A stretch of 41,060 nt of DNA from a virus (taxonomy: Duplodnaviria; Caudoviricetes). Made by a program: the position numbers and the translations under genes. Positions 1 through 41,060 of this stretch are shown here, one piece after another (the stretch's first letter is position 1; each line of letters opens with the position of its first letter). The DNA is taken from positions 1 to 41,060 of IMG/VR virus record IMGVR_UViG_3300033512_000027; one strand, given 5' to 3'. Under the pieces are notes generated by a model. It was not told the origin of the DNA and made no database searches. It worked only from the letters and a program-made list of their open reading frames with translations.

Positions 1-332
1 ATACCTAATGCAAAAGTTTGTAAAATAGAATCAGCTCCTGTATGTAATAAACTTTTATATTGTCCTGATGATGGTAGTGTTGTAATTTTAGCCCACATTG
101 AGAATGTTCTAGCTGCTGCTCCTGTCGGTACCCCAGTTGAACCAAAATTAATTACAGATGTTGTTCCATTAAATACCCCAGCACTATCAAACTGTCCTGC
201 ACTATAGCTCATAGCAGTATCAGTTCCGTTATTACTTCCTTTTGAGTCAAGAGAATTACCATCTAATTTCCAATAAGAAACTAGGTTTGCATCATTTATA
301 AATTTAGTTTGTGAGAGAGGTCTGAAAGCCAT
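1..332 (-). CDS. LamG/concanavalin-A-like domain virion protein (runs off the window edge)
   Basis: Not in the ORF track. Manual translation from ATG at 332: MAFRPLSQTKFINDANLVSYWKLDGNSLDSKGSNNGT...AGVFNGTTSVI...RTFSMWAK, a typical LamG-like N-terminus. Confidence 0.75.
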   Translation of the reverse strand, partial: MAFRPLSQTKFINDANLVSYWKLDGNSLDSKGSNNGTDTAMSYSAGQFDSAGVFNGTTSVINFGSTGVPTGAAARTFSMWAKITTLPSSGQYKSLLHTGADSILQTFALG

Positions 333-334
333 AA

Positions 335-3076
335 TTATGAAAGATTTAAATATCTAGTAGGTAAAACATATAATTGAACATACAAATCGACTGCATTTGT
401 AGTTTGAATTGCATCTATGTCTATTGAAACTTTTTGATTAAGAGTAAGTGATTTTGCTGTATCTGCTGTGAATGGTGTAGGACTTGTTGCTACTGTTGTT
501 GCTAGTGTAGGCTTTGTTGTGAAAGCTGTTGTTCCTGCGATATTTATATCTATTGTAGTACTGTTTGTAGTTCCTGCTGTTCCTACTTGTAAATCAGCAC
601 CGAGAACTCTCATAGGTTCTGTTGCGTAATAAGCATTTGCTACGTCTGTTGCTACAGCTCCGATATTCCCTGCTACTGCAAAATTCTTTTGGAACATTTC
701 TACTCCGAGCATACAGTATTTAAGTGAACTTGCATCTATAGAAGCCATAGTATCTCCTATGATTGTAATTGTAGTGTTTGGTGAACCATAAGTACTTGGT
801 ATTGAAACCATAGCTACTCTTACTGTACTACTTTCTGTCCATTTAATTATCATTCCTTTTGCAACATAAGAAGTAACATCTCCTGTAACTGTAAATGAAG
901 TATTACCTACTCTTGTTGGTGTTCCTGGCATTAGAGTCCACATTCCACCACCTGAAGCACTAGGAGTTTGCCAAGTTGCAGCAGTTGAAGATGTTGCAGT
1001 AAGAACCTGTCCTGTTGTTGGAGCTGTTGCAGAAGATACATTAATAACTGTTGTTGCACTATTTAACGCATCTGTCTTTGCTGATTTACCTGTAGTATCT
1101 TGGTTAAGTGTTGGGAAGGTACAATTAGTAAGTGTCCCTGATGATGGTGTTCCTAAAGCCTGTGATTGATATACAATATTACCATCTGATACTGCTGTAT
1201 CAAATTGTGCCATTGTTCCTGATATACCTACTATAGATGTTTGGTCACCTGTGTTTGTACCTGTTACAGAACCATTAAGAGTTCCTGATGTTATAGTTGC
1301 TCCATTTATACTTGTAGCTGTTGCTACACCTAATGATGGTGTTGTAAATGAAGGAGATAGTAATGGTGCTTTCAAAGCTAAGGCGTCATACACAACGTCT
1401 TCACTTGGTGCATTAGTAGTAACTCCATTTGTAATTGTTTGAGTGATATTAGATGCTGTAAGATTTCCTGAAGCTATACCTGTTAATGCACCTACAAATG
1501 TAGTGGCAGTCAATTCTCCTATGCTTGGTTTGAAAGATAGTTTTGTTGTTGATACTTTAGCTGCATAGTTACCTCCATCTGTTGCTGTCCATAAAGGATA
1601 TACAGAAGATGCAGTAGTTGTATCATTTTGATTATTTACTGGGATAGTTATAGGAGCACTACCGTTAAATCCTACACCATTTAAGGCTCTTGAAGTAGCG
1701 AGTGTTGTTGCTGTTCCTGCATTACCAGATATACTCCCTGTTATTGTATTTGTAACATCTAAATCAGTTGTCCAAAGTTTAGCTAATCTTGAACCAGTGA
1801 GTCCTATTGTTTGAGGTGTTGATTGGTCTGTTAGTACTGCACCTGCTGTTGATACTGTTAAATCACCAGCTCCTAAAATAGATGAGCCATTTATAGTCTT
1901 GATATTTGTAGCAGATACAAGTGTATTTTGTTTACTTGCTAGTGCGTCAAATACAGCATTCTGACTTGGTGCTATTGTTGTTACTCCGTCTACTATTACA
2001 TCCTCTACTTGACTTACTACACTTAAAGGACTAGCCACAGTACCGCCACCTGTTAGAGTTGCATCTGTTACTACTGTTGAAAGATAATTACCTGATGGAC
2101 TCACTACACTTACGAGTCTATTACCAGAAATAACTGAAACTTCTTGTAGTCTCCAGTTTGTTGTAAAGTCTATTATAATTCTTCCTATGAGTAGTAATTC
2201 AGGTACTACAACTCCTAATGTTCCTAAGTTAAGTTCTCCTGAGTTTCTTTGTTTCTCGGTTGTTACTGCTATAGCAATAGCTCCTGCACTTGAATTTTGA
2301 GCCTGTGTAATCCATTGAGGTTGTACGAATATGTATCTATACGCTTGTGAACCTGCACTAGCTGTTACTGGTACTGCATATACCCATACTGATGCTACCG
2401 AGTTAGCTGGCATCAATGTCTGACCCCAGTTAGGTGTTGAAAAAGTATTGTAATATGGATTATTAGTAGATAAAGATATTATATCTCCACTTGCTAGTGT
2501 ATAAGCACCTACAGAAGCTCCTGTTAAGTTATATGTAGTATAAGACTTTGATGTAAGTGCTGGAATTGAAGTAGGTAAATCTTCATCTGCCATTGATGTA
2601 GCATCTACATCTGGTCGTCTATTTGCTGCGGTTGTTGAATTTAAGGTGTATTGAGCTGATGGGAATGTACCTCCTGCTGTTTTATATGCTCCTACTGTTT
2701 CGTGGAGTTCTTTATGAGTCTGCCAGTTCATTAGACCATGACATTCTCTTAATGAATATTTATTTGTAGTATCATAATTTACTAAAGATATTAAAACCAC
2801 ATCAAATCCTGGGAATGAATTATCTGCCCAGACAAATGCTGTTCCATTATAGTATAGGAAGTATGTATGTCCTGTTACATTAGGATGAGCCGCTGATACC
2901 CATCCACTTACGAAGGTAGGATTAGCTACTGATATATCAGTTCCTCTATAATAAGCTGTTATAGTTCCAGTTAGAGTTACCTTTTGTGTTGTTGGGTCAT
3001 AGTTAATAACCACATCTGCTGGAGATAGGAATCCCGTTGGCTCTCTTGTTAGGTTGTTATAGAGTATTTTTGACAT
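335..3076 (-). CDS. long tail fibre / receptor-binding protein
   Basis: 913 aa, Thr/Ser/Gly-rich; internal repeat TT(I/N)APS(Q/E)xxV(F/Y)DALA; lies in the fibre region of the structural operon. Confidence 0.75.
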   Translation of the reverse strand: MSKILYNNLTREPTGFLSPADVVINYDPTTQKVTLTGTITAYYRGTDISVANPTFVSGWVSAAHPNVTGHTYFLYYNGTAFVWADNSFPGFDVVLISLVNYDTTNKYSLRECHGLMNWQTHKELHETVGAYKTAGGTFPSAQYTLNSTTAANRRPDVDATSMADEDLPTSIPALTSKSYTTYNLTGASVGAYTLASGDIISLSTNNPYYNTFSTPNWGQTLMPANSVASVWVYAVPVTASAGSQAYRYIFVQPQWITQAQNSSAGAIAIAVTTEKQRNSGELNLGTLGVVVPELLLIGRIIIDFTTNWRLQEVSVISGNRLVSVVSPSGNYLSTVVTDATLTGGGTVASPLSVVSQVEDVIVDGVTTIAPSQNAVFDALASKQNTLVSATNIKTINGSSILGAGDLTVSTAGAVLTDQSTPQTIGLTGSRLAKLWTTDLDVTNTITGSISGNAGTATTLATSRALNGVGFNGSAPITIPVNNQNDTTTASSVYPLWTATDGGNYAAKVSTTKLSFKPSIGELTATTFVGALTGIASGNLTASNITQTITNGVTTNAPSEDVVYDALALKAPLLSPSFTTPSLGVATATSINGATITSGTLNGSVTGTNTGDQTSIVGISGTMAQFDTAVSDGNIVYQSQALGTPSSGTLTNCTFPTLNQDTTGKSAKTDALNSATTVINVSSATAPTTGQVLTATSSTAATWQTPSASGGGMWTLMPGTPTRVGNTSFTVTGDVTSYVAKGMIIKWTESSTVRVAMVSIPSTYGSPNTTITIIGDTMASIDASSLKYCMLGVEMFQKNFAVAGNIGAVATDVANAYYATEPMRVLGADLQVGTAGTTNSTTIDINIAGTTAFTTKPTLATTVATSPTPFTADTAKSLTLNQKVSIDIDAIQTTNAVDLYVQLYVLPTRYLNLS

Positions 3077-3080
3077 ATAT

Positions 3081-3467
3081 TTATATTGTTACTTCTTCTA
3101 AAATGGGTTGTTCTAAAGGTGCTACTTCATCTATAGCTTTCATAAATTCTTCTTTTGATGCTTCCATTTCTAGTCTAGCTTCTTCTCTCTCTACTAGGAT
3201 AGCTTCTTTTTGCATTAAGATTTTAGTTGGTTTTATTACCATTAGTTTAGCTTCTTCCATCTTTGAAACTACTGGAAGTGGAGCTACATAGGCTTCATCC
3301 ATTAGTTCTAATTCTGCTACTAGCTTTTCTATTGTACCTGCTTGGTCTAACTTTTCTTCCGTTGTGAAGAAATGCTCTAGGTATACAGAATTATTTGTAC
3401 TGTTTAAACAGATGAATAGACTATCTCCGCACTCTTCAAAACGACTTATTGTGTATGATTTTTCCAT
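3081..3467 (-). CDS. hypothetical acidic protein, possible fibre chaperone
   Basis: 128 aa ORF tightly packed between two fibre genes. Confidence 0.55.
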   Translation of the reverse strand: MEKSYTISRFEECGDSLFICLNSTNNSVYLEHFFTTEEKLDQAGTIEKLVAELELMDEAYVAPLPVVSKMEEAKLMVIKPTKILMQKEAILVEREEARLEMEASKEEFMKAIDEVAPLEQPILEEVTI

Positions 3468-3476
3468 ATATTTTTA

Positions 3477-5240
3477 TTAGATGATGATGTAGTTAGCACC
3501 GTCACTCATTACTTTTAAATTATCTAAACTATTAACCCCTTGTGTTGTTACTCCATCTATTGTCTGTGAACTTGTTGTTGCTACTGTGATTACTCCTGTT
3601 CCACTATTCTTTATGTTATATACTCTACCCGTTATTCCTACTGCTGTTGGGAGAGTTACTGTGAAGCTATTAGTGGTGCAATTTATTAGATAGTCTGTGG
3701 CGTCTGCGGTATAGTTAGCTGTTTTAGCTACATAAGCGTGAGTTACTGAACCTGCTATATGTAGTTTAGAAGTTGGTGCAGTCGTCCCGATGCCGACGTT
3801 GCCGTTAGGAATTATTAAATTACCACTACCTTTTGTTTGAAGATTTAATCCTATGTTTGTATCAGTTCCAAGTACAGAAATAGTTGGATTGCCAGTTGTA
3901 ATAGCTCCAGTAAAAGATAAATAATTTACTGCTGATGCTGTATGAGTAACTTCTGCTTGTTTTAATGAACCAGTATTTGCATTTGTGACAAATCTTATAC
4001 CACCAGTACCATCGGCCTCTAAAGAAATGCTACCGTTAGCAACGGGAGAATTATCTACTTTAAATCTAACTACATTAGATTGTTGGTAAACTCCAAAAGA
4101 ACCAGTAGAACCACCATCACCTTGAATGTAAAATGTTGAATAACCTTTAGTATAAAAATCCAATCTACCATTACCTCTAATACCACTTATACCTTCTTTA
4201 CCACCAGATTGGTCTCCGATTTCCATAGTCACCTCGCGATTCCCTGTATAAGAGCCCCTATCTACTCTTATTGTTCCATTTGAATTAATATTAGTTAAAT
4301 CTAAACTTCTCACTGGATTCGTATTTCCAATCCCGACGTTGCCTTCTTTAAGTATAGTCAATCTCTCTGTATTATTAGTTTCAAATCCTATATCAAAGTC
4401 ATCATTTGAACCAATGAGTTTCTTAGCACCGTTGGTGTTTCCACCCCATAGGACATCTCCACCTCCTGTTTGAACATCTGCTGAAAGAACACCATTACCA
4501 TCTATTGATAGTCTAGTCCCTACTTTAACACCTCCAAGAACTGTGTCTGAAGCTGTGGGGAGTGTATAAGGTGTTGGGTTAGTGTTAGTTACTATTGGAT
4601 TAGCTGGGTCTGTAGAGTTTACTGAGATACCTGTTCCTGCTACAACTGTTTCTACAATTCCTGAACCTGAGCCACCAACTACTTCTTCCCAATTTTCATC
4701 TTTACGAGCATATTGTTTCCCATCTATAGGAGCTTCAGGTAATCCATTAGAACCACTAGCACCTACTGCTAATACTTGTCTTACTTTTTTATTAAAATCT
4801 CCATCAATAGCTTCAATAGAAAGCCATTGTTTTTTTACTCCTTGTAATTTAGAAACTATTTCATCGGCTGAATCAGGTGAGCCATTCTTTCCATCTTTAC
4901 CATCAATACCATTAGAACCATCTTTCCCGTCTTTACCTTTGTCTCCCTTATCTCCTTTAGGACCAGCTATTTTACTATCAGCTCCTTTATCACCTTTGTC
5001 TCCCTTATCACCTTTTATAGAATCTCCCTTGTCTCCTTTATCACCTTTATCTCCTTGTTCCCCCTTATCACCTTTATCTCCTTTCAACCCCTTAACAGTA
5101 AAAATAGCACCATCACCTATTTCTTTTGGTGATAATGTTTCAGTTAATGAGTCTGCTAGTTTATCAACAGAAGAAGCTATATCTTCATAGCCCTTCTTGT
5201 GCATTTGAAACTTTTGTCTTTCTATTTTAGTATCTTCCAT
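3477..5240 (-). CDS. collagen-like repeat tail fibre / spike protein
   Basis: (GDK)n Gly-X-Y repeats, EAPIDGKQYARKD motif, GNVGIGT repeats and a C-terminal beta domain typical of phage fibres. Confidence 0.8.
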   Translation of the reverse strand: MEDTKIERQKFQMHKKGYEDIASSVDKLADSLTETLSPKEIGDGAIFTVKGLKGDKGDKGEQGDKGDKGDKGDSIKGDKGDKGDKGADSKIAGPKGDKGDKGKDGKDGSNGIDGKDGKNGSPDSADEIVSKLQGVKKQWLSIEAIDGDFNKKVRQVLAVGASGSNGLPEAPIDGKQYARKDENWEEVVGGSGSGIVETVVAGTGISVNSTDPANPIVTNTNPTPYTLPTASDTVLGGVKVGTRLSIDGNGVLSADVQTGGGDVLWGGNTNGAKKLIGSNDDFDIGFETNNTERLTILKEGNVGIGNTNPVRSLDLTNINSNGTIRVDRGSYTGNREVTMEIGDQSGGKEGISGIRGNGRLDFYTKGYSTFYIQGDGGSTGSFGVYQQSNVVRFKVDNSPVANGSISLEADGTGGIRFVTNANTGSLKQAEVTHTASAVNYLSFTGAITTGNPTISVLGTDTNIGLNLQTKGSGNLIIPNGNVGIGTTAPTSKLHIAGSVTHAYVAKTANYTADATDYLINCTTNSFTVTLPTAVGITGRVYNIKNSGTGVITVATTSSQTIDGVTTQGVNSLDNLKVMSDGANYIII

Positions 5241-5248
5241 ATTATTGT

Positions 5249-5277
5249 ATTATAACATAAATTAGTGAATATGTCAA
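5249..5277 (-). promoter_or_regulatory. sigma70-type promoter for the fibre genes
   Basis: Minus strand TTGACA-17 bp-TATAAT with extended TG, 8 bp before the ATG at 5240. Confidence 0.8.
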
Positions 5278-5280
5278 GTG

Positions 5281-7017
5281 CTATTTGCCTGTGATTAAAT
5301 CTAGTGGTGAACGATAAGAACCTTCACCTTTTGACTTAGGCTGAGTAACTGAACCTCCTAGGAATTCTATAAATGATGATAGAGCAATTATTCCAGCTTC
5401 CTCATTCTTTTCTGTATCTTTCCATGGATTATCTAGTGTGATTGGAACAAATAAAGACCTAGCAACGGATTCTGCTGTTGGCTTATTACCTGAATAATCT
5501 CTTTGTTCTAGAATATCACGCCCTATTCCTGGCACAGGAGCTAATTTTCCTTTCATAAAGTCTACAAGAACATTCATTCCAGTATCTTTATATCCAGGAT
5601 TTTCAATTTTATTCCATGTTCTACCAATAAGTGAGAAGTAAGAAGCTATGTTTCCTGTTACATCTACCCATTTCTTTGTTCCAGGTATTCTAACCTTTCC
5701 AAAAGTAGATTCCTTTGGGTTCCATCCTACATCAGTAAAAGCAGAAAGAGTTGTCATAATACCTCCGATAAGAGCAAGGTGTTTAGCTGCTTGTGCTCTT
5801 GCTATTTTACCTGCTTCACCTGTCATAGTAAAAGCATGTCTAAATGTATTTAGGTTAGCTACTTGGTATCTAGCAGAGAATAGAACCTTGTTTAATGTAC
5901 CAGCAATAGCTTCAGCTCCACCAAGACCTCCTCTACCAGTAGTAGAGTTAGCAATCCTAGCAAATTGTTTCATCATATCTGCATCTGGTTTAGCACCACC
6001 ATTTGCGTTCTCAAATAGTTTTACGTATTTTTCAAATAGGTCCATACGTGAGCCTTGGGAGAACATTGTGAAGGCTTCATCTGATGCCTTAAATAGATTT
6101 CCTAATCCAGGAATCTTTTGAACTACACTTGTTGGGAAGAAATCTTCAACTACTCCAATAGCAAGTTTAGCTTTAATTGCGGATTGGTATAAATCTCTTG
6201 TAACTAAATCTGCCTTAAATGCAGTAGCCATTTCTTCCATAGCATCTTTGGATAATACTTTACTCCACATACTCCAAGTGTTCCCAGCTTGTTTAGTAAA
6301 TGTTGCTGGGTCAGCAGATAATACTTTTAATCCTTGTCTAAATAGTACAGAGTTATCGAGAGATGCTTTAACTGACTTAATAGCTGGTGAAAGAACCACA
6401 TTACCAATTTCATTGATAACTTGTCCTACCATTCCAAACCATTCTTTATCTTTAGCTTTACCTGATATTCTTTGTCCAGCAAGTTTAAGTTCTCCACCGA
6501 TTGATTGAGATACTTGTTTTAAGTCTCCTACAGTATTTGAAAGTTCTACTACCTTCTTACCCCATTCTAATTTTTCAACAGAACCATCTGGTGTACCCGT
6601 AGCCTTAGCTTTTAGTTCGTCAATTTCATTACGAATTTCAAACATCTTCTTTACTTTTTCGTCTGGAACATCTAATTCATATTTTCTATCAAGTGTATCT
6701 TTAACAATAGCAAGGAGTTCATTATCTTTAATTATTCCATTCTTTTCAGCTACTCTCTTTTCGAAATTTTCTCTCATCTTTGCTTTCTTTTCAATAGAGA
6801 CACCATCAATATCATCAATGAATTTATTGAATGCTTTCTTTTGATTTTTAAGTAGAAGTGTCTTTTCAAATAGAACACTTATATTCTTTCCAGTTTCATC
6901 ACCAAGAACCTCCGATAACGCTTTAGTACGTTCTTCGGAGCTTAGTTTAGTTAGATTAAGATTTTTTACTTGTTCTACTAATTCTGGAGGAATACATGTT
7001 GAAGTTATTTTAGCCAT
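5281..7017 (-). CDS. internal virion (ejection) protein
   Basis: 578 aa, helical and Lys-rich; last of three large genes after the tail genes, as in podovirus ejection modules. Confidence 0.6.
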   Translation of the reverse strand: MAKITSTCIPPELVEQVKNLNLTKLSSEERTKALSEVLGDETGKNISVLFEKTLLLKNQKKAFNKFIDDIDGVSIEKKAKMRENFEKRVAEKNGIIKDNELLAIVKDTLDRKYELDVPDEKVKKMFEIRNEIDELKAKATGTPDGSVEKLEWGKKVVELSNTVGDLKQVSQSIGGELKLAGQRISGKAKDKEWFGMVGQVINEIGNVVLSPAIKSVKASLDNSVLFRQGLKVLSADPATFTKQAGNTWSMWSKVLSKDAMEEMATAFKADLVTRDLYQSAIKAKLAIGVVEDFFPTSVVQKIPGLGNLFKASDEAFTMFSQGSRMDLFEKYVKLFENANGGAKPDADMMKQFARIANSTTGRGGLGGAEAIAGTLNKVLFSARYQVANLNTFRHAFTMTGEAGKIARAQAAKHLALIGGIMTTLSAFTDVGWNPKESTFGKVRIPGTKKWVDVTGNIASYFSLIGRTWNKIENPGYKDTGMNVLVDFMKGKLAPVPGIGRDILEQRDYSGNKPTAESVARSLFVPITLDNPWKDTEKNEEAGIIALSSFIEFLGGSVTQPKSKGEGSYRSPLDLITGK

Positions 7018-7019
7018 AA

Positions 7020-8573
7020 TTATTTACATATCAAAACCTTACTAATAATATCTTCGACTTCTTCTATTGTTGGAATTTGTTTCTTCATTTGTTCTACTCT
7101 AGTTGATACTTTATCAAACCAAGACTTAGCTTCTGCATCATATCTAGCATCTGATATACCAACTTGTTTTGCTCTTACTTTTTTAATTTCAATTAAATCA
7201 TCTACTAAGTTATCCTTATCTGCCATTTGAAGAGCAACTTGAGCTTGTCCAGACTTTGAACGAACAGGTGAGTTTGCTAACATTTGTGATAGGTTAATAT
7301 CGTTAGTTTCTTTTGCTATATTCTTAAGAGCAGCATAGTAAGCTGTTTGAGGTATAGTATTTTGAATTGTCTTTTCTCCTCCAAGAGCAACACTTGTAAG
7401 TTCGTCTTTTGGTATTGAACGTAAATCTTGGGACCATTGTTTAAATGTTCCTTCATCAAAACCTTCAATATAGTTAGACATTTCTTTTACATCTCTAGCT
7501 ATAGCTTCTGGAGCTACTTCAACTCTTTGAATAGATGTTGGTAGTTCAGATTGTACATTTGGAGTATCATTAATAACACCAGGAATTACTTCTTGTTTTT
7601 TACTATTAATTATAGATTGAATCTTTTCAGATGGCTTACCTGTATATTCAGAAGTAACATCTTTAAATACTGGAGTGATACCAGTCTCCTTGGCTGCTTG
7701 AAGTGTATGTCTTCCGTCTTCAATAACAATCTTTCCATCTACCTCTCTAAGTCTAACTTCTCTACTTGATATTTCCTGTGGGTTTTCTTTTAAGAATTTA
7801 GTTGTTCCTTCTTTAATTCCAGATGTGTTTTTAGATAAAGCATTATCAGCAACATTGTCTATTTTAGTTATTATTGGATTAATTTTCTTTTCAACTACTT
7901 CTGTAGCTTTCTTACCCAATAATTTATTACTTAATCCTCCAAGTAAAGGTCCTGCAATAGTACCAATAGCTGTATCAACTGCTAACTTTTTAGGTGATAT
8001 AGTTGTACCTTTTTCAACCATATCTCTACCTTGATAACCAAGAGAACCACCAAATCCAGTAATAGCTCCTTCTTTGGCTAATCTTTTACCTTCTATCTTT
8101 AAAAATTGTTTAAGAGGTGTTTTGAATACATTCTTACCAGTACCAATAATCTTACCAGTTCCTGTAGCATAAGAACCAATTTCAAGACCTGTTGCTGCTG
8201 ACTTAACTACTGTATCTAAATTACTTCTTTCTATTGGAGATTTTGTTATATCTATCTTTCCAAGTCCTTCCACTTTTCCAAGATACTTATTTGTAAGTGG
8301 TGCTTCTGTTGCACCTTTCTTTGTAAGTGATTGTCCAGCTTGTACAATATTAGTTGCTATATCAGCTACTGGTTTTATTGCACCACGAAGAAGAGAACCA
8401 GCTAATGTTGGCTCTGCTCTTGTAGATTTAACTGAAACTGGTAAACCCTTTTTAGTAAGTTCTGCTTTCTGTGTAACTACTTTTTCTTCTAATGTTTTAC
8501 CCTTAGCCCAATTATATTTACTACCTGTTTTAACTTCTTCTTCTTTTGTTGTAGTATTCCAATTGTAAGCCAT
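7020..8573 (-). CDS. internal virion protein with a ParB/Srx-like segment
   Basis: Gly/Ala-rich hydrophobic stretches plus VRLREVDGKIVIEDGRHTLQAAKETG, resembling the ParB DGxHR motif. Confidence 0.55.
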   Translation of the reverse strand: MAYNWNTTTKEEEVKTGSKYNWAKGKTLEEKVVTQKAELTKKGLPVSVKSTRAEPTLAGSLLRGAIKPVADIATNIVQAGQSLTKKGATEAPLTNKYLGKVEGLGKIDITKSPIERSNLDTVVKSAATGLEIGSYATGTGKIIGTGKNVFKTPLKQFLKIEGKRLAKEGAITGFGGSLGYQGRDMVEKGTTISPKKLAVDTAIGTIAGPLLGGLSNKLLGKKATEVVEKKINPIITKIDNVADNALSKNTSGIKEGTTKFLKENPQEISSREVRLREVDGKIVIEDGRHTLQAAKETGITPVFKDVTSEYTGKPSEKIQSIINSKKQEVIPGVINDTPNVQSELPTSIQRVEVAPEAIARDVKEMSNYIEGFDEGTFKQWSQDLRSIPKDELTSVALGGEKTIQNTIPQTAYYAALKNIAKETNDINLSQMLANSPVRSKSGQAQVALQMADKDNLVDDLIEIKKVRAKQVGISDARYDAEAKSWFDKVSTRVEQMKKQIPTIEEVEDIISKVLICK

Positions 8574-8574
8574 A

Positions 8575-10629
8575 TTATTGTAAGTATGATTTCAATAGAG
8601 TATAAACACTATTTGGCATACCTGATGTTTGTGCTATTTGTTGTAATGATAATCCACTTTCTAGGTCTTTTTGAACTTCATCTAGATTAGCTGAATCAAA
8701 TCCAAGGTTAGATACCTTTGTTTTTAACTTATCATTAATCTTAAGTGTTTCTCCTTTGTAAGCAGGTTCTACTTTTTTACCACCATATTGTTTTATGATT
8801 TCAGCATTTTCACCTGTGTATTGGAATTGCTTATTAGTATTAAACATTGCCTTGGCTACTGCTTCAGGAACATTTTCGTTTGTCATAAGTTTCCACATCA
8901 TCTCTGTGTAATCATCCTTAACTTTATTAGCACGTGTTGTAGCCTTTTCATTTTCAGTTTTAATAGAATCTTGGAACTTAGAAACATAATCAAGACCTTT
9001 CATTTGTGTATCAAATCTTAGTTTCATTATATCTAAACTAATTTCTCTTTCGCTCTTAGACAAATCAGAATTAATATCAAGTATCTTTTCTTCTGTCTTA
9101 GATTCAAGTTCATTAAGTTTATCACTCATGTTAATTTGAGCTTCACGTATTGCAAACTTATATGAGTTCTTGTTAGCAAGTCTTTGTGCTTGGTATTTTT
9201 GTTCAAGTGTTTCTAGACCAACTTGTGCATTACCATCTGTTCTAAGAGCACCAATCTTTGCAAGAAATTCAGTTAGGTTTGCCTTACCTTGTATTCTATT
9301 CATTTCTATTTCAGCATCTTGAGCTTTTTGTTCAGCTTTTAGTTTATCAATAGCTAGATTTGCTCTATCACGAATAGTTGCTTCTTCACGAAGTTCCTTA
9401 TCATTTAGTGCGTCTATCAATGTTTGTGCTTCAGTCTTTTCTTGTTCAGCAGCTGAAAGAACTTTCTTTTCATAGTCAGTTGCAAATGTAGCAATGTTTG
9501 TCATTTGTTGTTCCATTACTTTCTTTTCTCCTGCAAGAGCAGCTGGAGCGGCACCTAACTTAGTAAGATATTCAGGAGTTGTTTGTGCTCCTACAACACC
9601 GTTAGTTACTGTTTTAACTTTAGATATAATATCTTCTGGTTTAACTCCTTGAGGAAGAGTATTAAGTCCTTCTGGTGTCTTATAAAAGGCTACAGCTGCT
9701 TCTGGTGAAGTAAACTGTGAAGCCATATTAGTTGCATAATTTATTGTTTTATTGTTTTGAAATTCACTCTTTGAACCATTTGACATCCAAGCAGTAGAAC
9801 CACCATTAAGGTCATTCTTAAGTCCTGTTGCTAATTCATTAGCTTTGTTTATTATATTTGCATTAGTAGGAGAAGATGGAGCAACTTCAGCCATTAATGA
9901 CATTTCTGGAGATACAGATAAAGAACTCGTTTCTTCTGGAGAAGCTGTTCTACTTACCGTAGAAGTATTATCAGTAACCTTATCTGGTTCTATAGGATTA
10001 ATAACTGGTTCTGTTTGTTCTGTTGTTGAACCACTTTCTGTACTAATCAAAGGCATTGTACTAGATGTTTCTGTTGGTGTTACACCTTCATCTGCTGACG
10101 CAATAGGTGCTTTACCTGAAAATGTTTCCTTAATTGGCTTGTAAGGATTTGCAATTTCTTCTATAGCACTTTTAATTTGATTTTGATTTAGTTTAGGTGC
10201 ATCAATAAGCATTCCCTTGTCGAAAGAGAACTCATTTTCTGAATAACCACTTTTGGCAACACTTCCTTGTAAAGCATCTTTAAATGTTTTACCTATCTTA
10301 CTAAATATATTTCCAAGTTTTGTTTTCTTTGGAGCAGCACTAATTGTTTTACCTATTGGCTTAGTTACAGATGAACCATATTTATTATAACTTAGTCCTT
10401 GTGTTGTAGTAGACTTATTAGTTACAGTTGGTGTAGATTTTGTTGGTAATGAAGAATTTATAGACTTAGCTGTAGTTGTCTTAGTAGGAGTAGGAATAGA
10501 ACCACCATACTTTGCAATAGCAGCATTAGTTTTTGCTCCTTGTATCCCGTCAACCTTTAAGTTAGCTCCCTTTTTATTTAGAGCTGCTTGGATTGACATT
10601 ACTTGTAATTTTGTTTTTGTTTGTGCCAT
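8575..10629 (-). CDS. internal virion protein with N-terminal peptidoglycan-binding domain and coiled coil
   Basis: N-terminal IQAALNKKGANLKVDGIQGAKTNAAIAKY matches the PG_binding_1 pattern; long coiled-coil C-terminal half. Confidence 0.6.
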   Translation of the reverse strand: MAQTKTKLQVMSIQAALNKKGANLKVDGIQGAKTNAAIAKYGGSIPTPTKTTTAKSINSSLPTKSTPTVTNKSTTTQGLSYNKYGSSVTKPIGKTISAAPKKTKLGNIFSKIGKTFKDALQGSVAKSGYSENEFSFDKGMLIDAPKLNQNQIKSAIEEIANPYKPIKETFSGKAPIASADEGVTPTETSSTMPLISTESGSTTEQTEPVINPIEPDKVTDNTSTVSRTASPEETSSLSVSPEMSLMAEVAPSSPTNANIINKANELATGLKNDLNGGSTAWMSNGSKSEFQNNKTINYATNMASQFTSPEAAVAFYKTPEGLNTLPQGVKPEDIISKVKTVTNGVVGAQTTPEYLTKLGAAPAALAGEKKVMEQQMTNIATFATDYEKKVLSAAEQEKTEAQTLIDALNDKELREEATIRDRANLAIDKLKAEQKAQDAEIEMNRIQGKANLTEFLAKIGALRTDGNAQVGLETLEQKYQAQRLANKNSYKFAIREAQINMSDKLNELESKTEEKILDINSDLSKSEREISLDIMKLRFDTQMKGLDYVSKFQDSIKTENEKATTRANKVKDDYTEMMWKLMTNENVPEAVAKAMFNTNKQFQYTGENAEIIKQYGGKKVEPAYKGETLKINDKLKTKVSNLGFDSANLDEVQKDLESGLSLQQIAQTSGMPNSVYTLLKSYLQ

Positions 10630-10642
10630 TTTAGTTTAATTA

Positions 10643-11389
10643 TTAATAAAATTTCATTACTACTATTACTACACTTGATAAACCTGCTGTAGATTCAACT
10701 GTAATATTTTGTGTTCCTGCTCCAGGAGTTTCTGTATACATTAATGAAAATGGAAATGAGTTTGTGTTATAATTTCCAAAATCAACTGTATCTTTTGTTG
10801 TTGAATTATATTTTAAGTAAACACTCGCACTACCATTTCCGTTACCCAAATGATACCCCTTAACCCAAACAATAACTTTTTGTCCTGCTAGTGTAGTAAG
10901 TGAATGTGTTGTTCCTGAAGATGTTTCTATTGTTGGGAACATATTTACTGGTACAAATAATTTAGCTCCAGTATTACCAACAGCTGTACCAGCGATTAAT
11001 TCAGTCTGTGTAGCTTCTTCTACTAGCCCTTTTGTTGTTGTATCAGCGTCAGGAGCTCCAGCAGCTACAATACCATCTATTGTGTCATTTAATTCCTTCC
11101 AATGCTCTGCTGTAATATTCATTCTTATTGATTCACCAATAGTATGAGTTTGTGCAGTTGTACCTCCTATTCCTCTATCTGAAACATTGCTTATTGTTAC
11201 ATAATCACCATATGCATTAGTTCCAGTTGCTGTATATTTAATTATTTCTCTTAATGTAGAATTATTAGGTGAAATAACTAACCATCCAGAAGATGATGTA
11301 GGTTTAACAGAAACATTAAAATCACCTGTTGTGGCTGTCCAGTTTCTAGTTATGATTGCTTTATAAAAATTTTGAATTATTGTACTCAT
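10643..11389 (-). CDS. short tail fibre / adaptor protein (paralogue of the adjacent gene)
   Basis: Shares the IQNF...GWLVISPNNS..REI.KYT...IRMNITAE.W...APDA...KGLVE.AT N-terminus with 11393-12514. Confidence 0.7.
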   Translation of the reverse strand: MSTIIQNFYKAIITRNWTATTGDFNVSVKPTSSSGWLVISPNNSTLREIIKYTATGTNAYGDYVTISNVSDRGIGGTTAQTHTIGESIRMNITAEHWKELNDTIDGIVAAGAPDADTTTKGLVEEATQTELIAGTAVGNTGAKLFVPVNMFPTIETSSGTTHSLTTLAGQKVIVWVKGYHLGNGNGSASVYLKYNSTTKDTVDFGNYNTNSFPFSLMYTETPGAGTQNITVESTAGLSSVVIVVMKFY

Positions 11390-11392
11390 ATA

Positions 11393-12514
11393 TTAATAAA
11401 ATTCTGTTACTATTACAATACCTGGTGCACCTGCTCCTCCACCTTCAGCTTGGGAACTATATTCTACTCCAGCACCAGAACCTCCTGAACCATATCCAGT
11501 TCCATTTGTACCAGCTTGAGTATTACTTCCATTATAAATCGAACTAGGACCTCCGACACCATAAAGTGATGAAGCTCCAGCTCCACCAATAGTAATACTA
11601 GTACCTGTAGCTCCGTGTTCACCTTTTTGACCGTTTATATTTATATCACCTCCTACTGCGGTTCCACCATTTCCTCCATCAAAATCACCACTTGCTGTAC
11701 TTACAGTACCTATCCCTCCTATTCCTCCTGTTGTTGTTACGTGAGTTCCAAAAGATGAATTACCTCCATTCCCACCATTATTAGAACCTGAACCAGTTAA
11801 TGCAGTTCCTGCTGTTCCTGCAATACCAATAGTAACTGTTTCAGTTACATTTAATGCTGATGCAATAATAAGTTTTTTTGAAGTACCACCTGAACCTCCT
11901 CCACCTCCAGCTTGGACATTACCAGTATTAGGAGTTGCTACTCCACCACCACCTCCTCCTCCAGCTTGAACTTCTACTTCTATATATCTTAGTCTTGCTG
12001 GTTTAGTCCATGTTGCTGGACTTACTGCGTTTAAATAAGTTCTTACTATTGGAGTAGGAATTGATAGTGAAGCATTTGCTGGTGTTAAAACTAAGTTAGC
12101 ACCAGTATCTCCTATAACTGTTCTTGCTAAAGCTTCTGCATCTGTAGCAATTTCAACTAATCCTTTTGTATCTGTCGCAGCATCGGGTGCTCCAGCAGCC
12201 ACAATATCATCAATAGCCTTGTTCATATCTGCCCAGTATTCAGCTGTAATATTCATACGAATAGGTTCTCCTTGTATATGAGTTTGCTCTGTAGTACCAC
12301 CAATTCCTCTTTCTGAAACAACAACATAATCTCCATTAATATCTGTTCCAGTAGAAGTATACTTAACTATCTCTCTAATATTTGAGTTATTAGGAGAAAT
12401 AACTAACCATCCATCTGTAATAGTTGGTTTTGTAGTAACGTAAAAATTACCAGTTCCTATAGACCAGTCTTGTGAGATGTTTGTTTTGAAAAAATTTTGA
12501 ATTTGCTTAGACAT
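11393..12514 (-). CDS. tail fibre with glycine-rich C-terminal domain
   Basis: Fibre N-terminus plus a Gly-rich domain (EVQAGGGGGGG...GGNSSFG...GAPGIVIVTEFY). Confidence 0.75.
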   Translation of the reverse strand: MSKQIQNFFKTNISQDWSIGTGNFYVTTKPTITDGWLVISPNNSNIREIVKYTSTGTDINGDYVVVSERGIGGTTEQTHIQGEPIRMNITAEYWADMNKAIDDIVAAGAPDAATDTKGLVEIATDAEALARTVIGDTGANLVLTPANASLSIPTPIVRTYLNAVSPATWTKPARLRYIEVEVQAGGGGGGGVATPNTGNVQAGGGGGSGGTSKKLIIASALNVTETVTIGIAGTAGTALTGSGSNNGGNGGNSSFGTHVTTTGGIGGIGTVSTASGDFDGGNGGTAVGGDININGQKGEHGATGTSITIGGAGASSLYGVGGPSSIYNGSNTQAGTNGTGYGSGGSGAGVEYSSQAEGGGAGAPGIVIVTEFY

Positions 12515-12525
12515 TTTATATATGT

Positions 12526-12554
12526 ATTATACCATAATTATAATAATAAGTCAA
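12526..12554 (-). promoter_or_regulatory. sigma70-type promoter
   Basis: Minus strand TTGACT-17 bp-TATAAT with extended TG. Confidence 0.75.
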
Positions 12555-12558
12555 GTAT

Positions 12559-14361
12559 TTACCTAACTGAAACAATACTAGAAGGAGTAAATGTTTTCTT
12601 TTCTTCTTTGAATCCATTTACAGCAAATTGTACTATAGTAAATGCTTCATTTAATCCTGAGTTTGTTAACTGAATGGTAAGTGATTGAGCCTTTGATAGA
12701 AATGATATACGTCTCTTTAGGAAAGGAGATGATTGAGGTGATTGTCCGAAACCATCAGCCCATAGGTTTTCTCCGAAGTCAACTTCACCAACTGTTGCAA
12801 GTTCATCTTCTGTTCCTAGACCAATATAGAATGTCTTTATTTTAGATGTTCTTATGTCTGATTTATCTTGGTATATTGTAACTTCAACTTTAGCTTGTAA
12901 GTTCTTGAACATTAAATCTAGATAACGATAAATGTTAAATAAGTTAAAGTCTTTGTCTTCTATCTTCTTAAATGTTACGCTAGATGTAATAGCAGAACCA
13001 TTGTCGTTTAATAATGATGTGTCCCATTTAAGTACTGAGAAAGGAGTAACATTCTTTACTGAGTAAATAGTATCTCTAATAGAATATAATTCTAGAGCTT
13101 TGGCTTTATCACGTGATGTGTATTTAGTCCAACTATTTTTATATAGAGTATGACAAACAAATATTGTGTCATTAATTGTTGGCGTTACAGATGATAACGA
13201 TATTGATAAATAGAATTTTCTATTGTTGTAATAACAACTAGTATAAGGAAAATTAGATTCATTAACATTATTAAGAGTTTCTTTAATTGCTTCAGATAAT
13301 ACAGAAGTATTAATACCAAGTACACCTGTTTGTTGGTCCTTAAATCCAAAAGCTCTTACTTCTCTTCCTGTATAAAACCAAATATCATTTTCTACCCAAA
13401 CAATAGCCTTACGAGAACAAGCTCCGTAATTACCAGATTGGAGTTCTTGCTTATTATAGTATGTTCCAATATTGTCTTGAACACGTGTAACTTTCCATAT
13501 TGATTTTTCTTTGAATACAAGTAAGAAACCATAGTAGTTAACTAGTCCTGTAATCTTGTCTGTACCAAGTGGTTTAAATACATCTGTTCCTGTAAATGTA
13601 GAAAGTACACCTGAATTAGAATAGTAAACTGTTCTAGGTTCAGCTGTAACTCCAGCTACATATAATTTATCTTCAAATATTTCGAGTATGTTTCCTTTTG
13701 GGGCTGATGAATAATCAGTAAATGTAGTACCATCCCATGTAAACATTGAATCAACTGCATTACAAGCATAAAGAATATCTCCTGCTGAATCTACTTTATA
13801 TCCAAATTGAGCATTAGCTGTAAATATTTTTTGTACAGTATGAACACCAGATTGTGAACCAGATGTTGCGATAGCAGAACCTCCTTTAGTTGCTGATATT
13901 TGGAAAGAATCAGTTGCAAGTACTGTAGATATAACATAGTAAGTTGTACCTGCAACAATACCTGTTGGCAATGCACCTGTAGTAGAAAAAACAACTTGAC
14001 TATCAACTCCAAATTTATGAGCTGTTTTTGTTATAACTCCTGGTGTTGCTATTGTTATTGTGGCTGTACCACCCCATACAATATTTTCCCATAGATTAGT
14101 TGTAGTATTATATTTCTGTAGATAAGTACCAAGTACTCTCATAAAATAAGAAGTCCCATTTTTCTTTTCAAAGTTAAACAATGAGTGAGGTTGTAGAGTT
14201 TCAGTTGCTCCAAATACAGAATAACCAGTATCTTTAGTAAGATAACCAGTTTCAATGAAATTCATATTTACAGGGACACTTCTTCCACGTGAGTCATCGA
14301 TGTCTATTGCTTCAGACATGTTATCCTGTACTATTGAGAATGATTGTTTCTTTAATGGCAT
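12559..14361 (-). CDS. tail tubular protein B / DNA stabilisation protein (P22 gp10-like)
   Basis: 600 aa beta-propeller-like sequence (VYYS...ITGL...LLVFKEKSIW...GAC); position after the adaptor gene. Confidence 0.75.
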   Translation of the reverse strand: MPLKKQSFSIVQDNMSEAIDIDDSRGRSVPVNMNFIETGYLTKDTGYSVFGATETLQPHSLFNFEKKNGTSYFMRVLGTYLQKYNTTTNLWENIVWGGTATITIATPGVITKTAHKFGVDSQVVFSTTGALPTGIVAGTTYYVISTVLATDSFQISATKGGSAIATSGSQSGVHTVQKIFTANAQFGYKVDSAGDILYACNAVDSMFTWDGTTFTDYSSAPKGNILEIFEDKLYVAGVTAEPRTVYYSNSGVLSTFTGTDVFKPLGTDKITGLVNYYGFLLVFKEKSIWKVTRVQDNIGTYYNKQELQSGNYGACSRKAIVWVENDIWFYTGREVRAFGFKDQQTGVLGINTSVLSEAIKETLNNVNESNFPYTSCYYNNRKFYLSISLSSVTPTINDTIFVCHTLYKNSWTKYTSRDKAKALELYSIRDTIYSVKNVTPFSVLKWDTSLLNDNGSAITSSVTFKKIEDKDFNLFNIYRYLDLMFKNLQAKVEVTIYQDKSDIRTSKIKTFYIGLGTEDELATVGEVDFGENLWADGFGQSPQSSPFLKRRISFLSKAQSLTIQLTNSGLNEAFTIVQFAVNGFKEEKKTFTPSSIVSVR

Positions 14362-14957
14362 TATATTAATCTAGTGTAAGTGAATAATTGACCTCCACGT
14401 TGATTACCTTCTTCGTAATTAGATTGTGTGGCTGTTCTTTGTTGAATCATTGTTTCATACTTAGATTTATAGTAAGCTGAAAGAGATTCATCTTGTAAGT
14501 CTTCGAAGGCTCTTTCTAATATTCCATAAATTAAACATTCATGGAAGTATTCATTTACTGAAGGTGTGGAACCAGCTGTAAGTGTTTGAAATGTTGGGTA
14601 ATATTTAACTTGTAGAGATGTTGTTGTTGTTGGATAACACTTAAATTGTCCACCTTCAACTGTAATCATTCTATCAAGTGTTTTGTTATCAAAGTCTTCT
14701 ATTGTTACTTCTTCAAATACAATATCTGATGAATCTTTAGCTGAACCATATAGTGTTCCAAAGTTAGCTGGAAGTGAACCAATACCATTTGAAAATGATA
14801 CTGTGGCTGATAGAACTTTATCATTTGTAAATATTCTCTTAACTAGGTCTATATTTGCTTGGTTAGCATATAAAAGAATAGTTTCATCAGAAATAATATC
14901 AGATGTTGTTTCTAATAGTTTTGCTCTTGCTAATGAAATTATTTGGTTTAGTGTCAT
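14361..14957 (-). CDS. head-tail adaptor / tail tubular protein A
   Basis: 198 aa; MTLNQIISLAR...LPANF...FHECLIYG pattern; directly after the capsid gene. Confidence 0.75.
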   Translation of the reverse strand: MTLNQIISLARAKLLETTSDIISDETILLYANQANIDLVKRIFTNDKVLSATVSFSNGIGSLPANFGTLYGSAKDSSDIVFEEVTIEDFDNKTLDRMITVEGGQFKCYPTTTTSLQVKYYPTFQTLTAGSTPSVNEYFHECLIYGILERAFEDLQDESLSAYYKSKYETMIQQRTATQSNYEEGNQRGGQLFTYTRLI

Positions 14958-14979
14958 GATTATATTTTATTAAGATTAA

Positions 14980-15023
14980 TTTGCTTATCCCTATCCCCCA
15001 TAATGAGGGACAGAGTAAGTAAA
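14980..15023 (-). terminator. hairpin after the major capsid gene (terminator or mRNA stabiliser)
   Basis: Imperfect inverted repeat TTTGCTTA..TCCC / GGGA..TAAGTAAA right after the capsid stop codon. Confidence 0.55.
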
Positions 15024-16130
15024 CTAGGCTAGTACAAGTCTTGCAACTGCACCGTGAGCACGATTACCATTGAACACTTTCTTACCCCATACTAGAAGTC
15101 CTTTACATGTTGAGATGAAAGAATCTTCTGACATTTCTGATGGAATAACTGAAGTCTTCATGATTTGTAGAGCGAAAGAACAGTATGTCTTTGTACCTGC
15201 TACGAACCAGTAACCTGTAGTGTTGTTTCCAGCAACTAGTTCTGAAGAGATAACTTTGAAGTTAGCAATAGAACCAATTAAACCTTTAACTACTACATTG
15301 TTGTAAGCACTTTCTACTGCTGGAATGAATTCAGGAGCTTGGCGTAGAACACCTTCGAACTCTGCGTTAACAACAATGAAACGGTCAGCACGTGGAGCTA
15401 GAGACTTGTTCAACATTGTTGAAAGGTCAACCAATCTCTTGTAAACTGTACTCTTATCTGTTGATAGAGCTACAGCACCTGCGATTGAGTAAGTAGCACC
15501 TGCTGATATAGCACCTCCTGAGTAAGTAGTTTCACCTAGGTCTTGAATAACAATTTCTGTGTTTGAGTTTCTAGCTGAAACATAGAATGAACCTGTTAAA
15601 CCTGCTGCTGTGAAGATACCTCCAACGTGTCCAGCTACGAATGTTGTACCTGTACCTGTAACAACTCCAGTTGTAGCTGCGATTGCAACTGTTCCTGTAG
15701 CGTAGGCTGTACCTAGCATGTTTGCTGAATTAACGTTCTTAGCCATGTATGCAAGAATATCTGTGTCGATTATTTCTGCCATGTCATTCTTTGTGTTAGA
15801 AGCGTATTCGTTAATAGCATCTATGTCGTTTTGCATCTTGTCGATGTCATCAACTCCGAATGAGAAGTACTTTTGCTTGTCTATGATTAGGTCTTCATAA
15901 GTAGGTGTCAATTCTTGTTTAACAAGAACCATACCTTTTGTATAGTCAGAAAGAGAAATCTTACCTGCTGTACGAACACGAACTCTATCTCCTGAATCCT
16001 TAATAGCACCTTCGTAAGATGTGTTTGTGATTTGTGGATAAATTGTGTCATTGTAGAGTAAATCTACTAGTTTTAGAGAATATTTTACTGGTGTAAAAGC
16101 TCCCATAACTGGTGTAATGTATTGAGTCAT
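15024..16130 (-). CDS. major capsid protein
   Basis: YEGAIKDSGDRVRV...LIIDKQKYFSFGVDDID...KGLLVWGKKV pattern of podovirus coat proteins; follows the scaffold gene. Confidence 0.9.
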   Translation of the reverse strand: MTQYITPVMGAFTPVKYSLKLVDLLYNDTIYPQITNTSYEGAIKDSGDRVRVRTAGKISLSDYTKGMVLVKQELTPTYEDLIIDKQKYFSFGVDDIDKMQNDIDAINEYASNTKNDMAEIIDTDILAYMAKNVNSANMLGTAYATGTVAIAATTGVVTGTGTTFVAGHVGGIFTAAGLTGSFYVSARNSNTEIVIQDLGETTYSGGAISAGATYSIAGAVALSTDKSTVYKRLVDLSTMLNKSLAPRADRFIVVNAEFEGVLRQAPEFIPAVESAYNNVVVKGLIGSIANFKVISSELVAGNNTTGYWFVAGTKTYCSFALQIMKTSVIPSEMSEDSFISTCKGLLVWGKKVFNGNRAHGAVARLVLA

Positions 16131-16177
16131 TTTTTTAAATTAATTATAAAACGTATAATGACGCAAACAATTAAGAA

Positions 16178-16951
16178 CTATATTTTACCAGATGCCATAT
16201 CGTCATTAAATTCTTTAGATAGCTTTCTGAATTGCTCAGGATTATCCTTAGCCATTCTTTGCCAATCTTCAAGTGAACGTTTAGTTGAGGTTTCTTTAGG
16301 ACCTGCTGTATTGCGTTCAATATCAATGCGATTATTTAAATCATCTGCTTCTTTAGCTCCAATTTCCTTAGCTTTATCAAACAAGTGAATTTTAGCTACA
16401 TCAAGTAAGATTGCTTCAATATTCTCAGGAACATTGTTAACATTATAATACTTGGCTCTAAACTCATCTATTGTATTGGCTAATTCAGGATATACTTGAA
16501 GTGTCTTATTACATGCTGATTCCCACTTTGTCTCGTTAAATTGTTTACGAGCAAATGCTATAGCTGGGTCTTTGTTAATCTCCGCTGTAGCCTTTGTAAC
16601 TATACCATTAGTATAATTAATAAACTGTTCCTTAGCATCCTCATCTAAGTCTTCAAATCCTGGAAAAGGATTATCTGCGTTTTGTCCAAATTGCTTTGAA
16701 CCTTGCCCTTGTGCAAGTAGTTCATTTTCGATTTTTAATCTTTCGATTTCAGAATCTTTCTCCTTTTGTACATCTAGGAGACGTAGAGCTTCCTTAGAAG
16801 ACTCACTAAACTTCTTTTCGTAATCAATAGCTGGGACGTTAGCTATTACTGGACTTATAGATGTTCCACCATCTTGCGTTCCGTCATTTAAGACAGAGTT
16901 TGCTTCTTCTTGTGTCATAATGTTTGTGCCGTCTCTTTCGAGGTTTGGCAT
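16178..16951 (-). CDS. capsid scaffolding protein
   Basis: Acidic helical 257 aa protein immediately upstream of the capsid gene. Confidence 0.7.
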   Translation of the reverse strand: MPNLERDGTNIMTQEEANSVLNDGTQDGGTSISPVIANVPAIDYEKKFSESSKEALRLLDVQKEKDSEIERLKIENELLAQGQGSKQFGQNADNPFPGFEDLDEDAKEQFINYTNGIVTKATAEINKDPAIAFARKQFNETKWESACNKTLQVYPELANTIDEFRAKYYNVNNVPENIEAILLDVAKIHLFDKAKEIGAKEADDLNNRIDIERNTAGPKETSTKRSLEDWQRMAKDNPEQFRKLSKEFNDDMASGKI

Positions 16952-16989
16952 AAATTAGACTAATAATCTCCTTTGAGTAGAGTAACTAA

Positions 16990-17325
16990 TTAATCCATTA
17001 ATTGCTTAATTGATTTCTCAGCCATTTGCTGTGCAACCTTTGGGCTATTAATGAAGTTTAATATCTTTTTAATGAACTTGATTTCAACTTGTCTGAATGT
17101 TATTACATCCTTATCCAAGCCTTCCTCACAAATTCTTGAAGTAGCTAAATCATATTCTGAGTTTAACCAATCTTCTACTTCTTTATCGGTTAATTTTCTT
17201 CCACTTAATATTTCTTCCCATTCTCTAAATGTTTTCTTTTCTTCTTCGTTTAACTGAGAGAATGATGTAAGTCCTAATTTTTTCAAATATTGTTGTAACA
17301 TATTATATATTTCCAGGTAGTGCAT
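16990..17325 (-). CDS. hypothetical head-module protein
   Basis: ORF between portal and scaffold; true start is probably the second Met (MLQQY, 17301). Confidence 0.6.
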   Translation of the reverse strand: MHYLEIYNMLQQYLKKLGLTSFSQLNEEEKKTFREWEEILSGRKLTDKEVEDWLNSEYDLATSRICEEGLDKDVITFRQVEIKFIKKILNFINSPKVAQQMAEKSIKQLMD

Positions 17326-18991
17326 TTGTATCTTTTACACTATCTTGTGGGTTGTTAACTTTACTTGGTGCTTCTTGCATTGCGTTCATTGGAGCTTGAG
17401 GGTTTTCTAGTGCCATAACTTGTGCAATTTCTTCATCAGTCCAGTCAAGTAATTCTAATTCTTTCTTTTTAGCAATCATTAGAGCTACTGGGTTTGTTGC
17501 AAATGAGTTCTTTATGTATTGAATCTTCTTTAGGTCAAAGTCATCTGCTGCACTTGCTTCTGATTCTACTTCTACTTTAACTTCGTATCCTTGAGGAGTT
17601 AAGAAGTCGCTAGTAAATATATCTTTAGGATTATAATTTCCGTTTGCACTCTTTTTGAATAGAGTAACAACACCTGTTTTATTATTCTTTAAGATTTCAT
17701 AGAATAGACATCCAAGTTCTTGCCAAGCTTTACGATAGTTCTTTGATACTACACTATTTCTTCCTTGTGAGTTTTGTAGTGATAGTTGAACTTGTCCTAA
17801 TGTTTGTTCTCCAGATTCTTTAACACCTCTTTCTAAGGCTGTTTGAGCTACTGAAGCTTGAACTAGGTCCTTAAGATAACTGATTTGATTATTTGTATCT
17901 CCAAGTGGATTAATATCCATTTGTTTAACCATTTCTGCTGGATTTCCTGGAACACCATACATTCCGAATGGCTTTGGGTCAAATGCTCTTGGTTGGAATG
18001 TACCATTCATTGTATTGAACCAATACATACCAAAGTTTCTGTATGTTCTGTTTTCAAGGTCTTGAGAGAAGTACATATTGATAACCTTGTTGATAGTTCT
18101 AACTGAATCAGCTATACCATCACTCCAGAAATCAACTGCATCAGGGTCTGAAGCCCAAGTTACTATAGGAATTTTAGAAATACCAATAGCTTCTTTTAAA
18201 GGTTTATCCAATAGGAGAACAGAATCAGTTGCGATTACTCTGATATGACGAACAAATTTCTTTACATCATCATGCCAAACTAAATCATAAGATTCGTTTA
18301 GTTCTACCATTACATCTGCTGTTTGATATTCATCAAAGTTTGTAACTCCAAGATTTTCTAATCTTTCTTTACGTAATTGATATGATTGCTCATCTGTAGC
18401 GGCTCTTAGTAATCCAGTCTTTGAATCAAGGAAATACTTTAATTCTTTCTTTGCTTGTGCATCATATTTAGGATTAGCTAAAATTTCTTTTAGTGAACGA
18501 TAAATATGTGTTTGAATAACATAAGTTGCTGTTTCCATATCTATCGGATTAACACGTGGGTCAATTTCAATATCATAAGGGTCTATAAGGTCGATGAATA
18601 CTTCACCACCTGATATACCAATCTTCTTGAATCCTCTTCCTGTTAAACCAACTATTTTCTTTTCTGCATTATCTAGAATATCTAGTTTACATTTCTCATA
18701 GTAATAATCATATAGTTCATTCATTACTATTTCTGAGTCTTTATCTTTATTACTATTATCACGTGTTTCAAACTTAAGTTTTGGTGGTTCATCTATCTTA
18801 GATAACCATGTTTGAATTGTTTCACGAATAACAGGAATATTAATAGGTTGACGTTGTGTCAATCTATTTGTGTTTACCTTATCTCTATATAAAGAGTATG
18901 ACTCGTTCCATTGTTGGAATCTACGTTCTTTGAACTTAGAGGAGTCATCTTTATTCTTTATGTGCTGTGATATTATTTGGGTTTTATCCAT
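17303..18991 (-). CDS. portal protein
   Basis: 562 aa after terL; P22-like portal features (IDPYDIEIDP, FWSDGIAD, EQTLGQVQ). Confidence 0.88.
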   Translation of the reverse strand: MDKTQIISQHIKNKDDSSKFKERRFQQWNESYSLYRDKVNTNRLTQRQPINIPVIRETIQTWLSKIDEPPKLKFETRDNSNKDKDSEIVMNELYDYYYEKCKLDILDNAEKKIVGLTGRGFKKIGISGGEVFIDLIDPYDIEIDPRVNPIDMETATYVIQTHIYRSLKEILANPKYDAQAKKELKYFLDSKTGLLRAATDEQSYQLRKERLENLGVTNFDEYQTADVMVELNESYDLVWHDDVKKFVRHIRVIATDSVLLLDKPLKEAIGISKIPIVTWASDPDAVDFWSDGIADSVRTINKVINMYFSQDLENRTYRNFGMYWFNTMNGTFQPRAFDPKPFGMYGVPGNPAEMVKQMDINPLGDTNNQISYLKDLVQASVAQTALERGVKESGEQTLGQVQLSLQNSQGRNSVVSKNYRKAWQELGCLFYEILKNNKTGVVTLFKKSANGNYNPKDIFTSDFLTPQGYEVKVEVESEASAADDFDLKKIQYIKNSFATNPVALMIAKKKELELLDWTDEEIAQVMALENPQAPMNAMQEAPSKVNNPQDSVKDTNALPGNI

Positions 18992-19021
18992 TTATATTTT
19001 TATTAGATTTTTTACTATTAC

Positions 19022-19050
19022 ATTATACCACAAAACAAAACATTTGTCAA
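19022..19050 (-). promoter_or_regulatory. sigma70-type promoter for portal/head genes
   Basis: Minus strand TTGACA-17 bp-TATAAT with extended TG. Confidence 0.8.
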
Positions 19051-19053
19051 GTG

Positions 19054-20340
19054 TTATAAACCAAGTTCTGGATACATCATTTCTACACCTCCACAAACTG
19101 ATTGATTATTATATCTATTTACGTGAATTGGTTGTTGTGGTATTTGCCAAACAGAAAGGGCTAATGACATAATTCTATCGTCATGTTTTCCATCTGGGAC
19201 TTGGATAGAAGTAGTTCCATTATCATTAAGGCTATATGACATTGATTTAAGTTCTGTGATTAGAACATCATCATTTGGTATTTTAATCTTATCTTGCTCT
19301 AATAAGATTTGTAGATTACGCAATAGGTCAGTTCTGGAAGCTTTATTGAATCTAAATGGTGTAATATTCATTCCACGTGCATTTAAGTCATCAAATATAG
19401 GTTCACCAACTCCAGTAGAGTCAATTACGATTCTTCCGCTATTATATCTAAGGTAAGCGTTCTCAATACGAGCCTTTTGAAGGTTATAATCCATTTGGTT
19501 GAATGAATCTTGCTTCTGTAGGTGGAAATCATTGAGATTAAATGGAGAAACTACTGTAAAGTCGTTATATTTAGCCAAGTCAACCCCAATTTGGTACATT
19601 GCTTGGTCTTTTGGAGTATATTCTTCCATTTTATAAGTGTTTTCATCGATACGTTTAAAGAATCCAAGTCCATTATCAAGGAAAGTACAGTAATACTCCT
19701 GCTTAAATAGGTCAGAAGGCATCTCTTTACGAGCATCTTCTAGTTGTTCTTCTGAAAGTGCTTTAGTTTTTTCAACAGTAAGTACTTCACAGAACCATTT
19801 AGAGTCGTGTTCTATAGTTTTTAGTAGGTCCCAAGCGTGATTAATACCACGGGGAGTCATAATGAAGATAGCCCATCCTCCGTTTTCACGTAGAATAGGT
19901 GAGATGAAGTTCCATACGTCAGGTTTCATAAGAGAGTACTCTGAGAATACAACTCCAATAGGGTTTGTTCCAACGATACGGTCAATATTATCAGCTCCAA
20001 CCATCTGTAGAATAGAACCATTAATAAGTTCTATAATCATATCTGATTGGTTGATTGATTTTACTATTTCTTTTGGAAAATGGTCTAAAAATTTGAATCC
20101 GTCTTTATCGGCACCTGTCCAGATAACCTTTTTAGCCTGGGCGTAAGTAGGTAGGAAGTAATAATAAGTTCCTTTACGTTCCATCATCTTCTTAGGAAGA
20201 TTGGCGAAGATTGTTTTATCTTTACCAGAACGTCTATGGGCAACCCAATATAGTCTATCTATTCCAGAGTCCCAAGCTTTAAGAATTGGTATCTGGTATT
20301 TACGTGGTTTAAAGTGGTAAGGTAGTGTTATTTCTGCCAT
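19054..20340 (-). CDS. terL: terminase large subunit
   Basis: PRKYQ adenine-binding motif, HRRSGKD Walker A, VVFSE Walker B, GVDLA nuclease motif, DSTGVG and HDDRIMSLAL. Confidence 0.95.
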   Translation of the reverse strand: MAEITLPYHFKPRKYQIPILKAWDSGIDRLYWVAHRRSGKDKTIFANLPKKMMERKGTYYYFLPTYAQAKKVIWTGADKDGFKFLDHFPKEIVKSINQSDMIIELINGSILQMVGADNIDRIVGTNPIGVVFSEYSLMKPDVWNFISPILRENGGWAIFIMTPRGINHAWDLLKTIEHDSKWFCEVLTVEKTKALSEEQLEDARKEMPSDLFKQEYYCTFLDNGLGFFKRIDENTYKMEEYTPKDQAMYQIGVDLAKYNDFTVVSPFNLNDFHLQKQDSFNQMDYNLQKARIENAYLRYNSGRIVIDSTGVGEPIFDDLNARGMNITPFRFNKASRTDLLRNLQILLEQDKIKIPNDDVLITELKSMSYSLNDNGTTSIQVPDGKHDDRIMSLALSVWQIPQQPIHVNRYNNQSVCGGVEMMYPELGL

Positions 20341-20341
20341 A

Positions 20342-20989
20342 TTATTTTTCTTCTGCTATTACATCAATAATTTTGTTCTCAATCATTTCCACAGCCTTAT
20401 CCACAACTTCTCCTTCGATTACTGCATCAGCATAAGATACGCTATTAACCTTTATTTCGCCTTGCATTGTTCCCTTAACTTCAGTCTTAGTAGAATAGCC
20501 TTCATCTTTCGCCAATGTTTGAGCAACGAATTTAGATACATCAATAACAGTTCTAAACACGTCTTTATCCATTTCTTCTACTTCTGTACCATCCTCATGT
20601 ATTTTCATTCTAGACCATTGTACATCTAGTGCTCGATTAAGATTACGTTCAGCCTTAGACATCATTGTAGAACGTCTAAGCTTGTCTTTCTTTTCTTTGA
20701 ACCACTTTTGATTACCAATGTTTATAGCTGTATTCAAAGAGAATCCAGCATCTAAAGCAGCTTGTTTAGCATTAGGATTACCACTTCTCCAAGACTTAAC
20801 ATAGTAGTCCCAACATAGTTGTCTACGGGCGAAGTCTTGATTCTTGTTTCTTTCAGATGGATGAGTAACAACGTTACCTACCTTAGATATATATACTTCT
20901 TCTTCAGTACCATCATCAAGAGTAATGATTCTAGTCTCACCATGTAAGAGAGGTTCAACTAATTCAATTTTCTTTGGTATTTCAGCCAT
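20342..20989 (-). CDS. terS: terminase small subunit
   Basis: NAKQAALDAGFS HTH motif typical of TerS; directly upstream of terL. Confidence 0.8.
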   Translation of the reverse strand: MAEIPKKIELVEPLLHGETRIITLDDGTEEEVYISKVGNVVTHPSERNKNQDFARRQLCWDYYVKSWRSGNPNAKQAALDAGFSLNTAINIGNQKWFKEKKDKLRRSTMMSKAERNLNRALDVQWSRMKIHEDGTEVEEMDKDVFRTVIDVSKFVAQTLAKDEGYSTKTEVKGTMQGEIKVNSVSYADAVIEGEVVDKAVEMIENKIIDVIAEEK

Positions 20990-20991
20990 AG

Positions 20992-21279
20992 TTATTTATT
21001 CTTCTTTTCATGGTCCAACATAACAGCTTGGGCTATCATTGAAACCAAATGATTTTTTAAATCTTCGTTATCATTTAATGGAAGAGAGAAGTTGAGATTC
21101 TCTACTTTCTTTTTATCATCCTTTTTATAAAGTTGTAGTGTACCGAAGATAGTAGCACTTTCGATAACCTTATCTTTATTTTTATCATCCTTAATTCCTA
21201 CATCTTGGATGTGTAATGATAGTCTTTTAACACGACCTTCGAACTGCTCTTTAAGAGAGAATGCTTTATATTTTTTCAT
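20992..21279 (-). CDS. hypothetical protein, first gene of the late operon
   Basis: 95 aa ORF starting 8 bp after a consensus -10 box. Confidence 0.65.
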   Translation of the reverse strand: MKKYKAFSLKEQFEGRVKRLSLHIQDVGIKDDKNKDKVIESATIFGTLQLYKKDDKKKVENLNFSLPLNDNEDLKNHLVSMIAQAVMLDHEKKNK

Positions 21280-21287
21280 ATACCTAT

Positions 21288-21316
21288 ATTATACCACAAT
21301 ATAACATATTTGTCAA
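21288..21316 (-). promoter_or_regulatory. sigma70-type promoter of the structural operon
   Basis: Minus strand TTGACA-17 bp-TATAAT with extended TG. Confidence 0.85.
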
Positions 21317-21327
21317 GCTTATGTACA

Positions 21328-21360
21328 TTATCCACATAGTTATCCACATAGTTATCCCTT
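21328..21360 (+). repeat. tandem DnaA boxes with 12-bp period
   Basis: TTATCCACA tag TTATCCACA tag TTATCCCTT: two perfect boxes and one degenerate box. Confidence 0.85.
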
Positions 21361-21387
21361 GACAAGGAGTTAAAAATATGGTATAAT
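21359..21387 (+). promoter_or_regulatory. sigma70-type promoter (divergent)
   Basis: TTGACA-17 bp-TATAAT with extended TG. Confidence 0.85.
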
Positions 21388-21393
21388 GGGTTT

Positions 21394-21520
21394 ACTAATT
21401 GAGGTGAGGTTAGGATAATTTAATACAGAGTGTTAAGCATCCACTTTAAACTACTTCTATACTTGGATGGTCCTAAATTGGATAACCCCCTGCCGTAAAA
21501 CGTAGGGTGTTTTCTTTTTC
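21394..21520 (+). ncRNA. putative structured small RNA
   Basis: Lies between a consensus promoter and a hairpin plus U-tract; no evident ORF; three-way junction can be drawn. Confidence 0.5.
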
Positions 21521-22036
21521 TATGGGTCTTTTTCTTCTTCTTTTTTCTTTCCTTTCTTTTTATCTTCTTTCTTTTAAGATTATCACATCAGCCGAAGCGA
21601 GTGTACTCACGAGCGGAGGCTGTAGGTATGTTAGCCATGGTTGTGTTAGACATGTCAGCCCAAAATAACCTTATCTTTACCAGGAATATTTACGAATCTT
21701 CTACTCTTTTTTTATTTATTAATGTAATACAAAAGTTGTGTAAAACCTGTCTGTGGTAAAATGATAGTATTCGTACGCCGCAACGTTTGCTCGTTCCCCT
21801 CCCTCGTCTCACATTCCTTTTGTTTTACCACGACTTGACAAACATGTCAATGTGTGTCGTTGTTTGTGTTTGACATATATATGTTGCACCTTGAATAGCA
21901 GGCTTGACATGTGGTGTTTGTCATGGTGTGGTAAACATGTCTGGGGTTGACATCAGAGGGAGAACGTGCTGTTATCCACGCTTTTGCTATACCCTATCAC
22001 AACACAACATACCCTATAAAGTCAATAGTATAAAGC

Positions 22037-22065
22037 TTTACAATACTTTTCGTATGTGATAAGAT
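22037..22065 (+). promoter_or_regulatory. probable early promoter
   Basis: TTTACA-17 bp-TAAGAT with extended TG, upstream of the first early ORF. Confidence 0.55.
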
Positions 22066-22252
22066 GTATATAAAGTTATATAGTCAATAACTTTCATTAA
22101 TAAAAATATAATATATATATGGTTTATAGTAAACATGACATGAGAGATAGTTATAAAGTAGGTTATACTCGAGCATCAAGCGAGTATAAGAAGGTTTTAG
22201 TTTGTTTGTGTTTAGTTTTCATTATCATTATAATAGCATTAATATAAATTTT

Positions 22253-22546
22253 ATGGATACAACAGAAAAAAAATATACTTTGTACGTTGGAAGTAATAAC
22301 GAGACAAAAGAGTTAGAAAAAGAATTAATCATCGGGATAGTTGCAAAATGGTATAAGAGCTTTACCGCTTATGAGGTAAACGGGTACTGGATAGGGGAAC
22401 CAGAGAGAAGCCTTAAAATTGAGATATACACAAACGGAGATGATATAAACGAGTATAGTATAACAAAGTTAACAGAAGAATTAGAGAGAGAATGTAAACA
22501 GGACAAAGTTTTGAGAGTTACAAACATAATCAAAACAAATTTTTAA
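22253..22546 (+). CDS. early hypothetical protein (small alpha/beta fold)
   Basis: MDTTEKKYTLYVG...GYWIGEPERSLKIEI; start moved to the in-frame ATG. Confidence 0.7.
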   Translation: MDTTEKKYTLYVGSNNETKELEKELIIGIVAKWYKSFTAYEVNGYWIGEPERSLKIEIYTNGDDINEYSITKLTEELERECKQDKVLRVTNIIKTNF

Positions 22547-22670
22547 GATTATATAGTATATCAATCTCGCACCATCATAAAAATGGTGGTGCGGAATGGG
22601 TAAACTAAAAAAAATTATAAATAGTTGTTTATCCTAAAGTAAAGCGTGCTAGTACTTTGAAAATAAAATA

Positions 22671-23042
22671 ATGATAATAAAAAACGTTTCAAAGAATGTA
22701 TTGTTCGAGGCATTAGAAAATGTAAACCTAAAATATAACAATAATGTTATATGGCAACGTGTACCAGAGGCTATAGGAAGACGCTTTAGGTTTACATTGA
22801 GAGTCAAAAATAGCAGAGAGTCAGGAGCAAAGCTTGGTTTTAGTGGTAGAAGAACTATAAATGCATGCTGGCATGTACATGGGAATCTTTTTGATGAAAT
22901 ATTCAAGCTTGAACCTAAGGCAATAATAAAAAGTGGCGGTAATGATATTACTATCGAATATGGGAATTGGATTGATAGGAATATCGGTTCAATCATGCAA
23001 CCCATGATGTATAGTAATTCCTGTAATTGCGATAACTATTAA
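22671..23042 (+). CDS. early hypothetical protein
   Basis: 123 aa ORF with ACWHVHG motif and C-terminal Cys pair. Confidence 0.7.
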   Translation: MIIKNVSKNVLFEALENVNLKYNNNVIWQRVPEAIGRRFRFTLRVKNSRESGAKLGFSGRRTINACWHVHGNLFDEIFKLEPKAIIKSGGNDITIEYGNWIDRNIGSIMQPMMYSNSCNCDNY

Positions 23043-23046
23043 TCAG

Positions 23047-23319
23047 ATGAAAAAAAAAGACTTTGAATTGATAGCAAGTGTTGTAAAATCCTTTAATGAT
23101 AAAATGAATAATTATACGTTTAGCAGTAAATTATTTACCATAAAAGACTTTACAAAGCAATTATGTGAAACTTTAGCAAGTAAAAATCCACGCTTTGATA
23201 AACAAAAGTTTTTACAAGCTTGCGGTGTAGAAATACATGTTCATGTATGGCAAGAAACAAAGATAATAAAAAAAGATAACACAATTTTATTGTGTTGCTA
23301 TTGCGGACATACAAAATAA
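23047..23319 (+). CDS. early hypothetical protein
   Basis: MKKKDFELIA...NPRFDKQKFLQACG, a recurrent small phage protein pattern. Confidence 0.7.
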   Translation: MKKKDFELIASVVKSFNDKMNNYTFSSKLFTIKDFTKQLCETLASKNPRFDKQKFLQACGVEIHVHVWQETKIIKKDNTILLCCYCGHTK

Positions 23320-23362
23320 AAAACGAGTTTTGATTCATTATACGCTTGACGTATAGAAACAT

Positions 23363-23395
23363 AAAACCATAATACTAGCACATTATGGTTTTTTT
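23363..23395 (+). terminator. intrinsic terminator
   Basis: AAAACCATAAT / ATTATGGTTTT inverted repeat running into a T tract. Confidence 0.7.
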
Positions 23396-23480
23396 GTTAT
23401 CCAGTTACAACAAGGTAAACAAATCTTTACAAAGATAGCTCGAATTATGGTTATAAAATAACATTTTAATTAAAGTTAAC

Positions 23481-23560
23481 TTGACAAAGATAGGGAAAAA
23501 TGTTATAACAGTTATCCACAGTTGTAAAAACTTGCATTATTTTAAGAAGTATGATAGCAT
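23481..23560 (+). promoter_or_regulatory. tandem promoters flanking a DnaA box
   Basis: TTGACA-17-TATAAC (23481-23509), TTATCCACA (23512-23520), TTGCAT-17-TAGCAT (23532-23560). Confidence 0.65.
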
Positions 23561-23605
23561 ATAAATATGGTTAAGTTATATTATAATTAATAGTAAATAA
23601 ATTTT

Positions 23606-24127
23606 ATGAGTACAAATAATTACAAATGGAAGAATGTTTTGGTTGTGGTTCCAGAGTTTAAGTTCGATAATCGTTGTATGGATGAGGAGTGTTCACACTA
23701 TGAAGAAGAGTTAACAGATGGTGAGCCTTTGTGTGAGCATTGTGATAATTATTATGATTATGATACAGAAGGATTCAAAATGTATGTAGAAGAGGTCCAG
23801 GAGGAGCTATCAAAGATAGGTTTTGAATCATGTGATGAAATGGATAATGAAAGGAATTATGAAGGCAATATAATTTCACAATTATCCTATATGGATAGTC
23901 ATGACAATATTATTGCTACAATACAAGTTGTCATCCGTAATGGGTATTATGATGGTATGAACATAGATTATACCCTAGAATACCAGATGGACACTACAAA
24001 GAGTATGGAGCAAAAGATAGCCACGTTATGTAATAAAGTAGCTAAGATATTAAAAGCAAGTGGAACAGAATTACAACAGCTAGGTACCATGTCGAATGGT
24101 GAAGGCGTTTATCAATTAAAGAAATAA
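23606..24127 (+). CDS. acidic Cys-containing early protein
   Basis: 173 aa, very acidic, Cys pairs, GYYDG and MSNGEGVY motifs. Confidence 0.7.
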   Translation: MSTNNYKWKNVLVVVPEFKFDNRCMDEECSHYEEELTDGEPLCEHCDNYYDYDTEGFKMYVEEVQEELSKIGFESCDEMDNERNYEGNIISQLSYMDSHDNIIATIQVVIRNGYYDGMNIDYTLEYQMDTTKSMEQKIATLCNKVAKILKASGTELQQLGTMSNGEGVYQLKK

Positions 24128-24131
24128 AATT

Positions 24132-24323
24132 ATGAAAACTTTTGAAGAATATTTACAGGAGGTGTTCAATCGTGAACGTGAAATTGGAGGTATTCCAATA
24201 ACAAAAGATAATTGTGAAGACATGTTTGATTCCTGGATGCAAGGATTTGATGTCCAGGAGTGGTTGGATTATGGTATCGATTATAGTAGAAACTTAAAAG
24301 AAATAATTTTATTCAAAGATTAA
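24132..24323 (+). CDS. small acidic hypothetical protein
   Basis: 63 aa ORF in the packed early cluster. Confidence 0.65.
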   Translation: MKTFEEYLQEVFNREREIGGIPITKDNCEDMFDSWMQGFDVQEWLDYGIDYSRNLKEIILFKD

Positions 24324-24325
24324 TT

Positions 24326-24481
24326 ATGAAAACAATTATAAAGATTATCGTGTTGTGTTTAATAGTCGCTTGGATGTATGGGTTACTTTCTGATTATGAC
24401 ACAAAGGTCGAACCCGTACAGGATAATTGTACAATGAATAGTGCAGTCAATAACTGTATTGTTATAAGTACCGATGAATAA
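24326..24481 (+). CDS. small membrane/secreted hypothetical protein
   Basis: Not in the ORF track; 51 aa MKTIIKIIVLCLIVAWMYGLLSDYD..., fills the gap exactly. Confidence 0.6.
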   Translation: MKTIIKIIVLCLIVAWMYGLLSDYDTKVEPVQDNCTMNSAVNNCIVISTDE

Positions 24482-24495
24482 TCACAAAGATAATT

Positions 24496-24654
24496 ATGAA
24501 AACAACAGAAGCTAGATTTTGGAAAAATGGTTTGAGTAAGCGTGAATGGGGTTATCAATTTATGTTAGGCAGTAAGTTTATAGGTTATGGAGTAGTTTTG
24601 TTTATAGGTAGCACAGGATGGTTTAATATTATTTGTTATAAGATAGTTAAATAG
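24496..24654 (+). CDS. small hypothetical protein
   Basis: Not in the ORF track; 52 aa MKTTEARFWKNGLSKREWGYQF... Confidence 0.55.
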   Translation: MKTTEARFWKNGLSKREWGYQFMLGSKFIGYGVVLFIGSTGWFNIICYKIVK

Positions 24655-24678
24655 CTCACATCTTACTGTGGAATTAAA

Positions 24679-25077
24679 ATGAATGAATTTAAAGTTGGTG
24701 ATAAGGTTAAGGTTTTAGAAACAGGGGGTATTAATAGGGATTTAGCTAAAGTTGGTGCTATTTTAACAGTAAGTAAGGTAAATAACGGAAAAATAGATGG
24801 CTTTAAAGAATGGAATGATAATGGTTGGGCTTTTGAGAATAGTTGGTATAAATTAGTTAAAAATGTTAAAGAAAAGAAAGTTTTACCACCTAAGTTTATC
24901 TTACAGTACGAGATAGAGGAAGACCCATTTGAATTGTTTACTACTCTTATTGAAGTCAAAGCTCGTATTAAAGAATTAATGTCAAAGGGTGGACACTCTT
25001 ACAAAGTTTATGAGATTAAGAAGATGTGGACCCCAACAGTCGAAAAGAAAGAAGTTATTACTATTAAAGGATTATAA
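24679..25077 (+). CDS. hypothetical protein with SH3-like N-terminus
   Basis: FKVGDKVKV start motif. Confidence 0.65.
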   Translation: MNEFKVGDKVKVLETGGINRDLAKVGAILTVSKVNNGKIDGFKEWNDNGWAFENSWYKLVKNVKEKKVLPPKFILQYEIEEDPFELFTTLIEVKARIKELMSKGGHSYKVYEIKKMWTPTVEKKEVITIKGL

Positions 25078-25078
25078 T

Positions 25079-25570
25079 ATGAAAGCATATAAATTGGTTT
25101 TGATTATGTTGGTTATAGGAGTAGTTGCATACTTTGGAGGAGCAAAGTTCAGCAAACAGATAGTTTATAAACAGGTAGAGAAGGAAGTTATACTAGATAA
25201 TCTTACAGGAAAGATAAACGAGAAGAAAGGTGAACTTGTCAAGGAGTTAAGAGAATGTGAGAGTAAAGGATATGTAGAATCAGATGGTCTAGTTACTTGG
25301 GACCCGAATCCAAAGAATAAAAAGGTACAGATAGCAAGTTTTGGTTTGTATCAATTTAAGGTATCAACAGTACAGTTCTACTACAAAAAGTTTTACAACA
25401 AAGATGTTACAGGACTGGAAGCAATACAGATAGCCTTGAGTGAAGAGAAGAGTGCAGAGTTAGCAAGTGAAATTATATTTAGAGATGGTGCTTTGAATAA
25501 TTGGTATAATTGTACAAAGGCAAAGGGGTTGCAGTCGAAATTAGATGTCATTAATAGTCTACTAAAATAA
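25079..25570 (+). CDS. membrane-anchored lysozyme-fold (transglycosylase-like) protein
   Basis: N-terminal TM, CES candidate catalytic Glu, SFGLYQF motif, terminal WxxC; start moved to MKAYK. Confidence 0.65.
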   Translation: MKAYKLVLIMLVIGVVAYFGGAKFSKQIVYKQVEKEVILDNLTGKINEKKGELVKELRECESKGYVESDGLVTWDPNPKNKKVQIASFGLYQFKVSTVQFYYKKFYNKDVTGLEAIQIALSEEKSAELASEIIFRDGALNNWYNCTKAKGLQSKLDVINSLLK

Positions 25571-25571
25571 A

Positions 25572-25778
25572 ATGAAAATAGAAAACCTTAAAAAGAATTT
25601 GTGTCCTGAATGCGGAGGTGAGATGAATTGGAATGCAGTTGAGGAGCTATTAGTTTGTGAGAAGTGTACGTTCAGCTTGACTGAAGACCAGTTCACGGAC
25701 TACATAGATGAAGTCGAAGAGAATGAATATCATGTTGCAACTTACGATGAAAACCTTAAAAGATTAAGTTCTCTATAA
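25572..25778 (+). CDS. zinc-ribbon protein
   Basis: CPECG...CEKC. Confidence 0.7.
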   Translation: MKIENLKKNLCPECGGEMNWNAVEELLVCEKCTFSLTEDQFTDYIDEVEENEYHVATYDENLKRLSSL

Positions 25779-25784
25779 AAAGAT

Positions 25785-26138
25785 ATGGCTAGATTAAAAA
25801 TACCCAATAGATGTGATAATGAATATTGCAGGAGAGTATTACCTTCTTATCAATTATTTGATGACTTGGGTAAAACATTCTACACATATATAAGAAAAGG
25901 TAAAAAGAATTATTGTGATGAGTGGTGTGCTGATGAATATGTAAGTAAACAAAAACATGTTTGTAAATATTGTGATAACATTGCACAGCCTATCAGGACA
26001 AAAAAAGAATATCCTATGATGACAAAACAAGGAAAGGAATACTTTAAAAAGATTGGAACAATAATATCCTGGAAAAAAGTTTGCGAAGATTGTGAAAAAA
26101 TCCCTTATAAATTAAGGGTAAATAAAGTCAAGCCATAG
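25785..26138 (+). CDS. Cys-rich zinc-finger protein
   Basis: Four Cys pairs in 117 aa. Confidence 0.65.
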   Translation: MARLKIPNRCDNEYCRRVLPSYQLFDDLGKTFYTYIRKGKKNYCDEWCADEYVSKQKHVCKYCDNIAQPIRTKKEYPMMTKQGKEYFKKIGTIISWKKVCEDCEKIPYKLRVNKVKP

Positions 26139-26144
26139 ATAAAG

Positions 26145-26192
26145 TTATGCACTTGTTATCCACTTGACTTTATTCTCAAAATATGATAGGAT
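26145..26192 (+). promoter_or_regulatory. promoter with overlapping DnaA-like boxes
   Basis: TTATGCACT and TTATCCACT abutting TTGACT-17-TAGGAT. Confidence 0.65.
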
Positions 26193-26229
26193 AGATTAGT
26201 ATAACATTAATAGTTAATCAAATAAATAT

Positions 26230-26544
26230 ATGATTAAAAAAATAGTTAATATTGGTGGTGAGGAATTTAGTGAGTATGAAATAAAAGAGGTTGAAAGACT
26301 AGAGGCAGACTTCTTTGTTTATAGGTATGAATCAGGATGTTATGATGGTTCAGGGTTTGCTATCTGGAAGAAAGGTAAGAAATGGTTCTATGACTATCTA
26401 GGTCATTGCTCATGTAATAGACCTACAGATGGTCTAAGTACTGCTAACAATGCAGAACATACTTTTACTCAAATAAAAGAAATTGTTAAAACTAGTAATA
26501 AAGAATATCAGGACCTAGTAGATTATATAATAAAAAATAAATAA
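26230..26544 (+). CDS. hypothetical protein
   Basis: 104 aa; YESGCYDGSG...LGHCSC motif. Confidence 0.7.
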   Translation: MIKKIVNIGGEEFSEYEIKEVERLEADFFVYRYESGCYDGSGFAIWKKGKKWFYDYLGHCSCNRPTDGLSTANNAEHTFTQIKEIVKTSNKEYQDLVDYIIKNK

Positions 26545-26545
26545 T

Positions 26546-26767
26546 ATGGATAAAATTACAATATTAATAGTTATAGCTTTTGTTGGAATTGTTTCATTTC
26601 TTATATACGATGGATATAAACATCCATGTATAATATCTCATTTTGAAACTCAATATGAAGCACCTATTGGAATGGTAGTAGGTGGTAGTAAATATGGAGG
26701 TGGGGTTAGTATCCCTATGGGTAATATGAAACCAGTACAAGTAGAAGTTTGTGATTTACATAAATAG
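26546..26767 (+). CDS. small membrane protein
   Basis: N-terminal TM helix. Confidence 0.65.
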   Translation: MDKITILIVIAFVGIVSFLIYDGYKHPCIISHFETQYEAPIGMVVGGSKYGGGVSIPMGNMKPVQVEVCDLHK

Positions 26768-26769
26768 AT

Positions 26770-27609
26770 ATGAAAGAACAAACACTATTAGTCTTAAAAG
26801 GACTACCAGCATCAGGTAAGTCTACCTATGCTAAAGAACTTGTTGCTAGGGGGTGGAAGAGAGTCAACAAGGATGATATACGAGCAATGATAGATAACTC
26901 TACCTGGAGCAAAGAGAATGAAACAGATGTTCAAAAAGTTGAAGTAGCAATAGCAGTTGGATTCTTAAATGCTGGTAAAAATGTTGTTGTTGATGATACT
27001 AATTTTGGATGGGAAGATAAATGGAAAGGAGTAGCAGAAAAGATGGGTATTAAATTTGAAGTAAAGTTTTTTGATGTCTCATTGATGGAATGTATAGAAA
27101 GAGATTCAAAGCGTGGTGATAAGTCAGTCGGTGCTAAAGTGATTCAAAGAATGCATGATAAGTTTTTGAAGCCACAGGAACCAGAATATTCAGATGATAA
27201 ACAAAACTGTTACATCTTTGATATTGATGGGACACTAGCATGGATGAACGGTAGAAGTCCTTATGATTATTATAAGGTACACACAGATATACCTAATCAT
27301 AATATCACAATGATAGCTAGATTACTTTCTCAATCTGGTTTACAAATCATTATCGTTTCAGGAAGAACTGATGATTGTGAAGAGGTTACATGTAAATGGT
27401 TAACTGATAACAGTATACCATACGACAGAATACACATGAGAAAGTTGGGTGATAAAAGAAATGATGCAGAAGTAAAGAAAGAAATATACGAAAAATATTT
27501 GAAACCAAACTATAATGTTCTAGCTGTATTTGATGACAGGAATCGTGTAGTTGATATGTGGAGAAGTCTTGGTCTGACTTGCCTACAAGTTTATTATGGT
27601 AATTTTTAA
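26770..27609 (+). CDS. pseT: polynucleotide 5'-kinase / 3'-phosphatase (T4 Pnk-like)
   Basis: P-loop GLPASGKST, VVVDDTN, HAD motif DIDGT, SGR and FDDR..VVDMWR. Confidence 0.93.
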   Translation: MKEQTLLVLKGLPASGKSTYAKELVARGWKRVNKDDIRAMIDNSTWSKENETDVQKVEVAIAVGFLNAGKNVVVDDTNFGWEDKWKGVAEKMGIKFEVKFFDVSLMECIERDSKRGDKSVGAKVIQRMHDKFLKPQEPEYSDDKQNCYIFDIDGTLAWMNGRSPYDYYKVHTDIPNHNITMIARLLSQSGLQIIIVSGRTDDCEEVTCKWLTDNSIPYDRIHMRKLGDKRNDAEVKKEIYEKYLKPNYNVLAVFDDRNRVVDMWRSLGLTCLQVYYGNF

Positions 27610-27612
27610 TTT

Positions 27613-28515
27613 ATGGAATTTAGAAAATACGAAAAGATACATAGGTTAGGTAAAGATGAAGTCGCAGGAATATTAGAAGGGACTTGTCATATTACTGAAA
27701 AGATAGATGGAGCTAATCTTTCTATCTGGATGAGTGGTGGTGTTATGCATGTTGGTTCACGTAATAATGACCTAACAAAGAAGAGAGATGAATTTAATGG
27801 TGCCTTACACTACTGTAACTCACACGAAGGAATAAGAAAGTTATTGACAGAACATCCCGAGTTTAGATTATATGGTGAATGGTTAGTGAAGCATACATTA
27901 TCTTATGATAATACATCATATAAGAAGTTCTACATGTTTGATATTTATTTAGAGGATTATGGATTCATGTCCCAGGAGGAAGTTCAGATATGGGGTGAAG
28001 ATTATAAAATTGATACAGTTCCAGATTTAGGAATCATTGAGAATCCAACACTAGAGCAATTAAATAAACTTATCGAAGGTAAGTCAGCTCTAGGAGACAG
28101 GATGGAAGGTGTAGTGATTCGTAATATGGAATTTAAGAATCAATTCGAAGATTTCTGTTATGCAAAATTAGTCAGAGAAGATTTTAAAGAAGACAACGGT
28201 GTAGTATTCGGAGGTAACAATAAATATGCTGACACTTATTGGGAAGTTTATGTGATGAATAAATACATAGATGTTGCAAGAGTATCAAAGATAATGAATA
28301 AGTTACAGCCTGAAGTGAATGAGAAGCTAGACATGAAACATATCCCTAGAGTCCTTGGAATGGTCTACCACGATGTTATTACAGAAGAAGCCTGGGAGAT
28401 AGCTAAGAAGGTTAAAACGATTGACTACGATGCCCTACAAAGGATTTGCTACAAAAAGATTAAGCAAGTATATGTCGATATACTTAATAATGATGTAAGC
28501 GTGGCAGATAAATAA
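27613..28515 (+). CDS. ATP-dependent RNA ligase (Rnl2-like)
   Basis: Motif I EKIDGAN, LYGEW, FDI, EGVVIR, AKLV; adjacent to Pnk. Confidence 0.88.
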   Translation: MEFRKYEKIHRLGKDEVAGILEGTCHITEKIDGANLSIWMSGGVMHVGSRNNDLTKKRDEFNGALHYCNSHEGIRKLLTEHPEFRLYGEWLVKHTLSYDNTSYKKFYMFDIYLEDYGFMSQEEVQIWGEDYKIDTVPDLGIIENPTLEQLNKLIEGKSALGDRMEGVVIRNMEFKNQFEDFCYAKLVREDFKEDNGVVFGGNNKYADTYWEVYVMNKYIDVARVSKIMNKLQPEVNEKLDMKHIPRVLGMVYHDVITEEAWEIAKKVKTIDYDALQRICYKKIKQVYVDILNNDVSVADK

Positions 28516-28871
28516 TGAAAACTTTTTGTAAAGTTTGTAAAAAAGAATTAAGTCATCCTTATAATTTTTATTGTCAAAAACATAAAATATTTACTGAACA
28601 ACATAAAAAAAATATGTCATTAGGTAAAACTAAAGATAAGGTTGGCTATAGAGCTATTCATTATTGGATAGAAAGAGAACTAGGTAAACCTACAAAATGC
28701 GAAGATTGTTTAATGGAATTTTCAGGACATAAGATTCATTGGGCAAATATAAGTGGAGAATACAAAAGAGATATAAAAGACTGGAAAAGATTATGTTCAA
28801 GTTGTCATGGTTATTTTGACAAGATAAGTCGTGAACATAAAAAATTATTAAGTAAAGAAAAACTACTTTGA
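28515..28871 (+). CDS. HNH endonuclease
   Basis: YRAIHYW...CEDC...HWANISGEY...LCSSCH. Confidence 0.8.
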   Translation: MKTFCKVCKKELSHPYNFYCQKHKIFTEQHKKNMSLGKTKDKVGYRAIHYWIERELGKPTKCEDCLMEFSGHKIHWANISGEYKRDIKDWKRLCSSCHGYFDKISREHKKLLSKEKLL

Positions 28872-29641
28872 AATATAAAAGAGGAACCTTTACCTTGGTT
28901 CCAAACATAAACTATCTTGAAGGTAAATCTCCTTTCTTGCAAACATTGTTCATGTGGATATGTAAACATACAGATGAAAATGGTATATGTTATCCATCAC
29001 GTGAGAGACTAGCACGTGAATGTGGATGTGAGATAAGGAGTGTAGATAGACACATGAAAGTCCTGGAGGAAGATGGAGTAATTGTTAAAACAAAGAGGAA
29101 GAAGGCTAAGTCAAAAGAGAATGCTTCGAATGTCTATCAGATAATATTATTGGATAAATATAATAAGAAATTGGATTTAAAATCGCTACCAAGCGACTCC
29201 TATAAAGATGATGAAGGAGACTCAAATGTAGTGGACCCTAGCGACTCAAATGCTACTGTAACTATATCCAATTTAACTAAACCCAATACTACTTCTCCTA
29301 TCGGAGAAAGTGTGGTTAAGAAAAAGATAGGAAAAAGAGAAGAGAATAGATTAAAGAAAGAAAGTGAATATACTTTTGAAGGCTACATGGATAATCTTAT
29401 TAAAAGTTTCTATAAACCTCATAAAATTCTTTGGCTTTATTTTACTAGGAAGAATTTTAAATTTACTAATTTAGCTCAATGGGAAACAGCAGTTGGTTTA
29501 GCTATTAAACCAGCAGTTTCTCTTAGTGGATATAATAGCGGTCAAATAGAACGTACGATGGAATATTGTGAAAGTAAGTGGCAAGATGGATGGAGTTTAC
29601 ATGCGGTCGTAAAAAATATAGCACTAATAGCAAATAAATAA
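28868..29641 (+). CDS. replication initiator with N-terminal winged HTH
   Basis: CYPSRERLARECG...LEEDGVI...SNVY; upstream of the helicase. Confidence 0.8.
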   Translation: MKYKRGTFTLVPNINYLEGKSPFLQTLFMWICKHTDENGICYPSRERLARECGCEIRSVDRHMKVLEEDGVIVKTKRKKAKSKENASNVYQIILLDKYNKKLDLKSLPSDSYKDDEGDSNVVDPSDSNATVTISNLTKPNTTSPIGESVVKKKIGKREENRLKKESEYTFEGYMDNLIKSFYKPHKILWLYFTRKNFKFTNLAQWETAVGLAIKPAVSLSGYNSGQIERTMEYCESKWQDGWSLHAVVKNIALIANK

Positions 29642-29643
29642 TT

Positions 29644-29865
29644 ATGGAAAATAGATTAAATAAAGAATGGTTAGCTGGAAAACTCAACAAAGATACTGAC
29701 ATCAGAAAACCCCAAGAACCTATGGAAGAAAATGTATGTAAGAAATGTGGAATTAGTATAGAAACATTTAGAAAAACTGGACAAATGACTTGTTTTGATG
29801 ATAGTGATATTAGACATGAATTTAACAACCAAGAACCTATGGAAGAAAAGAAAGTTCTACGATAG
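29644..29865 (+). CDS. hypothetical protein
   Basis: 73 aa with duplicated QEPMEE. Confidence 0.55.
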   Translation: MENRLNKEWLAGKLNKDTDIRKPQEPMEENVCKKCGISIETFRKTGQMTCFDDSDIRHEFNNQEPMEEKKVLR

Positions 29866-29927
29866 AATTATAAAATAACCCCATTGTCCTCGTCACGACA
29901 ATAAAAAGGGAGAAATAAAAAGAGATT

Positions 29928-30833
29928 ATGAAAGTAGACCAAATACTAGAAAGTTTAAAAGTTGAAATTAAGGCTACACAAGAAGGTATTGTACAAGCTG
30001 AAGCCTTAGAACGTTTAAAGCAAGCTACAAAGTTATATAATGGAGAAGATAAGGTTATTTCTTTCAAAGACATTTATGACCGAATAAAAACTCTACCTCC
30101 AGTTCCTAAGATATATACTGGATGGGAAAAGCTTGATTCAATTTTAAAAGGTATTAGAAAGAAACATCTAATCATCTGGGCTGGAATTACAAAACACGGT
30201 AAGACGAGTATAGCGATGGACCTAACATGTAAACTAAAAGATTATAATGTTCTATGGTTGCCAATCGAAGAGTCAGCAGAAGAGCTAATGGAAAAGTTTT
30301 TAGAACGTGGTGAGCAACCTCCTATAGGTTTTGCTCCAGAGAATATTGGCTTCGTAGATACTAATTGGGTTGAGAAGAAAGTCATAGAAGGTATTGTTAA
30401 GTATGATTCACAAATTGTTATTGTAGATAATCTATCCTGGGTTAAACCAGTTGGGTCAGGTAAGTATGATGGTAAGGCTGACAATGTTGAACAAACTTGT
30501 ATGGAAATAAAATCTATAGCAAAGAAATGGGACATACCAATTATTCTCATCGTTCATGTTAACAAAGAAGCAAAGGCTGACATGAATCCTACATTTGAAA
30601 ACTTTAAAGGTAGTTCAGGTATCGCACAAATAGGAGATAAAGCAGTTCTTATTTGGAGAGAAACAAAACGTGGTAAGAAAGGTGAGCTTGAGATTACAAA
30701 TAATGTCAATGTTAGTGTTCAACTTAATCGTCAAGGAGGTGTTGGTAATGTAAAGATGATTTATGAAGACGGGCACTTCAAAGAGTTTGAATGGGATAGT
30801 GATAATAATATTAGCGAATTAAAAGATTGGTAA
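29928..30833 (+). CDS. dnaB: DnaB-like (SF4) replicative helicase
   Basis: TGWEKLD, Walker A GITKHGKT, VIVDNL Walker B, LIVH, KGSSGIAQ. Confidence 0.85.
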   Translation: MKVDQILESLKVEIKATQEGIVQAEALERLKQATKLYNGEDKVISFKDIYDRIKTLPPVPKIYTGWEKLDSILKGIRKKHLIIWAGITKHGKTSIAMDLTCKLKDYNVLWLPIEESAEELMEKFLERGEQPPIGFAPENIGFVDTNWVEKKVIEGIVKYDSQIVIVDNLSWVKPVGSGKYDGKADNVEQTCMEIKSIAKKWDIPIILIVHVNKEAKADMNPTFENFKGSSGIAQIGDKAVLIWRETKRGKKGELEITNNVNVSVQLNRQGGVGNVKMIYEDGHFKEFEWDSDNNISELKDW

Positions 30834-31093
30834 TTATGTTTAACAACACTAGAGTAAAAAAAGCAATGATGGAGGAGAGAGCTGAACTTATGAGTTTCAT
30901 GTTATTACTGCTAGAAAAATATCAATCTGAAGTTGATGCCAAGAAAAAAGAATTTTATATGGAACACATTAAATACTATGGTGAGCTGTCGGCTAGAATA
31001 AAAGATGAGCTTGATAGAAAAGATTATAGTAGATGGGGTTGGGTTGAGCGTGATTATGAGTTGTTTAAGAGATTAGGAATTATAAAAGAATAG
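30827..31093 (+). CDS. hypothetical protein
   Basis: ORF directly after the helicase. Confidence 0.55.
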   Translation: MVIMFNNTRVKKAMMEERAELMSFMLLLLEKYQSEVDAKKKEFYMEHIKYYGELSARIKDELDRKDYSRWGWVERDYELFKRLGIIKE

Positions 31094-31128
31094 TATTTGA
31101 CATAAGTTAAAATTTGTGTTCTGTTGAG

Positions 31129-31176
31129 TTATACACAGGTAAAGGTATTGCAATTTTTCTTTAAATATGCTATACT
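31129..31176 (+). promoter_or_regulatory. promoter preceded by a DnaA box
   Basis: TTATACACA, 10 bp, then TTGCAA-17-TATACT with extended TG. Confidence 0.7.
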
Positions 31177-31214
31177 CTTTATAGGTTAGATTATTAATTA
31201 ATTCTAAAAATATT

Positions 31215-31400
31215 ATGAGTGATATTAAAAAAGAAGTAGTAGATACAACTTGGGAGCACAGTCAACATAATACGTTTGATAGTAATTGCTCTGAATGTTT
31301 TAAAGAGAGAATACAAATCGACTCAGAAGATATGATGGTTGGAGTTGATGATATAGAAGTATTTGAAGGAGATGAATTAGGTTTTAGTCCAGAAGAATAA
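31215..31400 (+). CDS. small acidic hypothetical protein
   Basis: 61 aa with His and CxxC. Confidence 0.6.
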   Translation: MSDIKKEVVDTTWEHSQHNTFDSNCSECFKERIQIDSEDMMVGVDDIEVFEGDELGFSPEE

Positions 31401-31406
31401 AAACAA

Positions 31407-31512
31407 ATATGGTATATCGTAAAGTGATGGTATAGTTTAACAAGTCAGACTGAACACCTTTCTAGAAGGAGGTATGGCGGCACCATTGCCATCACTATAC
31501 GGTATATCATAT
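31407..31512 (+). ncRNA. cloverleaf RNA with a 26-bp closing stem (tRNA-like, CTA loop)
   Basis: 31407-31432 pairs with 31487-31512 (three G-U, one mismatch), enclosing three hairpins. Confidence 0.6.
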
Positions 31513-31581
31513 AAATGTAAACAAAAAAATAATGGGTCGGTATTATTATTGTTAAATTATAAATTAAAAATAATAAAAATA

Positions 31582-32196
31582 ATGATTGAAAAAAATAATA
31601 AGCAAAGTGATAAGGTGTTTTTAACTGTATTGGCTGACGGAAAGTTTCACCAGCAAGTAGAGGAAGGAAGAGAAGGTGCTATAAAACGTGAAATCAAAGA
31701 TAAAGAAACAAGTGAAGTTACAGATACAAAATTTGAGCTTCTACATGATTCTGTTAAAGGAATTATATCAGAAGTAACTCTAGTAGAAGGTGAATATGGA
31801 AAGAATCTACAAATAACTATTGATACAGAAGTTATATCTCTTGGAACAAAAAGTTCATTTGGAGAAGATATGTTAAAGAAATTACCATCAATAGATTTAT
31901 CTAAAGAAGTAACTCTTACACCTTATTCTTTCCTTCCTAAAGGAGAAGATACTAAGAAGAAAGGAATAACTGTATATCAAGATGGAGTTAAAGTTGGTTC
32001 ATATTACTACGATGCAGAGAAAAAAGAATCAATCAATGGATGTCCTGAACCTGAAAATGGTGGAAAAGGATTTGATTCAGATGATTGGAGTGCTCACTTC
32101 AATACTGTTCGTAAGTTTATGGAAAAAGAAATTGCAAAACTTCCTGTATTTGTCGAAGCTACAAAGGAAGAAGATAAAAGTTTAAATAAATTCTAA
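31582..32196 (+). CDS. single-stranded DNA-binding / annealing protein
   Basis: Beta-rich, acidic tail ending in F, near helicase and exonuclease; start moved to MIEKNNK. Confidence 0.55.
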   Translation: MIEKNNKQSDKVFLTVLADGKFHQQVEEGREGAIKREIKDKETSEVTDTKFELLHDSVKGIISEVTLVEGEYGKNLQITIDTEVISLGTKSSFGEDMLKKLPSIDLSKEVTLTPYSFLPKGEDTKKKGITVYQDGVKVGSYYYDAEKKESINGCPEPENGGKGFDSDDWSAHFNTVRKFMEKEIAKLPVFVEATKEEDKSLNKF

Positions 32197-32198
32197 TT

Positions 32199-32519
32199 AT
32201 GTTAATATTTACAATCGTTGTGTTAGCTTGTGCTGTTATTGGTTTGGTTATTGCTCAATGTGTTTTATCTAGTCAAATTGATGAACTTGAAATTGAAGTT
32301 TCTAATGATGTTAGTAGTGAGTATTTTGAGAATGTTAAAGAAAGTCAAAATAAAAAGATTAGAGAATTACAAGAAGTTAACGCAGAAATCTTTACAATTA
32401 TTGCAAAAGAATTTGGTAAAGAATTTAATAAAGTACGTTTACTAGAAAATGCTGGAAAGTGGAATGAAAAAGTTGTTACTAAGTTTGAACTAGTTAAGGC
32501 TTCAAAAGCAAAGAAATAA
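32199..32519 (+). CDS. membrane-anchored coiled-coil protein
   Basis: N-terminal TM followed by coiled coil. Confidence 0.6.
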   Translation: MLIFTIVVLACAVIGLVIAQCVLSSQIDELEIEVSNDVSSEYFENVKESQNKKIRELQEVNAEIFTIIAKEFGKEFNKVRLLENAGKWNEKVVTKFELVKASKAKK

Positions 32520-32520
32520 T

Positions 32521-33315
32521 ATGATTATCAATCACAACAAGAAGCCCAAGTTAATAACAAATAAAGAATGTACTTGTATAAATCCTGTTGTTAAAGAAAA
32601 ATCATTCAACGAAGATATAGAATTAGATTACGATAAAATAGGACATATCTATCTATATAATGGGAAACAGTTAGAGTCTGTTACCGAGTACCTTAAAAAA
32701 TTCTATAGTGAGTTTGAGTTAGAAATAATAGCTAAGACATGTGCTAAAAAATGGGGTGTAGAACCACAAGCCATAATAGACCTTTGGGATTCTAATAAGG
32801 AATCAGCTTCTACTTTTGGTTCTGCTCTACACTCCGCTTTGGAGCATTACGAGAAATTTGAACATCTTGGTGCAGTTATCAGTAAGGTTAGAGAAGAAGA
32901 TGAAAATTACGCATTACCGAAGCATCCATTATTAAAGAAAATAATACTAGAGTTTATAAAAATTAATCCTATAAATGGACAAGTTATAACCGAAGTATTA
33001 ATTACAGATGTTAATAACGGAATGGGAGGTAGAGCTGACAGAATCGTTGTCCTAGATAAAGCAAAGAAGATTTGTAGAATTGGAGACTATAAGATTAACG
33101 TTGAATCTGACATGATAGACAAAAAGAAACTTAAACCTTTAGCTCCATTTGATTCTCTTCCAGCCAATAAGATAACAAAGTATCAAATTCAGATGTCAAT
33201 TTACGCTAATATGTTACAGAAAGAAGGATGGACAGTTGAAGGATTAGATATTTATATCTTTGAGGATGGATGGAAATATTACTCTCTACCTGTACTCCAG
33301 GTCTTGACAAAGTAG
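32521..33315 (+). CDS. PD-(D/E)XK exonuclease
   Basis: SVTEYL, GSALH, GRAD, IGDYK, YQIQMSIYA. Confidence 0.85.
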   Translation: MIINHNKKPKLITNKECTCINPVVKEKSFNEDIELDYDKIGHIYLYNGKQLESVTEYLKKFYSEFELEIIAKTCAKKWGVEPQAIIDLWDSNKESASTFGSALHSALEHYEKFEHLGAVISKVREEDENYALPKHPLLKKIILEFIKINPINGQVITEVLITDVNNGMGGRADRIVVLDKAKKICRIGDYKINVESDMIDKKKLKPLAPFDSLPANKITKYQIQMSIYANMLQKEGWTVEGLDIYIFEDGWKYYSLPVLQVLTK

Positions 33316-33332
33316 TCAAACTATGGTATAAT
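33304..33332 (+). promoter_or_regulatory. sigma70-type promoter
   Basis: TTGACA-17 bp-TATAAT with extended TG. Confidence 0.85.
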
Positions 33333-33341
33333 AGAGGTTAT

Positions 33342-33515
33342 ATGAACAAAATATTCAATTCAGCTTCAAAAATAGTGTTTGTTTTAATGGCTTTGGCTTC
33401 AGTAGCCCTTGCTTCATTAAAGATAATGGATGTAAAAGATTTCGTTATATTAGCCACAATGTCTTTCAGTTTCTACTTCACAAAGTCTACTCCTACTCCT
33501 AGTTCTACGGAATAA
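33342..33515 (+). CDS. small two-TM membrane protein (holin-like)
   Basis: 57 aa from MNKIFNSASK, two hydrophobic helices ending FSFYFTK; start placed after the promoter. Confidence 0.6.
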   Translation: MNKIFNSASKIVFVLMALASVALASLKIMDVKDFVILATMSFSFYFTKSTPTPSSTE

Positions 33516-33545
33516 ATGCTAGTCAGGTGCTAGAAACCTGATACT

Positions 33546-33983
33546 ATGTCTATAAAAAATATAATATTGTGTTTAGTGCTTATCGTTTCCCTGTTAGTTT
33601 TACCTACAAAGGCGATTGCCGAACCAATAGAAATAGTTACTCCTCCTTCTTTTGAACAAGAAATTACTAGAATATTCGGAAGCAATGCTAAAATAGCACT
33701 CGCTGTCTTTGAACATGAAAGTAATAACAATATAAAAGCTATCAACTATAATTGTAGGTACGATGGTATTAGTACCTTTTGTAAGAAAGGAGATGAAAAA
33801 AAAGCTTGGTCTGTCGACTGTTCTTTAGCACAAATAAATGTTAAAGGACAGTCTTGTCCAGCTGAACTAATGACAATAGAAGGGCAGATAAAGGCGATTG
33901 AAAGAATATATAAATCTCAAGGATTAAATGCCTGGGTTAGTTACAAAAATGGTTCGTATAAAAAGTTTTTAAAAGATGTCTAA
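33546..33983 (+). CDS. signal-peptide lytic transglycosylase-like protein
   Basis: Signal peptide, AVFEHES, DCSLAQIN, GLNAWVSY. Confidence 0.75.
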   Translation: MSIKNIILCLVLIVSLLVLPTKAIAEPIEIVTPPSFEQEITRIFGSNAKIALAVFEHESNNNIKAINYNCRYDGISTFCKKGDEKKAWSVDCSLAQINVKGQSCPAELMTIEGQIKAIERIYKSQGLNAWVSYKNGSYKKFLKDV

Positions 33984-34422
33984 ATATCCAATGAAGGTAG
34001 GAATATGTTTGCAATGTAATGAAGACATAATAGCCAAAAATGCAGGTATGGTAAAACCTAAAATTGGTAGAAAATATTGTTCTAAACATTGCCAAATAAT
34101 ATGGCAAAACGTGAATATATATCCAAGCAATAAAAGACTTGAAAAACGTAGTGGTGTAAATCATTATAATTGGAAAGGTGGTATAACTAATAAAAATACT
34201 AAAATAAGAAAATCTTTAGAGATTAAATTATGGAGAGAATCAGTATTTAAAAGAGATAATTATACCTGCCAAGAATGTGGACAAATAGGAGGAAAATTAA
34301 ATGCACATCACATTAAATCGTTTTCTAAATATCAAGAATTAAGAACGTCAATAGAAAATGGAATTACGTTATGTGTTGAATGCCATAAATTAACTAAAGG
34401 TTATTTAAGTAATAAAAAATAA
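33976..34422 (+). CDS. HNH endonuclease with N-terminal zinc finger
   Basis: NWKGG, VFKRDNYTCQECG, LNAHHIK, NGITLCVECH. Confidence 0.9.
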   Translation: MSKYPMKVGICLQCNEDIIAKNAGMVKPKIGRKYCSKHCQIIWQNVNIYPSNKRLEKRSGVNHYNWKGGITNKNTKIRKSLEIKLWRESVFKRDNYTCQECGQIGGKLNAHHIKSFSKYQELRTSIENGITLCVECHKLTKGYLSNKK

Positions 34423-34439
34423 AAAATATCAACAATATT

Positions 34440-34530
34440 TATAGGTGTGTCTATAGCCCCTCTTGGATTAAGCTCAAATAAAAGGTATTCCAAGATACCT
34501 GAGCTGAGGGGAGCCACAGGCACATCTATA
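34440..34530 (+). ncRNA. putative pseudoknotted structured RNA
   Basis: Four nested stems plus TCTTGGA/TCCAAGA complementarity in a GC-enriched intergenic island. Confidence 0.55.
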
Positions 34531-34554
34531 CTTATAAATTAAATTGTAATACTA

Positions 34555-34830
34555 ATGATTAAAGAATCAATAAAGGAAGTTAACACAGAGCTTGTTATCC
34601 AGAATGAAACCAAAAAAGAAGAAGTTCAAAAGCCTAATCGTCACTCAAGACGTGCAGCAAAAGCCTTTGAAAGAAAATTACCGCAAATAATTAAGAAGAT
34701 GAAAATTTCTTCTAACATAAAAGACACAAAAGCTCTCGGAAGAATTGCTAAACAAAAACATATAGATGAAGTAAAAGAAAGAACGGCTAAGAGAAAAGAA
34801 ATAAAAAAGCTACAAAAATTAAATGAATAA
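34555..34830 (+). CDS. basic hypothetical protein
   Basis: 91 aa, Lys/Arg-rich, PNRHSRRA motif. Confidence 0.65.
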   Translation: MIKESIKEVNTELVIQNETKKEEVQKPNRHSRRAAKAFERKLPQIIKKMKISSNIKDTKALGRIAKQKHIDEVKERTAKRKEIKKLQKLNE

Positions 34831-34996
34831 AACAATTAGAAAAATTAAGTTATTCGCTACCGATGATTTTGGAAATGGATTTGTTACATTACTAGGCGAA
34901 TTTAATAGTATTGAAGAAATAAATATTCAAGCTGGAGACTTTGCTAAAGATGTGGTTCTTAGTTTTGAAGAATATCATATAGGCGGAGAAGAATAG
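34823..34996 (+). CDS. small hypothetical protein
   Basis: Not in the ORF track; 57 aa MNKTIRKIKLFATDDFGNGF..., fills the gap. Confidence 0.6.
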   Translation: MNKTIRKIKLFATDDFGNGFVTLLGEFNSIEEINIQAGDFAKDVVLSFEEYHIGGEE

Positions 34997-34997
34997 T

Positions 34998-35192
34998 ATG
35001 GAAGAAGAACCAATAAAGAGTCATGCAGAACGTGAGAAAGAATATATACTTGAAGTTAAGAGAACTGTACGTAAATCTCAGTTAGTTGATTTCGTTCATT
35101 TCTATTATCAACACATAGATGAATTAACATTTAATCAAGCTGTAAAAGCTTTCAATGAATTACAAGATGAAGCAACAACAACGAGTATTTAA
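34998..35192 (+). CDS. hypothetical protein
   Basis: 64 aa ORF, packed. Confidence 0.6.
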   Translation: MEEEPIKSHAEREKEYILEVKRTVRKSQLVDFVHFYYQHIDELTFNQAVKAFNELQDEATTTSI

Positions 35193-35487
35193 AAGTGGGG
35201 CTATACGTGATGATGATTCTACTAAAGAAGATTATATAGAAACAATATCATGGAGAGCAATGAAACGTTATGCTAAATACATGACAGGTAAGAAATCAAG
35301 ATATGGACAAGGTAATTTTAAAAAAGGTATTCCAATAGAAAGTTATGAACAATCTCTTTTAAGACATGTTCAAAAGTATCTTGAAAACAAATACGAAGGA
35401 GGTACAGTAGAAGTGGAAGAAGACCATTTGGCAGCTATTGTGTTTAATACCTTCGGAATTATGCATGAACAAAATGATACAAAATAA
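35167..35487 (+). CDS. dATP/dGTP diphosphohydrolase-like (DUF5664) protein
   Basis: FKSGAIRD...KSRYGQGNFKKGIP...SLLRH...EDHLAAIVFN. Confidence 0.8.
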   Translation: MKQQQRVFKSGAIRDDDSTKEDYIETISWRAMKRYAKYMTGKKSRYGQGNFKKGIPIESYEQSLLRHVQKYLENKYEGGTVEVEEDHLAAIVFNTFGIMHEQNDTK

Positions 35488-36238
35488 ACCAGTTATCTGT
35501 ACAGGAGACATTGAAACATATCCATCAGAAGTATTAATGTATGGAAACACATGGGAACCTGTAATAGTAAAGATAATAAGATTCCAAAGTATACTGTCAT
35601 TTGCATATAAATTAGGAGATGGGAAAACAAAGTACATTGGATTAAATACGATGCCAGGTTATAAACCAGGAGACCTAGATGATAGACAATTAATGATAGA
35701 AATATCAAAGATATTAAATTCAGCAGATTACTTTTGTGGACAGAACTCAGATGAGTTTGATATTAAGATAATTAAGGAGAGAATTATGTTTCATAATCTA
35801 CCTCCATTAAGGGAAGATTTGGCTCTATTAGATACTAAGAAGTTATATAAAAAAGTATCTAGATTACCAAACAACAAACTTAACACTCAAAGTCAATTCA
35901 ATGGTTTTGGAGAAAAAGTAAAACATACAGGTACAGATTTATTTATAGATTGCGGTGCTGGTGATATGAAAGCTTGGAAAACAAACGAAGTATATAACAA
36001 GCATGACGTTGACCTAACTTACGCAAACTTGATGAAAGTTCTACCTTATGTTAAACTAAGTAATCCACAAAAAGTGTTTAGTACAAACGTAACTTGTGAT
36101 AATCCTTTGTGTTTATCTACACATTTAACTAAGTCTAAATTAAGAAAAGTTGCTGGTGGATGGAGACAACAGTTTCAATGTCAGGATTGCGGATGTTATA
36201 AAACACCCAAGGAAATTATTAAGACCCTTGACAAATAA
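35474..36238 (+). CDS. RNase H-fold DEDD 3'-5' exonuclease with C-terminal zinc ribbon
   Basis: DIET, QNSDEFD, YNKHDV, CDNPLC...CQDCG. Confidence 0.8.
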   Translation: MIQNKPVICTGDIETYPSEVLMYGNTWEPVIVKIIRFQSILSFAYKLGDGKTKYIGLNTMPGYKPGDLDDRQLMIEISKILNSADYFCGQNSDEFDIKIIKERIMFHNLPPLREDLALLDTKKLYKKVSRLPNNKLNTQSQFNGFGEKVKHTGTDLFIDCGAGDMKAWKTNEVYNKHDVDLTYANLMKVLPYVKLSNPQKVFSTNVTCDNPLCLSTHLTKSKLRKVAGGWRQQFQCQDCGCYKTPKEIIKTLDK

Positions 36239-36256
36239 ATAGTTTTATGTTATAAT
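36228..36256 (+). promoter_or_regulatory. promoter of the tRNA array
   Basis: TTGACA-17 bp-TATAAT with extended TG. Confidence 0.88.
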
Positions 36257-36296
36257 ATGTGTAACAGAATGGTAGTACTTTGGATGCTACCAACAT

Positions 36297-36371
36297 TTCG
36301 AAATCGTCTAACGGCAGGACAGCAGCCTTTGAAGCTGAGAATCGTGGGTTCGAATCCCTGTTTCGGAACCA
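36297..36371 (+). tRNA. tRNA-Gln(TTG)
   Basis: Cloverleaf, loop CTTTGAA, T-loop TTCGAAT, encoded CCA. Confidence 0.9.
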
Positions 36372-36434
36372 AGCTTGACAGCAAGTGTACATAACAGTTT
36401 CCACGTTAAGATTGCAAGCTGAAACGTGGTGGAT

Positions 36435-36505
36435 GCGAGATTAGTATAATGGCAGAACATCTCCCTTACATGGAGAATGCAGAGGTTCGATTCCTCTATC
36501 TTGCA
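36435..36505 (+). tRNA. tRNA-Val(TAC)
   Basis: TCTCC CTTACAT GGAGA arm; T-loop TTCGATT. Confidence 0.9.
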
Positions 36506-36509
36506 CAAT

Positions 36510-36580
36510 GCCCACATCATTCAACGGTAGGATAACTGGCTTTTAACCAGTCCATCGGGGTTCGATTCCCTGTGTCGGCA
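36510..36580 (+). tRNA. tRNA-Lys(TTT)
   Basis: ACTGG CTTTTAA CCAGT arm. Confidence 0.9.
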
Positions 36581-36584
36581 CAAT

Positions 36585-36661
36585 GGGATAGTGAAAGGTT
36601 CGATTTCAGGAAAAGCTAAAATGCAACCTGAAAGACGAGGGTTCGACTCCCTCCTGTTCCA
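36585..36661 (+). ncRNA. mini-tmRNA: tRNA-like domain of tmRNA without an mRNA-like domain
   Basis: G3-U70 acceptor stem GGGATAG/CTGTTCC + A; stemless D-loop ending GGTTCGA; helix TTTCAGG/CCTGAAA; GAC linker; T-arm GAGGG TTCGACT CCCTC. Confidence 0.8.
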
Positions 36662-36665
36662 CAAT

Positions 36666-36736
36666 GTCTTTGTAATTCAATGGTAGAATATCGAGCTCTT
36701 ACCTCGACCATCATAGTTCGAATCTATGCGGAGACA
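36666..36736 (+). tRNA. tRNA-Lys(CTT)
   Basis: TCGAG CTCTTAC CTCGA arm. Confidence 0.88.
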
Positions 36737-36749
36737 CAAGTAAGAATAT

Positions 36750-36821
36750 TGGAAGATAGTATAATGGTAATGCGTCAAGCTGTTAACTTGAACTATAGTG
36801 GTTCGAATCCACTTCTTCCAG
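36750..36821 (+). tRNA. tRNA-Asn(GTT)
   Basis: TCAAG CTGTTAA CTTGA arm; G discriminator. Confidence 0.9.
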
Positions 36822-36825
36822 CAAT

Positions 36826-36904
36826 GCTCCAGATACTCAATGGGTGAGTAGCGGTCTGTAAAACCGTGCCTTCGGGAAAGTTGGTTCGATTCCAACCTGT
36901 AGCA
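36826..36904 (+). tRNA. tRNA-Tyr(GTA)
   Basis: GCGGT CTGTAAA ACCGT arm; long variable arm. Confidence 0.9.
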
Positions 36905-36952
36905 CTAAGGGAATATCTAAGTTGTTGATTACGATGTATGGTATTCCCGCAT

Positions 36953-37024
36953 ACCGATATAGTTTAGTAGGAAAAACGCCTATTTTGTAAGTAGGTCAGC
37001 TGGGTTCAAATCCTGGTATCGGTA
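36953..37024 (+). tRNA. tRNA-Thr(TGT)
   Basis: CCTAT TTTGTAA GTAGG arm. Confidence 0.88.
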
Positions 37025-37028
37025 CAAT

Positions 37029-37099
37029 GGGCTTTTAGTTTAGTGGTAGAATATCTCCCTTGCACGGAGAAGACAAGATTTCGATTATCTTAAGGTCCA
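37029..37099 (+). tRNA. tRNA-Ala(TGC)
   Basis: TCTCC CTTGCAC GGAGA arm; G3-U70. Confidence 0.9.
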
Positions 37100-37103
37100 C
37101 AAT

Positions 37104-37171
37104 GGCGGGTGGAGTGGTCTCCAGGAAGGTCTCATAAGCCATCCTCACCAGTTCGATTCTGGTACCCGCTA
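37104..37171 (+). tRNA. tRNA-Met(CAT), atypical compact fold
   Basis: Loop CTCATAA; 68 nt; minimal D-arm; normal T-arm. Confidence 0.7.
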
Positions 37172-37211
37172 CACGAACTAACACTCCTTGGAAGTTAGTT
37201 CATAGGAGATT

Positions 37212-37282
37212 CAGGATAAAGCGTTATGGTTGCGTTCCCGACTTGGACTCGGGCGGTGTAGGTTCAATTCCTGCTATCCTGA
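37212..37282 (+). tRNA. tRNA-Pro(TGG)
   Basis: CCCGA CTTGGAC TCGGG arm; C1-G72. Confidence 0.9.
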
Positions 37283-37286
37283 CTAT

Positions 37287-37359
37287 TGGTTGTTAGTTTA
37301 ATGGATTAGAACATACCCCTACGAAGGGTAAGATGTAGGTTCGATTCCTACACGACCAA
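37287..37359 (+). tRNA. tRNA-Arg(ACG)
   Basis: TACCC CTACGAA GGGTA arm. Confidence 0.9.
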
Positions 37360-37364
37360 CAAGT

Positions 37365-37435
37365 GCTATGTTAGCCAAGAGGAAAGGCATCTTCCTGCAA
37401 AGTTGACATCATAGGTTCGATTCCTATACATAGCT
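37365..37435 (+). tRNA. tRNA-Cys(GCA)
   Basis: Loop CTGCAAA; U discriminator; two U-U pairs in the anticodon stem. Confidence 0.8.
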
Positions 37436-37439
37436 CATT

Positions 37440-37510
37440 GGGACCATAGTTTAATGGTAGAACATTCCGTTGTCTGCGGAATTGTCGGAGTTCGATTCTC
37501 CGTAGTCCCG
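37440..37510 (+). tRNA. tRNA-Asp(GTC)
   Basis: TTCCG TTGTCTG CGGAA arm; G discriminator. Confidence 0.88.
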
Positions 37511-37714
37511 CAAATGAAAAGAGATAAAAAAGTCTCGAAGTAGTTAATTTGAATGGATTGATTATCCACAGTCGCCTATAAGGTGTAACGCAATCAAATG
37601 AATCACAAGAACAAAAAAAACAAGAAGAAGAAAGTAAAAAGGATTTTAAAAATGTCTGGTTGGGGAAAAGGAGCCAATAGACAAAATAAGATTTATTATG
37701 GTTTCGATAAATAT

Positions 37715-37786
37715 GTGGATTTGGTGTAAGTAGCAGCACGTTCCCCCGTGAAGGGATTAGATTGGGTGCAAGTCCCTTAGTCCGCA
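37715..37786 (+). tRNA. tRNA-His(GTG), non-canonical
   Basis: Loop CCGTGAA; T-loop TGCAAGT; no G-1; A discriminator. Confidence 0.7.
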
Positions 37787-37790
37787 CAAT

Positions 37791-37864
37791 GTTTCATTAG
37801 CATAAAAGTAATGCACAGGATTGAAACCCCTGACAACGTGGAGCATTACCACGATGGAACACCA
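37791..37864 (+). tRNA. tRNA-Phe(GAA)
   Basis: Loop TTGAAAC; atypical T-loop AGCATTA; encoded CCA. Confidence 0.8.
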
Positions 37865-37899
37865 AGGAGTAGTTTAACCGCCTTTTACTACTCCTAACC

Positions 37900-37970
37900 A
37901 GGAGATTAGTTTAATGGCAGAATGACTGACTTATACCTAGCCGACAGAGGTTCGATTCCTCTATCTCCTA
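37900..37970 (+). tRNA. tRNA-Ile(TAT)
   Basis: Perfect acceptor and T stems; loop CTTATAC; weak anticodon stem with two A-C pairs. Confidence 0.7.
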
Positions 37971-37971
37971 C

Positions 37972-38045
37972 CCGCAATTAGTTTAATGGTAGAATAAGCG
38001 ACCGATACTCGCTTGATGGAAGTTCAATTCTTTCATTGCGGACCA
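37972..38045 (+). tRNA. tRNA-Ile(GAT)
   Basis: AGCGA CCGATAC TCGCT arm; encoded CCA. Confidence 0.85.
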
Positions 38046-38046
38046 T

Positions 38047-38117
38047 GACTGTATCGACTAGTGGTAGGTCGTCACCCTTTCAAGGTGGAGGTTCGGGGTC
38101 AGTACCCGATACGGTTA
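38047..38117 (+). tRNA. tRNA-Glu(TTC)
   Basis: TCACC CTTTCAA GGTGG arm; atypical T-loop GTCAGTA. Confidence 0.8.
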
Positions 38118-38121
38118 CTAT

Positions 38122-38193
38122 GGAGGGTTAGTACAACAGATAGTATAGGGTCGTTCTAAGGCTTTGATGAGGGTGCAACTCCTTCACCCTTCA
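38122..38193 (+). tRNA. tRNA-Arg(TCT)
   Basis: GGGTC GTTCTAA GGCTT arm; T-loop TGCAACT. Confidence 0.8.
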
Positions 38194-38197
38194 CAAT

Positions 38198-38268
38198 GCG
38201 AGATTGGTATATAGGTATTACAGGAGTTTTCCAAACTCTTAAAAAGGGTTCGAGTCCCTTATGTCGCA
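38198..38268 (+). tRNA. tRNA-Gly(TCC)
   Basis: GGAGT TTTCCAA ACTCT arm; A discriminator. Confidence 0.85.
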
Positions 38269-38272
38269 CATT

Positions 38273-38346
38273 CCGCTTATAGCCCAACTGGTAGAGGCAA
38301 TGGATTTAAACCCCATTAAGTGATAGTTCGAATCTATCTAGGCGGA
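38273..38346 (+). tRNA. tRNA-Leu(TAA), short variable region
   Basis: Loop TTTAAAC; Leu-type D-loop; 5-nt variable region. Confidence 0.85.
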
Positions 38347-38396
38347 CAAGGGTGCGTGAGAGCTATCTGAAATAGAGATGTGCGAACACCCACTTT

Positions 38397-38470
38397 CGGC
38401 TGGTAGCCCAACTGGTAGAGGCAATCGCCTCAAAAGCGATAAAGTGTGAGTTCGAATCTCACCTAGCCGA
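38397..38470 (+). tRNA. tRNA-Leu(CAA), short variable region
   Basis: ATCGC CTCAAAA GCGAT arm; 5-nt variable region. Confidence 0.88.
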
Positions 38471-38474
38471 CAAT

Positions 38475-38558
38475 GCGGATATGGGGAAATTGGTAGACCC
38501 GCTTGCCTTAGAAGCAAGTTCCCGAAAGGGAGTACAGGTTCGAGTCCTGTTATCCGCA
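38475..38558 (+). tRNA. tRNA-Leu(TAG)
   Basis: CTTGC CTTAGAA GCAAG arm; long variable arm TCCC GAAA GGGA. Confidence 0.92.
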
Positions 38559-38562
38559 CAAT

Positions 38563-38636
38563 GGGGAGATAGTGTAAATGGCAAACACGACAAGTTCCAA
38601 CCTTGTTAGTCTCGGTTCGAATCCGAGTCTCCGCCG
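38563..38636 (+). tRNA. tRNA-Trp(CCA)
   Basis: ACAAG TTCCAAC CTTGT arm; irregular top of the acceptor stem. Confidence 0.82.
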
Positions 38637-38640
38637 CAAT

Positions 38641-38724
38641 GGTAGTTTGCGTGAATGGCTATACGAGCAGTTTACTAAACTGTCAGGCGTAAAAGCCTTG
38701 TAGGTTCGAATCCTACAGCTACCG
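38641..38724 (+). tRNA. tRNA-Ser(ACT)
   Basis: GCAGT TTACTAA ACTGT arm; long variable arm AGGC GTAAAA GCCT; G discriminator. Confidence 0.85.
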
Positions 38725-38728
38725 CAAT

Positions 38729-38813
38729 GGATGGTTACAAAGGTAATGGTACCCCTCTCGTCTTGAAAACGGGTCCCGTAAAAGGGATGTTAGTTCGAGT
38801 CTAACACTATCCG
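38729..38813 (+). tRNA. tRNA-Ser(TGA)
   Basis: CTCGT CTTGAAA ACGGG arm; long variable arm; G discriminator. Confidence 0.88.
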
Positions 38814-38849
38814 CAAATAATTAGTTCTTTAAACTTTAATATTATAGTT

Positions 38850-39023
38850 ATGAAAAAAGGAGATTTTATTACTAAGAACTCTCTCTTTGAAAAGGGATTC
38901 GAGTTTACTTGTTACTTTGCTGGTTATCACGTTTACAAAACAGTTGAAGATAACCATATCCTCTATGTATTCCATGATTACATTAAACAAGAAGTTGTTT
39001 CAACACTCACCTCAAATCAGTAA
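38850..39023 (+). CDS. small hypothetical protein
   Basis: Not in the ORF track; 57 aa MKKGDFITKNSLFEKGFEFTCYFAGYHVYK..., ends 3 bp before the next gene. Confidence 0.6.
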   Translation: MKKGDFITKNSLFEKGFEFTCYFAGYHVYKTVEDNHILYVFHDYIKQEVVSTLTSNQ

Positions 39024-39026
39024 CTT

Positions 39027-39224
39027 ATGGCTAAGAGTAAGCATCACAGAAAGTGCAAGTCCAATGGTGGGACACGTGCTAGGAGAAATATCTCTATAGT
39101 GAAACAAACTTTACACCAAGCATTCCACAACCTATTTGCTAACGCAGATACATTTGGAATCGCACAAATATTAAACGACACCTGGATTGACCCTGACTAC
39201 ATTCTCATTGTAAAAAGGAAATAA
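39027..39224 (+). CDS. minimal HNH-like protein
   Basis: HHRKCKSNGG...NIS.V...HQAFH pattern. Confidence 0.6.
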   Translation: MAKSKHHRKCKSNGGTRARRNISIVKQTLHQAFHNLFANADTFGIAQILNDTWIDPDYILIVKRK

Positions 39225-39238
39225 TCCCTAATACTACT

Positions 39239-39263
39239 AAAGTCTTCTTCGGAGGACTTTTTT
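39239..39263 (+). terminator. intrinsic terminator closing the tRNA operon
   Basis: AAAGTCTTC TTCG GAGGACTTT plus T tract; UUCG tetraloop. Confidence 0.85.
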
Positions 39264-39265
39264 AG

Positions 39266-39312
39266 TTATCCACAGGTAAACACTTGACTTTTATCTTTTA
39301 ATATGCTATAAT
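39266..39312 (+). promoter_or_regulatory. DnaA box plus sigma70 promoter
   Basis: TTATCCACA, 9 bp, TTGACT-17-TATAAT with extended TG. Confidence 0.85.
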
Positions 39313-39318
39313 AGATGT

Positions 39319-39456
39319 ATGACAAAATTAAAAGATAATAAGAGTGAGTTTATAATCGTTCGTGTGACGATTGCCGAAAAACAGGAAGCAATAAAAGCTG
39401 CCAAAGATTCGAAAAATTTATCAACCTGGGCTAGACGTAAGTTAGGATTTAAATAA
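39319..39456 (+). CDS. ribbon-helix-helix DNA-binding protein
   Basis: Not in the ORF track; 45 aa MTKLKDNKSEFIIVRVTIAEKQEAIKAAKDSKNLSTWARRKLGFK. Confidence 0.7.
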   Translation: MTKLKDNKSEFIIVRVTIAEKQEAIKAAKDSKNLSTWARRKLGFK

Positions 39457-39457
39457 T

Positions 39458-39763
39458 ATGGAAAAATGGCAAGTTAAATTAATTGATAGTCCTATGGTGT
39501 TTGGTACAGATTTAATAATCTATCGTAGACATCTAGGAAAGGTTTATATTTACAAAGACAACATTGTACAAGAAATACCAGAAGGTCAAGCTTATAATAA
39601 AAATGATGTAACTCTTCACTTAGAACCAGAAATGTTACAAGACCTAATGGATGCTTTACATAATATGAATGTAAAACCAACAGAAGCAAAAAAGACAGAA
39701 GGATTATTAGAAGCTCAAACCGCACACTTACAAGATTTGAGAAAGTTATTAAAATTAAAATAA
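39458..39763 (+). CDS. hypothetical protein
   Basis: 101 aa; C-terminal AQTAHLQDLRKLL. Confidence 0.7.
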   Translation: MEKWQVKLIDSPMVFGTDLIIYRRHLGKVYIYKDNIVQEIPEGQAYNKNDVTLHLEPEMLQDLMDALHNMNVKPTEAKKTEGLLEAQTAHLQDLRKLLKLK

Positions 39764-39764
39764 T

Positions 39765-40061
39765 ATGGATTCAGAAAAAGATATATTTGGTAATGTTATA
39801 AAAGTAGGAGATTTCGTTGCTTATGCCGTAGCAGCTAGGTCAGCTCCTCTTTGTTATGGGAGAGTTCTAAAAATTTCCAATGAAGGTAGTATAAAATATT
39901 TTCACATAAGAGGAATTTATGAAGATTGGGAATGGACAGGTAAAGAAAGAAAAATTATTGGTTATAAATTAAATGGTAAACCTGGAAGAGTTCTCGGTGG
40001 AAATAGATTACTTGTTGTGAATGATAAGATGCCTGATGATATGAAAAAGTTGTATGATTAA
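39765..40061 (+). CDS. SH3-like hypothetical protein
   Basis: KDIFGNVIKVGDFVAY. Confidence 0.65.
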   Translation: MDSEKDIFGNVIKVGDFVAYAVAARSAPLCYGRVLKISNEGSIKYFHIRGIYEDWEWTGKERKIIGYKLNGKPGRVLGGNRLLVVNDKMPDDMKKLYD

Positions 40062-40437
40062 ATTAACATTCCCAATCTATTATGTACAAGAATTTAAAAC
40101 TAAGCCTAGTAAAACATTTCTTGTTGGACTTAATTGGTATCGTAATGCTCATCACATGCTATCTAATAAAGTTAAAGCCCATTACCATGAACTGGTTCTC
40201 GAACAAGTATTAGGAAGAAGATTTGGTAAAGTAAAATTACATTATAAAGTTTATGCAGGTCGTAATGGTACTGATGGACATAACATTAGGGCTGTAATGG
40301 AAAAGTTTATATGTGATGGATTAGTAGAGTGCGGTGCATTAGAAGATGACAGTATTGAGTTTCTTAAAGGAGATACAAGTGAATATTTTATTGATAAATT
40401 AAATCCTCGTATTGAGGTTGAAATAGAATTATTGTAA
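40054..40437 (+). CDS. rusA: RusA-like Holliday junction resolvase
   Basis: DGHN...KFICDGLV...LEDDS...PRIEVEI. Confidence 0.8.
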   Translation: MIKLTFPIYYVQEFKTKPSKTFLVGLNWYRNAHHMLSNKVKAHYHELVLEQVLGRRFGKVKLHYKVYAGRNGTDGHNIRAVMEKFICDGLVECGALEDDSIEFLKGDTSEYFIDKLNPRIEVEIELL

Positions 40438-40703
40438 TGAAAATACCAAGCAAACTAAAAATAGGAGGACATGTATTTAAGGTAGTAGTAGGAGATTGCG
40501 AAACTATGGGTCAAACAAACTTTAATAAGAGTATAATTACTATATCAGATGACCTACCAAAGGACCAACAAGAATCAACTCTTATCCATGAGATAATGCA
40601 TACGTTAAACACAACATGGGGAGCAAGAGAACATTCATTATTAGATTCATTATCAGAACAGATTTACCAAGTGTTGTCTGACAATAAGATGTTGAGAAAA
40701 TAA
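40437..40703 (+). CDS. small zinc metallopeptidase-like protein
   Basis: STLIHEIMH (HExxH) with preceding beta strands. Confidence 0.75.
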   Translation: MKIPSKLKIGGHVFKVVVGDCETMGQTNFNKSIITISDDLPKDQQESTLIHEIMHTLNTTWGAREHSLLDSLSEQIYQVLSDNKMLRK

Positions 40704-40704
40704 G

Positions 40705-40899
40705 ATGATTAAGAATTTATTTGATAGTATAAAATTTAAGAACCCAGAACTCGGAGATTACATAATTCTATGTATGGCTATACAAGGTAAAAAGTATAGT
40801 CAAGCAATGATTAGGAAAGCTTTTCTTCAATTAGTATCAAAAGACGAGTATGACGCATCTGAGAAAGACGACTATATAAAATACCTCTATACAGTATAA
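40705..40899 (+). CDS. hypothetical protein
   Basis: 64 aa; last plus-strand gene before the terminator. Confidence 0.6.
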   Translation: MIKNLFDSIKFKNPELGDYIILCMAIQGKKYSQAMIRKAFLQLVSKDEYDASEKDDYIKYLYTV

Positions 40900-40913
40900 G
40901 GCTCAGAATTGAC

Positions 40914-40951
40914 AACACCCCCCAGATTTGCTCTAGGAGGTGTTTTTCTTT
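40914..40951 (+). terminator. terminator between the convergent early and late arms
   Basis: AACACC..AGA / TCT..GGTGTT hairpin followed by a T-rich tract. Confidence 0.65.
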
Positions 40952-40971
40952 GTAAAGTGATGTATTGATAA

Positions 40972-41060
40972 CTAATAAAGCCAAATAACTTTCTGTGGCT
41001 TAGTTTTGTCTATATCGAAGTGTAAATAAGTGCCTGCAATTCCAATTCTTGATATACCAT
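40972..41060 (-). CDS. C-terminus of a peptidase M15A-like endolysin (partial)
   Basis: Manual translation ...GISRIGIAGTYLHFDIDKTKPQKVIWLY*, matching the RIGI..xxHxD C-terminus of that family. Confidence 0.75.
   Translation of the reverse strand, partial: GISRIGIAGTYLHFDIDKTKPQKVIWLY

Follow-up and report, generated by a model that had tools for sequence, protein, structure and literature searches.

The closest described relative of the gene reported here is the tmRNA of mycobacteriophage DS6A, which is listed as 'TLD only' in PMC4131195. A DS6A-like molecule, whether chargeable or not, is reported there to inhibit E. coli tmRNA strongly, 'perhaps by titrating SmpB', and this inhibition is repeated in PMC11915505. 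The latter source also gives a curated database of 97,179 sequences, nine of which are classed as 'standard, no CDS', and describes organelle tmRNAs devoid of a CDS, these being mitochondrial and mostly permuted, along with two plastid genes of approximately 65 bp. In the openly searchable literature, the DS6A form appeared in two papers only and no family-level description of such mini-tmRNAs was found. Without any template, a tRNA-like domain combined with SmpB makes polyalanine in vitro (Shimizu and Ueda 2006, via PMC3929946 and PMC2481249), SmpB touches the tmRNA D-loop, and helix 2 passes between the ribosomal subunits at bridge B1a (PMC8363625).

The window, by which we mean the whole stretch of DNA analysed (41,060 nt), is a 41-kb phage record encoding terminase, major head and tail genes. 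A sequence-only reading had proposed that it harbours a 77-nt tmRNA tRNA-like domain without a message domain, possibly of a novel kind. The DS6A gene was mapped here to positions 28478-28557 of JN698994.1 (80 nt) and, because the two genes share the same loop motif and are both scored by one covariance model, the window gene is on sequence grounds a member of the DS6A 'TLD only' kind. Novelty of the kind thus falls away, since both the phage form and the idea of a decoy had already been published for DS6A (PMC4131195, PMC11915505). What was not found in print, in the literature searched, is the scale, with at least 119 distinct sequences against the nine curated ones, and the conserved loop; some of the sequences found here may be among those nine.

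The gene occupies positions 36585..36661 on the plus strand (77 nt to the discriminator), as judged from its letters, fold and model scores, and the layout claimed for it was present in every part. The acceptor 5' strand (36585..36591), carrying the G3 of the alanine mark, pairs with the 3' strand at 7/7 positions (36585-36591/36654-36660) including G3·U70, which recurs in homologues, and the 3' strand with its discriminator (36654..36661) ends on A73 at 36661, CCA not being encoded. A stemless 12-nt D-loop of the tmRNA type (36592..36603) is a predicted SmpB contact, based on sequence, fold and PMC8363625. At the place of the message domain stands helix 2 with its distal loop (36604..36633), which has 7 bp (36604-36610/36627-36633), a fold z of -3.7 and covariation among homologues; its 16-nt loop (36611-36626) holds an A-run (36611-36614), followed by a 2-bp GC/GC stem (36615-36616/36623-36624) closing a 6-nt loop. 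A GAC connector (36634..36636), the predicted SmpB pocket, leads into a T-arm of 5 bp with a 7-nt loop (36637..36653), which is likewise backed by sequence, fold and covariation. The centroid fold coincided with the proposed structure (z -2.5), and 3/200 shuffles folded as well. The element has no pseudoknots and no conserved tag reading frame, and at 77 nt it falls short of the pseudoknot ring and approximately 300-400 nt of a standard tmRNA.

When the Rfam tmRNA model RF00023 was applied, a check that had been suggested at the outset, model positions 1-374 aligned to 36585-36664, spanning the element from end to end with the message domain deleted, at 41.3 bits (E 7e-17; cut-off 47 bits). 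The tRNA model RF00005 gave 27.4 bits with the D-arm and anticodon loop deleted, the D-stem and 7-nt anticodon loop of ordinary tRNAs being absent, so that a degenerate ordinary tRNA was not the better fit. The permuted tmRNA model RF04321 scored 12.3 bits (E 2.1), the gene order being standard and unpermuted. Because the tmRNA and tRNA scores both lie under cut-off, the element has gone unannotated; neither ARAGORN nor Rfam at its gathering score reports it. Scores of this kind, together with the lack of a near-identical copy elsewhere and of the element in related phages, would also fit an assembly collapse, a full tmRNA that has recently suffered a deletion, or an ordinary tRNA in decay. 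Such an origin is nonetheless very improbable, given that the element has the loop geometry of a family (below), which recurs at 65 bits in a locus on an unrelated contig (L425), that its helix-2 letters occur in 0/25 viral stretches sharing its 3' acceptor, that searches for a full-length sister gene found none, and that its identity to the tRNA-Ala of the surrounding array is 55%. A 152-nt contig is identical to 36589-36740, but it may originate from the source sample itself and reaches only 22 letters beyond the loop on the left. No record covering 80% of the element was retrieved in blastn searches of cultured phages.

Viral sequences were scanned with two patterns. The first, with the 3' end fixed, gave at least 120 viral loci (approximately 610 matching stretches estimated), and the full anatomy was seen in 62 of the 104 distinct rows, the window's own among them, the remaining rows being tmRNA 3' ends or chance matches. 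The second pattern left the acceptor free and again gave at least 120 loci (approximately 400 matching stretches estimated), with an acceptor stem in 96 of the 97 distinct sequences among the matches listed. Within these 96 unbiased matches listed, G3·U70 was present in 94, both exceptions resembling one-base register shifts, and A73 in 95, with pairs 4-6 varying; 93 were 75-81 nt long and 22 encoded CCA. The D-loop end, the GAC connector and the T-loop were fixed by the patterns, hence their frequency in homologues is no sign of conservation. The pooled scans, with a filter that required G3, yielded at least 119 distinct sequences, which formed 99 clusters at 90% identity and 77 at 80%. Only 2/118 of the minis overlapped an ARAGORN call. 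The window's own D-loop ending, used as a pattern, retrieved 22 loci, only two of which were minis, the others being mostly chance matches among tRNAs.

A covariance model (R1) was built from 16 gapless members, with the window and DS6A both left out, and found 95 matches in 100 chosen sources. It scored the window gene at 54.8 bits and the DS6A gene at 60.7 bits, and none of the window's ordinary tRNAs; among 50 carrier records, RF00023 scored above its cut-off in 45. In the alignment, which was fitted to the model, 96.8% of cells were paired (shuffles 65.4%, slid controls 38-53%), pairing as high was reached in 0/500 shuffles, and two-sided changes were seen in 20/23 pairs. The T-arm was 100% paired with covariation in all five pairs. 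The covarying homologues that had been called for were accordingly found, and the structure of the family appears, on an alignment fitted to the model, to be under purifying selection.

The distal loop of the family carries a conserved A-run and a short stem, the first pair of which was C-G in 76 and G-C, the window type, in 4 of 94 members. The window copy is divergent, with at most 69% identity to any other member and a small stem of only 2 bp. For comparison, 61 full tmRNAs were taken from 72 distinct calls at the loci found: an A-run was present at helix positions 7-15 in 97/119 minis and 37/61 full tmRNAs (29/61 full tmRNAs in the next interval of positions), and a loop motif similar to that of the minis stood at the same place in 6/61 full tmRNAs, against a weak control. 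The motif may have descended from the internal loop of the full-tmRNA helix 2, although this is suggestive only.

The same loop had been read as holding a vestigial GCA-ACC-TGA frame. The letters are there, and since natural two-residue tags exist (PMC11915505) the element might be a short-circuited tmRNA whose loop encodes a tiny tag. However, the GC belongs to the 3' strand of the conserved small stem and, when 107 of the 119 members were anchored on that stem, no stop preceded the 3' end in 77, 90 and 84 of them in the three frames, and the first codons of the putative frame varied between members. The resume codon of the 61 full tmRNAs begins with G (61/61), with A at -4 (61/61) and a pyrimidine at -5 (60/61); in the frame proposed for the window, -5 is A, and the U85A mutation impairs tmRNA frame choice (PMC2481249). 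The element thus lacks the resume signal and stop-terminated tag frame of a standard tmRNA, and the tiny-tag reading, on these comparisons a highly improbable one, is largely refuted.

The window gene is embedded in a tRNA array (36297..38815, +; 23 ARAGORN calls, two more from Rfam and one further Ser-like gene) of at least 25 tRNA genes. It is separated from tRNA-Lys(TTT) and tRNA-Lys(CTT) by CAAT spacers at 36581..36584 and 36662..36665 (+), the same linker as in 10 of the 25 spacers listed. This agrees with the linkers first noted, and the position fits tRNA-like processing; a normal tRNA-Ala(TGC) is indeed encoded separately at 37029-37100. At the array head lies a predicted sigma-70-type promoter (36228..36256, +), a 12/12 match and the only perfect one in a search whose total of seven sites was not above chance (6.7 in shuffles), and a terminator-like hairpin is predicted downstream (39239..39260, +). 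The further tRNA-Ser(TGA)-like gene (38729-38815, +) has a long variable arm and was missed by ARAGORN and at the Rfam gathering score. Unusual anticodons were seen in Ser(ACT) (38641-38724) and Ile(TAT) (37900-37970), and small hairpins lie between tRNA genes at 36369-36434, 37172-37211 (two alternative stems, which could form a pseudoknot), 37862-37899 (z -4.3) and 38347-38396. Elsewhere in the window, adjacent polynucleotide kinase and RNA ligase genes (26770-28515, +) are likely a tRNA-repair pair.

The window's terminase has a 74% homologue whose name points to a Woesebacteria assembly, which hints weakly that the phage may infect Patescibacteria. SmpB was present in 58/61 genomes of the hinted phylum, and R1 matched one of 151 of its genomes, with only 31 candidates scored per genome. 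Judged by its exonuclease (80%), the closest relative is missing the array altogether; at the array's place, behind the promoter, it has one degenerate tRNA-like stretch (L393, approximately 925-1010). The mini-tmRNA was absent from 5/5 related phage records (35-100% complete) and, as these relatives are without the mini or the entire array, it is evidently accessory, or dispensable, in this lineage.

The array also contains a conserved 43-aa basic ORF (37598-37729, +), whose stop codon lies inside tRNA-His, which starts at 37715. Processing of that tRNA would leave the peptide mRNA stop-less, and production of a stop-less mRNA by processing is the logic of ArfA regulation. Ten database proteins resemble the peptide (six, plus four of five short ones, in sets that may overlap). 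At the DNA level, two near-identical loci (L428 and L429) likewise have the ORF running into tRNA-His, with synonymous changes in its core motif; in most of the others the C-termini only look like translated tRNA. An ArfA-like identity was set aside, the peptide having no match in Pfam, NCBIfam or PDB. An obligate coupling of mini and peptide was likewise not supported, with the peptide in 0/50 records (48 mini carriers and two related phages) in a search run without a positive control, and no mini was seen in two partial relatives that have the peptide.

Placement in a tRNA array holds for the window gene but is not typical of the family: among 63 members with long flanks, 49 had no tRNA in the locus and nine were in arrays. 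A survey of 92/153 neighbouring ORFs, from loci that are not independent, placed the major head gene directly downstream of the mini in eight loci and upstream in one, with terminase or portal genes flanking four, and otherwise found mixed neighbours with no conserved protein partner. Loci with the mini directly upstream of the major head gene are L125, L135, L142, L165, L176, L180, L187, L189 and L266. This placement, which phiPsal1 also has, suggests late and strong expression. Among cultured phages the element was checked in Streptomyces phages LuckySocke (host S. lividans) and BRock and in Pontimonas phage phiPsal1, and was matched by blastn only in GiJojo and pSt2308; four of the five have no annotated feature over the match and GiJojo has a hypothetical protein.

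No smpB gene was found in the 50 carrier records or in the window. Two of the 50 records also encode a full-length tmRNA (G003, with L011 and L395; G005, with L022 and L396), one with an odd tag call. In a scan of cellular genomes, 67 of the 120 loci among the matches listed had an ARAGORN tmRNA call, being mostly full-tmRNA 3' ends, and 19 rows passed a loose filter, approximately 12 of which look like minis. A full tmRNA was present alongside the mini in 8 of the 11 mini-bearing cellular assemblies, so the mini is an extra and not a replacement. Two separate mini copies were present in one phage contig (L170 and L199) and in one cellular assembly (G053). Mini-like genes also occurred on contigs binned as archaeal (L326 and L332; Woesearchaeota and Nitrosotalea), and L332, which has the sequence of viral locus L235, is likely misbinned phage DNA.

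Several other short or unannotated elements came to light. In a 0.5-Mb Saccharibacteria assembly, in which no full tmRNA was found, a 70-nt tag-less form (L339:2987-3056; G058:C12:3324-3393) lies approximately 580 nt from smpB, and short forms of 71-139 nt occur in 4/25 relatives (G220, G234, G225 and G235), in three cases together with a full tmRNA. Microbacterium phage Dismas and relatives encode an unannotated RNA-like element of approximately 90 nt (L267, approximately 1437-1527) with a G3·U70 acceptor, a T-arm and a non-standard middle; the query is covered to 80% by 26 records, and R1 does not match the element. Large phage contigs hold a 61-nt element made up of a G3·U70 acceptor and a T-arm (L401:1468-1528), shorter than the mini family, and Salinibacter phage SRUTV-1 (L268) has an unannotated 374-nt full-length tmRNA called by ARAGORN.

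The mini gene is, by its sequence and conservation, real and likely functional. The reading that we favour, at a probability of roughly 0.55, is that it acts as a tag-less, alanine-charged competitor of host tmRNA on stalled ribosomes, a role predicted from sequence and literature. The RNA would be transcribed with the tRNA array, excised like a tRNA and given its CCA by the host. RNase P and the CCA-adding enzyme carry out such processing. Host alanyl-tRNA synthetase would then charge it by way of G3·U70 and A73, after which it would bind host SmpB and EF-Tu and enter ribosomes stuck on stop-less mRNA. There it would take over the nascent chain and add alanine but, having no message, no degradation tag, and would at the same time withdraw SmpB and stalled ribosomes from host tmRNA. 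The chain would be released by another route, or would receive more alanines from further copies, and the phage would probably benefit in that the products of cut or stop-less mRNA go untagged. The near-invariant alanine mark, the conserved family structure and the lack of a phage SmpB support this competitor role, as do the tmRNA inhibition reported for the DS6A-like form, the polyalanine synthesis in vitro, the presence of SmpB in most genomes of the hinted phylum and the full tmRNA found beside the mini in most cellular assemblies. Against it, a full-length tmRNA in 2/50 carrier records would be unexpected if the mini were purely inhibitory, a complex that is never released might harm the phage's own translation, and the window copy is divergent and dispensable in its lineage, its host being only hinted at.

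The two functions initially proposed, a decoy and a tag-less rescue RNA, are both live readings. A pure sponge for SmpB and EF-Tu that never takes part in peptidyl transfer would suit a phage that encodes no SmpB, and because the DS6A-like molecule inhibits with or without chargeability, by titration of SmpB perhaps, blocking does not need alanine (PMC4131195). We consider such a sponge unlikely: it would need neither G3·U70 and A73, present in 94-95/96 members, nor the tight length of 75-81 nt and the conserved distal loop, although charging might serve stability or EF-Tu binding. With helix 2 passing through bridge B1a, a fixed helix length would presumably matter only if the RNA enters the ribosome, and pure blocking is argued against by the two phages that carry a full tmRNA as well.

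Those two phages sit more easily with a helpful activity beside host tmRNA, in which the damaged mRNA is ejected, one or more alanines are added and recycling of ribosomes is sped up during infection. In its widest form this would be template-free alanine tailing on whole ribosomes, with the charged mini and host SmpB re-entering repeatedly and writing polyalanine where the SsrA tag would otherwise stand; the basic peptide of the same operon might supply a substrate from within the phage itself. Short alanine tails could in their turn mark proteins for degradation, as they do for ClpXP in B. subtilis (PMC8012679). The near-invariant alanine mark, polyalanine synthesis in vitro, the persistence of tag-less tmRNAs with SmpB in organelles (PMC11915505) and the Saccharibacteria form near smpB all point this way. 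We hold both rescue and widespread tailing to be tentative and rather doubtful, inhibition being the only in vivo result reported in the available text of PMC4131195 and PMC11915505; moreover, no release factor partner appeared among the neighbouring ORFs scanned, and the Saccharibacteria case is one assembly that could be a misassembly.

If the minis are functional, it is routine for phages to adjust ribosome rescue by means of an RNA the size of a tRNA, and if alanine tailing is true, phages would decide what becomes of the proteins that cut mRNA yields, and some cells may use the tailing too. The near-invariant alanine mark allows a sharp test between sponge and alanine donor, a question that bears also on the role of tag-less organelle tmRNAs. 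The window copy contributes a divergent subtype, located in the tRNA array of a phage for which Patescibacteria are weakly hinted as hosts.

Compared with known systems, alanine tailing by RqcH/RqcP may have an identical product, a C-terminal alanine tail, but is protein-guided, uses ordinary tRNA-Ala and split 50S subunits, and has no homology to the mini (PMC8012679). The CDS-less organelle tmRNAs share a tRNA-like domain without a tag frame, yet each is its organelle's only tmRNA and has a dedicated SmpB, whereas the phage form is an extra beside host tmRNA (PMC11915505). Standard tmRNA (RF00023) has in common with the window gene the tRNA-like domain in full and the first part of helix 2, the window gene being approximately 280 nt shorter and without pseudoknots, resume signal or tag frame. 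The DS6A gene differs in sequence (56% identity), in its small stem (CC/GG against GC/GC, the latter in 4/94 members), in its connector (CAC against GAC), in its intergenic location as opposed to a tRNA array and likely in host phylum. It nevertheless has the same standard order and almost the same length (80 against 77 nt), the same G3·U70, A73 and stemless D-loop, no tag, and a helix 2 capped in the same manner by an A-run and a small stem-loop.
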